This document shows, one piece after another, positions 1 through 64,000 of a stretch of 64,000 nucleotides of DNA; positions within the stretch are counted from its first letter, which is position 1; the number at the start of each line of letters is the position of its first letter. Source of the DNA: Hyphomicrobiales bacterium (GTDB lineage Bacteria > Pseudomonadota > Alphaproteobacteria > Rhizobiales > JAJFHB01); contig JAJFHE010000036.1 in NCBI GenBank assembly GCA_021775755.1, forward strand, positions 52,198 to 116,197, in the 5' to 3' direction. The notes beneath the pieces are model-generated. The model did not search any database, was not told where the DNA came from, and saw only the letters and a program-made list of their open reading frames with translations. The translations under genes were made by a program, and so were the position numbers.

Positions 1-116
1 AATATCGTATCGGTGAGATTGAAAAATACAAATGCCACGAACGACAACACAAACAGCAATGCGATAAACTTCGGCTTGTGAACCAGTTTGTCTTCAACGA
101 CCGTGTCAGCGTACAT
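1..116 (-). CDS. Probable amino-acid ABC transporter permease, N-terminal part (runs off the window edge)
   Basis: Minus strand reads ATG at 116 -> MYADTVVEDKLVHKPKFIALLFVLSFVAFVFFNLTDTI..., a hydrophobic segment with GGGGAG upstream; directly downstream of the substrate-binding protein gene. Confidence 0.5.
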   Translation of the reverse strand, partial: MYADTVVEDKLVHKPKFIALLFVLSFVAFVFFNLTDTI

Positions 117-195
117 CCCCATCTCCCCGCCAAATCACAGGCCAACCGCCAGCACTGCTGGACGGTTGGCCCTGATTCAGATCGTTTTCAGACCC

Positions 196-1041
196 TTAGT
201 TGGTCGCGCTGCTCGTGCTTGAGTAGTCGACGCCGTACCACTTGACGGACAGAGCGGTTAGCGTGCCGTCTGCGTGCATAGCCCCAACGATTTCCGCGAT
301 CTTGTCATCGAGTTCCTGATCGCCCTTGTCGATGGCGACAGCAAGCGGCTCGAAGAATGCCGGCTCGCCGATGAGACGAAGAGGGTAGCCGTTATTGATT
401 GCTTCGCGCAGGGTCGGAATGGAATCGATGACCGCATGCAGGCGCACACCATCGCCCAGGCGCAGATCAGCCAGCGCCCCCGAGGTATCCTCATAGGACC
501 TGATCTCGCCGGCCGTCACGTCATACTCAAACGGCGGCGCACCTTCGGCATCGATGGTCAGATCTTTCTGCAGATAGAACTCGAAGGTGCATGCGGTGCA
601 GGCACCGATGGTCTTGCCGTTAAGATCGGCCTTGGACTGCGCCGTGCTGTCGGCATGCACCGCAAAGCCGGCCGGCGTGAAATAGTAGATCGCCGGGAAT
701 GAAAGTACGGTTGCGCGCTCAGCCGTCGGCGTCATCGAACCAACCGAAGCGTCCCAGCGGCCGTTCCAGCGCCCGGCGGTAATAACCGTCCAGTCCGGCG
801 TTACGAATTCCACCTCAACGCCGAGGCGCTTGGCAAGTTCGCGCGCGACGTCGATGTCGAACCCGTCCATTTCGTTATTATCGTTCAAGAACGACTGCGG
901 CGCCCAATTAGCATCCGTTGCGACTTTGAGCACTTTGTCGCTCATAATACGGTCGAGCGCTTCGCCCGCCTGCGCCACGACCGGGGTTACCGCTAACGCG
1001 GCGGTTGCCGCCAACAGCATCAATCTTCTTGTTAGTTTCAT
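196..1041 (-). CDS. Polar amino-acid ABC transporter substrate-binding protein (SBP family 3)
   Basis: Signal peptide MKLTRRLMLLAATAALAVTPVVAQA; family motifs GFDIDVARELAKRLG, WDASVGSMTPTAER, GTLTALSVKWYG; SD AAGGAGG before ATG 1041, so the ORF-track upstream extension is not used. Confidence 0.92.
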   Translation of the reverse strand: MKLTRRLMLLAATAALAVTPVVAQAGEALDRIMSDKVLKVATDANWAPQSFLNDNNEMDGFDIDVARELAKRLGVEVEFVTPDWTVITAGRWNGRWDASVGSMTPTAERATVLSFPAIYYFTPAGFAVHADSTAQSKADLNGKTIGACTACTFEFYLQKDLTIDAEGAPPFEYDVTAGEIRSYEDTSGALADLRLGDGVRLHAVIDSIPTLREAINNGYPLRLIGEPAFFEPLAVAIDKGDQELDDKIAEIVGAMHADGTLTALSVKWYGVDYSSTSSATN

Positions 1042-1624
1042 TACTTCCTCCTTGTTGACTGGGAGCTTTTCTCCCGTCTTATTGTTGTCCGATCCTTGAG
1101 GGAAACGGATCTGAACCGAAACTCCCGCACATATGCACTCCCATGGCAATCATAAACTATGCGGCGTACGGCTATTTGATAGTTCCCTACGGCAAACGAA
1201 ACGCCCGATCGGGGCGATGATCCCGCCTTCCGCCGTCAGAGAGTTGCGTCTATCCGTGCCGGATGCCACGCTTTTGGCTGGATAATCCGCCCTGCATTCC
1301 CGTCATTTTACCGATTGCCCCGCCATTTTAACGAAACCCGGCAGCCCGCGATAAATGGTGGCCCGCCGCGACCGTGCGAGCAGCCGGATGGCGGGGCAGC
1401 GGGAGCGGGGCGAAGAGGTGTTGACGGTACGCACCGGGTGGGTGGTACCTTGACGCAAACTGCAGCGTGAGAGACACGCGTCACCTCACCCTTACACGGA
1501 AATCAAAACCCGGTTCCCATAGCATCATCAAAGCCACCCACTCGGAGATTGCCTGTCGCGGGCACGGTCGCGCACAGTAAGCGATGATCGAGAACCATTT
1601 CGAAGCACGAAGGAAACCGATCCA

Positions 1625-2917
1625 ATGAGCGACAAGAAGACGATAGCGTTTTTCCCGGAGGCAGCGTTTGGGCCTGCCCTTAACTCGGTGGGCATCGGGC
1701 AGGCATGCGAGGCACTCGGGCACAAGGCCGTGTTCCTCACAGACCCCGGTATGGGCGGCGTCTATTCCGGATATGGCTTCGACGAACACGTTGTCAACAT
1801 GTCGGAACCCATGCCGGCAGAAGAAATGGCGAAGTACTGGTCCGATTTCATAAACGGGCACATTCCGAATTTCGCCAAGAGCCCCTACGAACAGATCGAC
1901 AACTATGTGAAGGAGTGCTGGGAGGCCATCGTCGACACGTCGAAATGGGCTGAGAAAGACCTGCCCGGCGTGCTCGCCAGGGTGAAGCCGGATCTCATCT
2001 GCGTCGACAACGTCATCTTGTTCCCGGCCATCAAGAGGTATGCGGCGGAAAACAACGTACCCTGGATCCGTATTATTTCCTGCTCGGAAAACGAAATCGA
2101 GGATCCCGATATCCCGCCGCATCTTTCCGGCTGCGGTGAGAGCGATCATGCGTGTTTCGAAAAATTCCGCTCGCGATTCCACGAAGTCGTCAAACCTATT
2201 CACGACGACTTCAATGCGTTCCTGACGGAGTGCGGAGAGGCTCCTTACCCGCTCGGCGAGTTCTTCGAAACATCGCCTTTCATGAACCTCCTGCTCTATC
2301 CAGAGCCGGTCAAATTCACCCGCCGCAATCGCCTCGATCCGGCACGGTTTCAGTATCTTGAGGGGTGCGTACGCCAGGACGAACCTTACGAAATCCCGAC
2401 TTTCAAGGCGAACAACGACAAACCTGTTATCTATGTCAGCTACGGCTCGCTCGGATCAGGCGATGTGGATCTCCTGAAACGCGTTATCGACGCGCTTGCC
2501 GACAAACCGGTCCGTGTTCTGGCCAATGTCGGCGACTACCAGGACCAGTACGAAACGGTTCCCGACAACTGCCATATCGAGCCGTGGTATCCGCAACCCT
2601 CCGTCATCGAGCAGGTCGATGCCGTAATCCATCACGGCGGCAACAACTCGTTCACCGAATGCCTCTATTTCGGTAAGCCGGCAATCATCATGCCGTATGT
2701 CTGGGACGGGCACGACAACGCAACGCGGGTGCAGGAGACCGGCCATGGCTTCAAGCTGCACCGGTATAACTGGAGCGATGACGAGCTCAACGCAAAGGTG
2801 GATGCAATGCTGAACGATAACGCCATGAAGACAAAACTTGAGGCAACGTCGGCGCATATGCACGGCGAGCATGGCCCGACAAAAGCGGCCGGCATTCTCA
2901 ACGGTCTGCTCGGTTAG
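1625..2917 (+). CDS. UDP-glycosyltransferase-like protein (GT1/GT-B fold)
   Basis: C-terminal donor-binding box WYPQPSVIEQVDAVIHHGGNNSFTECLYFGKPAIIMP; N-terminal LGHKAVF motif. Confidence 0.85.
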   Translation: MSDKKTIAFFPEAAFGPALNSVGIGQACEALGHKAVFLTDPGMGGVYSGYGFDEHVVNMSEPMPAEEMAKYWSDFINGHIPNFAKSPYEQIDNYVKECWEAIVDTSKWAEKDLPGVLARVKPDLICVDNVILFPAIKRYAAENNVPWIRIISCSENEIEDPDIPPHLSGCGESDHACFEKFRSRFHEVVKPIHDDFNAFLTECGEAPYPLGEFFETSPFMNLLLYPEPVKFTRRNRLDPARFQYLEGCVRQDEPYEIPTFKANNDKPVIYVSYGSLGSGDVDLLKRVIDALADKPVRVLANVGDYQDQYETVPDNCHIEPWYPQPSVIEQVDAVIHHGGNNSFTECLYFGKPAIIMPYVWDGHDNATRVQETGHGFKLHRYNWSDDELNAKVDAMLNDNAMKTKLEATSAHMHGEHGPTKAAGILNGLLG

Positions 2918-3062
2918 GCCCGCTCGCGCGGGGTGGCCTTTCGGACCGATCAACCGGCACTCAACGATTGCTGGATGATTTCTCCGGAAGGGTACGTGCC
3001 GCGTGCATGTGACCGTCGGCGAAGCCTCGATGATCCGCCATTCCCCGAAAGGACGTAACACG

Positions 3063-4592
3063 GTGAGCGCATTCGACCCGTTCAAGGCCCAGATCTTCCG
3101 CGCCAACCGGTACGAAGTTCCGGCAGACGCGCCAGGCCACGACATTTCCAATCCCGCAACGCTCGATATCATCGGCCGCATTGTCGACACGCCGGCCGAC
3201 ATCGCCGAGACGGTTGCTTGCGAGGCACATGAGGCGCAGCGCGCCTGGCGCGACCTGGACGCCAAGAGCCGCGCCGCGGCGATGCACGCGGTCGCCGACA
3301 GCATAGAAAAATCCTCGTTTCATGATGTCGCGAAACTGATGACGCTCGAAATGGGCAAACCCTATCCGGAGGCGGAAGGCGAACTCTACAATGTCGCTCC
3401 GGCATTCCGGTACTTTGCGGAAATCGCGCGCGACGACGCTGGCCACATCGCGGGCACAACGCAGAAAGGCTCCTTCCAGTATTCGCGCTATGAGCCCTTG
3501 GGCGTTTCCGTTCACATCCTGCCGTTCAACTTTCCGATCCTCCTCGGGTCGTGGACCGTTGCCGCCTCGCTTGCGGCGGGAAACACCTGCATCGTGAAAC
3601 CGGCACCGGCGACCACATTGTGTACGCTCAAGTTCATGGAGCACTTCGCGGAGATCCTGCCGCCAGGAGCCGTCAGTTGCCTGCCGGGCGGCGTCGAAAC
3701 GGCGCAGACCCTGATTGCATCCGAGCACACCCACACGGTCGCATTCACCGGAAGCGTTGCCGCGGGACGGGCCGTGGCGGTTGCCTGCGCGGAGCGGTTC
3801 AAGCCGGCCATAATCGAGGCCGGCGGCAACGACCCGATGATCATTTCCAAGCACGCGCCCCTCGATGTCGCGGTGCCGGGCACGATCTGCTCAGCCTTCC
3901 ACCTGTCGGGGCAGATCTGCACGTCGTCGGAACGCCTGTTCGTGCACGAGGCGGTGCATGATGAATTCGTCGAGCGTTTCGTTGCGGAGGCGCGGGCGCT
4001 TCGGGTCGGCGGCGGGCTGGAGAAAGCAGAAATCGGACCCCTGGTCAGCGAAGCCGCCCGCGACAAGGTCATCCGTCTCGTCGATGGGGCGGTTGCGCAA
4101 GGCGCGAAGATCGCCTGCGGCGGCAAGGTTCCGCATGACCGCAATACCGGCTGGTTCTACGAACCGACAGTGCTCACCGGCGTTACGCCGGACATGGAGA
4201 TTATGAATACGGAGATCTTTGGTCCGGTTGCACCGGTCTGCAAGGTGGCGAGCTTCGATGAAGCGTTGCGGCTCGCCAACGCGTCGGACTTCGGCCTTGG
4301 TGCCTGCGTCTTCACGACCAATATGAGCGAGGCACAAAGGGCGGCGGAAACCCTCGAAGCGGGCATGGTGTGGGTCAACAACCCGCTTATCGACAACGAC
4401 GCATTGTCGTTCGGCGGCTGGAAAATGTCCGGCATGGGCCGCGAGCTCGGTCACCGCGGGCTTGATGCCTTCCGCCAGACCAAAATGGTGATCATCGATC
4501 ATGATCCGCAAGTGCAAAGCTGGTGGTACCCCTACCCCGACACGGTCTTCTATGGCGGCTCCGATACGCAAGCCTCGGCCCGCGACACCTGA
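3063..4592 (+). CDS. NAD(P)-dependent aldehyde dehydrogenase
   Basis: PFNFP, VKPA, FTGS, EAGGNDP, catalytic GQICTS, EIFGPV; probable GTG start at 3063 with AAAGGA SD. Confidence 0.93.
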   Translation: MSAFDPFKAQIFRANRYEVPADAPGHDISNPATLDIIGRIVDTPADIAETVACEAHEAQRAWRDLDAKSRAAAMHAVADSIEKSSFHDVAKLMTLEMGKPYPEAEGELYNVAPAFRYFAEIARDDAGHIAGTTQKGSFQYSRYEPLGVSVHILPFNFPILLGSWTVAASLAAGNTCIVKPAPATTLCTLKFMEHFAEILPPGAVSCLPGGVETAQTLIASEHTHTVAFTGSVAAGRAVAVACAERFKPAIIEAGGNDPMIISKHAPLDVAVPGTICSAFHLSGQICTSSERLFVHEAVHDEFVERFVAEARALRVGGGLEKAEIGPLVSEAARDKVIRLVDGAVAQGAKIACGGKVPHDRNTGWFYEPTVLTGVTPDMEIMNTEIFGPVAPVCKVASFDEALRLANASDFGLGACVFTTNMSEAQRAAETLEAGMVWVNNPLIDNDALSFGGWKMSGMGRELGHRGLDAFRQTKMVIIDHDPQVQSWWYPYPDTVFYGGSDTQASARDT

Positions 4593-4661
4593 CGCATCAT
4601 CACTGCTGGTTCCCGGCCACCGCACGCGATAGTGTCGGCAGACCCGGCGGAGGCGGGTGCG

Positions 4662-5561
4662 ATGACCTACGGCGTGCGCGAGACAGCGAAACGGATGGGC
4701 GGCGATGATGCCACCTATGCCGGCATCGTCAGTGCCGTCGTGGCGGCGTTCTTTTTCGTCGGTCAAGATGCCGGCGTCAAATGGCTCACCGCCGAACTTG
4801 TGGTGCTGGAGATCTTGTTTCTGCGCAGCGTGTTCGGGATTGGCTATTGCCTGCTCTACTTCGGCTGGCAGCGCTCGTTCGCGGATCTGTGGGTGGCGCA
4901 GCCCTGGCTCATGATGATCCGCTGCTTCATCAACTTCCTGGCCTGGTGCTGTTTCTTCACGGCGCTCAAATACAAGCCGCTGGCCGATGTGCTGGCGCTT
5001 TTCTTCCTGTTTCCACTGCTGATTACCGCGCTGTCGGTGCCGCTGCTCGGTGAGCGTGTCGGCATCAGGCGATGGCTGGCGGTGCTTGCCGGTTTTGCCG
5101 GCGTGCTGGTTATGCTGAACCCCACCAACGGCATAGACTGGTACTCGTTGCTCGTCATCGGTGCGGCATTGTCATGGTCGGTCGTTGCGATCATGACGCG
5201 CAAGCTTGCGCAAACGGAAACGCCGATGGCGACACTGTTCTACACGCTCTCGACATTCGTGGCGCTCGGGTTTGCGCCGCAGTTCCTTATCTGGGAAACG
5301 CCTTCGGGCGAGACATGGGGTTTGCTGGCGGTAATCTCGCTTCTCGGTGTCCTGGCGCAGTTTTTCATCATCAAAGCCTACAGTATGGCCGCTCCCTCGA
5401 CGGTCGCGCCTTTCGAATACACCGCGCTCATTTGGGCGGTGTTCGTGGGCTACGCGTTGTGGGGCGATATCCCGGGCATTGAGGCAGCGATCGGCGGTAC
5501 GATCATCGTGTTGAGCGGGCTCTATATCATCCACCGTGAAGCCCGGCGTCGGGTCCCGTAG
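4662..5561 (+). CDS. DMT/EamA family transporter
   Basis: About ten hydrophobic segments, LLGERVGIRRW and APFEYTAL motifs; GGAGG before ATG 4662. Confidence 0.9.
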   Translation: MTYGVRETAKRMGGDDATYAGIVSAVVAAFFFVGQDAGVKWLTAELVVLEILFLRSVFGIGYCLLYFGWQRSFADLWVAQPWLMMIRCFINFLAWCCFFTALKYKPLADVLALFFLFPLLITALSVPLLGERVGIRRWLAVLAGFAGVLVMLNPTNGIDWYSLLVIGAALSWSVVAIMTRKLAQTETPMATLFYTLSTFVALGFAPQFLIWETPSGETWGLLAVISLLGVLAQFFIIKAYSMAAPSTVAPFEYTALIWAVFVGYALWGDIPGIEAAIGGTIIVLSGLYIIHREARRRVP

Positions 5562-6474
5562 CGTCGCTTCTGCTGCGCGCACGGTATTGAGCGGGCGACA
5601 GGCCGAACGCATCGGTAAACGCCCGCGTAAAGTAGCTGCGGCTGGCATATCCGACATCGCGCGCGATGGCCTTGACCGAGGCGTCATTGCTCGCCAGCAG
5701 GCGCGCGGCGCGGCGTAGTCTCACCTCGCGCAACATGTCGATCGGCCCGCGGCTAAACGCCTTTGAAAAGTGATCGGCAAAGGCCGATCGGCTCATGTTC
5801 GCGGTTTCGGCGAGGGTATCGAGCGTGTGATGGGTCTGCGGGTCGGAAAATATGCATGTCGCCGCCGCCCATAATCTTGGATCTTCCGCCGCCGCGAACC
5901 ACGCAACAGCATTTTCGCCGCTGGCAATATGTTTGCGCAGAAGTATCACGAGGCATTGCTGCATTAGGGCGCGCGCAATTGCGCGAGTGCCGGCCTGCGG
6001 GCTCGCCAGCTCCTCGACGAAATGCTCGAACAAATGGCGCAACTGGCGATCGTCGCGCAAATCCGCAACGATCGGCTCGTGCAGAAAATCGAGCACGCCA
6101 TCGACATCCTGAAAACTGGCTGACACCCGGCCGCAGACCGCAAGAACTCCGGTTGCACCGCTGCCGTGTCTGATCAGATCCCAGTTGCCTTCAAGCGGGC
6201 GGCAGGCCGGCAGGTCGGGCGCACCGTGCTGAACGGCCGCCAGCCGGTGCGACAAGGATGCGGGCGCCAGCACCACGTGACCCTGGCGGATCGCCAGATC
6301 GGCGCCGCCGGTCATGCGGAACAGTCCTTCGCCCGCGAGAATGAAATGTAGGGTCGCCTTGTCCTGACACCCCATGTTGAGGCGGCCATCGCCACGCACT
6401 TCGCAGACCGCGAATGGGTCCACCTCGACGGTTAGACCGTCGAGCACCTCGTCAAGTCTGCCGCGCGCACTCAT
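5527..6474 (-). CDS. AraC family regulator with N-terminal cupin domain (RclR-like architecture)
   Basis: C-terminal double HTH (TLDTLAETANMSRSAF ... VGYASRSYFTRAFTDAFGLSPAQYR); N-terminal LHFILAGEG cupin strand. Confidence 0.9.
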   Translation of the reverse strand: MSARGRLDEVLDGLTVEVDPFAVCEVRGDGRLNMGCQDKATLHFILAGEGLFRMTGGADLAIRQGHVVLAPASLSHRLAAVQHGAPDLPACRPLEGNWDLIRHGSGATGVLAVCGRVSASFQDVDGVLDFLHEPIVADLRDDRQLRHLFEHFVEELASPQAGTRAIARALMQQCLVILLRKHIASGENAVAWFAAAEDPRLWAAATCIFSDPQTHHTLDTLAETANMSRSAFADHFSKAFSRGPIDMLREVRLRRAARLLASNDASVKAIARDVGYASRSYFTRAFTDAFGLSPAQYRARSRSDATGPDAGLHGG

Positions 6475-6612
6475 TTGGCCATTGTCCGAAGCTGCGGCGT
6501 CATATGCAACGTCTTTGGACGATAGGGCACAGCTTCAAGACCATGAGGCACACGGCTCGCCCTACCCTCAAAGCTCCAAAATGCAGAAGTCCGATCAACC
6601 GGAGGAACCAAA

Positions 6613-7434
6613 ATGAGCTGCTGTGACGATCATGACCACTCAATTTCAAGACGCCGTCTCCTGAAGGCAGGCGCCGCTGGAGCCGCTATTGCCACTGTTG
6701 CGGCGGCCGCGCCATCGGCGGAAGCCGCGGAGAACCCCTATGCCGATCCGGAAAAGGCGGCGCTGCCGCAGACGGACGTTGAGGTGACGCTGGAGAACAC
6801 CGCTCTCGTCGTCACCGACCCGCAGATCGACTTTCTGAGCCCCGACGGTGTCACCTGGGGTGTGGTCGGTGACAGTGTCACGGAACACGACACGGTCGGA
6901 AATATCGGCCGCTTGCTCACCGCCGCCAAATCAGTTGGTATGACAGTGGCGATCTCGCCGCACTATTACTATCCAACCGATCATGGCTGGCGGTTCGGTG
7001 GACCGCTTGAGAAGCTCATGCATGCGATTGGCATGTTCGACCGCCAGAGCCCTCTCAGCATGGACGGTTTTGAAGGCTCGGGCGCGGACTTCATGCCGCA
7101 GTACAAGGCGATGATCGAGGACGGCTCGACCATCATCGCATCACCGCACAAGGTCTATGGACCGGAAGCCAACGACCTTAACCTGCAACTGCGCAAAGCG
7201 GGGATCGACAAGGTGATCCTTGCCGGCATGTCAGCTAATCTCTGCGTACAGGCCCATATGCACGAGTTGCTGGAGATGGGATATGAGGTCGCGGTGGTAC
7301 GCGATGCAACGGCCGCAGCGAAGCTTCCCGAAGGCGATGGCTATCTCGCCGCACTGATCAACTTCCGTTACATGGCCAATGCGCTGTGGTCGACGGACGA
7401 GGCGGTAGCCCGCATTGAAGCGTCAAAAAGCTGA
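6613..7434 (+). CDS. Isochorismatase-family cysteine hydrolase with Tat signal peptide
   Basis: SRRRLLK twin-arginine motif followed by an Ala-rich h-region; triad-bearing motifs VTDPQIDF (D), SPHKVYG (K), GMSANLCV (C); GGAGG SD. Confidence 0.88.
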   Translation: MSCCDDHDHSISRRRLLKAGAAGAAIATVAAAAPSAEAAENPYADPEKAALPQTDVEVTLENTALVVTDPQIDFLSPDGVTWGVVGDSVTEHDTVGNIGRLLTAAKSVGMTVAISPHYYYPTDHGWRFGGPLEKLMHAIGMFDRQSPLSMDGFEGSGADFMPQYKAMIEDGSTIIASPHKVYGPEANDLNLQLRKAGIDKVILAGMSANLCVQAHMHELLEMGYEVAVVRDATAAAKLPEGDGYLAALINFRYMANALWSTDEAVARIEASKS

Positions 7435-7448
7435 AGCCCGCTGAAGAC

Positions 7449-7479
7449 AAAAAAGGAGGCCACCCCGTGAGGGGTGGCC
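7449..7479 (-). terminator. Rho-independent terminator hairpin between convergent genes
   Basis: GGCCACCCC-gtga-GGGGTGGCC perfect stem with an A6 run on its left side (U-run on the minus strand). Confidence 0.8.
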
Positions 7480-7530
7480 CAAGTCTGAGGGGAGGTTTTT
7501 GCCCTGCTCCCACCGTCTCGGGGTGTGATA
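7449..7530 (-). ncRNA. Probable suhB/MmgR (alpha-r8)-like small RNA; 5' end uncertain
   Basis: Minus strand reads GGGCAAAAACCUCCCCUCAGACUUGGGCCACCCCUCACGGGGUGGCCUCCUUUUUU: an anti-SD CCUCCC, then AGACUUGG, a GC-rich stem and a U-run, matching my recollection of the suhB/MmgR core. Not checked against Rfam. Confidence 0.5.
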
Positions 7531-7620
7531 CCGGTGGAAGCTGACAAGACTGGATATAGCGCGCTCAAAGGGCGCGCACTGTGAGCGGGATCACAGTTCC
7601 CCTGATTTCAGGAAAATCTT

Positions 7621-7956
7621 TTACGGCAATGCGTCGGCCGGTGCTTCGTCACGCTCATCCGGCCCGTAATCGCGCAACACCTGAGTGACGCGCAACCGGT
7701 AGCCCGCAAAAAGCTCCGCCCTGCCTTTCGCCTGCGCGGCGCGGTGATTGGTGCGCTGGCGCCATTCGATCACCGCCTCTTCGTCACGCCAGGTCGACAG
7801 CGACAACAGCTTGCCGGGCTCAACCAGACTTTCAAAACGCTCAACGGAGATGAAACCGTCGATGCTCTCCAGATCCTCTTTGAGGCTTGCGGCGATATCG
7901 AGGTAGTGATCCCTGTGGCCTTCACCCGGCCAGACTTCGAAAATTACCGTGATCAT
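7621..7956 (-). CDS. Antibiotic biosynthesis monooxygenase (ABM) domain protein
   Basis: MITVIFEVWP ... GFISVERFESL ... LSLSTWRDEEAVIEWR ... HRAAQAKGR; GGGGGAG SD before ATG 7956. Confidence 0.9.
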   Translation of the reverse strand: MITVIFEVWPGEGHRDHYLDIAASLKEDLESIDGFISVERFESLVEPGKLLSLSTWRDEEAVIEWRQRTNHRAAQAKGRAELFAGYRLRVTQVLRDYGPDERDEAPADALP

Positions 7957-8239
7957 GCTCGCTCCCCCTGTTTCCACCATAGTTTCGGCACTGTTTTGTC
8001 ACGTTGGCGCCATGAAGCGCAATGATGCTTGCCGCACTTTTCAAATTCGAGGCCGCACCGGTTGATGCGGTCCGACGTGCAACCTGATCGCCCCCATGAT
8101 ACTGATTCCTCTATCATGCGGGCCATGACACTGCGTCAGCCTCGGCGCGCATGTCATGGACGGGAACCGCTTCGTGTGGCAGGGTATCGGTTTGCAGGTG
8201 GGCGGTTGACGTTGAAACTATGTCAATCTGGAGATACCT

Positions 8240-11200
8240 ATGGCTCTTCGCCTGGCTTCCGCCGCCCTTATCGCCCTCGCAATATCCTTCCTTTCCGCAG
8301 CAGCCCCCGCCGTCCTCGCGACCGCGCAGGCCGGGGAGAGGCGCGTCATCACGCTGGAGGATGCGGACTATTTCGGCTTCGACTACAAGACGCTGAAAAA
8401 CAGATCCCTGGAGCAATGCCGGGCGGCCTGCCTTGACGATCAGAACTGCCTCGCGTTCACCTATAACGTGTCGGCCCGCTGGTGCTTTCTGAAGAACGAT
8501 TTCGCCGACCTGCGCGCGACGCCAGGGGCGGTCGCGGGGCGCGTAACGTCGTACGATGTTGCCGCCGAAGAGGCACCGGCCCTGGAATTCATTTCTCGCG
8601 GACTGGTGCGCGACGCGGAAGACTATGCGCAGGCCGTCGCGCGCGAGCCGGCCGATCCGAGCCAGGGCAGCGTGGCACTCGGCGAAGCCGCGGTCATTAC
8701 GCTCAGCCAGGAAATGTACAAGGAGGCGGCTGCACTTTACCGCCTCGCCCTGCGCGCCTCGCAGGACAATTTCGACCTGTGGTCAGGACTGGCCGCAGCC
8801 TCTTTGAGGGTCGATGGCGACAGCTATGCGGAAAATGCCGCCCTGGTGCGCGAAGCAACCTCGGCGTCCATCCTCGCCTATCGCACCGCGCCGTCGGCGG
8901 ACCGACGCGCCGATGCGCTGGCGCTGCTGGCAAACGCGCTTATCAGGCGCAACATGTACCGGCCCGCCCTTGAGGCCTACAAGGAGAGCCTGCTGCTGGC
9001 GGATTCAGCCGAAGTGCGCGCCGCCTACGACGAACTGCACGAACAGCACGGCTTCAGGATCATCGACCACACGGTCGATTCAGAAAGCGCCAGTCCGAGA
9101 GCCTGCGTCCGGTTTTCAGAAGAACTCAACGCAAGCCGGGGCGGTTTTGACGATTATGTACGCGTCAACCAGAAAAGCGCCGCGTCGGTCAGCGTGGACG
9201 GCTCGCAACTGTGCATTGACGGCCTGGAACACGGTGAGACCTATCAGGTCGGGCTTCGCGCCGGCATCCCGTCCTCCATCGGCGAGGTGCTGGAAAGCCC
9301 GGTTTCACTGACGCTTTATGTGCGCGACCGCTCGCCGGCGGTGCGGTTTACCGGCCGCAACTTCGTGCTGCCGCGCGTCGGCGCCCACGGCATTCCCGTC
9401 ATTGCCGTGAATACGAAACTCATAGACATCGAGCTTTACCGGATTGCCGAGCGCGCCCTGTCGGAAACCCTGACGCGCGATGAGCTGTTCAGCCAACTCA
9501 ACCGCTATTCCGCCAATGACATCGCCGAGAACCGGGGCTCTTTGATCTGGTCGGGCACGCTCGATGCCGATGGCGATCTCAACCGCGAAACGACCATTTC
9601 CATGCCGGTCGGAGAGGCGCTTCCCGAGCGCACACCGGGCATCTACGTGATGATCGCAAGGCCGCGCGAGGGTGCCAACGAGAGCTGGCGAGCGCAGGCG
9701 ACGCAGTGGTTCGTCGTTTCCGATATCGGTCTGTCGACGCTTATGGGCACGGACGGCCTGCATGTGTTCGCGCGCTCGCTGTCCACCGCCCAGCCGATGC
9801 CCAATGTCGAGGTCACACTGGTGGCGCGCAACAACACCGTGCTTGGCACGGCAGGCACGGACGCACGCGGACAGGTGCGGTTTTCCGCCGGCCTGACGCG
9901 TGGCACGGGCGGTGGTGCGCCGGCATTCGTGTCGGCGGCGCGCGGCGGTAGCGATTTTGCGTTCATCGACCTTGGCAAGCCGGGCTTCGATCTCACCGAC
10001 CGCGGTGTGGAAGGCCGACCGGCACCTGGACCCCTGGACGTTTTTATTTACACGGAGCGCGGTGTTTACCGGCCGGGCGCCACAGTGCATGTGGCCGCTC
10101 TGATGCGCGACGCAGAAGCCGAAGCGGTTGCCGGCACGCCGCTCACATTCATCTACACGCGCCCCGACGGGGTTGAGCACATTCGCTCAGTGGTCCGGGA
10201 CGCCGGCGCCGGCGGCTATGCGCACGATCTCGACCTGCTCGACAGCGCGATGCGCGGTGCATGGCGGGTCGCTGCCCATGTCGACCCCAAGGCAACACCG
10301 CTTGCGGAGTTGAGCTTCCTTGTCGAGGACTTCATTCCCGACCGCATCGAGTTCGATCTTGAGACGGACGCAGTGTCCTTCGATGCTTCCGCCGCGACCC
10401 GGTTCGAGGTTGCCGGACGTTATCTCTATGGCGCCGACGCGGCCGGGCTTCGCCTTGAAGGCGAGCTTGCCGTGCGCCCCGTCACCGCGCTCGCGGGCTT
10501 TGAGGGATATGCATTCGGACTGGCCGACGAACAGGTCCTGCCGAACCGGCTGCCGCTCGATGGGCTGCCGGCGACAGACGAGACAGGCAGGGCGGAGTTT
10601 GACGTTGAGCTCGGCATCCTGCCCGCGACCACGCGTCCGGTCGAGGCCGAACTTACGTTGCGCATGCGCGAAGGCAGCGGCCGGGCGGTCGAACGTTCGC
10701 AGACGCTTGGCGTCGCGCTTCAGCGCTCGCTAATCGGTATCAAGCCGATGTTTGCCGGTGGCACGGTTGGCGAAGGCGAGACGGCGGAGTTCGATATCAT
10801 CGCCGCCAACCCGCAGGGCCGTACAGAATTTTTCGACGGCGCGACCTGGGAACTGCTGCGCATCGAACGCGATTTCCAGTGGTACGAAGTGGACGGCAGA
10901 TGGAACTACGAGGCGGTGAGTTATTCAACGCGGGTCGCGGATGGACGCGTCGACATTGAACCGGATGCGCCTGTGCGGATCGCCGCACCAGTCGAATGGG
11001 GCCGCTACCGCCTGGAAGTGACCAGCGCCGATCAGGGCGGTCCGGTATCGAGCTTTGAGTTCTCCGCCGGCTGGTATGTCGATGTGTCGTCCGCCGATAC
11101 GCCCGACGTACTGGAGCTGACACTCGACAAGTCTTCCTATCTGCCGGGCGATACCGCCCGCATCACGATCTCGCCGCGGTTCTCCGGATCGGCGGTTGTC

Positions 11201-13717
11201 ATGGTGATGAACGAACGTCTTATCGAGACCGTCGATGTCGATGTCGATTTTAGTGGCACGACTGTTGAACTGCCGGTCGGCGAAGACTGGGGCGCGGGGG
11301 CTTACGTCGCCGCCATCGCGTTTCGCCCAACGGGCACCGCCGCATCGCGCATGCCAGGCCGCGCCATCGGCCTTGCATGGCTTGGCGTTGACGTGGATGA
11401 GCGAACCATCGGCATCGCGATGGACACGCCCGACACCATGCGGCCGGGCGATACGCTTGCCATTCCAGTGACCCTTTCCGGTATCGAACCGGGCGGACGG
11501 GCGTTTGTCACGGTTGCTGCTGTCGATGTCGGCATCTTGAACCTCACCCGCTACCAGCCGCCGGCACCGGATGAGTGGTACTACGGCCAGCGGCGCCTAG
11601 GGCTTGAAGTACGCGATCTTTACGGCCGGCTGATTGACGCCATGCTCGGTGCACCGGGGCGTATCCGCTCGGGCGGCGACCTGCCCTTCCTGCAAACGCT
11701 GGCGGCACCGCCGGCTCAGGAACCGGTGGCACTCTATTCCGGCATCGTGGAAACGGACGCGGGCGGCAATGCGCTAGTCGAGTTCGACGTGCCGGACTTT
11801 GCCGGGACATTGCGGGTTATGGCCGTTGCGTGGACCGCCTCCGCGGTCGGCCACGCGGCATCCGATGTGATCGTGCGCGATCCCATTGTCGTCACGGTCA
11901 GCCCGCCAAGGTTCCTGGCTCCGGGCGATGTCGCGCAGGTTCGCTATGAACTGCACAATCTCGAAGGACCGGCCGGTGAGTATGAGCTCAGCCTTTCTTC
12001 TTCAGACGAACTGGAACTGGAAGGCGCCGAGGCGACCCTGACACTCGCCAGCGGCGAGCGGCATGTCGGCACCGTTACGGTGTCCGGCCTCGAGCCGGGT
12101 ATTGGCCAGATCACGGTGCGGCTTAGCGACAGCAATGCGATCAACATCTCGCGCAGTTATGCACTTGCCGTGCGTCCGGCACAGCCGGTAACGAGCGAGC
12201 GGCAGGTGGTGTCACTCGAACCCGGCGCCTCGCTGACCCTTGACGCAAATCGCCTCGCCGGTCTCGTCGAAGGTAGCGGTTCGCTATCGGTATCTGCGAG
12301 CCGGGCCGGTGCGCTCGATATCCCCTCTCTTCTGCATGCGCTTGACCGCTATCCCTACGGTTGCGCGGAACAGATCACAAGCCGCGCGCTGCCGCTGCTC
12401 TACCTCGCCGACGTGGCGAGCCAGAGCGGGCTTGGCCGTGAGGAGGACTTGAAAGAACGCGTCCAAAAGGCTGTGCTCGACACGCTGTCGCATCAGTCAT
12501 CTTCGGGCGGGTTCGGCCTGTGGGGCCCGGGCTCGGGAGATCTGTGGCTCAACGCCTACGTGACCGACTTTCTGACGCGGGCACGCGAGCTTGGGTATGC
12601 CGTGCCCGAGCGAGGCCTGACGCAGGCACTCAACAACCTGCAAAACGTGCTCGGCTATGCGCCGGACGTTGACGGCGCCGGCGAGGACGTTGCCTATGCG
12701 CTCTATGTCCTTTCACGCAACCGGCGCGCCTCGCTTGGCGACCTCAGATATTATGTCGACACCAAGCTCGATGCGTTCGGCTCGGCCATGGCGAAAGCGC
12801 ATATCGGGGCGGCGCTGGCGCTTTATGGCGAGCAGTCACGTTCCCGCGATGCGTTTGATGCCGCGCTTGACGACCTGCGCGCAGACCGCGGCGACAGCCG
12901 GCACGCGCGCCACTACGGCTCGCTTCTGCGCGACAGCGCGGCAACGCTGGCGCTGGCAGCGGAGTCCCGTCCGGCCGCGGCACCGCTTGATACGCTCGGT
13001 GAGATCGTTGAAGACCTGAGGGCCCGTGCGACCAACACGAGCACGCAGGAGAACGCCTGGCTGCTGCTCGCGGCGCGCGCGCTTCTGGACGACACGCAGG
13101 CTCTGCGTTTCACACTTAACGGCGTCGCGCATGCGGGAAACGTCATGGATCGATATCTTGACGAGGACCTGTCCGCTCAGCCGGTGACGCTACAGAACGA
13201 CAATGACGAAACCATCGATGTAGTGCTGACGGCAACGGGTGTGCCGCACGATGCACTGCCGGCAGGCGGTGACGGATTCTCTATATCGCGCACCTATTAC
13301 ACGCTCGACGGGACGGAGGTCTCGATCGAGGAAGTGGGACAAAACGAACGCTTCGTCGTTGTCCTCAAAGTGCGCGAAGAGACCAAGTGGCTCTCACGCC
13401 TACTCGTCGCCGACCTCATTCCGGCAGGCTTCCAGATCGACAATCCGCAACTTGTGCAAAGTGCCGATCTTGCAAGCTTCTCGTGGCTCAGCGAGCCACC
13501 CGCAACGGCGCATCTGGAATTCCGCGACGACCGCTTCGTGGCAGCACTTGAACGCTCACCCCACGATGAGCGCGAGTTTACGCTTGCCTACATGCTGCGC
13601 GCGGTGACGCCCGGGCGCTATACGGTGCCGCCGGCGCTCGTCGAGGACATGTACCGGCCTTACTTCAACGCCCGCACCACCATGGGCACAAGCGAAGTAA
13701 TCGGCCCGCGGCCATGA
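8240..13717 (+). CDS. Bacterial alpha-2-macroglobulin with N-terminal PAN/apple domain
   Basis: 1825 aa; thioester motif YPYGCAEQ; FIYTERGVYRPG and VEDMYRP motifs; Cys-rich PAN segment (CRAACLDDQNCLAFTYN..WCFLK); stop overlaps the pbpC start (ATGA). Confidence 0.95.
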   Translation: MALRLASAALIALAISFLSAAAPAVLATAQAGERRVITLEDADYFGFDYKTLKNRSLEQCRAACLDDQNCLAFTYNVSARWCFLKNDFADLRATPGAVAGRVTSYDVAAEEAPALEFISRGLVRDAEDYAQAVAREPADPSQGSVALGEAAVITLSQEMYKEAAALYRLALRASQDNFDLWSGLAAASLRVDGDSYAENAALVREATSASILAYRTAPSADRRADALALLANALIRRNMYRPALEAYKESLLLADSAEVRAAYDELHEQHGFRIIDHTVDSESASPRACVRFSEELNASRGGFDDYVRVNQKSAASVSVDGSQLCIDGLEHGETYQVGLRAGIPSSIGEVLESPVSLTLYVRDRSPAVRFTGRNFVLPRVGAHGIPVIAVNTKLIDIELYRIAERALSETLTRDELFSQLNRYSANDIAENRGSLIWSGTLDADGDLNRETTISMPVGEALPERTPGIYVMIARPREGANESWRAQATQWFVVSDIGLSTLMGTDGLHVFARSLSTAQPMPNVEVTLVARNNTVLGTAGTDARGQVRFSAGLTRGTGGGAPAFVSAARGGSDFAFIDLGKPGFDLTDRGVEGRPAPGPLDVFIYTERGVYRPGATVHVAALMRDAEAEAVAGTPLTFIYTRPDGVEHIRSVVRDAGAGGYAHDLDLLDSAMRGAWRVAAHVDPKATPLAELSFLVEDFIPDRIEFDLETDAVSFDASAATRFEVAGRYLYGADAAGLRLEGELAVRPVTALAGFEGYAFGLADEQVLPNRLPLDGLPATDETGRAEFDVELGILPATTRPVEAELTLRMREGSGRAVERSQTLGVALQRSLIGIKPMFAGGTVGEGETAEFDIIAANPQGRTEFFDGATWELLRIERDFQWYEVDGRWNYEAVSYSTRVADGRVDIEPDAPVRIAAPVEWGRYRLEVTSADQGGPVSSFEFSAGWYVDVSSADTPDVLELTLDKSSYLPGDTARITISPRFSGSAVVMVMNERLIETVDVDVDFSGTTVELPVGEDWGAGAYVAAIAFRPTGTAASRMPGRAIGLAWLGVDVDERTIGIAMDTPDTMRPGDTLAIPVTLSGIEPGGRAFVTVAAVDVGILNLTRYQPPAPDEWYYGQRRLGLEVRDLYGRLIDAMLGAPGRIRSGGDLPFLQTLAAPPAQEPVALYSGIVETDAGGNALVEFDVPDFAGTLRVMAVAWTASAVGHAASDVIVRDPIVVTVSPPRFLAPGDVAQVRYELHNLEGPAGEYELSLSSSDELELEGAEATLTLASGERHVGTVTVSGLEPGIGQITVRLSDSNAINISRSYALAVRPAQPVTSERQVVSLEPGASLTLDANRLAGLVEGSGSLSVSASRAGALDIPSLLHALDRYPYGCAEQITSRALPLLYLADVASQSGLGREEDLKERVQKAVLDTLSHQSSSGGFGLWGPGSGDLWLNAYVTDFLTRARELGYAVPERGLTQALNNLQNVLGYAPDVDGAGEDVAYALYVLSRNRRASLGDLRYYVDTKLDAFGSAMAKAHIGAALALYGEQSRSRDAFDAALDDLRADRGDSRHARHYGSLLRDSAATLALAAESRPAAAPLDTLGEIVEDLRARATNTSTQENAWLLLAARALLDDTQALRFTLNGVAHAGNVMDRYLDEDLSAQPVTLQNDNDETIDVVLTATGVPHDALPAGGDGFSISRTYYTLDGTEVSIEEVGQNERFVVVLKVREETKWLSRLLVADLIPAGFQIDNPQLVQSADLASFSWLSEPPATAHLEFRDDRFVAALERSPHDEREFTLAYMLRAVTPGRYTVPPALVEDMYRPYFNARTTMGTSEVIGPRP

Positions 13718-15855
13718 GGCTGGCGGCGACAGCCCGCCGGGCCTCGGTGTGGGCAAGGACGGCCTCGCGGCGACACTGGCGCGGCCTTGCGCTCGGCGCC
13801 GCGGCTAATGTCATTGCCGCGGCGCTGACACTTGCCGTGCTCGATGAAATCGCGCCGCCGCCGCTTGACCGGCTGCAAGAGGTCTCCGTCACGGTCAACG
13901 ACCGAAACGGCGAGCTGTTACGCGCGTTCTCGATTGCGGACGGGCGCTGGCGGCTGCCGGTGACCCCCGGCGATGTCGATCCGGTCTACCTCGCCATGCT
14001 TCTGGCCTATGAAGACAAGCGGTTCGAGGATCATGCCGGCGTCGATCCTTTGGCACTGCTGCGCGCAGTGTGGCAGTTCGCGAGCAACGGGCGCATCGTT
14101 TCCGGCGCCTCGACGATCACCATGCAGGTCGCCCGGCTGCTTGAACCGCGCGAAGCACGCAGTCTGAGCGCGAAAGTCCGGCAGATGCTGCGAGCGCTGC
14201 AGATCGAGCGCCGGCTCGGCAAGCCCGAGATCCTCCAGGCCTATTTGACACTGGCGCCCTATGGCGGCAACATCGAGGGCGTGCGCGCCGCGGCACTCAC
14301 CTATTTCGGCAAGGAACCGGGCGCGCTGACGATCGGCGAGGCAGCACTGCTTGTCGCCCTGCCGCAGCTGCCGGAAGCCAGACGGCCGGATCGCAACCCC
14401 GATGCCGCAAAGTCGGCGCGCGACCGGGTGCTTCGGCGCATGGCGGATCTCGGTGTCATCTCCAATTTGGACGCAGATCGGGAAATGCAAAGGCCGGTGC
14501 CGAACCGCCGCCGTCCCTTACCGGCATTTGCCGCTCATGAGGCCGAACGCGCGGTGCGCTCAGCCCGCGCCGCGCCGCGCCACACTCTTTCGATTGACCG
14601 CACCTACCAGAGCGCGCTGGAAACCATGGTTCGCGAACGCCTGCATACCCTCGGCAGCCGCACTGCTGTCGCCATCCTGCTTGCAGATCACAAAACCGGG
14701 GAAGTTCTCGCACGCGTTGGCTCGGCCGATTATTTCGATGCACGGCGCTCCGGCGCCATCGACATGACCCGGGCGGTGCGCTCGCCGGGCTCCACATTGA
14801 AGCCTTTCATTTACGGCCTCGCCCTGGAGGCCGGTCTGGTGCATCCCGAAACCCTGATCGATGACCGGCCGACGAACTTCCACGGTTATCGGCCGGGCAA
14901 TTTCGATATGAGCTACCAGGGCACGGTGAGCGTTCGCGAGGCGTTGCAGCTTTCATTGAACGTACCCGCCGTAAGGTTGCTTGAAGCGGTCGGACCGATG
15001 CGTTTGATGGCGGCTTTCCGCGGTGCGGGTGTGACACCGCAGCTGCCGAATGACGAACCTGCGGGCCTCGCCATCGGACTGGGTGGGGTGGGTCTGACGC
15101 TTGAGGATCTCGTCACGCTTTACACCGGTCTGCCGCGCGAGGGCCGCACGGTTGCCCTGCGCGGCACGGCGGCTGACCGGCAGGAGATTTTCGCTGCTCC
15201 GCGCGCAACTGCAATGTTCGCGGCACCCGCGAGCTGGCATGTCGGGGATATGCTTTCAGGCACGCCGCCGCCCGATGCCGCCCTGCCGATCGGCATCGCC
15301 TACAAGACCGGAACCTCCTACGGTTACCGCGACGCCTGGGCGATCGGTTTTGACGGACACCTTGTGATGGGGGTCTGGGTCGGCCGCGCCGATGCCGCGC
15401 CGATCGCCGGCCTCACCGGACGCACGGCCGCGGCCCCTATCCTGTTTGAAGGGTTTTCGCGTTTGCCCGGCGAGCGCACGCCGCTTCCACCGCCACCTCC
15501 CGATACGCTGCACGCAACCACCGCCGACCTACCCGGCTTGCTGCAGCGCTTCGAAGCGCCGTTCAGCACGGCCGCAGCAAATGGCTCCGCGAATAGTGCG
15601 CCGCTTGCAATCATCCACCCGCCCGAGGGCGCACGCGTTGCACTTGCCGGGTCGGCGCGCACAACGCTCCGACCGCTCATTTTGAAGGCAGATGGGGGAA
15701 CGGCGCCTTACAGATGGTTCGCCAACGGCGCACCGCTTGAGACGCCGACGCGGCGGCCGAGCACAACATGGACGCCGGACACCGCCGGTTATTCCACATT
15801 CACGGTAGTAGACGCAGAAGGCCGAACGGACCGGGTCAGCATTTACATCGAGTAA
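13714..15855 (+). CDS. pbpC: Penicillin-binding protein 1C
   Basis: Transglycosylase motifs YEDKRF and GASTITMQVARL; transpeptidase SxxK (STLK), SxN (SLN) and KTG; canonical position after alpha-2-macroglobulin. Confidence 0.93.
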   Translation: MRLAATARRASVWARTASRRHWRGLALGAAANVIAAALTLAVLDEIAPPPLDRLQEVSVTVNDRNGELLRAFSIADGRWRLPVTPGDVDPVYLAMLLAYEDKRFEDHAGVDPLALLRAVWQFASNGRIVSGASTITMQVARLLEPREARSLSAKVRQMLRALQIERRLGKPEILQAYLTLAPYGGNIEGVRAAALTYFGKEPGALTIGEAALLVALPQLPEARRPDRNPDAAKSARDRVLRRMADLGVISNLDADREMQRPVPNRRRPLPAFAAHEAERAVRSARAAPRHTLSIDRTYQSALETMVRERLHTLGSRTAVAILLADHKTGEVLARVGSADYFDARRSGAIDMTRAVRSPGSTLKPFIYGLALEAGLVHPETLIDDRPTNFHGYRPGNFDMSYQGTVSVREALQLSLNVPAVRLLEAVGPMRLMAAFRGAGVTPQLPNDEPAGLAIGLGGVGLTLEDLVTLYTGLPREGRTVALRGTAADRQEIFAAPRATAMFAAPASWHVGDMLSGTPPPDAALPIGIAYKTGTSYGYRDAWAIGFDGHLVMGVWVGRADAAPIAGLTGRTAAAPILFEGFSRLPGERTPLPPPPPDTLHATTADLPGLLQRFEAPFSTAAANGSANSAPLAIIHPPEGARVALAGSARTTLRPLILKADGGTAPYRWFANGAPLETPTRRPSTTWTPDTAGYSTFTVVDAEGRTDRVSIYIE

Positions 15856-15864
15856 TTGCCAGTC

Positions 15865-16668
15865 TTACTCCGCCGCATCTGCCTTTCGGTCGGCAAGCAG
15901 CTGCTCCAGGCAGTCGTCGTCGAGCGGTTCAATGGCTGCGAAATCGCGATGCGCGATCCATTCGGCCCGTTTGAACTGGCGGATGTGATTGTCGACATGA
16001 CACAGCGACAGATAGACGATGGTGCGGTCCAGCGGCGAGATGTTCGCCGGACTTGCGTGCACGAGCAGGGACGAGAACATCAGCATTGAGCCGGCCGGCC
16101 CGGTGGGGGCCACACAGCCACCGCGGTCCGCCAGCTCTTTTACGACTTCACGGTCAAGCGTCCACAGCGGATAGCTCGTCGTTTCCAGATCGTGGCCGGC
16201 CTCGATCACGCCAAGTTTGTGGCTTTGCGGAATAAACAGCAGTGGGCCGTTCGCGGCCGTGACATCGTCGAGGAATACGGCAATGTTCATCGCACGCGGC
16301 TCGGGCATCTTGTCGTCGCGCGCCCAGGTGCCGTAGTCCTGGTGCCATTGCCAGACATCGCCATCGAAGGCCGCCTTGGCGTTGACCTTGTACTGATGCA
16401 TGTATACGGGGCCGCCCAGCGCCTGCATGACGGGGTCGATGAGACGCGGGTGCGCGCCGAGCCGGCGGAAAGCTTCATTGTAGGTGTGAGCCGCAAAGGC
16501 GGTGCGTGCCACGCCGCTACTTTCGCGCCACACCTCTTCACGGTCCATGGCGTACACGGCGCGGGCTTCATCACGCAGCAGGCCCGCTTCCTCGCGCGAA
16601 AACAGGTCTGGAAAAAACAGGTACCCTTCACGCTCGAAGGTTGCGAGATCGCTTTCACTTAGCTCCAT
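15865..16668 (-). CDS. Fe(II)/2-oxoglutarate dioxygenase, PhyH/EctD-like (proline/ectoine hydroxylase-like)
   Basis: HxD in WQWHQDYGTW, distal His in LVHASPAN, GPLLFIPQSHK; GGGAG SD before ATG 16668. Confidence 0.88.
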   Translation of the reverse strand: MELSESDLATFEREGYLFFPDLFSREEAGLLRDEARAVYAMDREEVWRESSGVARTAFAAHTYNEAFRRLGAHPRLIDPVMQALGGPVYMHQYKVNAKAAFDGDVWQWHQDYGTWARDDKMPEPRAMNIAVFLDDVTAANGPLLFIPQSHKLGVIEAGHDLETTSYPLWTLDREVVKELADRGGCVAPTGPAGSMLMFSSLLVHASPANISPLDRTIVYLSLCHVDNHIRQFKRAEWIAHRDFAAIEPLDDDCLEQLLADRKADAAE

Positions 16669-16872
16669 AACTCCCACTCCCTCATCATCTGCACGGCGGG
16701 TCGACAGTCTACCGCGACAAGGCGGCTGCGGGAAGATGCTGCGAATATACGGCGTAATCCGCTTAACTCACAATTGGTTGACTCATTGAGTTTTCCGCTC
16801 GCAATGACCTCCCCCGGTATCTTAGTTTGACAACCAGATACTGGATTTAACCGCGGCGGAGTTAACTGAAGC

Positions 16873-17547
16873 ATGCGGCCGTTGGCGAACCTGCTGCAAA
16901 TCTTTTCGCGTATTGTGCGAAAAGGGGCACTAAGTCAGGGAGCTCTGGGTGCGGAAATCGGTAAGTTCAGCATGTTGCTGGATGGCGTCGATCCAACCGC
17001 GATCCTTCCCCGAAAGCCCTCCACGATCGAGTTCGAGGCTTTGCTCGAGCCATACATTTCCGTTGCAGTGAAAAGCGGCATGGGGGAGATGGCACAGGCG
17101 GTCAAAGATGCAGCGCCCGAGCTGAACTGGTCGCGTGGTTTCGCGCCGGCGCGGTGGGACAAGGAGTTTCTTCCGCATTTTGCAAATGCCGAGATGGCCG
17201 GGCCCAGCGGACCAATCGAAAAAGACGACCTGACGATTGACTTTTCGTTCATCGCACCGGATCAGCTATTGCCTCCACATGTTCATTCCGCCGTCGAACT
17301 CAGCCTGGTTGTGGCTGGCTGGCCCACCGTGCGGATAGGCGACGGCGAAGCCAGGACGCATGCTCCAGGCTCTTTTGTTTGTCAACCGAGCAAAGTTTCG
17401 CAGACGGTGTGGAGCGGCCCGGACGGGGTATTTGCGGCCACCATGTGGCGCGGAGATTTCAGCATGCCGGCGCAACGCGTCTATCCGGCGGTGGAAACGT
17501 ACGCCGGCGAACTCCCACCCGGCGGAACCTCAACCGGCAGCAGCTGA
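16873..17547 (+). CDS. Cupin of the DMSP-lyase (DddQ/DddL-like) family, divergent
   Basis: EMAGPSGP, PPHVHSAVELSLVVAG (cupin motif 1), PGSFV..PS (motif 2) and the terminal MWRGD typical of this family. Confidence 0.6.
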   Translation: MRPLANLLQIFSRIVRKGALSQGALGAEIGKFSMLLDGVDPTAILPRKPSTIEFEALLEPYISVAVKSGMGEMAQAVKDAAPELNWSRGFAPARWDKEFLPHFANAEMAGPSGPIEKDDLTIDFSFIAPDQLLPPHVHSAVELSLVVAGWPTVRIGDGEARTHAPGSFVCQPSKVSQTVWSGPDGVFAATMWRGDFSMPAQRVYPAVETYAGELPPGGTSTGSS

Positions 17548-17553
17548 CATGTC

Positions 17554-17815
17554 ATACCAAGGGCGGCAATTATTGACCCGTTTCACCGGGATGATTTTGC
17601 CCTCCGGCAAGGCGCGTACTGCGCCGCGGCACAGGTACCGTAAGCAGTACGCAACGCTGCGGGAGGGCAAAAGCACCCGGCCTGCGGTGGGCCATTCCGG
17701 CCCGCCGACCGCGTTGCGGGCCTTGTCTGATACACCGCATCGCACTGCGGCCCGCGCCTCGTCGAGCGAGCCGGAATGGCCCATGAAATGGGTCAATAAT
17801 TGCCGCCCTTGGTAT
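17554..17815. repeat. MITE/BIME-like structured element, copy 1 (32-bp terminal inverted repeats)
   Basis: ATACCAAGGGCGGCAATTATTGACCCGTTTCA (17554-17585) matches the reverse complement of 17784-17815 with 1 mismatch; TA at both ends; 108-nt core shared with the element at 31063. Confidence 0.8.
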
Positions 17816-18665
17816 CAGTCCGCTGCAATGTGCCGACCGGCATGGCATCGGCCACCCCGCGCGGTCGTGCAAGTTTCTGGTCCAACACGATCCAGTCGCC
17901 CTCGAACCCGTCTGAAGGGTCACGGCCCAGTGCCCTGATCGTGCTTTTATGCAGTTCGCGTTCTTCCTGCGAGATCAGGCGGCGGTAACGTATCGGGTGG
18001 GAGTTTACCGGCTCGACGACATAATCGAGCGCGCCGAGCGATCGGATGAATGCATCATCGTCGACATCATAGCGCGGTGCATAGACGAGCCATGGCCGCG
18101 CGCCGAGCGACGTGGCGGTCTCAAGCAGGCGAGCAAGGGCGGGCAGCAAGACGCTGAGCACGGCGCCCGCTTCATAGATAACGTGCGTGCCCTTCAGGAA
18201 CGCCCGCAGGTCTTCCCCCGCTTCCGCCTCCAGCAGATTGTCGTCAAAGCCTTTGTCGATGAGACCGCAGGCGCGGGCGTAGTTGACTGCCTGCGTTGCG
18301 ATGTCGAGGCCGGCGATGTCGAAGCGGTCTTCCCGGTACCGGCGCGAGCCGTAAAATCGCGCGTCCGCCCCGTGCAAATCCTCCGGGGCATCCGTGTCGT
18401 AATAGGAAAAGAGATCGTTCATCGTGACCGTGTGGCGCAGCATTGCGGCGACAGCGCCGAAACCGCAGGCAAAATCAAGAACGTGCAGTTTCGGTACGGA
18501 GAAGGCTTCGGCAATCGCGGCGTGATTGTCGCGCAGGAACCGTGACGTCACATCCGGCATTCTGTAGCCGGCCGGCTTGAGCGCACGATAATAGGCGCGC
18601 GGATCGGGCCGGTTGTAGATTTCATCAAAATCACGATGCGTATTGATGATAATAGTGTCGCTCAA
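17793..18665 (-). CDS. Class I SAM-dependent methyltransferase-like protein
   Basis: Motif I LHVLDFACGFG, motif II IAGLDIATQAV; N-terminal FDEIYNRPDPRAYY; TTG start. Confidence 0.6.
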   Translation of the reverse strand: MSDTIIINTHRDFDEIYNRPDPRAYYRALKPAGYRMPDVTSRFLRDNHAAIAEAFSVPKLHVLDFACGFGAVAAMLRHTVTMNDLFSYYDTDAPEDLHGADARFYGSRRYREDRFDIAGLDIATQAVNYARACGLIDKGFDDNLLEAEAGEDLRAFLKGTHVIYEAGAVLSVLLPALARLLETATSLGARPWLVYAPRYDVDDDAFIRSLGALDYVVEPVNSHPIRYRRLISQEERELHKSTIRALGRDPSDGFEGDWIVLDQKLARPRGVADAMPVGTLQRTDTKGGNY

Positions 18666-18709
18666 TGTGTCCCTGCCCTGTTGCCGCCCGCGAAACTACT
18701 GTGCGGTCC

Positions 18710-19945
18710 TCAAACGAGAAAGCCTGTTACCAAAAAACAGGCACAGGTTACCGCACCGACGACCGGCACCCAAGAGGGCACGGCAAACTGTGGAACCGGT
18801 CCCCCGCTTTGCGTGAACTTCAGCCGGACAAGCGCAAGATTAACCAGCGTGAAGATAACGAGCGCTACGCGCGAGGTCATTTCCGCCAGCCCTTCCAGCG
18901 GAAATCCCAGCGCCAGGACAAGCACCGCCGCAATTACGAGTGCGGTTGCAAAGAGCGGTGTACGGGTGCGCGGATCGACCGTTGAGAGAACCCGCGGCAG
19001 CGTTCCCATGGAGGACATGCCGTAGATCACCCGCGACACCATAATGACCTGAACGATCATCGTATTGAGGGTTGCGAATACGGCGATGACGGTGATCGCC
19101 ACCGGCGATGCACCGGTGACGCGGCGAAACACATCGGCGAGCGGCGCCTGGGAAGCCGCCAGATCGGCAGCGGGTAGCGACAGAACGGATACGGAAACCA
19201 CCAGCACATAAATCACTGTTGTCGCGACAAGCGTTGCAATGATGGCGATGGGCAGATCGCGTTTCGGGTTTCGCGCCTCTTCGGCAACGTTGACAAGGTC
19301 TTCAAATCCGATGAACGCGAAGAACGCGAGGAGACCGGCGGAAAATACCGAAAACCAGACCGTGAGATCGAGTGGCGGCACGAGGCTGCCGAACTGCAGG
19401 GCAATGCCGGGATTGGCGGCAAAGCCCGCAGCAATAATGACGCACAGGCCACCGATTTCAATGACCGTAAACAGCGCGGCGAGCATAACGGATTCAAGAA
19501 TTCCCCATGCGGCAACCAACCCGACCACCACAATAATCGCAGGGATCAGCAGCGTCGCCGGCAGGTCAACAAACTCGCGCAGGTAACCGGCGCACCCCAG
19601 CGCGATTGCGGAAGACGATATGGTGCCCGACGCAATGACCAGAGCGCCGGTTACAAAAGACAGGGAACTGGATCCGAACCCCTCGCGCACATAGGCCGCC
19701 TCGCCCGCGCTTACCGGAAATCGCGCCGACAACTCGCCGAAACTCAATGCCGTAAAGGCCATAACCACAGCCGACACGACAAACGACGCCGGGGCATAGA
19801 TACCGGCCCGCGCCGCCGTCGCCCCGACAAGCACGTAAATGCCGGCGCCCACCGTAACGCCGAGGCCGTAAAGCACAAGGAGCGGCAGGTTCAAAGACCG
19901 TTTGAGCGTGGCATCGGTGGCCGTCATGACAACGGGGGCCTCCAT
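18710..19945 (-). CDS. APC family amino-acid permease
   Basis: YGLGVTVGAGIY, SAGEAAYV, FAFIGFEDLVNVAEE; 11-12 TM segments. Start could be 19927. Confidence 0.92.
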   Translation of the reverse strand: MEAPVVMTATDATLKRSLNLPLLVLYGLGVTVGAGIYVLVGATAARAGIYAPASFVVSAVVMAFTALSFGELSARFPVSAGEAAYVREGFGSSSLSFVTGALVIASGTISSSAIALGCAGYLREFVDLPATLLIPAIIVVVGLVAAWGILESVMLAALFTVIEIGGLCVIIAAGFAANPGIALQFGSLVPPLDLTVWFSVFSAGLLAFFAFIGFEDLVNVAEEARNPKRDLPIAIIATLVATTVIYVLVVSVSVLSLPAADLAASQAPLADVFRRVTGASPVAITVIAVFATLNTMIVQVIMVSRVIYGMSSMGTLPRVLSTVDPRTRTPLFATALVIAAVLVLALGFPLEGLAEMTSRVALVIFTLVNLALVRLKFTQSGGPVPQFAVPSWVPVVGAVTCACFLVTGFLV

Positions 19946-20001
19946 GAGTCGATCGGAAGTGCTGACAAAGCTAACTCATAGATCGAACACCGATGGAATT
20001 C

Positions 20002-20015
20002 TTGATGTATGTCAA
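20002..20015. promoter_or_regulatory. FNR/FixK-type box upstream of the APC permease
   Basis: TTGAT-GTAT-GTCAA, one mismatch from TTGAT-N4-ATCAA, about 57 nt upstream of the permease start. Confidence 0.5.
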
Positions 20016-20109
20016 TGGTGTGAAAAGAGAGTGCTGCCTGCATGCTGCAACCATTGTTGCAGACTAAAGCAGCTGGCCGGCTTGTGTTTGACGGAGCTGT
20101 TTCGGGCAG

Positions 20110-21120
20110 TCAAGCGGTCTGCATTGCCGTCGTGCCGTAGGTCAGGCCGATGGACTTCAACCATCGCCGATACTCGACAGCGGTACGATCAGATGGCAGA
20201 TGCATTTCCGATCCCGCATCAATGGGCAGGAGCTTGGGGCGCTGGCTTTCGACTATCACCACGTCCTGCCCGATGATCGTATCAGTGAAGGAACTGACCT
20301 CTTCGGCAGTATCCAGTTCGTCGTAGTTCGACGCGAGCAGAACCCAGCCGATGCCGCGGTCCGGCGCGACGGGCGTCACCGTTAATACGATAGCTTCCGT
20401 CGCCGCAGAGCCGTCGGAGCGCTTGATTCCGAGATCCTTTTTCAACCGCGCAGTATACGGTCTCGGCACATAATACTCATACCCGACCTCCATACCCTCT
20501 ACATCGAGAGCATTGGTCGGCTTCGGCTGCCACGCCTTCACATTGGTTACGGCAACACCGTCCGGTCCGACCGTAACGTCGTAATCCATGACTTCGGTGT
20601 GCTCTTTGTCGCCGAGATAGTCAGTATGCACGAACGGAAAGTGCGAGATGTCGAGAAAGTTCTCGATGCCGCGCAAACCGCTGGTTTCGTATTGATAGCG
20701 CCCGCCAAAAAAAATCGTGTGGGTCCCTTCATCGGCTTCGGGAAAGGGCGGAACATCGTGCTTGGGCTCGCCAAGGCAGACCCAGATCAGGCCGTAAGCC
20801 TCCTTCACCTGAAAGGCGCGTGCGCGCGCCCTGGGCGTTGGCTGCTGGTTCTGGTGAGCAGGATAATGGACGCACTGCCCATCACCTTCATACTGCCAGC
20901 CGTGATAGGGACACACGAGACGGTTGTCGCAAACCTTGCCGAGTGAAAGTTTCACACCACGATGGGCGCACTTGTCTTCCCACGCGCAAAGTGCTTGCGA
21001 CGAGCGCCACAAGATGACGTCCGAGCCCAGAAGCTCGACCGGAAATAAACCACCTTCAGGGACATCGCCGCTTCGAGCGACAGCGTGCCAATCGTTCAGA
21101 ACAACCGGATCAACATGCAT
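20110..21120 (-). CDS. Rieske non-heme iron oxygenase, methylxanthine N-demethylase (NdmC-like)
   Basis: Rieske CAH...CPYH; mononuclear Fe ENFLDISHFPFVH and IIGQD; SGLRGIENFLD, TEVMDYDV and YRRWLKSIGLTYG recall Pseudomonas NdmC (from memory). Confidence 0.8.
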   Translation of the reverse strand: MHVDPVVLNDWHAVARSGDVPEGGLFPVELLGSDVILWRSSQALCAWEDKCAHRGVKLSLGKVCDNRLVCPYHGWQYEGDGQCVHYPAHQNQQPTPRARARAFQVKEAYGLIWVCLGEPKHDVPPFPEADEGTHTIFFGGRYQYETSGLRGIENFLDISHFPFVHTDYLGDKEHTEVMDYDVTVGPDGVAVTNVKAWQPKPTNALDVEGMEVGYEYYVPRPYTARLKKDLGIKRSDGSAATEAIVLTVTPVAPDRGIGWVLLASNYDELDTAEEVSSFTDTIIGQDVVIVESQRPKLLPIDAGSEMHLPSDRTAVEYRRWLKSIGLTYGTTAMQTA

Positions 21121-21196
21121 CGTACTTGCTCCAGGCTGAGGTACGGTCCCCGCCCGTGGGAAAGCTTCAGGCAGGAACCGAACGTCGCGTATTACG

Positions 21197-22279
21197 TCAT
21201 TCAGGCAAGGTTCCCTCGACGCCCTCTACGTACCAGTTCATGGAATAGAGATCGGCGTCGGGAATGACAGTTCCTGCAGCTATGCGCTCAGTGCCTGACT
21301 GGTCGCGCACTGGCCCCTGGAAGGGGTGGAATGTTCCCGCCACGATTTCAGCCTGACGGGCTTCGACCTGTGCCACCACATCCTGCGGAACCATTGGCCC
21401 CAACGGCGCGATGGCAAGCACACCCTGCGCCATGGAATCCCACATGGGCGCGTTGGTCCACGTTCCATCAATGACGCTGCCCGTCACACGGGTGTAGAAA
21501 TCGCCCCAGACCGGAATGACCGCGGTCAACTGCGAGTCCGGCCCGAACTGTGCCCGGTCGGAATGAAATCCGATAACCATTTTGCCGGCTTTTTGTGCGG
21601 CAAGGGTTGGCGCGGTCGAGTCCGTAACATGTGCGACGATATCCACACCTTGCGCAAACAGGGCATCCGACGCTTCGCGTTCACGGCCCGGGTCGTACCA
21701 GGAGTTGACTTCGATCACCTTGACTACGACGTCCGGATTCATTGCCCGTGCGCCCAGCGCAAACCCGTTTATGATCTGCAACACGGCGGGCAGCGGAAAC
21801 GACGACACATAGCCAATGGTTCCGGTTTTCGTCATCGCTCCGGCAACCATTCCGGCAAGGTATGACGGCTCATAGTAACGTAGCGAGTAGGTAGCCATGT
21901 TGTCGGCGGATTTATAGCCGTCGAGATGCATGAACGTGGCATCCGGATATAGGCCGGCCACTTCGAGCGTCTGATCCATGAACCCGAACGATGTCGTGTA
22001 AACGAGACCGTGCCCGTCCGCCGCGAGTTGCCGGATAACCCGAAGAGCGTCGGGCCCATAGGCGACATTTTCCACGATGGTTGCCGAGACCGCATCACCC
22101 AGCGCTTCTTCCATAACTCGGCGGCCTTTGTCATGTTCGGCTGTCCAGCCAGTTTCTCCCACCGGGCTGAAGTACACAAACCCGACTTTGAGAGGTTCAG
22201 CCACAGCACCGGTCGGCGCTCCGAGCAGACCGTAGGCGGCCAGCAAGGCGGCTATGCTATGCAGCAAGTATCTAAGCAT
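21197..22279 (-). CDS. BMP family (purine/nucleoside) ABC transporter substrate-binding protein
   Basis: KVGFVYFSPVGETGWT, TTSFGFMD, SWYDPGRE; signal peptide; GGAGG SD before ATG 22279. Confidence 0.93.
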   Translation of the reverse strand: MLRYLLHSIAALLAAYGLLGAPTGAVAEPLKVGFVYFSPVGETGWTAEHDKGRRVMEEALGDAVSATIVENVAYGPDALRVIRQLAADGHGLVYTTSFGFMDQTLEVAGLYPDATFMHLDGYKSADNMATYSLRYYEPSYLAGMVAGAMTKTGTIGYVSSFPLPAVLQIINGFALGARAMNPDVVVKVIEVNSWYDPGREREASDALFAQGVDIVAHVTDSTAPTLAAQKAGKMVIGFHSDRAQFGPDSQLTAVIPVWGDFYTRVTGSVIDGTWTNAPMWDSMAQGVLAIAPLGPMVPQDVVAQVEARQAEIVAGTFHPFQGPVRDQSGTERIAAGTVIPDADLYSMNWYVEGVEGTLPE

Positions 22280-22426
22280 TCTGTTTCCTCCATCACCAAT
22301 CGGCGGCGCACATGGCATTTTCCAACGCAACGCGCGCGGCCGAACCCCGCCGACATTACGGGGCACATGAACGCCCAGCGCAAGTGATGCCGCGGTTCAA
22401 TGCAGTTTGAGAAACAAATTGTGCGC

Positions 22427-23431
22427 TCAGGAAAAAGAATCGTCGTCTGTGACATTAGAAACAGCAACCGCCGAGCGGACATCACGTGGCGTTTTCCCAA
22501 AATGCCTGCGGAATGCCGTCGAAAAATGGGCCGTATTGCGAAATCCGCACTGCAGACCGACGGTTCCGATGGGAACAGCTGCAAGTTTTTGATCCTGCAA
22601 GGTGCGGTGGGCGCTGTTTAACCGGCGCTCACGTATCCAACTTCCCGGTGATGCGTTCTCACCGCGAAACAGTTCGTAGAGATATCGTTCCGATACATCG
22701 TTGGCATTGGCGATTTTCTCCACCGAAAGATCCGTATCGGACAGATGGTGTTCGATGTAATCCTTGATACGCCGTAGCCGCGCAAAGCGGACTGCGGTGG
22801 CCGCCTCCGATTGCTGGCCATGTTTGCCGTCCAGCGCAACCGCCAGGATATCTAGCATGCGGTGAGCCATCGCGGTTCGGGTGGAGTCGTCCAGACTGTC
22901 AATGTTCCGGGCCAGCGATATGAGAAAATCACAGGCAACCCTGAAAGCCGTATTGTCGATACGCAGAGCTTGTGCGCAGTAGTCCTCGGCCATTCCGACA
23001 CGCTCACGAAAAAGCTGCGCCGGTATCTTGAGCAAAAGCGCTCCGGCTTCCGCGGTGTGCAGATACTCGACCTCATCCATTGTTGAGTGCAGAGTTGCCG
23101 CTTTCCAGTCGACAACAACGTCGCGGCCGAACTGGGACATGTGAAACGTTCCCTGCGTCGCAATTGTCAGTATGTACGATTCCCGTTTTTCCCTCCCGAG
23201 CGTCCGCCGCGTTTGCCGACCCTTATAGGGATCACTCTGGATATGGCGCAGACCCAACGGGCCGAGTTCAGACGACACGACGCGAGCGTGAAAGTCAGAC
23301 CCCTTCGGCGTTGCAACCTGCATGGGGCTGCACAGACCCCACATAACCTCGGCCCACTGCTCAACGCGATGATCAGCCGGGATGCTGCCGGTATCGAGGC
23401 GAAGTGGCATGTTGATGGCTTTTTGCTCCAT
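22427..23431 (-). CDS. AraC family regulator (FeaR/NphR-like sensing domain)
   Basis: C-terminal SVEKIANANDVSERYLYELF and CGFRNTAHFSTAFRRHFGKTPRDVR. Confidence 0.9.
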   Translation of the reverse strand: MEQKAINMPLRLDTGSIPADHRVEQWAEVMWGLCSPMQVATPKGSDFHARVVSSELGPLGLRHIQSDPYKGRQTRRTLGREKRESYILTIATQGTFHMSQFGRDVVVDWKAATLHSTMDEVEYLHTAEAGALLLKIPAQLFRERVGMAEDYCAQALRIDNTAFRVACDFLISLARNIDSLDDSTRTAMAHRMLDILAVALDGKHGQQSEAATAVRFARLRRIKDYIEHHLSDTDLSVEKIANANDVSERYLYELFRGENASPGSWIRERRLNSAHRTLQDQKLAAVPIGTVGLQCGFRNTAHFSTAFRRHFGKTPRDVRSAVAVSNVTDDDSFS

Positions 23432-23505
23432 GCAAAAAGCTTAGTGCATCCGCACGGCAAAGGTAAATGGGGATGCCAGTCCGCCACGGGCGCCGCACGC
23501 GCCCG

Positions 23506-24429
23506 TCATGGCCGGAATGGCACGGCAAGGGACGCCGGTGTGTTGAGAAGTATTCTTGCCCGATCAGACGAGATGATAACCAGAACCGCAATTGTCGCGG
23601 CGTAGGGCAACATGGTGAGGAACTGCGTGGGAATTCCCAGATTGGCGCTCTGGATGTGAAACTGCAAGATTGTTACCCCGCCGAAAAGCAGCGCGCCGAA
23701 CATGATCCGCGTGGGGTTCCATGCCGCGAAAACGACAAGCGCCACGGCGATCCAGCCGCGCCCGGCCGTCATGTTTTCCACCCAGACCGGCGTGTAGTAG
23801 ACCGACAGGAAAGCGCCCGCGACCCCCGCCATTGCACCGCCGAACATGACAGCCAGATATCGAACACCCAGAACGCTGAAACCGATTGCGTGGGCCGCGT
23901 CCGGCACATCCCCTACGGCGCGCAACATCAAACCGGGACGGCTTTTGTAAAGAAACCAGCGAACGCAAAAGAACAGCACAATGGTCACGTAGGTCAGCGG
24001 TTCCAGACCAAGCAGGAAAGTTCCGAGAATTGTCACATCGCTGATGAAGGGCACCACTAACGGCCCGGAGACTTCAAGCGATACGCCCGTAAAACCCGAC
24101 CCGATATACGCGCTCACGCCAATACCGAAAATTGTCAGCGCCAGTCCTGTGGCAACTTGATTCGCCATGCAGCTTAAGGTGAGAAATGCGAACACAAGCG
24201 ACATCAACGCACCGGCGAGTGCGCCACACACAGTGCCTAACAATAAACTTCCAGATGAGGCCGCGACGGCAAACGCAACACTGGCACCAACCAGCATCAT
24301 TCCTTCGACGCCGAGATTGAGCACGCCCGAGCGCTCCGCAACCAGCTCGCCGAGGCTGGCTAGCATCAACGGCGTGGCTGCGGTCACGGTCGCAATGAGC
24401 AGTATGACGATGAAGTTGATTTCAGCCAT
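23506..24429 (-). CDS. Nucleoside/purine ABC transporter permease
   Basis: LGELVAERSGVLNLGVEGMML, AGRGWIAVALVVFAAWNP. Confidence 0.92.
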   Translation of the reverse strand: MAEINFIVILLIATVTAATPLMLASLGELVAERSGVLNLGVEGMMLVGASVAFAVAASSGSLLLGTVCGALAGALMSLVFAFLTLSCMANQVATGLALTIFGIGVSAYIGSGFTGVSLEVSGPLVVPFISDVTILGTFLLGLEPLTYVTIVLFFCVRWFLYKSRPGLMLRAVGDVPDAAHAIGFSVLGVRYLAVMFGGAMAGVAGAFLSVYYTPVWVENMTAGRGWIAVALVVFAAWNPTRIMFGALLFGGVTILQFHIQSANLGIPTQFLTMLPYAATIAVLVIISSDRARILLNTPASLAVPFRP

Positions 24430-25522
24430 TCCCATGCGGCTCCGATAGTCCAGAGGCCGTTGAGAATCCGGTCCACTTCAGTTTGTAGGAGATCAGCAAG
24501 TCCGACATCAGCAGGAAGAACAGAAGCGTGCCCTGAAAGATTCCGGTGATTGCGGACGGCACTCCCAGTGTTACTTTTGCCTGTTCGCCGCCGATGTAGA
24601 ACAGCGCCATCAGCAAACTTGCCAGCACGATACCCAGCGGGTTGAGGCGCCCGATATAGGCCACAATGATTGCGGCGAACCCGTATCCCGGCGACACGAC
24701 CTCGCGCAGTTTGCCGATGGTACCGGCCACCTCGACAACACCTGCCAGACCCGCACATGCACCTCCTATCAACAATCCCATCCAAATCATGCGGTGGCGG
24801 CCGAAGCCAGCGTAACGCGCCGCCTTGATCGCCTTACCTCCGACTTCCATCTGATACGCGAGATAACTGTGTCTGATGAACAGCCAGGCTGCGCACGCGA
24901 CAACGAGAGCGATGGGGAAACCCAAATTCAAGTGTGTCCCTGCAAGCAATCTTGGCAGGCGCGCAGCCTCATGAAGCGCGGTGGATTCGGGCCAGTTGAA
25001 CCCGGTCGGGCTTCGCCAGGGCCCATAAACCAAATAGCTGAGAAACAAACCCGCAATATACGTGAGCATCAGCGTTACGAGAATTTCATTGGCGTTGAAC
25101 CTGATGCGCAGGAACGCGGCGACAGCGGCCCAAGCCATGCCCCCCAGTGCGCCGGCGACAAACATCGCAGGCAGCACCCAAATACCGTCGAAGGCCTGAA
25201 GCTGGAGGGCCAGGCCGCCGCCGCAAATTGCGCCGGCAATGAGTTGCCCCTCGGCACCAATGTTCCAGACATTTGCGCGGAAGCCGATGGCGAGCCCGAT
25301 TGCGCAGAGCAATATGGGGGACGTTTTGAGACAAAGTTCTCCGATGCCGTAAAGATCACTCACCGGAACGATAAAGAAAACGTAGAATGCGTATGCCGGA
25401 TCATGGCCAATAAACAGGAAAAGCAAACTCCCCGCCGCCATCGCGAGCAGGGCGGAGAGGAGTGGCGCGGCGTGTTTCATGAAACGGGAAGTTTCCGCCC
25501 GGGGCTCGATTCTGAAGAGCAT
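24422..25522 (-). CDS. Nucleoside/purine ABC transporter permease
   Basis: FRANVWNIGAEGQL, NEILVTLML, PGYGFAAIIVAYIGRLNP; start chosen just after the ATPase stop. Confidence 0.92.
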   Translation of the reverse strand: MLFRIEPRAETSRFMKHAAPLLSALLAMAAGSLLFLFIGHDPAYAFYVFFIVPVSDLYGIGELCLKTSPILLCAIGLAIGFRANVWNIGAEGQLIAGAICGGGLALQLQAFDGIWVLPAMFVAGALGGMAWAAVAAFLRIRFNANEILVTLMLTYIAGLFLSYLVYGPWRSPTGFNWPESTALHEAARLPRLLAGTHLNLGFPIALVVACAAWLFIRHSYLAYQMEVGGKAIKAARYAGFGRHRMIWMGLLIGGACAGLAGVVEVAGTIGKLREVVSPGYGFAAIIVAYIGRLNPLGIVLASLLMALFYIGGEQAKVTLGVPSAITGIFQGTLLFFLLMSDLLISYKLKWTGFSTASGLSEPHGNG

Positions 25523-25526
25523 GACT

Positions 25527-27068
25527 TCAGGCTCCCGCCGCGTTCGCGGGGACCGGTTCATGCTCACCGCTCATCAAACGGCCGATTTCCGCAATGCTGG
25601 TCTCACCGACCGCACGGGCCTCGGAAATGCGCCCGTTGGCCATAACAGCAATGCGGTCGCACAGTTCGAGAAGTTCGTCGAGATCTTCTGAAATAACCAA
25701 TATGGCAACGCCGCTTGCGCGCAGTTTCAGCAAGATCTGACGAATGGACTGTGCGGCGCCCACATCCAAACCCCAAGTCGGCTGCGCGGCAACGACAACT
25801 CCTGGCGCCTGCAACAGTTCGCGGCCAACGATAAACTTCTGCAGGTTTCCGCCGGACAGAGCTTCAGCGCTTATTGCGTAAGTTGCCGGGCGCACATCGA
25901 ACTCCTCAATGCATTTGCTGGCAAACTGTCGTACCGCATCCATGCGGATCACGCCCCATCGAACAAACTTGCCGACCTGTACCGTCAGCAGACCGTTCTT
26001 GACCAGAGACATGCCGGGAACAGAGCCCTGCCCGAGCCGTTCTTCGGGAATGTACACGAGGCCAAGCCGGCGCCGGCGCGTCACGCCAAGGCGTGCAGCG
26101 GCGGTACCGTCAATGCATACGTTGCGTGCGCTGGGGCTTTGCCATTCGCCACTCACGGCTTCCAACAATTCAGCTTGTCCGTTGCCGGTGATGCCCGCGA
26201 TTCCAAGAATCTCTCCCCCAAAAACTGTCAGGTTTATGTTCTCAAGATCTACACCGTGAACCGTCTCGGCCCTGCGCGACAGCGACTCTACGATCAGGCG
26301 CTGCGCCCCACTTTCTGCGCTAGTGCCCTTCGAAAGGGAAGGCACGAGTGTCCCCAGCATGTGGTGCGCAAGGCTCGCATCTGTTTCCTGGCGCGGGTCA
26401 ACTGTCGCAACGACCTTGCCATGGCGAAGGATCGTTGCGGTGTCACACAGCTGGCGAATTTCATGGAGCTTGTGACTGATGTAGAGAATGCTGTGCCCGG
26501 CATCGGCGAGGCGTGTAAGCATCACAAAAAGTTCCTGAATGGCCTGTGGTGTGAGGACAGACGTCGGCTCATCCAAGATGAGGAGCTTTGGCTCCTGCAA
26601 CAGGCACCGGACAATTTCGACCCGCTGTCGCTCACCAACCGACAGCATACCGACGGTGGCATCCGGGTTAACCGGCAATCCGTACTCTTGCGAAAGCTCG
26701 GAAATCCGCGCTGCAAGTTCCTGCCGCCGGGTACCTTTGGGCGACAGCAGCAATATGTTTTCCAGCACGGTGAGGGCTGGAAATACAGAAAAGTGCTGGA
26801 ACACCATCCCGATACCGAGCCGACGCGCGTACGCCGGCGAGCCAACCACCTCGGGTTTTCCCTCCCACAAAATGGTACCGGCGTCGGGCCTCGCAACACC
26901 ATAAATGACTTTCATCAACGTGCTTTTTCCAGCTCCGTTCTCACCCAGAACAGCATGAATAGAGCCGGGCGCCACCGTTAGGCTTACGGCATCGTTGGCA
27001 ACCACTGTGGGGTACGACTTTGTGATTTTCCTCAGCTCTAACCGAGGTATCGATTTCGAGTTTGCCAC
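25527..27068 (-). CDS. Nucleoside/purine ABC transporter ATP-binding protein (two NBDs)
   Basis: Walker A GENGAGKST, LSVGERQRVEI, ILDEPT, second domain LSGGNLQK; probable GTG start at 27068. Confidence 0.93.
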   Translation of the reverse strand: MANSKSIPRLELRKITKSYPTVVANDAVSLTVAPGSIHAVLGENGAGKSTLMKVIYGVARPDAGTILWEGKPEVVGSPAYARRLGIGMVFQHFSVFPALTVLENILLLSPKGTRRQELAARISELSQEYGLPVNPDATVGMLSVGERQRVEIVRCLLQEPKLLILDEPTSVLTPQAIQELFVMLTRLADAGHSILYISHKLHEIRQLCDTATILRHGKVVATVDPRQETDASLAHHMLGTLVPSLSKGTSAESGAQRLIVESLSRRAETVHGVDLENINLTVFGGEILGIAGITGNGQAELLEAVSGEWQSPSARNVCIDGTAAARLGVTRRRRLGLVYIPEERLGQGSVPGMSLVKNGLLTVQVGKFVRWGVIRMDAVRQFASKCIEEFDVRPATYAISAEALSGGNLQKFIVGRELLQAPGVVVAAQPTWGLDVGAAQSIRQILLKLRASGVAILVISEDLDELLELCDRIAVMANGRISEARAVGETSIAEIGRLMSGEHEPVPANAAGA

Positions 27069-27237
27069 TACCCGATGCTCCGCTAACACCCCCACACGAC
27101 GCGGCAGACTGTGCGAAAACCTATGCCAGTACAACCGTGAAAATTCAACTTGACGCGGTATGGGCACACCGGTGCACGATCTGAAGCCCACTGTGCCAGC
27201 GTGATCCGATCCGCGGAAATACCATAAGGAATAGCCC

Positions 27238-28620
27238 ATGAACGACCAGGCGACGATGCCCAACTGGATACACGGAACCCTCATGCACGCGCCGCGGCTG
27301 GAGACGGTTGAAGTTGTGGAAAACGCCCTGATTGAGGTCGGTGGCGATGGAGAAATCAGGTCGGTCATGGCGCCGGCATCGCCGGACTATGATGCTCGGC
27401 TGAGGCAAGCAGCCGCAAGCGGCGCGTTCGTGAACCTCTCCAATGATCAGTATCTCCTGCCGGGTTTCGTTGACCTGCACATCCATGCCCCGCAATGGCC
27501 GCAGATGGGAAAGGCGCTCGATCTGCCGCTCCACGAATGGCTGCTTGAGTACACGTTTCCGCTTGAGGCCAGCTATCGCGACGTGGCGTTTGCGGAGCGC
27601 GCCTACCGCACACTCGTCGAAGCCCTGCTCGCCAATGGAACGACAACGGCGGTCTATTTCGCAACGGTGCATTTGGAGGCGTCTTTGCTGCTGGCGCAGA
27701 TCTGTCTGGAGAAAGGACAACGCGGGCTGGTCGGCAAGGTGGTGATGGACGACCCGGAGCAGTGCCCTGATTATTACCGCGACGCGTCGACGGACGATGC
27801 TCTGCGCGACACGGAACGCTTCGTGGAAGCTGTACGCGCGTTGCCCGGCAATACCGCCGCTACGGTCCGTCCAGTGGTCACGCCGCGGTTTATTCCAAGC
27901 TGCACGGATGCGGCCCTGGAAGGGCTCGGCGCCATAGCCCACGACAATGACTGCCACATCCAGACACATGTGTCGGAGAGCGACTGGGAGCACGGGTTCG
28001 TCATCGAGCGTACCGGACGCACAGATACCGATGCGCTCGACCGCTTCGGCCTTCTCACGCGGCATTCGGTTCTGGCTCACTCGAACTTCATAACCGATAC
28101 CGACATGGGTACGATCGCGCGCGCGGGCGCCGGCATCGCACACTGCCCATTGTCCAACATCTATTTCGCCAATGCGGCCTTTCCCTTGCGCGCCGCACTC
28201 GACAAAGGACTGCATGTCGGACTCGGCACGGATATCTCAGGCGGCGCGAGCCCGTCGGTTCTCGACACTTGCCGGCACGCCATTGCCTCATCGCGCGCTC
28301 TCGAAGACGGAACAGACCCGGCGGCGCCGGCAGATACGCGCGGCAGACCTGGATCGCGGGTCGGCTTCAATACCGCATTCTGGCTAGCAACCGCGGGCGG
28401 CGGCGAGGCTCTCGACCTCAAGGTCGGCAAGTTCGAACCCGGATACCGGTTCGACGCGATCATGATCGAAGCCAACAGGCCGGACAGCAATCTCGTCACA
28501 TGGGCTGACACCGATACGGGCGATGATGTCCTGCAGAAAATCGTCAACAATGCGGTGCGCCAGGATATCCGCAAGGTCTGGGTGGAAGGACGGCTTGTTG
28601 TCGACAAGGACGCAAGCTGA
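27238..28620 (+). CDS. guaD: Guanine deaminase (amidohydrolase family)
   Basis: PGFVDLHIHAPQ, NGTTTA, TPRFIPSCT, QTHVSES, GLGTDISGG. Confidence 0.9.
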   Translation: MNDQATMPNWIHGTLMHAPRLETVEVVENALIEVGGDGEIRSVMAPASPDYDARLRQAAASGAFVNLSNDQYLLPGFVDLHIHAPQWPQMGKALDLPLHEWLLEYTFPLEASYRDVAFAERAYRTLVEALLANGTTTAVYFATVHLEASLLLAQICLEKGQRGLVGKVVMDDPEQCPDYYRDASTDDALRDTERFVEAVRALPGNTAATVRPVVTPRFIPSCTDAALEGLGAIAHDNDCHIQTHVSESDWEHGFVIERTGRTDTDALDRFGLLTRHSVLAHSNFITDTDMGTIARAGAGIAHCPLSNIYFANAAFPLRAALDKGLHVGLGTDISGGASPSVLDTCRHAIASSRALEDGTDPAAPADTRGRPGSRVGFNTAFWLATAGGGEALDLKVGKFEPGYRFDAIMIEANRPDSNLVTWADTDTGDDVLQKIVNNAVRQDIRKVWVEGRLVVDKDAS

Positions 28621-28635
28621 GCGCGGCCGGCCTCC

Positions 28636-28649
28636 TTGACCTCTATCAA
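28636..28649. promoter_or_regulatory. FNR/FixK-type box upstream of hsp20
   Basis: TTGAC-CTCT-ATCAA, one mismatch from consensus, about 94 nt upstream of ATG 28743. Confidence 0.6.
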
Positions 28650-28742
28650 TCCCGGCGGCCCTCGTTCGCGGTCTACTGAGTGAACGACTGGCGTGGATGT
28701 TTCTGAAGCCGCCCGGGGGGCTTCAGCGGCAAGGAACCTTTT

Positions 28743-29234
28743 ATGGCGAAAAAATCATTGGCGCCAATGTTTCTGGACGCACCGGATGCTTGGCCCTTCA
28801 AGTCGCTGCACAATGAGATAGACCGCGTAATCAATGAGTTTTCACGCTCTTTGGTTCCGGGCGAAGCCGGCGAAGGCAAAGGCGTTTCGGGGAGCACGCT
28901 TGCTCCAAACATCGACATTGCCGAAACGGACACGTCGTTGGAAATAACGGCGGAGTTGCCGGGCATAGACGAAACCGACATTGACCTGACGGTCACGGAG
29001 AACGCCATCACGCTGAAGGCGGAGAAAAAGATGGACGCCGAACGCGAAGATAAAGGCTTCCATCTGGTGGAACGCCGTTACGGCATGTTCCAACGTCGCA
29101 TTGCACTGCCGTTCAAGGTGGACCCGGACAAGGTCGAGGCAAACTTTGGCAAGGGCGTCTTGAAAATCATAGTCGAAAAACCACCTGAAACTGAGAACTC
29201 GAGCCGGAAGATCGACATTTCGGCTGACGCTTGA
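28743..29234 (+). CDS. Hsp20/alpha-crystallin small heat-shock protein
   Basis: PNIDIAET...AELPGIDE, ERRYGMFQRRIALP, FGKGVLKI. Confidence 0.95.
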   Translation: MAKKSLAPMFLDAPDAWPFKSLHNEIDRVINEFSRSLVPGEAGEGKGVSGSTLAPNIDIAETDTSLEITAELPGIDETDIDLTVTENAITLKAEKKMDAEREDKGFHLVERRYGMFQRRIALPFKVDPDKVEANFGKGVLKIIVEKPPETENSSRKIDISADA

Positions 29235-29343
29235 AGTGGGCCGTAAAGATGCGTAACAAGTTAAAACCCTGCAGGAACTTCGCTTGACGCAGTCCTCGCA
29301 TTTTTCTACGTGCTGTGCGGCCCAACGCCACAAGGATATGCAT

Positions 29344-29673
29344 ATGACCGTCTTACGGAGCATCGCGCTCGGCTTCTTCCTGGTGTCCGTGCTTGGCGGC
29401 CCGGCCGGCGCCAACGGTACTTCGGAAAACGATCCCGGCCTGGCGTTCGTTGAGAAAAGCTGCGCGCGCTGCCATGCGATCGGCGAGCATGACGCAAGCC
29501 CCTTGAGCATCGCGCCGCCGCTGCGTGATATCGCCAACCGCTATCCGCTCGAGGGTCTGGAAGAGGCGTTCGCGGAAGGCATCGTCGTCGGCCATCCGGC
29601 AATGCCGGAGTTCGAACTTGAGCCCGATGAAATCTCCGACCTGATCGGCTATCTGGAGCGGTTTGTGAAGTAA
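29344..29673 (+). CDS. Small monoheme cytochrome c (periplasmic)
   Basis: Signal peptide, CARCH heme motif, distal Met in GHPAMPEF. Start could be 29338. Confidence 0.9.
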   Translation: MTVLRSIALGFFLVSVLGGPAGANGTSENDPGLAFVEKSCARCHAIGEHDASPLSIAPPLRDIANRYPLEGLEEAFAEGIVVGHPAMPEFELEPDEISDLIGYLERFVK

Positions 29674-29748
29674 ACCGGAAGCGGTATCGACGCCTTTACG
29701 CACCTCCAAGCGGCACCGATACGATGTGATTGGGCATTTGCGTCAGAG

Positions 29749-29762
29749 TTGATCTCCATCAA
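29749..29762. promoter_or_regulatory. Perfect FNR/FixK box upstream of the USP gene
   Basis: TTGAT-CTCC-ATCAA, exact consensus, 60 nt upstream of ATG 29822. Confidence 0.8.
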
Positions 29763-29821
29763 GGATTTGAGGTCGCCTATCTTCCATAGTTTTCGAACAC
29801 GATAACCAGGAGAATGGCGTC

Positions 29822-30664
29822 ATGCCCTACCGGACGATACTGGTTTACTTCAGCGGCGAAGATGATCGCGATGCGCTGATTTCGGCAGCAACTCAAATCG
29901 GCGCGGCCAATTCGGCACATGTGATCGGCGTCTACATTGTGCCGCCGGTACAGATAACACCGGCAGTCGGCATACACATCCCGCCTGAAATTCTCGACCG
30001 GCAGCGCGACTCTCACCGCGATCTCGCCAAGGAGATTGAAGGCAAGTTTACAGACGCCATGAAACGCGAAGGCCTGCTTAACGAATGGCGCACGCTGGAG
30101 GCTAACGGGCCGAGCGTATCGACACTCGGCGCCCAGCACGCGCGTATGTGCGATCTCGTGATCGCCAGCCAACCTGACTACGACGACGGCACGCCCGATC
30201 AGCAGGCCCTTCCCGCCGACCTCCTGCTCGAATGCGGCCGACCCGTTCTCCTCATACCAAGGGCTGGCAAGTTCCCGAAAATCGGTGGACGGATCTTCCT
30301 GTCCTGGAACGGAGAACGCGAAGCGGCGCGTGCGGCGTTTGACGCCCTGCCGTTCCTCGAAGCGGCCGATCACGTGCGCGTCCACTGGGTCAATCCGGAA
30401 GGCGAGTATAAGGGCACGCAAGCGGTTCCCGGATCGGAACTGGCAGCAACGCTCGCCCGCCATGGCGTTAAAACGGAAGCAGGGCATTCGGTTTGCGACG
30501 GCATGTCGGTGGGCGATGAAATTCTGTCCCGCCTCGCCGATTACGGCAGTGATCTTCTTGTGATGGGTGGATACGGGCATTCTCGCTTTCGCGAAATGGT
30601 ATTTGGCGGGGCGACCCGGCACATCCTGAGGCACATGACCGTACCGGTCCTCATGTCCCACTAA
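29822..30664 (+). CDS. Universal stress protein (tandem USP domains)
   Basis: MPYRTILV..., ECGRPVLLIP, DLLVMGGYGHSRFREMVFGGATRHILRHMTVPVLMSH. Confidence 0.95.
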   Translation: MPYRTILVYFSGEDDRDALISAATQIGAANSAHVIGVYIVPPVQITPAVGIHIPPEILDRQRDSHRDLAKEIEGKFTDAMKREGLLNEWRTLEANGPSVSTLGAQHARMCDLVIASQPDYDDGTPDQQALPADLLLECGRPVLLIPRAGKFPKIGGRIFLSWNGEREAARAAFDALPFLEAADHVRVHWVNPEGEYKGTQAVPGSELAATLARHGVKTEAGHSVCDGMSVGDEILSRLADYGSDLLVMGGYGHSRFREMVFGGATRHILRHMTVPVLMSH

Positions 30665-30697
30665 CGCATCACCGCCTGTACGAAGGAGACTCAGATA

Positions 30698-31066
30698 ATG
30701 AAACAGGTGCGCCTTGAGCTGGCCCGTGACAGCGATTTTCCCAATGGCAGTACACTGCACGGCTATGAATTTACCGCACCGCTCAACGCGGAAGGACATA
30801 TCGATCCGGAAGCCTGGCACAAGGACCGGGACCATTGCCGGGTCAAACGGTTCTGGGCCGGCGAGCCGGACGAAATCGGTCATGTGATCCGCAAGCCCGG
30901 CGGATCGTGGGCGTTTCACTACGATATTGACGGCGATGAGGACGACGACGAGTCGGGCTACCGATTCGGCCTTCACTGTTTTGTCCCCGGAGAGTACGTA
31001 TCGATCCGTGAACATGACGGCGAGATGCGGACGTTCCGGGTCGTTCAGGTTCGCGAGATCGCCTAA
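30698..31066 (+). CDS. Conserved hypothetical protein
   Basis: GAAGGAG SD, host-like codon usage, 122 aa with aromatic/acidic motifs (GYEFTAPL, WAFHYD, PGEYVSIRE); no function recognised. Confidence 0.8.
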   Translation: MKQVRLELARDSDFPNGSTLHGYEFTAPLNAEGHIDPEAWHKDRDHCRVKRFWAGEPDEIGHVIRKPGGSWAFHYDIDGDEDDDESGYRFGLHCFVPGEYVSIREHDGEMRTFRVVQVREIA

Positions 31067-31329
31067 ACCGTTTCTCGTTCATATGGAATCGCTTAACCGG
31101 TGTTTCGCGTCTGTTGGCAAGGCACGGATCCCGCCGTGGACCGGCTGTCCACAAGGGGGCCGTAACGCAGTCCAGCGGGCGCGAAACACCGGCCTTCGGT
31201 GGGCCAAAGCGGCCCACCGGCTGCGTTGCGGCGCTTGCCCGATACACCGCATCGCGCTTCGCGCCGCGCCTTACCGGATGAGCCGGTTTGACCCATCAAA
31301 CGTTTCCATATGAACGAGAAACGGTTTAG
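31063..31329. repeat. MITE/BIME-like structured element, copy 2 (26-bp perfect terminal inverted repeats)
   Basis: CTAAACCGTTTCTCGTTCATATGGAA (31063-31088) is the exact reverse complement of 31304-31329; core 31189-31296 aligns ungapped with 17677-17784. Confidence 0.8.
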
Positions 31330-31416
31330 ATCTCCGGCGACGGTCACCTATTCCCATCAGCGCAAATCCATGGCAGGGAACGAGTATGAGTTCTCTGCCA
31401 TGGAGGCGCGCCACAC

Positions 31417-32187
31417 ATGTCCCTTTCCTACTTCGATCTGTCCGGACGCCACGCGCTGGTGACCGGCGCTTCAAGCGGCCTTGGTTGGCACTTTGCCAGT
31501 GTGCTGGCACGCGCGGGCGCCAGGGTTTCGATCGCGGCGCGGCGTCTTGAGCGGCTGGAGAGCCTCGCCGGTGAAATCGCCGACGACGGCGGCGAAGCGG
31601 TGCCCGTGGTCATGGATGTAACGGACCGCGCGTCCATATCGGCTGCACTCGATGAGGTCTGCGCCCGTGACGGCGCACCGGACATTCTGGTCAACAATGC
31701 CGGCGTCGGTGGACGGGCGCGCTTTCTCGACTACACGCCCGAGGACGCCGACCGCACCTTCGGCGCCAATTTCCGCGGCGTCTGGGATGTTGGCCAGATC
31801 ACGGCACAGCGCATGGCGGCCGAAAAGCGGCGCGGGAGCATCATCAACATATCTTCCATCATGGGGTTCGGTCTGCGTGCGGGAGCTGCAACATACTGCG
31901 TGTCGAAAGCGGCCGTGGTGCAGATGACGCGCACCTGGGCAAGCGATCTTGCCGAACACGGCATACGCGTCAATTCCATAGCGCCGGGTTACTTCACCAC
32001 CGAGATGACGGGCGAATTTCTTCAGTCCGATATCGGCCGGAAAATGGTCGAGGGGATACCCCTGAAACGTGTCGGCAAGGTGGAAGATCTCGATGGCACA
32101 CTGCTGCTGCTCGCCTCCGACCGCAGCAGCTTCATGACCGGCACCACGATCGTTGTCGACGGTGGCCACCTGATCGCCGGCGTTTAG
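31417..32187 (+). CDS. SDR family oxidoreductase
   Basis: TGASSGLG, NNAG, YCVSK (YxxxK), VNSIAPG, VDGG. Confidence 0.95.
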   Translation: MSLSYFDLSGRHALVTGASSGLGWHFASVLARAGARVSIAARRLERLESLAGEIADDGGEAVPVVMDVTDRASISAALDEVCARDGAPDILVNNAGVGGRARFLDYTPEDADRTFGANFRGVWDVGQITAQRMAAEKRRGSIINISSIMGFGLRAGAATYCVSKAAVVQMTRTWASDLAEHGIRVNSIAPGYFTTEMTGEFLQSDIGRKMVEGIPLKRVGKVEDLDGTLLLLASDRSSFMTGTTIVVDGGHLIAGV

Positions 32188-32211
32188 ATCCCAACCCCTC
32201 AGGAGTTCCAG

Positions 32212-33393
32212 ATGAACGACGTTGTCCTGCATTTCGACCGCTCAGAATATGACACCCGCATCGCCAAGTCCCGTTCTGAGATGAGCGCGCGCGGCATCGA
32301 TCTCCTGATCGTTTCAGACCCCTCTAACATGCACTGGCTTACGGGCTATGACGGCTGGTCGTTCTATGTGCATCAATGTGTGCTGCTTGCCCTCGATGGG
32401 GAACCCGTCTGGTACGGCCGGCAGATGGACGCCAACGGCGCGCTGCGCACCGCGTTCATGCAACCCGATAACATTCAGGGTTATCCCGATCACTTCGTGC
32501 AGTCGAACGAACGCCACCCGATGGATCACCTGTCGGGCCTGATTGCGGAGCGCGGCTGGGACAAGGGCACCATCGGCGTTGAAATGGACAATTACTATTT
32601 TTCAGCCGCCGCCTATGCGTCCCTCACCACACATCTGCCGCATGCACGCTTCGCCGACGCAACCGCCCTCGTCAACTGGCAGCGCGCCGTCAAGTCGCCG
32701 CGCGAGATCGAGTACATGCGCCGCGCAGCACGCATCGTTGAAGCGATGCACCGGACAATCCTTGAACACGCCAGACCTGGCCTTCCGAAGAACGAGCTTG
32801 TCGGCGAAATTCAGCGAACCGCGGCCTATGGCGCCGACGGCCACTGGGGCGACTATTGCGCCATCGTTCCGATGGTTCCCTCGGGCATGGACGCGACCGC
32901 TCCCCACCTCACATGGGATGACCGGCCCATGCAGAAAGGCGAGGCGACGTTCTTTGAAATCGGCGGTTGCTACAGACGCTATCAATGCCCGCAGAGCCGG
33001 ACGATGTTTCTGGGCGACGTGCCACAGAAATACCTCGACGCCGAAGCGGCCGTTCTCGAAGGGCTGGCGGTCGGCCTTGAACAGGCAAAGCCGGGCAACC
33101 GATGCGCCGATATCGCCAAGGCGTTCTTCGCCGCCATGAAGCGGCACGGATTCCAAAAAGAAGGCCGCACCGGATACGCCATCGGCGTGTCGTATCCTCC
33201 GGACTGGGGTGAGCGCACCATGAGCCTGCGTGAAAATGATGAAACAGTGCTTGAGCCGGGCATGACGTTTCACTTCATGCCCGCCCTCTGGCTTGACGAT
33301 GGCGGGCTGGAAATCACCGAGCCGTTTCTCATCACCGAGACCGGATCGGAACCGCTCTGCACCACGCCGCGCAAACTTTTCGTCAAAGATTAG
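32212..33393 (+). CDS. doeA: Ectoine hydrolase (M24/creatinase-like family)
   Basis: DPSNMHWLTGYDGWSFYVHQCV, WYGRQMDANGALRT, YPPDWGERTMSLR match DoeA/EutD as I recall them. Confidence 0.82.
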   Translation: MNDVVLHFDRSEYDTRIAKSRSEMSARGIDLLIVSDPSNMHWLTGYDGWSFYVHQCVLLALDGEPVWYGRQMDANGALRTAFMQPDNIQGYPDHFVQSNERHPMDHLSGLIAERGWDKGTIGVEMDNYYFSAAAYASLTTHLPHARFADATALVNWQRAVKSPREIEYMRRAARIVEAMHRTILEHARPGLPKNELVGEIQRTAAYGADGHWGDYCAIVPMVPSGMDATAPHLTWDDRPMQKGEATFFEIGGCYRRYQCPQSRTMFLGDVPQKYLDAEAAVLEGLAVGLEQAKPGNRCADIAKAFFAAMKRHGFQKEGRTGYAIGVSYPPDWGERTMSLRENDETVLEPGMTFHFMPALWLDDGGLEITEPFLITETGSEPLCTTPRKLFVKD

Positions 33394-33433
33394 AGAGGCT
33401 TACGGCCTCTGCAGCGGGCTCACATTTTTGTTA

Positions 33434-33453
33434 TTGGACCATTCGGTCCGTAA
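33434..33453. promoter_or_regulatory. TetR-type operator 1
   Basis: TTGGACC-ATTC-GGTCCGTAA upstream of the TetR gene; near-identical copy at 34098. Confidence 0.7.
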
Positions 33454-33498
33454 TTGTTATATATGGATCATCGCAACTGATATACGAGCGCCTGAGCC

Positions 33499-34083
33499 AT
33501 GGCCCGCCCAAGAGAATTCGACCGAACCGACGCCGTTGAAGCCGCCATGAACGTGTTCTGGGAGCATGGCTTCGAAGGGGCATCGCTGAGCCGTCTCACC
33601 GGCGCCATGGGGCTGTCGAAGAGCAGTTTCTACGACACGTTCGAGAGCAAGCGGCAGCTCTATCTGGAAACCATCGACCACTATAACCAGACACTCGCGG
33701 CGAGCCGTGCGGCGAGCATCATCGCTGCCCATGACAATCCGCTAAAGGGTGTGCGCAAGGTGTTTTCAACGGTCATCCAGGATGTCGTTTCCGGCAATCC
33801 CGTCAGGGGCTGTTTCATCAACAACTGCGCCGGCGAAACCGGGCCTGACAACAAGCGTGCCGCCGATCTGCTGGCGGAAGGCCTCACCCATGTCGAACAC
33901 ACGTTTGAGATCGCCCTGCGCAACGCAGTGACCATTGGCAAGCTGGGTACCGGCAAGAACCCGAAAGAACTCGCCCGGTATCTCGCATCAACGCTGCACG
34001 GCGTCATCGTCGTCGGCAAGGCAAAGCGCGATGCCGCAGCACTTGAACAGATCGTGGATATTGCTTTTGAGGCCGTTGGGTAG
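33499..34083 (+). CDS. TetR family regulator (NemR/ComR-like)
   Basis: MARPREFD, FWEHGFEGASLSRLTGAMGLSKSSFYDTFESKRQLY, RGCFINN. Confidence 0.93.
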   Translation: MARPREFDRTDAVEAAMNVFWEHGFEGASLSRLTGAMGLSKSSFYDTFESKRQLYLETIDHYNQTLAASRAASIIAAHDNPLKGVRKVFSTVIQDVVSGNPVRGCFINNCAGETGPDNKRAADLLAEGLTHVEHTFEIALRNAVTIGKLGTGKNPKELARYLASTLHGVIVVGKAKRDAAALEQIVDIAFEAVG

Positions 34084-34097
34084 TTTTTTTGCCCATT

Positions 34098-34117
34098 TTG
34101 GACCGTATGGTCCGTAA
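34098..34117. promoter_or_regulatory. TetR-type operator 2
   Basis: TTGGACC-GTAT-GGTCCGTAA, 20 nt upstream of the GST start; 16 of 20 positions identical to 33434-33453, differing only in the 4-nt spacer. Confidence 0.7.
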
Positions 34118-34136
34118 ATTAACGGAAACCAAACAC

Positions 34137-34823
34137 ATGATCGACCTCTACTTCTGGACCACGCCGAATGGCTACAAACCGCTTATCATGCTGGAGGAAA
34201 CGGGCCTCGACTATCGCATCGTTCCGGTAAACATCTCAGCCGGCGCGCAATTCGAGCCCGAGTTCCTGAAAATCTCACCGAACAACCGCATCCCGGCCAT
34301 TGTCGATTATGAAGTGGCGGGAACCGATGAACCGGTCACGCTTTTTGAAAGCGGTGCCATTCTCACCCACCTTGGCGAGAAGACGGGCCGTTTTCTGCCC
34401 GCCGCGCCGGCGCCGCGCGCGGAGACGCTTCAATGGCTGTTCTGGCAGATAGGCGGTGTCGGCCCGATGTTCGGTCAGTATCTGCACTTTGCAGATTATG
34501 CGCCTGAAAAGATCGCCTATGGCGAGACGCGGTATCGCAAGGAGGCGGAACGCCTGTTCGGTGTGCTCGACAGACAGCTTGAAAACCGTCCGTTCGTCGC
34601 CGGCGATTACTCGATTGCCGATATATCTATTTACCCGTGGGTATGCCGCACGCTTGAGCGCTTCGACGGGTTCGAAAACGTTGCCCGCTGGAGCGCCGAC
34701 ATGGCGCTGCGCCCCGCCGTCATTCGCGCCTATGAACTGGGCGCTGAGATCAACACCACCCCGACCGTTACCGAACAATCCAAGGCCTTGCTTCTGGGGT
34801 TGGTTAAAGCAAGCGCCGCCTGA
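34137..34823 (+). CDS. Glutathione S-transferase, YfcG/Nu-class-like
   Basis: MIDLYFWTTPNGYK, ISPNNRIPAIVD, FESGAIL, YSIADI. Confidence 0.92.
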   Translation: MIDLYFWTTPNGYKPLIMLEETGLDYRIVPVNISAGAQFEPEFLKISPNNRIPAIVDYEVAGTDEPVTLFESGAILTHLGEKTGRFLPAAPAPRAETLQWLFWQIGGVGPMFGQYLHFADYAPEKIAYGETRYRKEAERLFGVLDRQLENRPFVAGDYSIADISIYPWVCRTLERFDGFENVARWSADMALRPAVIRAYELGAEINTTPTVTEQSKALLLGLVKASAA

Positions 34824-34857
34824 ATTGCAGCACCCACCAGACAACAGGAGATCTGGA

Positions 34858-35493
34858 ATGACCACGCTAGAAACTTCCAAACCCACCCTCTTCCGGTTTG
34901 CCCTCTCGGGCAACGCCCACCGCGTTGAACTCTTTCTGTCGCTGCTCGGCGTCGACTACAAGTCTGTCGATGTGGATCTGGCGGGAGGAGAGCAACGCAA
35001 ACCCGGCTTTCTCAAGCTTAATCCCGAAGGCAAAGTGCCGGTGCTGGTGGACGGCGATGCTGTCATCACCGAATCGACCGCGATCCTCATTTATCTCGCC
35101 GAGAAATACGACACCGGCACATGGCTGCCACACGGCCCGAAAGGCCGGGCAGACGTACAGCGTTGGCTTGCGGTCACCTCGCACGACGTCGCGTCCGGTC
35201 CCGCAGCCGCAAGGCTGGTGGGCGTGTTCGGCGCGAACCTCGATCTCCCAGCGGCGCAGGCGGAGGGCCATAAACTGCTCGCCCGTCTCGACCGGCAACT
35301 GACCGGGGTGCCGTTCCTGATCGGCGCGGAACCGACACTCGCGGATGTCGCCGTCTACACCTATGTCGCACACGCTCCCGAAGGCGGCATTTCACTCGAC
35401 GACTATGCCAAGGTACGCGCCTGGATCGTACGTATGGAATCGCTGCCCGGCTTCATCGGCATGCCCAAAACGCCGGTAGAGCTTGCCGCCTGA
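34858..35493 (+). CDS. Glutathione S-transferase
   Basis: LSGNAHRVELFLSLLG, LNPEGKVPVLVDG, ESTAILIYLA, PTLADVA; AGGAG SD before ATG 34858. Confidence 0.92.
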   Translation: MTTLETSKPTLFRFALSGNAHRVELFLSLLGVDYKSVDVDLAGGEQRKPGFLKLNPEGKVPVLVDGDAVITESTAILIYLAEKYDTGTWLPHGPKGRADVQRWLAVTSHDVASGPAAARLVGVFGANLDLPAAQAEGHKLLARLDRQLTGVPFLIGAEPTLADVAVYTYVAHAPEGGISLDDYAKVRAWIVRMESLPGFIGMPKTPVELAA

Positions 35494-35552
35494 GCCCTCA
35501 CCATCAACGCGGAGTGGCGCCAAGCCACTCCGCCGCAAGAAGGACTGAGAAA

Positions 35553-36167
35553 ATGCCTGAAGCGATCGCAGACATTGCTTTCACCGACACCGTCAAACGG
35601 GCGCAAACCGCTCGCGGCTCGCGCGAGAACTACGAAAAGCACATCGCAAAACGAGATTGGGAAAGCACCGTTACACCTGACCTTGCCGCCTTCATAGCCG
35701 AGCGCAACAGCTTCTACATGGCCAGCGCAAACGCTGACGGCCAGCCTTACATCCAGCATCGCGGTGGCAAGAAGGGCTTCCTGAAAGTGCTCGGCGAGCG
35801 CACACTGGGGTTTGCCGACTACGCCGGCAACCGCCAGTACATCTCGCTCGGTAATCTCGAAGACAACGACCGCGCCTACATATTCCTGATGGACTATGCC
35901 AACCGACGGCGTATCAAAGTGTGGGGCCGCGCCCGGGTGGTTGAAGGAGACGACGGGTTGCTCGACCAGGTTCGCGACCCGGACTACCGGGCACGGCCCG
36001 AACGGGTCATCGTGTTCGACATTACAGCCTGGGATGTCAACTGCCCGCAGCATATCCCGGTGCTGCTCGATGAAGAGGCGGTTGCCGACCGCGAAGCCGC
36101 GCTGCGCGGGCGGATTGCCGAGCTTGAAGAGGAAAACGAGCGTTTGACGGCTGCCGCTATCGGTTGA
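35553..36167 (+). CDS. Pyridoxamine 5'-phosphate oxidase family (FMN-binding) protein
   Basis: FYMASANADGQPYIQHRGG, FADYAGNRQYISLGN, RRRIKVWG, WDVNCPQHI. Confidence 0.9.
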   Translation: MPEAIADIAFTDTVKRAQTARGSRENYEKHIAKRDWESTVTPDLAAFIAERNSFYMASANADGQPYIQHRGGKKGFLKVLGERTLGFADYAGNRQYISLGNLEDNDRAYIFLMDYANRRRIKVWGRARVVEGDDGLLDQVRDPDYRARPERVIVFDITAWDVNCPQHIPVLLDEEAVADREAALRGRIAELEEENERLTAAAIG

Positions 36168-37758
36168 GTTCGCCCGTATTGTCAGTTGCCAGGCTTTGCA
36201 GCGCCTTCTTGTCGATCTTGCCGATGGGCAGCATGGGCAGTTGGCGTCGAATGTCGAAAGCCTTCGGCACTTTGTAGTTGGAAAGACGCTCGCGGCAATG
36301 CTGTTCGATTTCTTCCCGCGACGGCAGCAATTCGCTATCGGAGAGAATGTATGCGTGTCCGACCTCGTTGTAGACAGGATGGGAGACCGAAATGACAGCT
36401 GCCATGGCAACGGCCGGATGTTCCTCAAGCGCGGCTTCGATCTCGCGCGGATAGATGTTGTAGCCGCCCGACTTGAACATCTCCTTTAGGCGTCCGACGA
36501 TCCGGTAATCGCCCTGTTCGAGACGCTGGCCGACATCGCCTGTGTGCAGCCAGCCATCCGGCGTGAAGGCGGCTCCGGTATCGTCGGGACGGTTGAAGTA
36601 GCCGACCATGACAGTATCGGATTTCACCTGGATCTCTCCGTCTCCGCCATCAGTCACCGGGGCTCCGTCTTCACCAGCAAGACGCACCTCAAAACCGTCA
36701 GCCGGCGCACCGACGGTTTCAGCAAGAGTGTCATCCGATGCTCCGCTGGCTGTATAAAGTATTTCGCCTCCACTTTCGGTCGACCCGTAGCTTGTGAAGA
36801 GGTTCGGGGTAATCGCACGCAGTTTCGCGATCAGATCGCGCGGCGCCGGTGCGCCGCTCCAGATGATGGTCTGGAGCGATCGCAGATCGTTCACGTCGAG
36901 CGCATCGTGTTCGAGCAGGATCTGATAAATGGTCGCCACCTGGTGAATGATGGTCACGGTGTCGCGCGCGATCACCTCACCCATGCGCGCGGGATCGAAG
37001 CGCTCTATGAAGACCAGCGCGCCACCTGCTACCAGCGCCTGACAGCATCCCTGCACCGCCATGCCGACATGATTGATCGGAAGATTGCCGAGAATGCGGA
37101 ACGGCTCCGCCCACCAGTGTGCGCATTGTTCGCGTGTCGTGCGCACAATGCCACGATGCGACAGCAACGCACCCTTGGGGCGGCCGGTCGAGCCCGATGT
37201 ATAGACGATAAGCGCCGCATCGCCCGGATCGACGGCGGCGCGGGCGGCGGAGAACGCCGCATCGCCGGCGCCGCTTTCCAGAAATTCTGCATAGGGCCGT
37301 GCACCCTCCAAACCTTCCCTGTCGAGAGCGACAAGCTGCTTGAAGGAAGTTTCTGCGCGCATCAGTTCAGCGATGTCATCGCCGTACTCGCGGCCCTCGA
37401 ATGCTGAAATGGCGAACAGCGCCGAGGGTTTTGCATCGGAGACGATGTAGGAAAGCTCAGCCAGTGTGGCGCGTGGATTAAGCCCGAGCCAGATGGCGCC
37501 GATGCGCGCTGAGGCCATGAACACGATCATGAATTCGGGCCTCGGCGTCGACAGCATGGCGACGCGGTCGCCGTGCTGCACGCCAGCGGCAATCAGGGCG
37601 CGGGCGCAGCGGTCGACGTCGCGTGCGAATTCGCGATAGCTGAGCGTCTGCCCCTCAAACACCAGTGCGTCGGCGTCGGGCCGGTCCAGCGCAAAATGGG
37701 CCGGATAGTCGCTGATCAGCGCAAGATCCGGTGTCCGCGACAAATCATTCACGCTCAT
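36157..37758 (-). CDS. Class I adenylate-forming enzyme (acyl-CoA synthetase)
   Basis: YTSGSTGRPKG, YGSTE, WLHTGD, KSGGYNIYPREIE, GKIDK; start chosen to overlap the MaoC stop. Confidence 0.93.
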   Translation of the reverse strand: MSVNDLSRTPDLALISDYPAHFALDRPDADALVFEGQTLSYREFARDVDRCARALIAAGVQHGDRVAMLSTPRPEFMIVFMASARIGAIWLGLNPRATLAELSYIVSDAKPSALFAISAFEGREYGDDIAELMRAETSFKQLVALDREGLEGARPYAEFLESGAGDAAFSAARAAVDPGDAALIVYTSGSTGRPKGALLSHRGIVRTTREQCAHWWAEPFRILGNLPINHVGMAVQGCCQALVAGGALVFIERFDPARMGEVIARDTVTIIHQVATIYQILLEHDALDVNDLRSLQTIIWSGAPAPRDLIAKLRAITPNLFTSYGSTESGGEILYTASGASDDTLAETVGAPADGFEVRLAGEDGAPVTDGGDGEIQVKSDTVMVGYFNRPDDTGAAFTPDGWLHTGDVGQRLEQGDYRIVGRLKEMFKSGGYNIYPREIEAALEEHPAVAMAAVISVSHPVYNEVGHAYILSDSELLPSREEIEQHCRERLSNYKVPKAFDIRRQLPMLPIGKIDKKALQSLATDNTGELNR

Positions 37759-38243
37759 GCAGGCGAACCTTCGGGCTTCACCCACATGGAGAGCCACTCC
37801 GCGACCAGAGCCGGCTTTTCCTTGCCCTCGATCTCGACCACCGTATCAAGCGTCATCAGAAGCTGGCCGGGTTTGCGCTCTACAGCGTCGCGCAGCGTGA
37901 AGTGGCCGCGGATGCGCTCGCCGGCGTGCACGGGTTCGATCATGCGGAGTTTGTCGAAGCCGTAGTTCGCCGGATAGCCTTCCGTCTCCGCATCGCCATC
38001 GAGAGGATATTTGTAGACGTCATAGGCCATGCGCGCGAGCATCGACACGGTGAGAAAACCGAACGCGATCGGTTTGCCCCATGGACTGTTCTCCTTGCAC
38101 CATTCGGGATCTATGTGGGCCGGATCGAGGTCTTCGGTCGTGTGCCCGAACTCCGTGATGCGCTTCTGATCCATGGTGATCCAACCGGAAGTGAATGTCT
38201 TGCCAACCGCCTCGTGAGCCGTCTGCGGGGTGAAACTTTCCAT
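37755..38243 (-). CDS. MaoC family (hot-dog) dehydratase
   Basis: DQKRITEFGHTTEDLDPAHID, IAFGFLTVS, NYGFDKLRMIEPV. Confidence 0.88.
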   Translation of the reverse strand: MESFTPQTAHEAVGKTFTSGWITMDQKRITEFGHTTEDLDPAHIDPEWCKENSPWGKPIAFGFLTVSMLARMAYDVYKYPLDGDAETEGYPANYGFDKLRMIEPVHAGERIRGHFTLRDAVERKPGQLLMTLDTVVEIEGKEKPALVAEWLSMWVKPEGSPA

Positions 38244-38263
38244 TGCTTGTGCTCCCTTATTGT

Positions 38264-39937
38264 CTAGAGCCCGGAACAGCACGGGCAGGTTACGCTGGCA
38301 GTTGAGAGATAGCGGCGTGCTGTGCCGGGTGTTAGTGCAGGCATAGCGGGGCGAGACTGCAGTTTACGGTCACCGGCATTCGCTGTCGCACCCGCATGAT
38401 GCGTTCCGGGACCGCGTGCCGCACCCTTGCGCGCCAGAATTTCGAAGTCGCGCGCGGCAATCATAGTTTCGATCTCGATACTGTCGTCGCCCATGGCGCG
38501 CCAGTCGTAATACTCCGCTCCGTCGCAGCGCACGTCCACAGATTGCGCATCGTCGAGATTGGTGACGCGAAGCTTTGTTTTCATACCGGCCTTCGAGGGC
38601 GTTGCCGCGTAGGTTGCGACGTGAAGGATGCCGTCATCGTCATTCTCCGCGCGCGCAATGCCAAGGTTCGGGAAGTCGACACCTTCAATGCTCGGCGCAT
38701 TGAAACGGGCAAGATCAGGGGCATTGAAGATGCGCGACCAGGCTCCCGGTCCCCCGACTTCCGCCACCATGGCCAGAGCGCTCATCTGGCCGCGCGGCCA
38801 GTCTTCGCCGAGATAAAACCAGAAGCCGAACTCCGAGCCGCCATCGCCGAAGCCGCGCGGTTCGGCAATCTCTTCAACCGCTGAACGCAACCGCGCCTCC
38901 GCCGTAACATCGCCGAACTCCTTGGCGAGCACCAACGCCAGCACCGTGAAACGCGGATCGGGTGGGATGCGCAGCTTCTTCGAAGTGTCGCTCCAGCCCA
39001 TGCGCGCCGCCGCGGAGCGATAGAGAATTTCCGCAAGCGAGGGATCGTGCGGCAGAAGATAGAAGCAGGTGCCAAGGCCCGCCCCCGGCCCGCCGGTGTG
39101 CAGGCAATCTTCTATCGGATCGAAATAGAGTGCCATCCATTCCAGCTTGTCGTCGGAGATCGACATGTAGTGTTTGCGCGCATAGGCGATCCACTCATCG
39201 AACACCTGGACGTTCGACGTGCCACGCACCGCGTCGTAGAGCTTCACGCCAAGGCCCGCCGCGCTCAGGCAGAACGGCCAGATTTTGGTGTTCTCGCAAT
39301 GCGGGCCCTCGGGCCGTGCGGCCCACTGGTTTGTGAGAAATGCGTTGACCCGGTCATGCGTCCATTCGAACGTCCGTTCTTCAACGCCCGCGACCTTGAA
39401 GGGCTGGCGCCACTTGCCGTCATTGCTGACTGTCGCATAAAGGCCCATCAGCATGTTGAACCAGCCGCGGAAAAAAAGGTTGCCGTCCGAGGCAATCGGA
39501 TCGGGCTGCAGACCCCAGGGCTCGATGCCGTTGGCGGTCCAGCCCGGTGTGTCGTAGCGGCCGCGCAGGTGCTCGGGGATCCAGATATCGAGCCATTCCT
39601 GCGGATAGTTTTCACGGCGCGGATCGGGGCCGAACTGGGTGAGCCAGTCGATCGCCGCCCAATAGGTGGTGTGACGTTCGACAAGGCCATCGAGAATTTG
39701 CGCATAGGCCTCGCGCCACGCCGGCGTCTGCTGCGCCATGGCCGCCACCGCATAGCTTGATTCGGAAAGGTCGAAACGCGCGAAACTTTGAACCGGTTCG
39801 GATGAGTAGCGGTCCCACCAGGGGTGCGGTTCGCCGGCACTCGACCAGTCGTCGGATGTCGTTGCCTTGGTCCACAGGTGTTTCAGCCAACCGCGCGATC
39901 GTTCGTTGAGGCCGGTGGGATTTGACGGTGACGGCAT
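38264..39937 (-). CDS. Linalool dehydratase/isomerase (Ldi)-like protein
   Basis: DPIASDGNLFFRGWFNMLMGLY and CENTKIWPFCLSAAGLGVKLYDAVRGT align by eye to LinD [21 protein letters not shown] and [27 protein letters not shown] (recalled from memory); AGGAG SD. Confidence 0.72.
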   Translation of the reverse strand: MPSPSNPTGLNERSRGWLKHLWTKATTSDDWSSAGEPHPWWDRYSSEPVQSFARFDLSESSYAVAAMAQQTPAWREAYAQILDGLVERHTTYWAAIDWLTQFGPDPRRENYPQEWLDIWIPEHLRGRYDTPGWTANGIEPWGLQPDPIASDGNLFFRGWFNMLMGLYATVSNDGKWRQPFKVAGVEERTFEWTHDRVNAFLTNQWAARPEGPHCENTKIWPFCLSAAGLGVKLYDAVRGTSNVQVFDEWIAYARKHYMSISDDKLEWMALYFDPIEDCLHTGGPGAGLGTCFYLLPHDPSLAEILYRSAAARMGWSDTSKKLRIPPDPRFTVLALVLAKEFGDVTAEARLRSAVEEIAEPRGFGDGGSEFGFWFYLGEDWPRGQMSALAMVAEVGGPGAWSRIFNAPDLARFNAPSIEGVDFPNLGIARAENDDDGILHVATYAATPSKAGMKTKLRVTNLDDAQSVDVRCDGAEYYDWRAMGDDSIEIETMIAARDFEILARKGAARGPGTHHAGATANAGDRKLQSRPAMPALTPGTARRYLSTASVTCPCCSGL

Positions 39938-40051
39938 GGTTCTCCTGGTCCTCGTCGGGGATAAAGGCTTCACACATGGGGCTACGGCTGTGATAGTGGC
40001 GGCGACCCCGCCGCACCGTCAAGAGCGTCCTCACAAGGCTTAAAGGCACAG

Positions 40052-40984
40052 ATGCCGAACCCGCCACACCTGCCCGTGCAGGGCCCGCCCGCATTGGACG
40101 CTTCCGCCGCGCCCGGCACGCGGCGCGGCTTTGTGCTGGGCGCGGCCTATATGGCGCTTGCCTCACTCTGTTTCACGATAATGAACCTCCTGATCCGAGA
40201 GGCCGCGAGCGAGCTCGACCCGCTGCAGATTGCCTTTCTGCGTAACATCTTCGCGCTGATCGCCATGCTGCCGTGGCTGTGGCACGTCGGCTTCGACGGT
40301 CTGCGCACCAAGCGTCTGGGATTACAGCTGACGCGCGGCGTCATCAGTTTCATTGCCATGGCGCTGTGGTTTACCTCCGTCACCGTACTACCGCTCGCCG
40401 AGGCGGTGGCGCTCAACTTCACGCTGCCGCTGTTCGTGACGGCGGGGGCTGCGTTGTTTCTCGCCGAGCGCGTCGGCATGCGGCGCTGGGCGGCAACAGC
40501 CATCGGCTTTCTCGGAACGCTGGTTATTCTCCGTCCCGGTTTTGAAGTGGTTACGCTGGTGAGCATGTTGCCGATCTTCGCCGCCCTGGCCATGGCGACC
40601 ACATCGCTTATCGTCAAAAGCCTGTCGGGAACGGAGAACCCCAACGCCATCGTGTTCTACATGAACCTGATGCTCACGCCGATCTCCCTGGTGCCCGCGC
40701 TGTTTGTGTGGCGGTGGCCGAGCTGGTACGTGCTTGGCCTCACGGTCGCCCTCGGCGTGCTTGCGATGATCGCGCATATGTTCTTCACCCGCGCCTACCG
40801 CCATGCCGACGCATCGGCGATCATGCCGTTCGAATATCTGCGCCTGCCGCTGATCGCGGCCGCCGCCTATCTGCTCTACACGGAAATTCCCGACAGCTGG
40901 ACCTGGGCCGGTGCCGCGATCATCATAGGCTCCGCACTCTATATTGCGCACAGAGAGGCGCGTGTACGCGCCGTGCGCAGGTAA
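40052..40984 (+). CDS. DMT/EamA family transporter
   Basis: Hydrophobic repeats, FLAERVGMRRW, MPFEYLRLP. Confidence 0.9.
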   Translation: MPNPPHLPVQGPPALDASAAPGTRRGFVLGAAYMALASLCFTIMNLLIREAASELDPLQIAFLRNIFALIAMLPWLWHVGFDGLRTKRLGLQLTRGVISFIAMALWFTSVTVLPLAEAVALNFTLPLFVTAGAALFLAERVGMRRWAATAIGFLGTLVILRPGFEVVTLVSMLPIFAALAMATTSLIVKSLSGTENPNAIVFYMNLMLTPISLVPALFVWRWPSWYVLGLTVALGVLAMIAHMFFTRAYRHADASAIMPFEYLRLPLIAAAAYLLYTEIPDSWTWAGAAIIIGSALYIAHREARVRAVRR

Positions 40985-41070
40985 CATTGGATTTACCGCA
41001 AAACTATTGTCATCGACCGCGAACAGGGTAATAGTCGGGGCAGGTTCAATCAGCGAAAGGAGGTGATCCA

Positions 41071-41151
41071 ATGTCACATGAGATCAAGGCGGTGTCAGAG
41101 GACTTTGGATGTTTTACAGGGATGACGGAGCAGCCTTCGCTTCTCCTGTAG
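41071..41151 (+). CDS. Putative 26-aa small ORF (MSHEIKAVSEDFGCFTGMTEQPSLLL)
   Basis: Preceded by GAAAGGAGGTGATCCA with optimal 7-nt spacing from GGAGG; no homology evidence. Confidence 0.4.
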   Translation: MSHEIKAVSEDFGCFTGMTEQPSLLL

Positions 41152-41274
41152 CACCTTCGAACCGGACCCCCGGTTCGGGGTCCCGGCATACGCCAAACTC
41201 ATGGAGGGCCGCAGCAATGCGGCCCTTTTTGATGCTAAAGTAGCTCCGCTTGCTTGCAACCAGGGTGACTGCAG

Positions 41275-41523
41275 ATGGTTGAAAATATCGCAATCAAAAT
41301 CGACGACATCTACGTGCCGATCAGCCGGCGCAAGACGCTTGAACCCGAAAAGGTCGAACCGCTTGCGGAAAGCATTCTCGAAGAAGGCCAGCAGATCCCC
41401 ATTCAGGTACGCGACGACGGCAAGCGGCTGGTGCTCGTTGAAGGCCTGCACCGGCTCGAAGCGTGCAAACTGCTCGGCGAGGAAACGATCATCGGTATCT
41501 TCGTGCACGCGCGGCGGCACTAA
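41275..41523 (+). CDS. Stand-alone ParB/sulfiredoxin N-terminal domain protein
   Basis: LAESILEEGQQIPIQVR and LVEGLHRLEA (GxxRxxA); only 82 aa, no HTH. Confidence 0.85.
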   Translation: MVENIAIKIDDIYVPISRRKTLEPEKVEPLAESILEEGQQIPIQVRDDGKRLVLVEGLHRLEACKLLGEETIIGIFVHARRH

Positions 41524-41535
41524 GGCCGGGCGGCT

Positions 41536-42480
41536 TTACTGGAACAGCGTTCTGGCGACGCGGAAGCCGCGCCTCAGGAAACGGACGCCGACAGGGTCCG
41601 CATCGCGGCTGCTCGAGCGCATGCCGCGCGGTGGCGAGCGATGGGAACCGCCGCGAAAAATCCGTTCGCGGCAGTCGGTGCCGCTGGTGCGCGCCGCGCC
41701 GTCGGACGGTTCGCTTGAATAGAAGTACCAGCAATCCTCGACCCACTCGCTGACATTGCCATGCATGTCGTGAAGCCCGAAGGCGTTTGCGGGAAATGAC
41801 CCTACAGGTGCGGTATTCTTCCAGACATCGGCTCCCGATACCGCGCCCCAGCAGCAGAAATCCTTGCCGTAGTTGGCATAATCGTGGCTCGGCTCGGCGC
41901 CCCACCAGAATTTCGTCGCCGTTCCGGCCCGGGCGGCATACTCCCACTCGGCTTCGGTGAGCAAACGGTAGGTGTCGCCGGTCTTCCCCGACAGCCATTG
42001 CACGTAGGCTTGCGCGTCGTCCCAGGAGATTCTGATGACGGGCTGGCGGCCCCGGCCCCAGCCGTGGTCGTCGGGGGTGTAGCTACAGCCGCCGTCAGTG
42101 AAACAGGCGTCCCATTCACCAAAGGTTACTTCGAACTTTCCGACGGCGAAGGACGCGGCGATGTTAACCTCGTGCTGCGGGCCTTCTGTCATCTGGTCGC
42201 CCAACTCGTCTGTCGGCAGCCCCACTGTGATGGTGCCCGCAGGCAGCACGACCATCTGCGGGCAAACTTCGCAATCCTGGAACTCGCCGCCGAGTTCGAG
42301 CCCAGTCTCGCGCGAGGCGTCCGCCATGCGGTGTGAATCGATCTGCGGATTAGCCAACGTCGTGAGGCGTTCGTAGTTGGAGTTGCCGATGACCCGTGCG
42401 GCACGATTATCGGCGTGCGCCCCGCCCGCCGCGACAACCGTCAGAATGGCCGTGAAAACAGCCGGGACCATCGTGCGCAT
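41536..42480 (-). CDS. Secreted FGE-sulfatase/CLec domain protein carrying a ~35-aa caspase remnant
   Basis: Signal peptide, then AARVIGNSNYERLTTLANPQIDSHRMADASRE fused directly to FQDCEVCPQMVVLPAG...EAEWEYAARAG...GFRVART; no His/Cys caspase dyad. Confidence 0.8.
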   Translation of the reverse strand: MRTMVPAVFTAILTVVAAGGAHADNRAARVIGNSNYERLTTLANPQIDSHRMADASRETGLELGGEFQDCEVCPQMVVLPAGTITVGLPTDELGDQMTEGPQHEVNIAASFAVGKFEVTFGEWDACFTDGGCSYTPDDHGWGRGRQPVIRISWDDAQAYVQWLSGKTGDTYRLLTEAEWEYAARAGTATKFWWGAEPSHDYANYGKDFCCWGAVSGADVWKNTAPVGSFPANAFGLHDMHGNVSEWVEDCWYFYSSEPSDGAARTSGTDCRERIFRGGSHRSPPRGMRSSSRDADPVGVRFLRRGFRVARTLFQ

Positions 42481-42553
42481 AGCAGCCTCATATCGATTCG
42501 TCACACCCGCCCGGAATTCTAACTCCGGCCTGGCTAGGTTATGGAACAAAACC

Positions 42554-44275
42554 TCATGGCGAAAGCGTTCTGGCAACGCGGAACCCGGCCAATTCGTCCA
42601 TAAAAACGGTCCAGCGCCCGTAGCGGCTGGCCGAGCGAAGATCCTTCGCTTCGTCTTTCCAGGAGCCGCCGCGCAGAACGTGCTTTGTGCAGTCACCGCT
42701 CATGCGGGCAGAACCGTCGTCCGGCGCACCCGCATAGCTGTCGTTCCAGCAATCCTCCACCCACTCCGAAACATTGCCATGCATATCGAAAAGGCCGAAG
42801 CCGTTCACATCGGACTGCCCGACGACTGCGGTGCTTCGCAGGTAGCGCGTTAAGCCGCGATGGTTCGCCTCAAGCGAAGCGAGAAAATTGCCTGTGGAAA
42901 ATGGTGTCGTGGTGCCCGCGCGGGCCGCATATTCCCATTCGGCCTCCGAGAGCAGACGGTAGGCCTCGCCGGTCGTCCTTGAGAGCCAAGCCACATAAGC
43001 CTTCGCGTGATCCCAGGAGATGTTCAAGACGGGCTGCCGCCCCCGGCCGAATCTACCTGACGGATGGTGTCCGCATTCCGCACGCGCATGCCTCTTGCAA
43101 AAAGCATCCCATTCGAAGAAGGTCACCTCGAACCTGCCAACCGCGAAGTTTTGGGGAATGGTCACCGTGTGCTGTGGGCCTTCAGTGTCGCGGCGGTCAT
43201 CCTCATCCGCAGGCGACCCCATCATGAACGACCCCGCAGGCACGACCACCATTTCCGGGCAGTCATCGCAGTCGCGGAACTCATCGCCGGTCCGGTACTG
43301 GCCCGTGGGCTGCGGCTGCTCGGGATAGACGCCAACGGCCACCCTGTCTTCATCCGGTTCGCCTTCAAGCTCTATGAGCCGCGCCCTTGCGAACTCGGCG
43401 TAGAGGCTATCGGGAAACTTCTCGATGAACGTCTCCAGCACGGCCCTGCTTTGCGTGTTCTGGATCGCTGTCCATGCTGCGGCGTCCGGAGCCGTGCCGG
43501 GGGTCAAAGGAGCAACGATGGCTCCGGGCAAGAAGTAGAAATCGTCCTTGAGCGACTGCTCCTCCCACGGCGTCTGAGCGCCTCCGGTTTGCGCCTCGAC
43601 CGCGATGCGTGTCTGGCGGAACACATGAATGAGTTCGCTTCCCGCCTGCCTGATCGCTTCGGCAAGTGCCGCCGTATAGGGGCTGTTGGCGCCATTGCCG
43701 TCGGCTGCGACCTGACCGGGCGCTGCGGAATAGGCGATGAGCGAGCCGGACGGTGCCTCGATGCGGCCAAGGCCGCGCGAGGCGGAGCGGAACGCACCGC
43801 GGAACGGATTGTTGCGGCAGGCATCGAGCACGACGATGTTCAGTCTGTTTCTTGCACGCTCCATCTGGCGCAATACCCAGCGCGCGTCGACCGCATCGAG
43901 CTCCAGATCCTCTTCCGTGTTGATGTTGGCGCCAAGCGGCAGCAGGAAGTTCGAATTGAGGGCCTGCACGCCGTGGCCGGCATAGAAGAAGAGGCCCACC
44001 GCGTCCGCACCGGCGGCGGCAAGCTTCGCGCCGAACTCGCGCATGGCGCGGATCATTCCCGAGCGGTCCGCATTCAACGCCTCGACGACCTCAAAACCGA
44101 CATCGCGCAAGGCGCCAGCCATGAGGCGCGCGTCGTTTTCCGGATTGGCGAGCGGCGAGATCAGCTCGTACTCGGAATTGCCGATGACCAACGCGACGCG
44201 CTTTTCAGCGAGAGCGTCGCCCGCCACAAGAAACGTCAGAAAGGCGACCAAAGCAGCCAAGGCTATCGTGCGCAT
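42554..44275 (-). CDS. Secreted caspase-like protease (peptidase C14) fused to an FGE-sulfatase/CLec domain
   Basis: Signal peptide ending ALA; RVALVIGN, FFYAGHG, LDACRNNPF; FGE core EAEWEYAARAG, FGLFDMHGNVSEWV, GFRVART; GAGGTG SD. Confidence 0.92.
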   Translation of the reverse strand: MRTIALAALVAFLTFLVAGDALAEKRVALVIGNSEYELISPLANPENDARLMAGALRDVGFEVVEALNADRSGMIRAMREFGAKLAAAGADAVGLFFYAGHGVQALNSNFLLPLGANINTEEDLELDAVDARWVLRQMERARNRLNIVVLDACRNNPFRGAFRSASRGLGRIEAPSGSLIAYSAAPGQVAADGNGANSPYTAALAEAIRQAGSELIHVFRQTRIAVEAQTGGAQTPWEEQSLKDDFYFLPGAIVAPLTPGTAPDAAAWTAIQNTQSRAVLETFIEKFPDSLYAEFARARLIELEGEPDEDRVAVGVYPEQPQPTGQYRTGDEFRDCDDCPEMVVVPAGSFMMGSPADEDDRRDTEGPQHTVTIPQNFAVGRFEVTFFEWDAFCKRHARAECGHHPSGRFGRGRQPVLNISWDHAKAYVAWLSRTTGEAYRLLSEAEWEYAARAGTTTPFSTGNFLASLEANHRGLTRYLRSTAVVGQSDVNGFGLFDMHGNVSEWVEDCWNDSYAGAPDDGSARMSGDCTKHVLRGGSWKDEAKDLRSASRYGRWTVFMDELAGFRVARTLSP

Positions 44276-44360
44276 GTTCACCTCATTTTGTGCCGTCACG
44301 ATGGCTTTGAAGCCACCGGACACTCGAACTCCAGATCCTTGAGCCAAGGAAGACATAGTC

Positions 44361-46097
44361 TCAATCCACAAGCGTTCTGGCCACACGGAAACCGTCGAAC
44401 TTGTTGCTAAGGTAGGATTTAAGCTTGCGGCGGCGGGCCGAGCGGAGATGTTTCATAAATTCGACCCAGGAGCCGCCGCGCTGAACGTGTTGCCCGCAGT
44501 CGCCGCTCATGCGGGCAGAGCCGTCGTTCGGCGCGCCCTCATAGCTGCCGTTCCAGCAATCCTGCACCCACTCGGCGACATTGCCGTGCATGTCGTGCAG
44601 TCCGAAACGATTTATAGTTTGAATTGAAGAGGTGCCGACACTTGCGGTTCTTCGCAGATTCCGTGCTGAACCGTTGTGGTTTGCCTGAAGCGCAGTGATA
44701 AGGCTGCCTGTCGAGAACGGTGTCGTGGTGCCTGCGCGAGCCGCGTATTCCCATTCGGCCTCGGAGAGCAGACGATAGGTTTCGCCGGTCTTTTTTGAGA
44801 GCCACGCAACATATCTCATCGCGCGATTCCACGTGACATTGATCACCGGGCGGTCACCCCGACCCCAACCCTCATCTTCTGGAAGGATATGGCAGCCGCC
44901 TTCGGAATGGCACGCATCCCATTCGGCAAAAGTCACCTCAAACTTGCCCACCGCGAACGGTCGGGGAATTGTCACCCTGCGCTGTGGGCTCTCGTTACTT
45001 TGGTGGCCCTCCTCGCTCTCGGGCGAGCCCATGGTGAACGATCCCGCAGGGACCACCACCATCTGCGGACACACATCGCAGTCGCGGAACTCATCGCCGG
45101 GCTGGTACTGGCCTGTGGGTTGCGGCTGCTCGGGATAGATGCCGACGGCCACCCTGTCTTCCTCCGGTTCGTCTTCAAGCTGTTCCAGCCGCGCCCTCGC
45201 CAACGCCGCATAAAGACCGCCGGGGTATTCTTGAAGAAAGGCTTCAAGCACGGCTTGGCTCTGCGTGTCCTCGACGGCGGCCCACGCCCGCTCCACGGCA
45301 CCGGACGTTGCAGCCGGCTGCGACGGCGATGACGCAGCGGCAGTTCCTGGTACGAAGTAGAAGTCGCCCAGCAGGGACGATTCCTCCCACGGGGTTTGGC
45401 GGCCGGCGGTTTCGTTGCGCACTTGAATGCGGGCGCGCTTGAAGACCTGTTCGATGGGCAGGCCGGGCACTGCGATCGCTGCGGCGAGCGCTCTAGTGTA
45501 GGGCGAGTTGGCGCCATCGCCATCGGCGGCGCTCTCGCCGGGGGCCGCGGCAAAGGCGACGAGCGAGCCGCTCGCAGCTTCCACCCGCGCCAGCCCGCGC
45601 CCACCGGCCCCCCTCGAGCCGCCAAACGGGTTGTCGCGGCAGGCATCGAGGATAACAAGGTTCAGTGCGTTTCCAGCACCCTCCATCTGGGCGAGGATGT
45701 CGGATGCGCTGATGGCTTCAAGGTCGAGGTCCGCCTCATCGAGGATGTTTGCTTTGAGCGGCAGCAGGAAGTTCTGCCCCTGTGACTGCAAGCCGTGGCC
45801 GGCGTAAAAGAACAGCCCGACAGCGTCCGGCCCCGCCGCCCGCAAGGCCCGGCCGAATTCCTGAATGGCCCGGCCCATGGCGCGGCGGTCCGCATCGGTG
45901 ACGGTAATGACCTCAAAACCCACCTCGCGCAGGGTCGCGGCCATGAGGCGGGCATCGTTCTGCGGGTTGGCGAGCGGCGTAATCGCCTCATAGTTCGAGT
46001 TACCGATGATCAGCGCGACGCGTTGTTCGGCGTGCGCATCACTGGCCGTCAAAGTCACAGAAACCGCGGTCAAAATAACGAAGACTATCGCGCGCAT
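44361..46097 (-). CDS. Secreted caspase-like protease (peptidase C14) fused to an FGE-sulfatase/CLec domain
   Basis: Signal peptide ending AHA; RVALIIGN, FFYAGHG, LDACRDNPF; FGLHDMHGNVAEWV, GFRVART. Confidence 0.92.
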   Translation of the reverse strand: MRAIVFVILTAVSVTLTASDAHAEQRVALIIGNSNYEAITPLANPQNDARLMAATLREVGFEVITVTDADRRAMGRAIQEFGRALRAAGPDAVGLFFYAGHGLQSQGQNFLLPLKANILDEADLDLEAISASDILAQMEGAGNALNLVILDACRDNPFGGSRGAGGRGLARVEAASGSLVAFAAAPGESAADGDGANSPYTRALAAAIAVPGLPIEQVFKRARIQVRNETAGRQTPWEESSLLGDFYFVPGTAAASSPSQPAATSGAVERAWAAVEDTQSQAVLEAFLQEYPGGLYAALARARLEQLEDEPEEDRVAVGIYPEQPQPTGQYQPGDEFRDCDVCPQMVVVPAGSFTMGSPESEEGHQSNESPQRRVTIPRPFAVGKFEVTFAEWDACHSEGGCHILPEDEGWGRGDRPVINVTWNRAMRYVAWLSKKTGETYRLLSEAEWEYAARAGTTTPFSTGSLITALQANHNGSARNLRRTASVGTSSIQTINRFGLHDMHGNVAEWVQDCWNGSYEGAPNDGSARMSGDCGQHVQRGGSWVEFMKHLRSARRRKLKSYLSNKFDGFRVARTLVD

Positions 46098-46180
46098 CAA
46101 CGCCTCATGTTGTTGCAATCGGACCGGCAATGCCCCGCCCGGCAGTCGGGTTCCAGATCCAAGAGACACAGACTCCAACT

Positions 46181-47959
46181 TCACGGCTCAAGCGATCTGG
46201 CGACACGGAACCCTATACTTCCAAAGCTGTTGTAATCGGCACCTGCCCTGCGACGACCACTGTTGCTCAATGATTTGCCGTTGTTGTCGAAATTTCCACC
46301 GCGGGACATACGCCAATCGCAATCGCCGTCGGTGCGCGCTGATCCGTCGCTCGGAGCGTCCGAGTAACCTTCGGTCCAACAATCTTCAACAAACTCGGAG
46401 ACATTGCCGTTCATGTCGTGAAGGCCGAACGGATTGGCGGGAAACGAGCCGACCGGCGCGGTGTTCAGCCACTGGTCACGCCCCGAAGCGAGACCTTCGC
46501 AGCACAGATTTTGTTCTTTCCCGTAATTGGCATATTCGTAACTTGGCGACGGCCCCCACCAGTGGGCCTCACGGGTTCCAGCGCGCGCCGCATACTCCCA
46601 CTCGGCTTCCGTAAGCAGACGATATTCCTCTCCGGTCTTACTCGAGAGCCACACCAAGTAGGCTCTGATTCTAACGTTCCACGAAACATTAATGACAGGC
46701 AGCCGGCCGCGTCCCCAACCCTCATCATCGACTGTTCGGCAACCCCCGTCTGCCACGCAGGCGTCCCATTCAGCGAAGGTCACCTCGAACTTGCCGACCG
46801 CAAAGGAACTGCCAAGCGTAACCCTGTGCCGCGGGCCCAAATATTCGGATCGTGCCAGTCCCATCAAGAACGACCCTGCCGGCACCACCACCATGAGCGG
46901 ACACTCATCGCAGTCCTGAAATTCATCTCCCGCCTGCAGATCGGTCGCGGACGGTTGCTCAGGATAGACGCCGACGGCGACGCGGTCCTCTTCCGGCTCG
47001 CCCTGAAGCTCGTTCAACCGCGCTTTGGCAAACTCCGTGTAGAGGCTATCTGGAAACCTCGCGGCGAATGTCTCCAGCACAGCCTCGCTCTGCGTGTTCT
47101 GGATGACCGCCCACGCGCGCTCGTCGGCGCCGGCGGATGTGGATGGCTGCGCCACGGGTTGCTCGGCGCTGCCTGCGCCCGAGAAGTAGAAGTCGCCGGT
47201 CACCTCGTCGTAGTAGGCGGGGCGCTGGTCGTGGGAGACCGTGGTGGCGAGCTTTTGCACCTCGACGCGCACGCGCCGCGCGGTCTGGGTCAGCGACAGC
47301 CCAGGCTGCCGCAGCAGCGGGATCAGGCTGCGGGTGAAGACGGAATTTGGATTTGCATCCGAGTTGGAGAGGCGGTCGAGCGCCGTCTGTCCGACCCCTG
47401 CCGAATAAAGCACGAACGCGCCCTCGGGCGCTTCGAGACGGCCAAGGCCGCGCGTCGCGCCGACACCGCGCGTGCCGTCGCGCGGAAACGGATTGTTGCG
47501 GCAGGCATCGAGCATCAGGATCGCCACACGCGTGCCGCGGCTGCGGATGCGCTGCAGCACCTGATCGACGGCGATAGCCTCCGCGGTAACGAAGTCATCC
47601 TGCCCCGGCTCGACATTGGGAATATCGACCGGCAGGAGATAGTTGCGACCGGCGATCTCGACACCATGGCCGGCGAAAAAGAACAGCGCCTCATCGCCGG
47701 TTTCCAGTTGCGAGGCAAACAGCTGAAGCTGCCGGTTCATCTCGCGGCGCGACACGTTCTCCGCGCGCAGCACGTCAAAGCCCAGCGCGCCAAGCGTTGC
47801 CCCGATGGCGCGCGCGTCGTTGACGGCCTTTTGAAGCTTCGCCACCTGAGCATAGTCGTCATTGCCGATGACCAGTGCGACACGCTTGGCCGATGCGGGA
47901 GCGGCAAGCCCGACGGCCATGCTCAGGATGCACAGAGTTACTGCCAGCGTTCGGCGCAT
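46181..47959 (-). CDS. Secreted caspase-like protease (peptidase C14) fused to an FGE-sulfatase/CLec domain
   Basis: Signal peptide ending ASA; RVALVIGN, FFFAGHG, LDACRNNPF; FGLHDMNGNVSEFV, GFRVARS. Confidence 0.92.
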   Translation of the reverse strand: MRRTLAVTLCILSMAVGLAAPASAKRVALVIGNDDYAQVAKLQKAVNDARAIGATLGALGFDVLRAENVSRREMNRQLQLFASQLETGDEALFFFAGHGVEIAGRNYLLPVDIPNVEPGQDDFVTAEAIAVDQVLQRIRSRGTRVAILMLDACRNNPFPRDGTRGVGATRGLGRLEAPEGAFVLYSAGVGQTALDRLSNSDANPNSVFTRSLIPLLRQPGLSLTQTARRVRVEVQKLATTVSHDQRPAYYDEVTGDFYFSGAGSAEQPVAQPSTSAGADERAWAVIQNTQSEAVLETFAARFPDSLYTEFAKARLNELQGEPEEDRVAVGVYPEQPSATDLQAGDEFQDCDECPLMVVVPAGSFLMGLARSEYLGPRHRVTLGSSFAVGKFEVTFAEWDACVADGGCRTVDDEGWGRGRLPVINVSWNVRIRAYLVWLSSKTGEEYRLLTEAEWEYAARAGTREAHWWGPSPSYEYANYGKEQNLCCEGLASGRDQWLNTAPVGSFPANPFGLHDMNGNVSEFVEDCWTEGYSDAPSDGSARTDGDCDWRMSRGGNFDNNGKSLSNSGRRRAGADYNSFGSIGFRVARSLEP

Positions 47960-48023
47960 GGGCTTGTTCCTTTGTTACGCGTGTGTCGTGTTCCAGGTGC
48001 CTGGAGCGGTATGTGTTCCAATC

Positions 48024-48356
48024 TCAGCAACCAGGTGTCGCGGCCTGACCCACGGCGGTCTCTTCGTAGTTGAAGCGCATGTTATGATCGCGGTCGTGCA
48101 GGTGAACGGTCATGGACGACCCGGCGTTGAACTGAAAATTGCCGAGATATCTGACCGAGGAATCGCCGACATAGCGCACGCAATAGGCGACATCGACACG
48201 CGCGCCGCAGCCGTTTTTGAACTTCCAGTTATGCGTACCCGCAACCTGGTTGACGGTAATGCAGCCAATGGTTTCGGCATTCGTGCGATCGCTCCAAAGC
48301 ATTCCACCGCTTAGCGCGAAAGCAACGAACAGACATGTGAAGGCAAGGTACTTCAT
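48024..48356 (-). CDS. Small secreted hypothetical protein with four mature-region cysteines
   Basis: AGGAG SD, MKYLAFTCLFVAFALSGG signal peptide, 110 aa, same strand as the caspase array. Confidence 0.7.
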   Translation of the reverse strand: MKYLAFTCLFVAFALSGGMLWSDRTNAETIGCITVNQVAGTHNWKFKNGCGARVDVAYCVRYVGDSSVRYLGNFQFNAGSSMTVHLHDRDHNMRFNYEETAVGQAATPGC

Positions 48357-48383
48357 TGGGCTTTCTCCTTGTTATTTGCCATT

Positions 48384-48683
48384 TCAGACGGGCGCAGCGA
48401 CAATCGCCGAAATCGCGCATTCATGATCGGGCCCGGCGTCGCAACTAAAGCGTTCTGACAATGCGGAATCCGGCGGCGTCAGGAACGGCGGCGTCAATCC
48501 GGCGTCAAACTCCCGCAGGGCATCGGCCATGAGGCGTGCGTCGTTTGCCGGATTGGGAAGCGGTGAGATCAGCTCGTAATCGAAATTGCCGATAACCAGT
48601 GCGATGCACTTTTTGGCGATTGCGCCGCCTGCGGTGACACTCATCAGAAACGCAGCCAAAGGGGCCTGGACCATCGTTCGCAT
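48384..48683 (-). pseudogene. Truncated caspase-FGE paralog (signal peptide plus the first ~35 aa of the caspase domain)
   Basis: MRTMVQAPLAAFLMSVTAGGAIAKKCIALVIGNFDYELISPLPNPANDARLMADALRE, then unrelated sequence and a stop; GAGG SD. Confidence 0.75.
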
Positions 48684-48787
48684 GATCGCCTCACATATTA
48701 CGTTCCCAGGCCAGACTAGCGCTTTCGCAAGCGGGCTGTCGTGCCACAGCGTGAAACGATGTTCACGATCATGTGAAGCGGGAGGCG

Positions 48788-49141
48788 CTAGTTGAACGTC
48801 TGCCAGATGGCGTTGGCGATCTCGCCTTCGAGCGGGAAGGACAGCATGCCCATGACCGAATAGCCAAGGATCCAGGGCATGACATAGAAGCGGATGAGGA
48901 AGAAGAACCATGCCACGTAGAGCGGCACCACGAGGTCGAGCAGGAAGCTCGGCGTGATCGGCCTGAACAGCTTGATCAGGGGATCGGTGGCGCGCACGAA
49001 GAACTTCATGAAGAAGAAGTCGCTGTCGATGGGCAGGAACAGGTTCATGGCGGAACGCCCGATGAGCGTCCACATAATGAGGCCCATGACGTAGTCGATC
49101 AGGAGAACCCAGAGCGGGAATGCTGAGAAGGTGTCCGCCAT
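48788..49141 (-). CDS. YggT-like small membrane protein
   Basis: Hydrophobic 117 aa with FFVRATDPLIKLFRPITP, resembling the YggT motif. Confidence 0.65.
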   Translation of the reverse strand: MADTFSAFPLWVLLIDYVMGLIMWTLIGRSAMNLFLPIDSDFFFMKFFVRATDPLIKLFRPITPSFLLDLVVPLYVAWFFFLIRFYVMPWILGYSVMGMLSFPLEGEIANAIWQTFN

Positions 49142-49161
49142 TTGTCTTCTGCGCTGTTCTC

Positions 49162-49196
49162 AAAAAAATCCGGGGCGGGACAATGTCCCGCCCCGG
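49162..49196 (-). terminator. Rho-independent terminator after the sodium:solute symporter
   Basis: CCGGGGCGGGAC-aat-GTCCCGCCCCGG perfect 12-bp stem with an A7 run on its left side (U-run on the minus strand). Confidence 0.85.
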
Positions 49197-49216
49197 TTAT
49201 CGTTCTAACACAAGGG

Positions 49217-51025
49217 TTAGTGTTCTTCAGACAGAATCGGCTTACCGGTCGGGATACGCGTCCGGTCGATCATGTCCTGCGTTTCCGCATCGGGTTCCGG
49301 CGTCATGAGACTGACGACGATCATCAGTATCAAGCTCACCGGCATACCGACAATGCCGAAGCGCAGGTGGTCAATGCCAAGGATCGGCGTGCCACCCGTA
49401 TACACATAATACAGGTAGAATGTGCCAGCGAGAAAACCACCGGCCATACCGGCGATCGCACCCTGGCGCGTTGCACGCTTCCACCAGACACCGAGCACGA
49501 GCGGGAAGAACAGGCCGGAGGCGGCGAAGCAGAATGCCCACGCCACGGCACCGAGGATGCCTGTCAGTTTCAAGCTCGCGACACCTGCACCAGCAGCACC
49601 GATAACGATCAGCAACACTCGCGCGACGATAAGACGGACGCGGGAGTCAGCTTTCGGATCGATGATCTTGTAGTACAGGTCATGGCTCAGTGCGTTCGCG
49701 ATGGCGAGCAGCAGACCGTCGGCGGTCGACATGGCCGCAGCCATACCGCCAGCGGCCACAAGGCCCGAAATCACGTAGGGCAGACCGGCGATCTCCGGCG
49801 TTGCGAGCACGACGATGTCGGGCCGCATGAAGAACTCGTTGATCTGCAACAAGCCGTCCCCATTACTGTCGGATATCGCAAGGAAGCCAACACTGCTCCA
49901 CTTCTGAACCCAGTCAAGCGCCTGCACGTCAGCAAATGCCTTGCCGATAATACCGGTTGCGAGATTGGGATCGAGAACCTGCAGCTTCGTGAGCGTCGCC
50001 AGAGCCGGCGCCGTGAAGTACAGCAGGAAGATGAAGAACAGCGACCAGGCAACCGACTTACGCGCGGCATTCACGGTCGGTGTCGTGAAGTAGCGCATAA
50101 GAATGTGCGGCAGAGAGGCCGTGCCCGTCATCATGCAGAAGGCCAGTGTCACAAACTTCCAGGCCGCCATACCGGTGCCCGGGTCGTTGTGAAGCGTGGT
50201 CAGAATCTTGAGCCTTGGGAAGCTCTCGGTTGCGGCCGTGCCAACACCATGAACGGTTTCGAGTTCCGCGATGCGTGCCACGGCATCGCCGTAGCTGAAG
50301 TGCGGAATAAGGCCGAAGCCCTGCTTGTTGGACATCCAGATAACCGGCGTCAGATAGGCGATGATCAGCACGATGTACTGTGCCACCTGAGTCCAGGTCA
50401 CCGCCCGCATGCCGCCAAGCATGGAGCAGAGAAGAATGCCGAGCAGGCCAAACCAGACGCCAACCTCGAACGGGATTTCAAGCGCGCGGGAGGCAATCGT
50501 CCCCGTTGCGTTGATCTGCGCCGTCACATAGGTAAACGAGGCCACAACAAGCACGATAACCGCGCAGAACCTGGCAAGGTTGCCGCCGTACCGGGTGCCG
50601 ATGAAGTCAGGCACCGTGTAGCAGCCGAACTTGCGTAGATATGGCGCCATCAGCGAGGCCACAAGCACATAGCCGCCGGTCCAGCCGACAACGAAGGCGA
50701 GATAGCCGTGACCACCGAAGTAGACACCACCCGCCAACGCCACGAAGGAAGCACCGGACATCCAGTCCGCGCCCGTCGCCATGCCGTTGAACAAGGCGGG
50801 CACTTCGCGGCCCGCAACGTAATATGCAGAAACCTGCATGGTACGCGACAACCAGCCGATCGCCGCATAGATGAAAATCGTGAATAACACGAACAGAATG
50901 CCGATTGTCTCGGCACTCACGCCCATCTGCTCAAGAATTGCCATGAGCAGAATAAAGGCAATGAACCCGCCCGTATACAGACCGTATACTTTGGGCAGGT
51001 TGTCGACGAATTTACCTTCAATCAT
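49217..51025 (-). CDS. Sodium:solute symporter (ActP-like cation/acetate symporter family)
   Basis: YYVAGREVP, NGMATGADWMSGASF, GGMRAVTWTQVAQY, GTASLPHILMRYFTTP, AAAMSTADGLLL. Confidence 0.93.
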   Translation of the reverse strand: MIEGKFVDNLPKVYGLYTGGFIAFILLMAILEQMGVSAETIGILFVLFTIFIYAAIGWLSRTMQVSAYYVAGREVPALFNGMATGADWMSGASFVALAGGVYFGGHGYLAFVVGWTGGYVLVASLMAPYLRKFGCYTVPDFIGTRYGGNLARFCAVIVLVVASFTYVTAQINATGTIASRALEIPFEVGVWFGLLGILLCSMLGGMRAVTWTQVAQYIVLIIAYLTPVIWMSNKQGFGLIPHFSYGDAVARIAELETVHGVGTAATESFPRLKILTTLHNDPGTGMAAWKFVTLAFCMMTGTASLPHILMRYFTTPTVNAARKSVAWSLFFIFLLYFTAPALATLTKLQVLDPNLATGIIGKAFADVQALDWVQKWSSVGFLAISDSNGDGLLQINEFFMRPDIVVLATPEIAGLPYVISGLVAAGGMAAAMSTADGLLLAIANALSHDLYYKIIDPKADSRVRLIVARVLLIVIGAAGAGVASLKLTGILGAVAWAFCFAASGLFFPLVLGVWWKRATRQGAIAGMAGGFLAGTFYLYYVYTGGTPILGIDHLRFGIVGMPVSLILMIVVSLMTPEPDAETQDMIDRTRIPTGKPILSEEH

Positions 51026-51040
51026 CTCCCCAGAACCCCG

Positions 51041-51304
51041 CTATTCATCTTCGCCGAAGCCGAATTCATGGTCGATTGCATCCTGACGCCAATTCGAAAA
51101 CACGATCAGCAGGACGAAAACGGCCAATGAACCCTGGACGGCCATGTAATAACCCAGCGGGAAGCCCAGAAAGGACATCTCGTTAAGGCTTTGTGCAAAC
51201 CAGTGAACGACAAAAGAGAATATGAACCAGACGATCAAAACGCCGAACGTCAACGTCCGGGTTTTGGCCCAATGGCCCTCTCTTGCTGCATTATCCTGAG
51301 ACAT
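51041..51304 (-). CDS. DUF4212-type small subunit of the sodium:solute symporter
   Basis: HWAKTRTLT, FLGFPLGYYMAVQGS; directly upstream of the symporter; GGGAGGGG SD. Confidence 0.88.
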   Translation of the reverse strand: MSQDNAAREGHWAKTRTLTFGVLIVWFIFSFVVHWFAQSLNEMSFLGFPLGYYMAVQGSLAVFVLLIVFSNWRQDAIDHEFGFGEDE

Positions 51305-51345
51305 ACGTCCCCTCCCATCTAACAGTGCCGGAGGTTCCGGCACGG

Positions 51346-51360
51346 GCAATCACGTCGCCA
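51346..51360 (-). promoter_or_regulatory. Possible sigma-54 promoter of the symporter operon
   Basis: Minus strand TGGCGACGTGATTGC has GG-N10-GC spacing with TTGC, 42 nt upstream of ATG 51304; two mismatches to TGGCAC. Confidence 0.35.
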
Positions 51361-51458
51361 ACTTGCAATTTTGGCAAGTGTGCTGCAGAAACCAAATACC
51401 AGACCGCCACAACCGCGGACAAGTTATACAAAGTGCTAATGATCGGTTTTCCCCTATC

Positions 51459-52133
51459 GTGAGCTTTTCAATCATCAGATTTATCGAGGCGATTCCGCAG
51501 AGCCTGCGGCGTGTTTTCACCATTCGTTTCGACAAGAGCCCGGTCGAAACCGTCGATACGCTGGCGGAGTTCGTACAGACTCGCGCCGCCTACGTCGCGC
51601 AGACGTCGCTCTACGGCTACATCAAGACACGCATGGGTACGCGTTACCGCTACATGTTCGAGGATGAGACGTATGCCGCGTCGATAAACTTCGCGAAGTG
51701 GCGGACCTATGCGTCGTGCCTGTCTGATCTCGCCGTGTTCGCCGCGGCGACGGCAGCGACACGCGACGACCTCAAGGACACCGAGGCGGCGGAGCTTGCG
51801 CGCTTCTGCTTCAACCGGTCGGTCGAGCGGGCATTCGACGATGTCGACGACCCGGCCCTGCCTGAAGAGATCGTTGCGGCGTTTTCGATCCGCGCCGCCG
51901 GGACAAACTGGGACGAGGCCGCGCTCGGCGAGAACGCGTTTGAGAAGAGCCCCGTCGACCTCATCAGATGGGCGCCGATTGCCGATGAGCTCAAGGAGTT
52001 CGACAGCGAGATCGTCATCAACTCCACACGCTTCCGCTGGCGCGACATTCGCGAACAGCTGCGCACGCGGATCGACGGTGGCGGCGTGTGTGCCGACTGG
52101 CGCGAGAACGGTGGAAGTTCCGCCGCCACATAG
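51459..52133 (+). CDS. Conserved hypothetical protein
   Basis: Strong host codon bias; motifs LAEFVQTRAAYVAQTSLYGYIKTRMG and WAPIADELK; start (GTG 51459) uncertain. Confidence 0.7.
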   Translation: MSFSIIRFIEAIPQSLRRVFTIRFDKSPVETVDTLAEFVQTRAAYVAQTSLYGYIKTRMGTRYRYMFEDETYAASINFAKWRTYASCLSDLAVFAAATAATRDDLKDTEAAELARFCFNRSVERAFDDVDDPALPEEIVAAFSIRAAGTNWDEAALGENAFEKSPVDLIRWAPIADELKEFDSEIVINSTRFRWRDIREQLRTRIDGGGVCADWRENGGSSAAT

Positions 52134-52395
52134 CTTTCCGGAAGGCCGCCGGACATGAGTGGCGGAAAGGTTTCGGGTCAAACGTTTCGATACCTCCAAA
52201 TTTTTCCCCCGGAAACTCTCACATTTCAAACTCCGTGCGGCGGCTCATGACCGCGATTTGATACACCGTATGGACAGCGCCTTCGACTTCGGGATCATTG
52301 TGAAACCCTGCACGATCGCGGATTATGGCAGGCAGATCTGCTCAGGCCGCCATGCCTGCCACATGCGATGGAACGAATACTGAAGGCCACCCGAC

Positions 52396-54525
52396 ATGAA
52401 CGAACACTCCGCCTCAACCGCTTCCGCCACACCCTTGCTGTCGCTCTCGGCGGTGGTGCTCGATACGGAAACGACCGGCCTCGACACGACGGCGGCACGC
52501 ATCATTCAGATCGGTGCCGTCCACATAGACAGCGGCCGGTTGAGCGATGCGACGTTCGAACAGTTCGTCGATCCCGGCCTGCCGATCCCACCGGAATCGA
52601 CGCGCATTCACCACATCGAAGATGCAGACGTTGTCGGCGCATCGGGGTTCGCGACGGTCTATGACGCATATCGGGCCTGGGCAGGCGGGCGGGTCCTCAT
52701 CGGCTATTCGATCGGGTTCGACCTGGCGATGTTCAAGGCCGAGCATCAACGTCTCGGCACGGCGTGGCAGGCGCCGCGCTCGCTCGATGTGCGTCATCTG
52801 GCACAGCTGGTTTCGCCGCAGTTACCCGACATGGCGCTCGACACGGTCGCGCACTGGCTCGGCATCGAAGTCACCGACCGGCATCGCGCCCTCGGCGACG
52901 CGCTGGTTACGGCGAAGGTGTTTCTGGCGCTCGTGCCGCTGTTGCGCAAGAAGGGGATACTGACCCTCGCGGAGGTCGAAAATGCCTGTGGAAAACTCAC
53001 CCAGCAAAAGGCCACGGAGAGCGAGGCAGGCTGGATCGAGGTCGTGCGAAGTGCGGAGATCACACCCGATTCGGTAACCGCGCTGGCCCGCGTCGACAGT
53101 TATCCCTACCGCCACAGGGTGCGCGATGTCATGAACGCGCCGGCAAAGGTGATCCCGGCCGACATGACGGTACGCGATGTGCTGGCGCTTCTCATGCGCG
53201 ATCACGTCAGCTCGGTTTTCGTTCTACCAGGCGCTAAAGGCGGTGTGCCGGGCATCATTACCGAGCGCGACATCCTGCGTGCGATCAATGCCAAAGAAAC
53301 AGGCGCGCTTGCGCTCACGGCCGACGAGCTCGCCATTCGCCCGCTCAAGACGATCGGCGAGGATGAGTATGTCTATCGCGCCATCGGCCGCATGAACACA
53401 GGCGGGTTCCGGCATCTCGGCGTCAGCGGAGCGGATGGCACTCTCACCGGCGCCTTGAGCGCCCGCGATCTTTTGCGCCAGCGCGCAGGCGATGCGATCT
53501 CGCTCGACGATGAGATTGAACGCGCCGAGAGTCCGGAAGAGCTCGGCCTCATATGGACCAAGCTGACGCTTGTGGCGCGCGGGCTCGCCTATGAAGAAGT
53601 GGACCCGCGCGACATCGCGACGATTATCTCGCGCGAATTGCGGGCGCTGACGCGCCAGGCCTGCCGGATCGCGGAAAGCGAGATGGAAGCGCAGGGCAAA
53701 GGCGGGCCGCCCGTGCCTTATGCCATGCTCGTGCTGGGATCGGGCGGCCGCGGCGAAAGCCTGCTCGCCATGGACCAGGACAACGCCATCATATTCGCTA
53801 CCGGAGAACCGGGCGGCCCTGAGGATTTGTGGTTTGAGGCGCTTGGAAAGCGCGTCGCCGACATACTCGACATGGTCGGCGTGCAGTACTGCAAGGGCGG
53901 TATCATGGCGTCCAACGCGGAATGGCGCATGTCGGTCAAGAACTGGCGGACCATGGTGGCCGGCTGGATCCACCGTTCCAGGCCGAAGGACATCCTGAAC
54001 ACCGATATATTCTTCGACTGCGCGCCCGTGCATGGCGCAACCGAACTCGGCGACAAACTGCGTGTCGATGCGCTTGACGTCGCGGCGCAGTCCTCCAACT
54101 TCCTGCATCTCATGTCGCAAAATGCCGCCGATGTGCATCCACCCCTCGGGTGGTTCGGACGTTTCCGCCTTGAAGACGGGCGCATGGATCTTAAGAAGGG
54201 TGGCATCATGCCGATCTTTTCATCGGCACGCGTGCTGGCCCTCAAACATCGGATAGAGGCACGCGCCACGCCGGAGCGGCTGGAGACGGCGCGTTCTCTG
54301 CTCGATGAAGAGCGCCATCTCATTACGCCGCTGATCGACGCCCACCGGGTTCTGCTCGGCGCCATCCTGAAACAGCAACTGCTCGATCTTGAGCAGGGAA
54401 CGGCGCTGTCGAATTCGGTTTCGCCGAAAGAATTCTCAGCCTCCGAGCGCGACAGCCTGAAATGGGCGGTGGAACAGATCCGCGCCGTGCCAAACCTTCT
54501 GGGTGATCCCGTGCTCTTGTCCTGA
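52396..54525 (+). CDS. Fusion of a DEDDh 3'-5' exonuclease, a CBS pair and a DUF294 nucleotidyltransferase with its C-terminal domain
   Basis: LDTETTGL, GFDLAMF, HRALGDA (DEDDh); GIITERDIL and GALSARDLL (CBS); LGSGGRGESLLAMDQDN and CKGGIMASN (GlnD/GlnE-like NTase). Confidence 0.9.
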   Translation: MNEHSASTASATPLLSLSAVVLDTETTGLDTTAARIIQIGAVHIDSGRLSDATFEQFVDPGLPIPPESTRIHHIEDADVVGASGFATVYDAYRAWAGGRVLIGYSIGFDLAMFKAEHQRLGTAWQAPRSLDVRHLAQLVSPQLPDMALDTVAHWLGIEVTDRHRALGDALVTAKVFLALVPLLRKKGILTLAEVENACGKLTQQKATESEAGWIEVVRSAEITPDSVTALARVDSYPYRHRVRDVMNAPAKVIPADMTVRDVLALLMRDHVSSVFVLPGAKGGVPGIITERDILRAINAKETGALALTADELAIRPLKTIGEDEYVYRAIGRMNTGGFRHLGVSGADGTLTGALSARDLLRQRAGDAISLDDEIERAESPEELGLIWTKLTLVARGLAYEEVDPRDIATIISRELRALTRQACRIAESEMEAQGKGGPPVPYAMLVLGSGGRGESLLAMDQDNAIIFATGEPGGPEDLWFEALGKRVADILDMVGVQYCKGGIMASNAEWRMSVKNWRTMVAGWIHRSRPKDILNTDIFFDCAPVHGATELGDKLRVDALDVAAQSSNFLHLMSQNAADVHPPLGWFGRFRLEDGRMDLKKGGIMPIFSSARVLALKHRIEARATPERLETARSLLDEERHLITPLIDAHRVLLGAILKQQLLDLEQGTALSNSVSPKEFSASERDSLKWAVEQIRAVPNLLGDPVLLS

Positions 54526-54543
54526 AGGCACGATTGCCGCTGG

Positions 54544-56796
54544 TCAGAATGACCGCCGCCGGTCGAACAGCACCAGCAGCGGCGGCAGCAGGAACAGAAC
54601 GGCGCCGAGGGCGGCGAACAGTACCAGCAGGGTCAAAATCCCAAGATCCCGGTTTACCAAGAAACCGGAAAAGGCAAGTGCGGCAAAGCCGCTGGCTATC
54701 GACAGCGTGCTGGCGGTCACCGCGACGCCGACCGTGCGGAAACTCTCGGGAACCGCTTTTGTGACCGGCAGGCCGCTTACCGACCGCAAGCGGTTGTACT
54801 TTGCGAGCATGTGAACCGTGTCGTCGACGACAATCCCGAATGTCATTGCCATCACCACGGTTGCCGCAAAACTTACTTCGCCGGCAAACAACCCCCACAG
54901 GCCGTAAGCGACGAGCATAGGAATGAGGTTCGGTACCAGGCTGACAATGCCTAGCCGCAGGCTTCTCAGGGCACCGAGCAGGATTGCCGAGACGAGTGCC
55001 AGCGCCACGAGGGTTCCATAGAGCATGCCTCGCGCGTTGCGTTGCGAGAGATTGGCGCCCAGCAACGGCATGCCTGCCGCCCGCGCGGCAATGGCCGGTT
55101 CATTGTCGCGCAGCCAGACGTTGGCTCGGTCGGCGAAATCGCGGGTGGCGCGGGAGCCGACACTGCGCAGCACGACGCTCATGAGCGTGAAATCGCCGGC
55201 AACGCTTAAGTAGCGGTCCGGCGTGCCGCTTGCGCCGACATGGTCACGATAGGCCCGCAGAAGATGCCCGCCCGCTCCGAACGAGGCCGGCAGTCCGTTG
55301 TCGCTGGGGATGCGCGGGTCGGCGGCGAGAATGCCTTTCGCCTGAGTTGCGAAGTCGCTCACACGGTCGACATCGTCCTGTGCCCGTAGCCATGTGGCGA
55401 AGCGGTCGACTGAAGCGAGATAGACCGGATCGCCGGCACCGTCGCGGATGCCCGCCGGCAGGGAAAACCCCAGCACTGTCAGCCCCGTGAACCGTTCCTC
55501 CATGAAATCGGTGTCGCCGCGGAATTCGAAACGATCGGAGAAGTAGTGAGCAAAACGGTCGTCGAATACGAGCTGTGTCGCGCCAAGTCCGGTGCCCGCG
55601 CTTACGAGGAGCAGGATGATCGCCAGTGCTTTGTGGTGGGAGACGACGGACGCGCCGAGCCGAGCCATGGCGTTCTCGGCACCGACGCGCGAACGCGCCG
55701 GGCGCGTCGGCAGGGAGATGACCAGTACCGGCAGCAGCGTAAACGCCAGAATGCCGGTCACGACAAGACCAAGGGCGACCAGGTTGCCAAGCTCGCGGAA
55801 CGGCGGTGAGTCTGAGAAGTTCAGGCACAGAAACGACGCCACCGTGCTGAACACCGCCAGGAACACCGGAAAGGCGTTCACTCTGATGGCATAGGCAAAA
55901 GACGTAATGCGGCCGTGCCCGAGGCGCAGGGTCTGCTGCCAACTTGTCAGAATGTGAATGCATGTCGCAACCGCAAGGCCGAGCAGGATCATCGGCGTCG
56001 CGCTCGTCACGCCGTTCAACTGATACCCGAGCCATCCCGCGACACCCATGGTGATGGCGATTGCGAGGCCGAGAACGATCAAGAGCGACAACGTCGTCCA
56101 GAAACAGCGCAGACAGATCAGCAGCAGAACGCAAATGGCCAACCCCTGAAGCGGTGCAAGCCAGGTCATGTCCTGCAGGATCGCTTCCATGAATGTCGCG
56201 TCCATGACCGCATCGCCCGACATACGGAAGGTAATGCCGGGATCGGAGTTGCGAAGCTCATCGACCTCGTTGCGGACATCGCGGACGATGTCGAGCAATT
56301 CGCCGGCAAGCGGGTCGGCGAGAAGATGGATCGCCGCGACGGTGCCGTCCGCCGACACGAAGGCTCCGAACGGCTCGTGATCCCATTGCCATAACTCACG
56401 CAAAAACTGCGCGTCGCCACTAGCGGTTTGCGGGCTTATGGCACCGGGTGAGGGCAAAACGGCGGCGTTGACGAGCGAACGCGCATCGGCAATGCCGGCG
56501 ACCTCGCCGAGACGGGCCGAGGTGCGTGCCAGCGCGCTCAGAATTTCAGGGGTGAACACGTCGCCGCTTTCGGCCACCAGCATAATGACGATATTGCCGT
56601 AACGTCCGTGGCGGGCCTCTAGCTCCTCAAGCGCCACACGGTCGGGGTTCTCGCTGCTGAAATAACTGCGCGCGTCCGGGTCAAACTCGAGGCGTACCGC
56701 GCCCATGGCGACCGCGACACCCATGCCGATCAGCAGAACAATAACCAGCCAGCGCATGCGCACCAGCGCCGCAACGGTGGTTTCGAGTGAGATCAT
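54544..56796 (-). CDS. MMPL/RND family transporter
   Basis: Two repeats of a TM-large loop-TM bundle; second repeat GIVVDDTVH, VPNLIP, GFAALAFSGF. Confidence 0.88.
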   Translation of the reverse strand: MISLETTVAALVRMRWLVIVLLIGMGVAVAMGAVRLEFDPDARSYFSSENPDRVALEELEARHGRYGNIVIMLVAESGDVFTPEILSALARTSARLGEVAGIADARSLVNAAVLPSPGAISPQTASGDAQFLRELWQWDHEPFGAFVSADGTVAAIHLLADPLAGELLDIVRDVRNEVDELRNSDPGITFRMSGDAVMDATFMEAILQDMTWLAPLQGLAICVLLLICLRCFWTTLSLLIVLGLAIAITMGVAGWLGYQLNGVTSATPMILLGLAVATCIHILTSWQQTLRLGHGRITSFAYAIRVNAFPVFLAVFSTVASFLCLNFSDSPPFRELGNLVALGLVVTGILAFTLLPVLVISLPTRPARSRVGAENAMARLGASVVSHHKALAIILLLVSAGTGLGATQLVFDDRFAHYFSDRFEFRGDTDFMEERFTGLTVLGFSLPAGIRDGAGDPVYLASVDRFATWLRAQDDVDRVSDFATQAKGILAADPRIPSDNGLPASFGAGGHLLRAYRDHVGASGTPDRYLSVAGDFTLMSVVLRSVGSRATRDFADRANVWLRDNEPAIAARAAGMPLLGANLSQRNARGMLYGTLVALALVSAILLGALRSLRLGIVSLVPNLIPMLVAYGLWGLFAGEVSFAATVVMAMTFGIVVDDTVHMLAKYNRLRSVSGLPVTKAVPESFRTVGVAVTASTLSIASGFAALAFSGFLVNRDLGILTLLVLFAALGAVLFLLPPLLVLFDRRRSF

Positions 56797-57094
56797 CGGA
56801 TGTGAACTCTGTTGTCTTCCGGGAAAGTCCGGTTCCGAAGCGGCGAACGGATCTGCATGCGGATATCTTCTTGCTGCGTTCGGGAGGTACTACCCGATCA
56901 CCGTCACGAAAAAAAGGGTGGCTGCGAAACGACCGGCCGGCATTGCGCGCGGTCGCGTTGTTCAGCCGCTGAATAGCACGCGTCAAAAATGAGAGCCTTT
57001 TCGTCGGCCAAGATTGCGCATAGAGTATCGCCAGTGGGGTGCAAACAAAAAGTACAAACCCGTGCTGCGGCACGGAAACAGGGGTTGGGTTCGA

Positions 57095-58372
57095 ATGAAA
57101 TCCGTAGTCAGGACGGCGGGCGTTACGCTCGCGTTTTTCATTGTGTCAGGTGTTGCGGTTCAAACTGCGGACGCAGCGGGCTTTTACGTGCGCGAGCAAT
57201 CCACGGCTGCCATGTCGACCGGGTTTGCCGGCAGCGCATCACGCGGCGACAATTCGAGCTTCCTGTTTTACAACCCCGCGGCGATTATCCTGAACGACAG
57301 CATTGACGTCACCGGCGATTTCAAACTGTTCGTCCCGTCGCTTGACATTACCGGCAGCGCGGCGACGCGTCCCGCGTTTCCTCAGGGAACAGGGGCACCG
57401 GTGGTCGGCGAAACCAATACCGGGGAGATGACCGGCGCGGCAATCGCGCCGACATTTTTTGCAAGTTACGCCATCACCGAAGACCTTCGCGTCGGCATCG
57501 GCGGCAGCGGCCCGTTCGCCGCCCTGGTCGACGCGGACGATCCCTGGGTCGGCCGATTCCAGGTCACGGAAACCTCATACCGCACCTACAATTTCAATCC
57601 CGTGATGGCCTACCGCATCAATGAGATGCTGACCGTCGGCGCCGGCGTTCAGGTGCAGTATTTCGAAGCCGACATGCGCAACTCCCAAGCCCTGCCGCCG
57701 CCGTTCGGCCCATTCGAGGGCGAAGGCTTCCTGCAAGGCAACGACTGGGGCTTCGGATTCACTGCCGGATTGTTGTTTCAACCGAGCGAAGACACCACCA
57801 TCGGCATCGGCTACCGCTCTCGGATCGAACATGATCTGAGCGGCAAGGCCGGCGTCAACTCGCCGGCACCCGGGCCAAACCTCAGCGTCGACTTCGACAT
57901 CGACACGCCCGATGTCGTGACCGCAAGCATTTCGCACCGCTTGAACGAATATGTGGAATTTCACGCCACTTTCGAATGGGTCAACTGGAGCCTGTTCGAC
58001 GACATTACCGTGAAGTTCGATGCCGGCCTGCCGAGCGATGTGCGCCCGCAGAACTGGAAAGACGTCTATTCGGGCTTCTTCGGTGTGAGCTACATGGCTA
58101 GCGAGCAGATCACACTCAACCTCGGTGGCGGCTTTACCTCGTCAACGGGCGATGGAACCGGCAGCGCCATCCTCCCCGACGGCGAGCGCTATACGGTGGC
58201 GGTGGGTGTGTCGCACGCGATGAGCGAGCACATTACGTTTAATGCGAGTTATGCCCATGTGTTCTTCGACATTCCGACACTCACGCCGGGCTCCATTCCT
58301 GCGGGCACACTGGTGGGCGATGCCGATCTCGACCTCGACATCATCTCGTTGAGTGTAACCGGGCACTGGTAA
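57095..58372 (+). CDS. FadL/OmpP1/TodX outer-membrane transporter for hydrophobic compounds
   Basis: Signal peptide, AGFYVREQSTAAMSTGFAG hatch, YNPAA, GIGYRSRI, C-terminal aromatic residue (W). Confidence 0.92.
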   Translation: MKSVVRTAGVTLAFFIVSGVAVQTADAAGFYVREQSTAAMSTGFAGSASRGDNSSFLFYNPAAIILNDSIDVTGDFKLFVPSLDITGSAATRPAFPQGTGAPVVGETNTGEMTGAAIAPTFFASYAITEDLRVGIGGSGPFAALVDADDPWVGRFQVTETSYRTYNFNPVMAYRINEMLTVGAGVQVQYFEADMRNSQALPPPFGPFEGEGFLQGNDWGFGFTAGLLFQPSEDTTIGIGYRSRIEHDLSGKAGVNSPAPGPNLSVDFDIDTPDVVTASISHRLNEYVEFHATFEWVNWSLFDDITVKFDAGLPSDVRPQNWKDVYSGFFGVSYMASEQITLNLGGGFTSSTGDGTGSAILPDGERYTVAVGVSHAMSEHITFNASYAHVFFDIPTLTPGSIPAGTLVGDADLDLDIISLSVTGHW

Positions 58373-58467
58373 GCCGCCTCACAGTCGCCAAGTTTAGGGA
58401 CAAACTGGCCGCCTGACCCCTTCATGGAGGACGGCCTATGAGCGGATATGCCCTGAATACAAGTGCA

Positions 58468-59085
58468 ATGCGCGCTTTCGCCCGTATTGCCGCGGTCTTG
58501 GTTTGCACCCTGGCACTGAGCGCCTGCGTGGTTGAGACCGCAACTTATCTGTCGCAACCGGGCGATCACGACATCGATGCGCGTCTGTTCGGCGCGTGGA
58601 CAGTGCCCGACGACAATGAAAACCGGTTCGGTTTCATCGCCGTGCAGCCCGACAGCGACGGGACGGCGAAGCTTCTGAGCCTTGAGGTGTCGCAGGAGGA
58701 CAACGACACCGGGCAGTCGTTCGACTGGAATACCGCGCGCATGTGGACGACCGAGATCGATGGTGCGAGCTACATCAACTTCACCAGCGAGGAAGACAAC
58801 ATGGTCCTCGCCTACAGAATGCGCGGCGATGACGAAATCGAGATCGGCATCATGCAGACCAAACTCTGGCGAACCGCCATCGAGGACGGGCGCCTGGACG
58901 GCAAGGTCGAAAGCGGCACGTTCGGTGCAGATGTCACGGTAACGGCGCCGCGTGAGCAACTGCGGGCATTTTTGCGCGACAACGGCGGGCATGCCCTGTT
59001 TGAATTCGGCAGCGGCGATGAGGCATTCGTGCTGCACCGGTACCGCTTCAGCCTTCCGCAGGCGGAAGACCGTGCAGCGCAGTGA
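58468..59085 (+). CDS. Hypothetical lipoprotein
   Basis: MRAFARIAAVLVCTLALSAC lipobox (LSAC). Start could be 58438. Confidence 0.75.
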   Translation: MRAFARIAAVLVCTLALSACVVETATYLSQPGDHDIDARLFGAWTVPDDNENRFGFIAVQPDSDGTAKLLSLEVSQEDNDTGQSFDWNTARMWTTEIDGASYINFTSEEDNMVLAYRMRGDDEIEIGIMQTKLWRTAIEDGRLDGKVESGTFGADVTVTAPREQLRAFLRDNGGHALFEFGSGDEAFVLHRYRFSLPQAEDRAAQ

Positions 59086-59914
59086 TTTCGCCTATCACCT
59101 GCGGTGCACAGAGAATGTCGAAGTGGTGAAGGCCGGCCATCACCTTGCAGGTTGCGTCAAGCCCCCGTCCCTTCAGATAGTCCGCGTAGTCAATGCTTTG
59201 GCGCCTGAACTCTTCAGTTTCGAGTGCGCCAACGACGGCGCGGACGGGGCATCTGTTCCGCGGTGGTAGCTTTATGGGGCTCATCGTATTTGCCGTGTGA
59301 GCGGTAAGGCCAAGTGGTTCATTGATATAGGTGTGGCGTATTGGCTCCAGATCGTAGATGCCACTTATCAGGAGCATCGCCGAGACCGGCCACGGGCTGC
59401 CTTCGGGCCAGCCTTCCGACAACAGCATGGCGGCAAGATGCGCACCGGCACTGTGGCCCGACACGGTGAGATTGCCGGCATCCACACCGAGACCGCCAGC
59501 GTTCCCGGCTAGCCAGTCGAGCGCACCGGCGCATTCGATAACCATCTGCTCCAAGGGCGCTGCCGGCGCCAGCGTGTAGTTCACGACGGCGAGCGCGATC
59601 CCGCACTTGGTCAGGGCGCGCGCCATGACCGCGGACTCTTTATGGCTCAGTTCCTGCCAGTAGCCGCCATGAAGGAAGACGTGCAACGGTACGCGCTCTT
59701 GCGCTTCCGGCAAAAACAGATCGAGCTTTTGCGCAGGCCCGCCGCCATAGGCAATATCCTCGTGTATGCGGCATGCGGCGCGGGCACCGGCGCTCTCGGA
59801 CACATAGCGCGCAATCCAGGGATCGACGCCGCCTTCGATATGCAGGCTCGGCGAATATTCGCTCTCAAGATCGAAAGCCGAAAGTCCGCGATAGGCGGGA
59901 ACGGGATCAGCCAT
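59048..59914 (-). CDS. Alpha/beta hydrolase, probable kynurenine (aryl)formamidase
   Basis: HGGYWQ, GHSAGAHL nucleophile elbow, ISGIYDL, HHFDI; start overlaps the kynA stop. Confidence 0.8.
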   Translation of the reverse strand: MADPVPAYRGLSAFDLESEYSPSLHIEGGVDPWIARYVSESAGARAACRIHEDIAYGGGPAQKLDLFLPEAQERVPLHVFLHGGYWQELSHKESAVMARALTKCGIALAVVNYTLAPAAPLEQMVIECAGALDWLAGNAGGLGVDAGNLTVSGHSAGAHLAAMLLSEGWPEGSPWPVSAMLLISGIYDLEPIRHTYINEPLGLTAHTANTMSPIKLPPRNRCPVRAVVGALETEEFRRQSIDYADYLKGRGLDATCKVMAGLHHFDILCAPQVIGEITALHGLPPAEG

Positions 59915-60794
59915 CTTCCACGAGCACGTTTCGGACTTCATAGAGGTCGTGGAAAAACCGCAGGGACAGCGCCGCCTTCAGGTAACCGACGCCTGACGAT
60001 CCGCCGGTGCCGGTCTTGTGGCCAATGATGCGTTGCACCGTTGACATGTGATCGAAGCGCCAGCGTTGAAACAGACCCTCCACGTCCAGCAGTTTTTCTG
60101 CAAGGTCGTAAAGGTCCCAGTGCCTTGCGGGGTCGCTGTAAACTTCCGCCCAGATTGCCACGACGGCTTCGTCGCCGCCATAGGGCTGGGAAACGTCGCG
60201 GTTGAGCAACCGGTCGGGCACCGGCCACCCGTTTTGTTTGAGCATCACCAGAACAACATCGTAGAGCGCAGGTTCGCCGAGCGCCTGCTCGAGCCGCGCC
60301 GTCACGTCCGGATCGTGCCTGTGCATCTCGATGTGGTTGGCATCCTTGTTGCCAAGTGCAAATTCGACCAGGCGGTAGCCCCAGCTCTGGAAACCGGAGC
60401 CTGCGCCAAGTGCCTCGCGAAACGCCAGATAATCGGTCACCGTCATGGTTTGAAGCACCTGCCAGGCGCCGATCAGCTGCTGCAGGATTGCCTTGACCCG
60501 CGCGAGCGATTTGTGTGCGTCGTTGAGGTTGCCGGTCTTCAGGGCGCCGGCGATCTGCTGCAGCTCGAAATGCATGAGCTTGAGCCACATTTCGCAGACC
60601 TGATGGATCATGACGAACAGAAGTTCGTCGCGTTCGGGCGGATCCTGGAACGTCTCCTGCAGATCGAGCAGTTGGTCGAGTTTCAGAAAATCCGCGTAGG
60701 TCTGGCGTGTGCCGTCGCGGACAAACTGCGTCTTGATGCCGGCCTCGAGATCGCGTTTTAAAACGACAGCAGGATCGAGTGGTTCGTCGCTCAT
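59907..60794 (-). CDS. kynA: Tryptophan 2,3-dioxygenase
   Basis: TYADFLKLDQLL, ELLFVMIHQVCEMW, SGFQS, GHKTGTGGSSGVGYL. Confidence 0.96.
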   Translation of the reverse strand: MSDEPLDPAVVLKRDLEAGIKTQFVRDGTRQTYADFLKLDQLLDLQETFQDPPERDELLFVMIHQVCEMWLKLMHFELQQIAGALKTGNLNDAHKSLARVKAILQQLIGAWQVLQTMTVTDYLAFREALGAGSGFQSWGYRLVEFALGNKDANHIEMHRHDPDVTARLEQALGEPALYDVVLVMLKQNGWPVPDRLLNRDVSQPYGGDEAVVAIWAEVYSDPARHWDLYDLAEKLLDVEGLFQRWRFDHMSTVQRIIGHKTGTGGSSGVGYLKAALSLRFFHDLYEVRNVLVEDG

Positions 60795-60931
60795 ATTGCC
60801 CTCTTTTCAGACGCCCGCAATTTCATGCGGCATGGCGCATGGAATCGGTGCGTCTGAAACCTCTAAATGCACACCGCGCGCGACACAATCTGCTATAAGA
60901 GCGCGGTCCGAATAAGGATCAACCACGTTCC

Positions 60932-62179
60932 ATGACTGCCCTTGCTCAAACCGATGCCACCGCACTCGACGATGCGGATCCGCTCGCGGGCATCCGCGAC
61001 CTCTTCGTGTTGCGCGACGGCCTCATTTATCTCGACGGAAACTCGCTCGGGCCGGCGCCGAAATCCGCGTTCGCCGAAATCGAACAGGCGATGCGCGAGG
61101 AGTGGGGACACGACCTGATTACGAGTTGGAACAAGGCGGGCTGGTTTATGCTCACCGATACGCTCGGCGACAAGGTAGCCGGCCTGATCGGCGCCGAAAG
61201 TGGCGAGGTTGTTGTCTGCGACACGACATCGATCAACATCTACAAGGCCCTGCAGGCGGCGCTGTCGTTGCGGCCCGGGCGCAAGGTTATTGTCGCTGAG
61301 GGCGGCAGCTTCCCGACCGATCTCTACATCGCGCAAGGCGTGCAGGCATTTGCACCGGACACAAAACTGCGGCTGGAGGGCCGCGACGGCGGCACGCTGG
61401 AAGAGCTGATCGGCGACGACACCGCCGTCGTTCTTGTCAATCAGGTGGATTACCGTTCCGGAAGGCTGCGCGACATGGCGGCGGTAACGGCGCGTGCGCA
61501 TGCCTCGGGTGCGCTGGTTGTCTGGGACCTCTGCCATTCAGCGGGCATCATGCCGGTCGCGCTCAACGCCTCAAAGGCCGATCTTGCGGTCGGGTGCACG
61601 TATAAATATCTGAACGGCGGTCCGGGCGCGCCGGCCTTCATCTTCTGCGCAAAGCGCCATCAGGGCGAAATCCGCCAGCCGTTGTCGGGCTGGTGGGGCC
61701 ATCGTGTTCCCTTCGCATTCGATCCGGGTTTCGATGCGGATCCGGGCATTCGGAAATTCCTGTGCGGCACACAGCCGATCCTGTCGCTGCGCGCGCTGAA
61801 GGCGGGGCTCGAGCTGTTTGAAACCGTCGATCTGGACGCGGTACGGGCAAAGAGCATGCAGCTCACCGACCTTTTCATCCGCCTCATCGTAGAGCGCTGT
61901 GGCGGACACGGGATCGAACTTGCGAGCCCGCGCGATGCCGCCATGCGCGGTTCGCAGGTGGCACTGGCACACCCAGATGGCTATGCCATTATGCAGGCGC
62001 TTGCCGCACGCGACGTGATCGGCGACTTTCGTGCTCCCGACATCATGCGGTTCGGGTTCGCGCCGCTCTATATCCGTTTCTTGGATGTGTGGAATGCTGT
62101 AGAAATCCTGCGTGACGTGCTTGAGAGCGGCGTGTGGCGGGACGCACAATTTGCGCAGCGCGCCGCCACCGTCACCTGA
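60932..62179 (+). CDS. kynU: Kynureninase
   Basis: IYLDGNSLG, FPTDLY, WDLCHSAG, GCTYKYLNGGPG (PLP lysine), GDFRAPD. Confidence 0.96.
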   Translation: MTALAQTDATALDDADPLAGIRDLFVLRDGLIYLDGNSLGPAPKSAFAEIEQAMREEWGHDLITSWNKAGWFMLTDTLGDKVAGLIGAESGEVVVCDTTSINIYKALQAALSLRPGRKVIVAEGGSFPTDLYIAQGVQAFAPDTKLRLEGRDGGTLEELIGDDTAVVLVNQVDYRSGRLRDMAAVTARAHASGALVVWDLCHSAGIMPVALNASKADLAVGCTYKYLNGGPGAPAFIFCAKRHQGEIRQPLSGWWGHRVPFAFDPGFDADPGIRKFLCGTQPILSLRALKAGLELFETVDLDAVRAKSMQLTDLFIRLIVERCGGHGIELASPRDAAMRGSQVALAHPDGYAIMQALAARDVIGDFRAPDIMRFGFAPLYIRFLDVWNAVEILRDVLESGVWRDAQFAQRAATVT

Positions 62180-62210
62180 TAAAAGCAGACATACGGAGGG
62201 ATCCCGCGCA

Positions 62211-63104
62211 ATGGCCAAGACTGCAGTTGACTGGCACGGCCTTTTCGCCGTCATCGTAACGCCGTTCGATGCGGAGGGCGCGATCGACGAGAACGCCTAT
62301 CGCACAGTCGTCGATTTCGTCATCGACGCGGGATGCCATGGCGTCATCGCGGCGGGCAGTACCGGTGAATTCTACCTGATGGATGACGACGAACGCGGCC
62401 GCGTGTTCGATATCGCCGTCGATCAGGCGGGTGGACGGGTGCCGGTCCTTGGCTGTCCTGCAGCACTCAAGATTGAGGACTCCATTGCTCTGACCCGTCG
62501 CGCGGCGCAAGCCGGCTGCGCCGGTGTCATGGCGCTCACGCCTGTCTATGCCTCGCTCAGCGATACGGAAATATTCGGCTTCTACCGACGCCTGTCGGAA
62601 GAGGGCGGCCTGCCGATCATGCTCTATAACAGCCCAAAACTCGTCAACAACAACCTCAGCACCGATCTCGTCGAGGAACTCGCGACGCTCGATCAGGTCG
62701 TGGCCCTGAAAGATACGACCTGGGACATCTACACGACGATCAACTTCGTGCGCCGCTGTTCGCCCGGCCTGCGCGTGTTCGTCGGGCTGGAAGACATTCT
62801 TCTGCCCGCAATCTCGGTCGGGGCCGTCGGGGCGGTCGCGATGATGCCGCAGGTAGTCGGCTCGATTACCCGCAAGTTGTACGATGCCGCGGTGGCCGGC
62901 GATCTTGAAGGTGCACAGCCTTACCACGAGCAAATGGTGCGAGCATACGACATATTCGGTGTCGGCAGCGGATATGTCGGCATCAAGGAGGCGATGAACC
63001 TGCGCGGGCTGCCCGGCGGCCACAGCCGCCCGCCGATGCTGCCCTATACGGATGCCCAGAAAAGCGAGCTCAGCGCCATCCTGAGCGATCTCAACCTGCT
63101 TTAG
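62211..63104 (+). CDS. DapA/DHDPS-NAL superfamily lyase (not canonical DHDPS)
   Basis: VIVTPF, GSTGEF, LYNSP, Schiff-base lysine in LKDT; GGAGG SD. Confidence 0.88.
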   Translation: MAKTAVDWHGLFAVIVTPFDAEGAIDENAYRTVVDFVIDAGCHGVIAAGSTGEFYLMDDDERGRVFDIAVDQAGGRVPVLGCPAALKIEDSIALTRRAAQAGCAGVMALTPVYASLSDTEIFGFYRRLSEEGGLPIMLYNSPKLVNNNLSTDLVEELATLDQVVALKDTTWDIYTTINFVRRCSPGLRVFVGLEDILLPAISVGAVGAVAMMPQVVGSITRKLYDAAVAGDLEGAQPYHEQMVRAYDIFGVGSGYVGIKEAMNLRGLPGGHSRPPMLPYTDAQKSELSAILSDLNLL

Positions 63105-63114
63105 GAAACGCGTT

Positions 63115-63885
63115 ATGACACTCGGGTTCATCGGCACCGGTGCCATCACCGAAGCCATGGTCGACGGACTGTGCGGACACGGGGGCTATGACGGCAACGT
63201 CATCGTCTCGGCACGCACGCGGGCGCGTTCTGAACGGTTACGGGATAAGTACTCCAACGTGTCCATCGACGATGACAATCAGGCGATTGTCGATGCGAGC
63301 GATGTCGTCGTCATCGCCGTTTTGCCGCAACAGGCCGAAGAGGTATTGGGCGCCTTGTCGTTCCGCCCCGATCATCACGTTCTGAGTGTCATTGCGGCCC
63401 TCAAGCTTCAGGACCTGCGCCGCCTCATCTCACCGGCGACGCGGGTGCAGCGCGCCGTTCCCCTGCCCCCGGTCGAGCGTGGCCTTGGACCGATACCGCT
63501 GTGCCCGCCGGACACGGACATGAATGATCTGCTGGCGCGCGCCGGCACCGTTGTTGCGGTTGACGACGAACGCCAGTTTCAGGCGCTTGCCGCGGGCAGC
63601 GCCTTGATGGCAACGCTCTTTGCGTTCATGGCGCGCACAGCGCGATGGCTGGAAGACGAGGACGTGGCAGCGCGCGAGGCCGCTCTGTATTCGACATCCA
63701 TGGTACACGCGCTGGCCGCCGTGGCCAGCGATGCCGATCCTTCCACACTGCGCGATCTTCCCGAGGAATGCCTGACGCCGGGCGGCATCAACGAGCAGGT
63801 CTTGCGCCAGATCGAGGCCGCGGGCTGGCTCGATGAGATCGACCGCGGCCTGAGCGCCATCATGACGCGTCTCGAAGGCGCCTGA
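63115..63885 (+). CDS. Pyrroline-5-carboxylate reductase-like protein
   Basis: LGFIGTGAI Rossmann start, RAVPLPP, TPGGINEQ. Confidence 0.8.
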   Translation: MTLGFIGTGAITEAMVDGLCGHGGYDGNVIVSARTRARSERLRDKYSNVSIDDDNQAIVDASDVVVIAVLPQQAEEVLGALSFRPDHHVLSVIAALKLQDLRRLISPATRVQRAVPLPPVERGLGPIPLCPPDTDMNDLLARAGTVVAVDDERQFQALAAGSALMATLFAFMARTARWLEDEDVAAREAALYSTSMVHALAAVASDADPSTLRDLPEECLTPGGINEQVLRQIEAAGWLDEIDRGLSAIMTRLEGA

Positions 63886-63925
63886 GCGGGCCACATGACA
63901 AAGCCCTCGACAAGTACGCATCCAG

Positions 63926-63940
63926 ATGAGAGTTTCTCAT
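63926..63940. promoter_or_regulatory. LysR-type recognition site (T-N11-A palindrome)
   Basis: ATGAG-AGTTT-CTCAT just upstream of a LysR gene start. Confidence 0.5.
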
Positions 63941-63966
63941 AGTCCGGAATGAGGGAGGCAGGCGTC

Positions 63967-64000
63967 GTGCTGCCGTCTTTGAATGCTCTGCGCGCTTTTG
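63967..64000 (+). CDS. LysR family regulator (GcvA-like), N-terminus only
   Basis: GTG start after GGAGG; reads (M)LPSLNALRAF, the typical GcvA-type HTH start; truncated by the window. Confidence 0.7.
   Translation, partial: MLPSLNALRAF

What the first reader, a model, noticed from the sequence alone, without database searches (positions are those of the whole stretch)
41536..46330. Hypervariable C-terminal segment exactly where DGR target proteins carry their variable region
Seen: between the fixed RGG and GFRVAR anchors the four copies read SHRSPPRGMRSSSRDADPVGVRFLRR, SWKDEAKDLRSASRYGRWTVFMDELA, SWVEFMKHLRSARRRKLKSYLSNKFD and NFDNNGKSLSNSGRRRAGADYNSFGSI, while flanking DNA such as the linker (about 43300-43360 versus 45110-45170) is highly similar. 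The last copy retains several AAY (Asn) codons. Known: DGRs diversify this CLec segment by adenine mutagenesis from an AAY-rich template, and caspase-FGE proteins are reported DGR targets in cyanobacteria. Inference: these are remote or former DGR targets, or are under strong diversifying selection. No RT or template repeat is visible in this window.
Basis: partly seen in the sequence, partly recalled or inferred. Interest (0 to 1): 0.68.

Follow-up and report, generated by a model that had tools for sequence, protein, structure and literature searches.

The report
Orphaned DGR-type tips on caspase-lectin genes
Four neighbouring genes for exported caspase-like proteases end in a lectin-like binding patch that differs completely between copies; a mutagenic retroelement (DGR) rewrites this same patch in related bacteria, but this genome has no such element, so the patches are most likely frozen, partly eroded leftovers, which is a known kind of thing.

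Summary
The four quoted strings are correct. The 24-27 codons between RGG(SW) and GFRVAR are among the least conserved stretches in every pairwise comparison of the four tandem caspase + FGE-fold paralogues.

The DGR idea is half right. I found true DGR cassettes in other Proteobacteria, with RT, template repeat and (in L066) bAvd. They rewrite exactly this segment in homologues 50-60% identical, with the same length and scaffold. Across 69 family members from genomes without a DGR-type RT, the codons at template-Asn columns still keep the template's third base. NNY is 85% there against 53% elsewhere, and 77% against 50% even in four-fold-degenerate codons.

This genome (99.45% complete) has no RT, no Avd and no template repeat. 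The copies differ at non-adenine positions, and B and C hold K/E/M/W codons. D has lost scaffold residues that a DGR cannot touch. The four copies keep only a weak footprint: 45/64 third bases match the template pattern against 54% expected, p 0.005.

Verdict: these are not active or remote targets. They are most likely orphaned descendants of DGR-written variable regions, since changed by ordinary mutation or selection. This is a new member of a known kind and of modest interest.

The parts
41536..42480 (-). Copy A: signal peptide, about 35 residues of caspase N-terminus, then an FGE-fold domain. The protease domain is deleted. The longest ORF runs to 42696.
   Evidence: FGE-sulfatase E 1.8e-50, no Peptidase_C14 hit; no AGHG or LDACR motif; likely start.
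41569..41646 (-). Copy A variable-region-equivalent segment (SHRSPPRGMRSSSRDADPVGVRFLRR). It keeps the family scaffold P, R.S.R and R.
42554..44275 (-). Copy B: signal peptide + Peptidase_C14 (His/Cys motifs AGHG and LDACR present) + linker + FGE-fold domain.
   Evidence: AlphaFold model mean pLDDT 88.9. Foldseek gives PvdO TM 0.86, MALT1 caspase TM 0.78 and TvpA TM 0.71.
42587..42664 (-). Copy B variable-region-equivalent segment (SWKDEAKDLRSASRYGRWTVFMDELA).
44361..46097 (-). Copy C: signal peptide + Peptidase_C14 + linker + FGE-fold domain. It is the sister of B.
44394..44471 (-). Copy C variable-region-equivalent segment (SWVEFMKHLRSARRRKLKSYLSNKFD).
46181..47959 (-). Copy D: signal peptide + Peptidase_C14 + linker + FGE-fold domain. 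Its FGE domain is the sister of A's.
46214..46294 (-). Copy D variable-region-equivalent segment (NFDNNGKSLSNSGRRRAGADYNSFGSI). It has one extra codon, and the scaffold SW and RSA are replaced.
48448..48683 (-). Remnant of a fifth copy: signal peptide and about 45 caspase residues. In another frame, the last codons GFRIVRTL-stop survive (48448-48471). The interior is deleted.
   Evidence: weak Peptidase_C14 hit; DNA match to the GFRVAR end.

Best explanation
Copies B, C and D are exported caspase-like (C14) proteases. Copy A has lost the protease domain. Each ends in a non-catalytic FGE-fold (C-type-lectin, PvdO/TvpA-like) domain.

The 24-25 codons between RGGSW and GFRVAR occupy the position of the FGE active site and of the DGR variable region in TvpA. 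I infer that they form the ligand-binding face, so each paralogue has its own specificity.

In related Proteobacteria this exact segment is the variable region of a diversity-generating retroelement (shown). The family as a whole carries the codon scars of adenine-templated rewriting, even in genomes that now lack the retroelement (shown).

This genome has no RT, Avd or template (shown). I therefore infer that the four segments are orphaned descendants of DGR-written variable regions. They were fixed after the element was lost or never came along with the genes. They have since changed by ordinary point mutation, under relaxed or diversifying selection, inside a birth-and-death tandem array. 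They are not being diversified now by a DGR.
For: Architecture: Pfam gives Peptidase_C14 + FGE-sulfatase. The closest solved structure is PvdO, at E 3e-57 by sequence and TM 0.86 by fold, with TvpA at TM 0.71. There is no Cys in the segment.

Real DGRs on the same segment: L015 has RT 7313-8689 (RVT_1) and TR 8682-8808. It has two caspase-FGE targets whose variable regions differ from the TR at adenines only, 16/16 and 17/18 mismatches. L066 has VR, bAvd, RT and TR. Four further RT loci have FGE-type variable regions with 0-2 non-A and 12-17 A mismatches. The templates encode RGGSW-NNN-P-xN-LRSA-N-R-NRN...NNN-x-GF. This has the same length (24 codons after W) and scaffold as A, B and C.

Family footprint in 69 members from genomes without a DGR-type RT: NNY is 85% at the nine template-Asn columns against 53% elsewhere (p 2e-61). 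Four-fold codons have Y3 at 77% against 50% (p 1e-12). K/E/Q/M/W make up 6% against 21% at equally variable control columns, and Asn is the commonest residue. The third-base profile along the segment mirrors the template, including the NGG pattern (G/R/W) at the AGG column.

Window copies: third-base class matches the template at 45 of 64 variable codons against 54% expected (p 0.005). None of 5000 resamplings of control columns reached this. NNY is 25/36.

In a tree built without the segment, A+D lie in a clade with the DGR-linked L015, L014 and L066 domains.

No element here.

Close orthologue pairs elsewhere keep the segment 67-100% identical, with changes almost only at third positions. 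So such segments are normally frozen and under purifying selection.
Against: The footprint in the four copies is weak. NNY 25/36 is not significant against the rest of the domain (p 0.13), and four-fold codons give 9/14 (not significant).

B and C carry K, E, M and W, which are NNR codons. Their variable codons differ at third positions in 10 of 19 cases, against 10 of 50 in neighbouring codons. Classical AAY-templated mutagenesis does not produce that.

B, C and D have lost scaffold residues (P, R; in D also W and RSA) that lie at non-adenine template positions.

No DGR-type RT was found in 40 relatives of this organism, so there is no sign of a recent DGR in the lineage.

The Y3 excess could partly arise without a DGR, if selection favours NNY-only residues (N, D, Y, F, H) and first and second positions turn over faster than synonymous sites.

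Templates are themselves copies of target genes, so some concordance is plain homology.
Confidence: 0.58

Rival explanations
1. There is no DGR history in this lineage. The segment is simply the fast-evolving ligand-binding loop of the FGE/C-type-lectin fold, driven apart after tandem duplication by positive (diversifying) selection for new specificities.
For: For B against C, the segment has dN/dS 1.11 against 0.28 for the rest of the domain. The 19 variable codons have dN 1.11 against a local dS of 0.33; 27 of 47 non-synonymous sites are changed (p 1e-5 against the local synonymous rate). Third positions changed as well. K/E/M/W are present. No RT was found in the genome or in 40 relatives. 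In family pairs that are 50-80% identical elsewhere, the segment is only about 35-39% identical, close to the share of scaffold positions.
Against: This does not explain why equally variable control columns lack the NNY/Y3 excess. It does not explain why the third-base profile follows real templates column by column, including NGG at the AGG column. It does not explain why the window copies match that profile at 45/64. Against the gene-wide dS (0.8-1.0), the B-C variable codons are only about neutral (p 0.16). The low local dS may reflect gene-conversion patches in the flanks.
Confidence: 0.3
2. The cause is relaxed constraint or incipient pseudogenisation. The array is decaying, and the C-terminal segments of some copies are drifting neutrally.
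For: A has lost its protease domain, and a fifth copy is reduced to its two ends. D has replaced the nearly invariant W and RSA, and B and C have lost the conserved P and R. The variable codons of B and C evolve at about the gene-wide synonymous rate.
Against: The reading frames are intact. The rest of each FGE domain is under purifying selection, with dN/dS 0.11-0.28. The catalytic motifs of B, C and D are intact. The model of B is confident through the segment, with pLDDT 95-97. This rival is compatible with the best explanation and does not really oppose it.
Confidence: 0.08
3. The copies are active remote targets of a DGR that is missing from the draft assembly, for example on an unbinned plasmid or prophage.
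For: The genome is a 77-contig draft with 3.9% estimated contamination, so mobile elements may be missing. Remote targets are common in DGR hosts (PMC7517822).
Against: No RT, Avd, bAvd or template was found. The copies differ from one another at non-adenine positions and in scaffold codons, so no single template could serve them. NNR codons occur at template-Asn columns.
Confidence: 0.04

Closest known systems
DGR variable proteins with an FGE-sulfatase-type C-type-lectin variable region (CLec1; prototype Treponema denticola TvpA, PDB 2Y3C; category 'b' of Wu et al. 2018, PMC5758913, including protease-fused forms)
   Same: They share the fold (Foldseek TM 0.71 to 2Y3C; sequence E 1e-13). The variable segment sits at the same place at the extreme C-terminus. 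The scaffold RGGSW...LRSA.R...GFRVA is the same. Homologues of these very genes are rewritten by DGRs in L015 and L066.
   Different: This genome has no RT, no accessory gene and no template repeat. Differences are not confined to template adenines. The segments look frozen and partly eroded.
Cyanobacterial orthocaspase-CLec DGR variable proteins and their DGR-less 'VP homologs' (Vallota-Eastman et al. 2020, PMC7517822)
   Same: The domain order is the same: caspase-like peptidase N-terminal, CLec C-terminal. Dispersed paralogues occur without TR/VR homology. That paper already proposes that diversification components are removed once a variant is selected.
   Different: Here the host appears to be an alphaproteobacterium, judging by its best hits. 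The proteins carry signal peptides and so are exported, whereas most cyanobacterial ones are predicted to be cytosolic. In the cyanobacterial cases the genome still holds a DGR; here it holds none.
PvdO of Pseudomonas aeruginosa (PDB 5HHA), a periplasmic FGE-fold protein without the FGE catalytic cysteines
   Same: It is the closest solved structure (E 3e-57, 43% identity, TM 0.86). It is exported, and it lacks cysteines in the active-site-equivalent segment.
   Different: PvdO is a single-domain pyoverdine-maturation protein. It is not fused to a caspase, and it is not a tandem family with a hypervariable tip.
DGR cassettes found here: Nevskia sp. MAG JAKFUK010000004.1 (L015) and an uncultured gammaproteobacterium CAWCPV010000006.1 (L066)
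   Same: The targets are caspase + FGE-fold (L015) or FGE-fold (L066) proteins, 50-58% identical to copy A's domain. They have the same 24-codon segment.
   Different: Their variable regions match their own template at all non-adenine positions (0-1 of 77-78 mismatched). The window copies mismatch at 34-55% of those positions.

Membership tests
Active DGR target (variable protein) | A DGR-clade reverse transcriptase is present in the genome | tested here: not met
   RVT_1 gave 0 hits. tblastn with BPP-1 Brt gave a best E of 0.09. A profile of 11 DGR RTs gave no hit at E<=10 among 48,719 six-frame ORFs. The L015 RT gave no hit in the own genome.
Active DGR target (variable protein) | A template repeat that differs from the variable region almost only at template adenines | tested here: not met
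   An adenine-tolerant scan of the whole genome on both strands found a best non-self match with at least 25 of 105 non-A mismatches. Real pairs have 0-1.
Active DGR target (variable protein) | An accessory variability determinant (Avd/bAvd) | tested here: not met
   PF05635 and PF22296 each gave 0 hits in the own genome. bAvd was found in L066 as a positive case.
Active DGR target (variable protein) | The variable region lies at the 3' end of a C-type-lectin/FGE-fold domain | tested here: met
   The segment has the same length and scaffold as the variable regions of L015 and L066.
Active DGR target (variable protein) | An IMH element and a hairpin/cruciform just downstream of the variable region | tested here: inconclusive
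   L066 has a GC hairpin over its stop codon. L015 and the window copies show no consistent equivalent.
Active DGR target (variable protein) | Adenine-position heterogeneity among reads or strains | not testable with these tools
No homologue above 60% identity exists in the protein or genome collections.
Orphaned / fossil DGR variable region ('VP homolog') | Homology to variable regions that are demonstrably DGR-written, in the same register | tested here: met
Orphaned / fossil DGR variable region ('VP homolog') | A codon footprint of adenine-only mutagenesis: the third base of template codons is retained, and NNR-only residues are depleted | tested here: inconclusive
   The footprint is strong in the family and in the own dispersed copies E-G, with NNY 23/27 (p 0.0045). 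In the four window copies it is mixed: 45/64 template-concordant third bases (p 0.005), but NNY 25/36 against the domain (p 0.13) and four-fold codons 9/14 (not significant).
Formylglycine-generating enzyme (catalytic) | A pair of catalytic cysteines in the segment after GGS | tested here: not met
   There are no cysteines between RGG and GFRVAR in any copy. The placement of the FGE cysteines is from my own knowledge of the human FGE structures, such as 1Y1E.
FGE-sulfatase / PvdO-like fold (PF03781) | A profile and fold match over the whole domain | tested here: met
   Pfam E 1e-44 to 6e-52. PvdO at E 3e-57. Foldseek TM 0.86.
Peptidase C14 (orthocaspase) | The caspase domain with its His and Cys catalytic motifs | tested here: met
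   B, C and D match at Pfam E 4e-33 to 5e-40, with AGHG and LDACR present. MALT1 caspase gives TM 0.78. Copy A does not meet this test, because its domain is deleted.

The most novel reading that the evidence does not exclude
In this RT-less genome the segment is, or recently was, diversified by something other than a DGR. That could be a local, retroelement-independent hypermutation or a targeted recombination process acting on the tips of a tandem array. The basis is that the 19 variable codons of B and C, third positions included, changed about 3.4 times faster than synonymous sites in the 50 neighbouring codons. Meanwhile the scaffold codons between them stayed almost identical.
Probability: 0.05. 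Interest if true: 0.8.

Novelty: new member of a known kind. Interest (0 to 1): 0.36.

Why it matters
The finding is an example of what a DGR leaves behind: a set of paralogous sensor or binding domains whose binding faces were once randomised and are now fixed.

The side result has some wider use. Of 75 genomes carrying this exported caspase-lectin family, 64 have no DGR-type RT. Their binding tips nevertheless keep a column-by-column codon scar of the template, and they are conserved between close orthologues. This supports the published idea that DGRs act in bursts and are then lost once useful variants exist.

It also offers a simple third-base test for recognising fossil variable regions when no template survives.

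For annotation, it warns that 'SUMF1/EgtB/PvdO family nonheme iron enzyme' is probably a wrong functional label for these proteins.

Tried and rejected
- **Orthologue comparison for the four copies:** this was impossible. The best homologues are 55% identical in the 5.8-billion-protein set, 51% in 30 relatives and 60% in genome contigs.
- **Plain blastn of the 3' ends against the genome:** it found only the paralogues.
- **Hairpin/IMH search downstream of the stop codons:** no consistent element was found, even among genuine DGR targets, so it is not a usable criterion here.
- **Frameshift origin of the B/C difference:** I considered whether frameshifted but similar DNA could explain it. The nucleotide alignment shows no such relation.
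- **D as the most DGR-like copy:** rejected. D has the highest mismatch at non-adenine template positions (51-55%).
- **Cassette-type gene conversion between copies as the source of diversity:** rejected, because no two copies share a segment.
- **Literature search:** one search with loose terms returned nothing relevant.
- **NNY test alone:** it is not significant for the four copies against the rest of the domain (p 0.13). Only the fuller template-concordance test reaches p 0.005.
Full report
**What is there.** Window 41536-47959 (minus strand) holds four head-to-tail paralogues.
- Copies B (42554-44275), C (44361-46097) and D (46181-47959) each have a Sec-type signal peptide, a Peptidase_C14 domain, a linker and an FGE-sulfatase domain. 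The Pfam E-values are 4e-33 to 5e-40 and 1e-44 to 6e-52.
- The caspase His and Cys motifs (AGHG, LDACR) are present in B, C and D.
- Copy A (41536-42480) keeps the signal peptide and about 35 caspase residues and then runs straight into the FGE domain.
- A fifth copy at 48448-48683 is reduced to its first roughly 70 codons plus, in another frame, the last codons GFRIVRTL-stop.
- The genome holds three more FGE domains of this type, on contigs C6, C29 and C55, and more than 20 other caspase paralogues.

- In 26-residue sliding windows, the stretch after RGG ranks among the very lowest in identity in all six pairwise comparisons, from rank 1 to 41 of 338-574 windows.
- Segment identity is 8-31%, against 53-69% for the rest of the domain.
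- The B and C linkers are 72/78 nt identical.
- D does contain five AAY codons.

**Is this a peculiarity of the window?** It is not. I took 114 homologues from the large protein search, none above 55% identity.
- Among them the same 26 residues rank 4th of 241 windows in entropy.
- They show a fixed scaffold, S-W-xxx-P-xx-L-R-S-A-x-R-xxxxxxx-R-xxxx-GFRVAR, with 3-4 bits of entropy at the x positions.
- Family pairs that are 50-80% identical elsewhere share only 35-39% in the segment, which is about the share of positions the scaffold takes up.
- The window copies fall below this because B, C and D have also lost scaffold residues: P and the late R, and in D also W and RSA.

**The fold.**
- By sequence, the domain is closest to PvdO (5HHA, E 3e-57). 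TvpA, the DGR variable protein of Treponema, is at 1e-13, and catalytic FGEs are near 1e-11.
- An AlphaFold model of B (mean pLDDT 88.9, and 95-97 through the segment) matches PvdO at TM 0.86, TvpA at 0.71, FGEs at 0.60-0.71 and the MALT1 caspase domain at 0.78.
- None of the copies has a cysteine in the segment, which is where catalytic FGEs carry their cysteine pair (my own knowledge).
- So the domain is a non-catalytic binding module. That the segment forms its binding face is inferred by homology to TvpA.

**Is there a DGR in this genome?** There is not. The assembly is 5.47 Mb in 77 contigs and 99.45% complete.
- RVT_1 gave no hit.
- PF05635 and PF22296 (Avd, bAvd) gave no hit.
- tblastn with the Bordetella phage BPP-1 reverse transcriptase gave a best E of 0.09.
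- A profile built from 11 DGR-type RTs found here gave no hit at E<=10 among 48,719 six-frame ORFs.
- A scan of both strands of the whole genome, forgiving mismatches wherever the candidate template has an adenine, found nothing better than 25 non-adenine mismatches in 105 nt.
- None of 40 relatives has a DGR-type RT. One has a weak hit (E 1.5e-21) with an in-frame stop.

**Is the family a DGR target elsewhere?** It is, and directly so. Among 79 loci encoding relatives, mostly alphaproteobacterial MAGs with 44-60% identity to copy A's domain, the Brt query hit RTs next to the gene in L015 and L066.
- **L015 (Nevskia sp. MAG).** It has two caspase-FGE genes (5207-7120 and 9086-10732) flanking an RT (7313-8689, RVT_1) and a 127-nt template (8682-8808).
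  - The two variable regions differ from that template at 16 and 17 adenines.
  - They differ at 0 and 1 of 77 other positions.
- **L066.** It has the full order VR, bAvd, RT, TR.
- **The templates.** They encode RGGSW-NNN-P-RN-LRSA-N-R-NRN-TAS-NA-NNN-Q-GF (L015) and RGGSW-NNT-P-QN-VRSA-N-R-NRN-TVS-DR-NNN-L-GF (L066).
  - That is 24 codons between W and GF, exactly as in A, B and C.
  - The Asn codons sit on the family's hypervariable columns.
- **Census.** A DGR-type RT (E 2e-44 or better, 38-53% identity) occurs in 11 of 75 family-bearing genomes.
- **Other RT loci.** In the short loci around ten of those RTs, seven hold an FGE-type variable region. Four of these have a template-like partner with 0-2 non-A and 12-17 A mismatches.

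**Footprint test.** Adenine-only mutagenesis of AAY codons randomises the first two bases and keeps the third. I took the nine columns that are Asn in both templates.
- **Third base, all codons.** In 69 family members from genomes without a DGR-type RT, 85% of codons at these columns are NNY. The rest of the domain gives 53% (p 2e-61).
- **Third base, four-fold codons only.** This subset removes the effect of amino-acid choice. There, 77% end in C/T against 50% (p 1e-12).
- **Residues.** K/E/Q/M/W make up 6%, against 21% at control columns of equal entropy. Asn is the commonest residue.
- **Profile along the segment.** The third-base profile follows the templates column by column. Y3 is 0.74-0.93 at AAY/ACC columns. 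It is 0.39-0.44 at the CGG/CAG, CCG, CTG and AGG columns.
- **The AGG column.** It shows the G/R/W mixture expected from NGG.
- **Genomes with an RT.** They give 90% NNY, and 89% among four-fold codons.
- **Close orthologue pairs.** Pairs 81-95% identical elsewhere keep the segment 67-100% identical, with changes almost only at third positions.

So these segments are normally frozen and selected, not continually varied. The family therefore looks like a large set of DGR-written, later fixed, binding tips.

There are three caveats:
- The MAGs may have lost RT-bearing contigs.
- Part of the Y3 excess could arise if NNY-only residues are favoured and turn over quickly.
- Templates are themselves derived from targets, so some concordance is plain homology.

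**The four window copies on the same tests.**
- **NNY at the nine template-Asn columns.** It is 6, 6, 6 and 7 of 9, or 25/36 in all.
  - This is 69%, against 46% at control columns (p 0.019) and 56% in the rest of the domain (p 0.13).
  - It is significantly below the family's 85% (p 0.014).
- **Four-fold codons.** They give 9/14, which is not significant.
- **Template concordance.** Over all 16 variable columns where the two templates agree in third-base class, the copies match at 45 of 64.
  - The expected rate is 54% (p 0.005).
  - None of 5000 resamplings of control columns reached 45.
  - The RT-less family scores 73%.
- **Comparison with real templates.** The copies mismatch at 34-55% of non-adenine positions. 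Heterologous true variable regions mismatch at 24-25%, and cognate ones at 0-1%.
- **Copies B and C.** They hold K, E, M and W at template-Asn columns.
- **The dispersed copies.** The genome's three other copies look fresher, with NNY 23/27 (p 0.0045).

**Rates.**
- For B against C, the segment has dN/dS 1.11, against 0.28 for the rest of the FGE domain.
- The 19 variable codons have dN 1.11, while the 50 neighbouring codons have dS 0.33. So 27 of 47 non-synonymous sites are changed (p 1e-5 against the local synonymous rate).
- Against the gene-wide dS of 0.8-1.0, however, this is only about neutral (p 0.16).
- The B-C identity profile has 85-92% patches in a 68% background. This suggests gene conversion in the flanks, so the local dS may understate the age of the segment.
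- Third positions differ in 10 of 19 variable codons, against 10 of 50 neighbours (p 0.016). This is not what AAY-templated mutagenesis alone produces.

**Phylogeny.** A tree was built without the segment.
- B and C group with the dispersed copy on C6.
- A and D form a separate pair (SH-aLRT 95) inside a weakly supported clade (83) that also holds the DGR-linked domains of L015, L014 and L066.
- RT-bearing genomes are scattered over the tree.
- The array is therefore not a simple recent in-place expansion.

**Conclusion.**
- Shown: the architecture, the fold, the absence of any DGR component here, the existence of DGRs that rewrite this exact segment in homologues, and a family-wide template-shaped codon scar.
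- Inferred: the four segments descend from DGR-written variable regions and have since been altered by ordinary mutation under relaxed or diversifying selection. They form the ligand-binding face that gives each exported protease (or, for A, a bare binding domain) its own specificity.

I put about 0.58 on that reading. I put 0.30 on ordinary post-duplication diversification without DGR ancestry, 0.08 on mere decay, and 0.04 on active targeting by an unassembled element.

The concept of DGR-less paralogues of variable proteins, and of DGR removal after a variant is selected, is already in print (PMC7517822). Protease-fused FGE-type targets are listed in PMC5758913. Related conflict-system readings are in PMC7159879 and PMC10907252. 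This is a new member of a known kind.

Noticed in passing
window 48448-48683 (-): A fifth copy of the gene is reduced to a signal peptide plus about 45 caspase residues. In another frame, the terminal GFRIVRTL-stop survives. The whole interior is deleted.
   Followed up: partly
window 41536-42480 (-): Copy A has lost the caspase domain through an internal deletion. It keeps the signal peptide and an intact FGE-fold domain, giving an exported 'binding domain only' version.
   Followed up: partly
window 42733-43402 vs 44540-45210 (-): B and C are 68% identical in DNA overall but have patches of 85-92% identity in the linker and in two stretches of the FGE domain. This suggests gene-conversion tracts within the array.
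   Followed up: partly
window 41536-47959; tree: The FGE domains of A+D and of B+C belong to different clades of the family. B+C group with a dispersed copy on contig C6. So the array is a mosaic and not one recent expansion.
   Followed up: partly
genome contigs C42, C33, C16, C57, C45, C40, C5, C27, C21, C32: The genome carries more than 20 further Peptidase_C14 paralogues, including a cluster of at least five on contig C42 at 7.9-23.3 kb. This is an unusually large caspase repertoire.
   Followed up: no
window 41275-41523 (+): An 82-residue ORF with a weak ParB N-terminal domain match (E 2e-5, below the Pfam cut-off) converges on the 3' end of copy A.
   Followed up: no
window 48024-48356 (-): A 110-residue ORF with a signal peptide and several cysteines, with no Pfam match, lies between copy D and the remnant fifth copy.
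   Followed up: no
L015:5207-10732 (Nevskia sp. MAG JAKFUK010000004.1): A compact DGR has two caspase-FGE targets flanking the RT and template. A third caspase gene lies downstream at about 13.0 kb, and two further FGE-fold genes lie on the other strand.
   Followed up: partly
genome of L066 (handle G093): This gammaproteobacterial MAG holds four DGR-type RT genes. One of them has an in-frame TGA.
   Followed up: no
G022:C386:1123-1995 (locus L113): A relative from the same order has an RT-like frame 37% identical to the L015 DGR RT (E 1.5e-21), interrupted by a TAG. It may be a decayed DGR RT.
   Followed up: no
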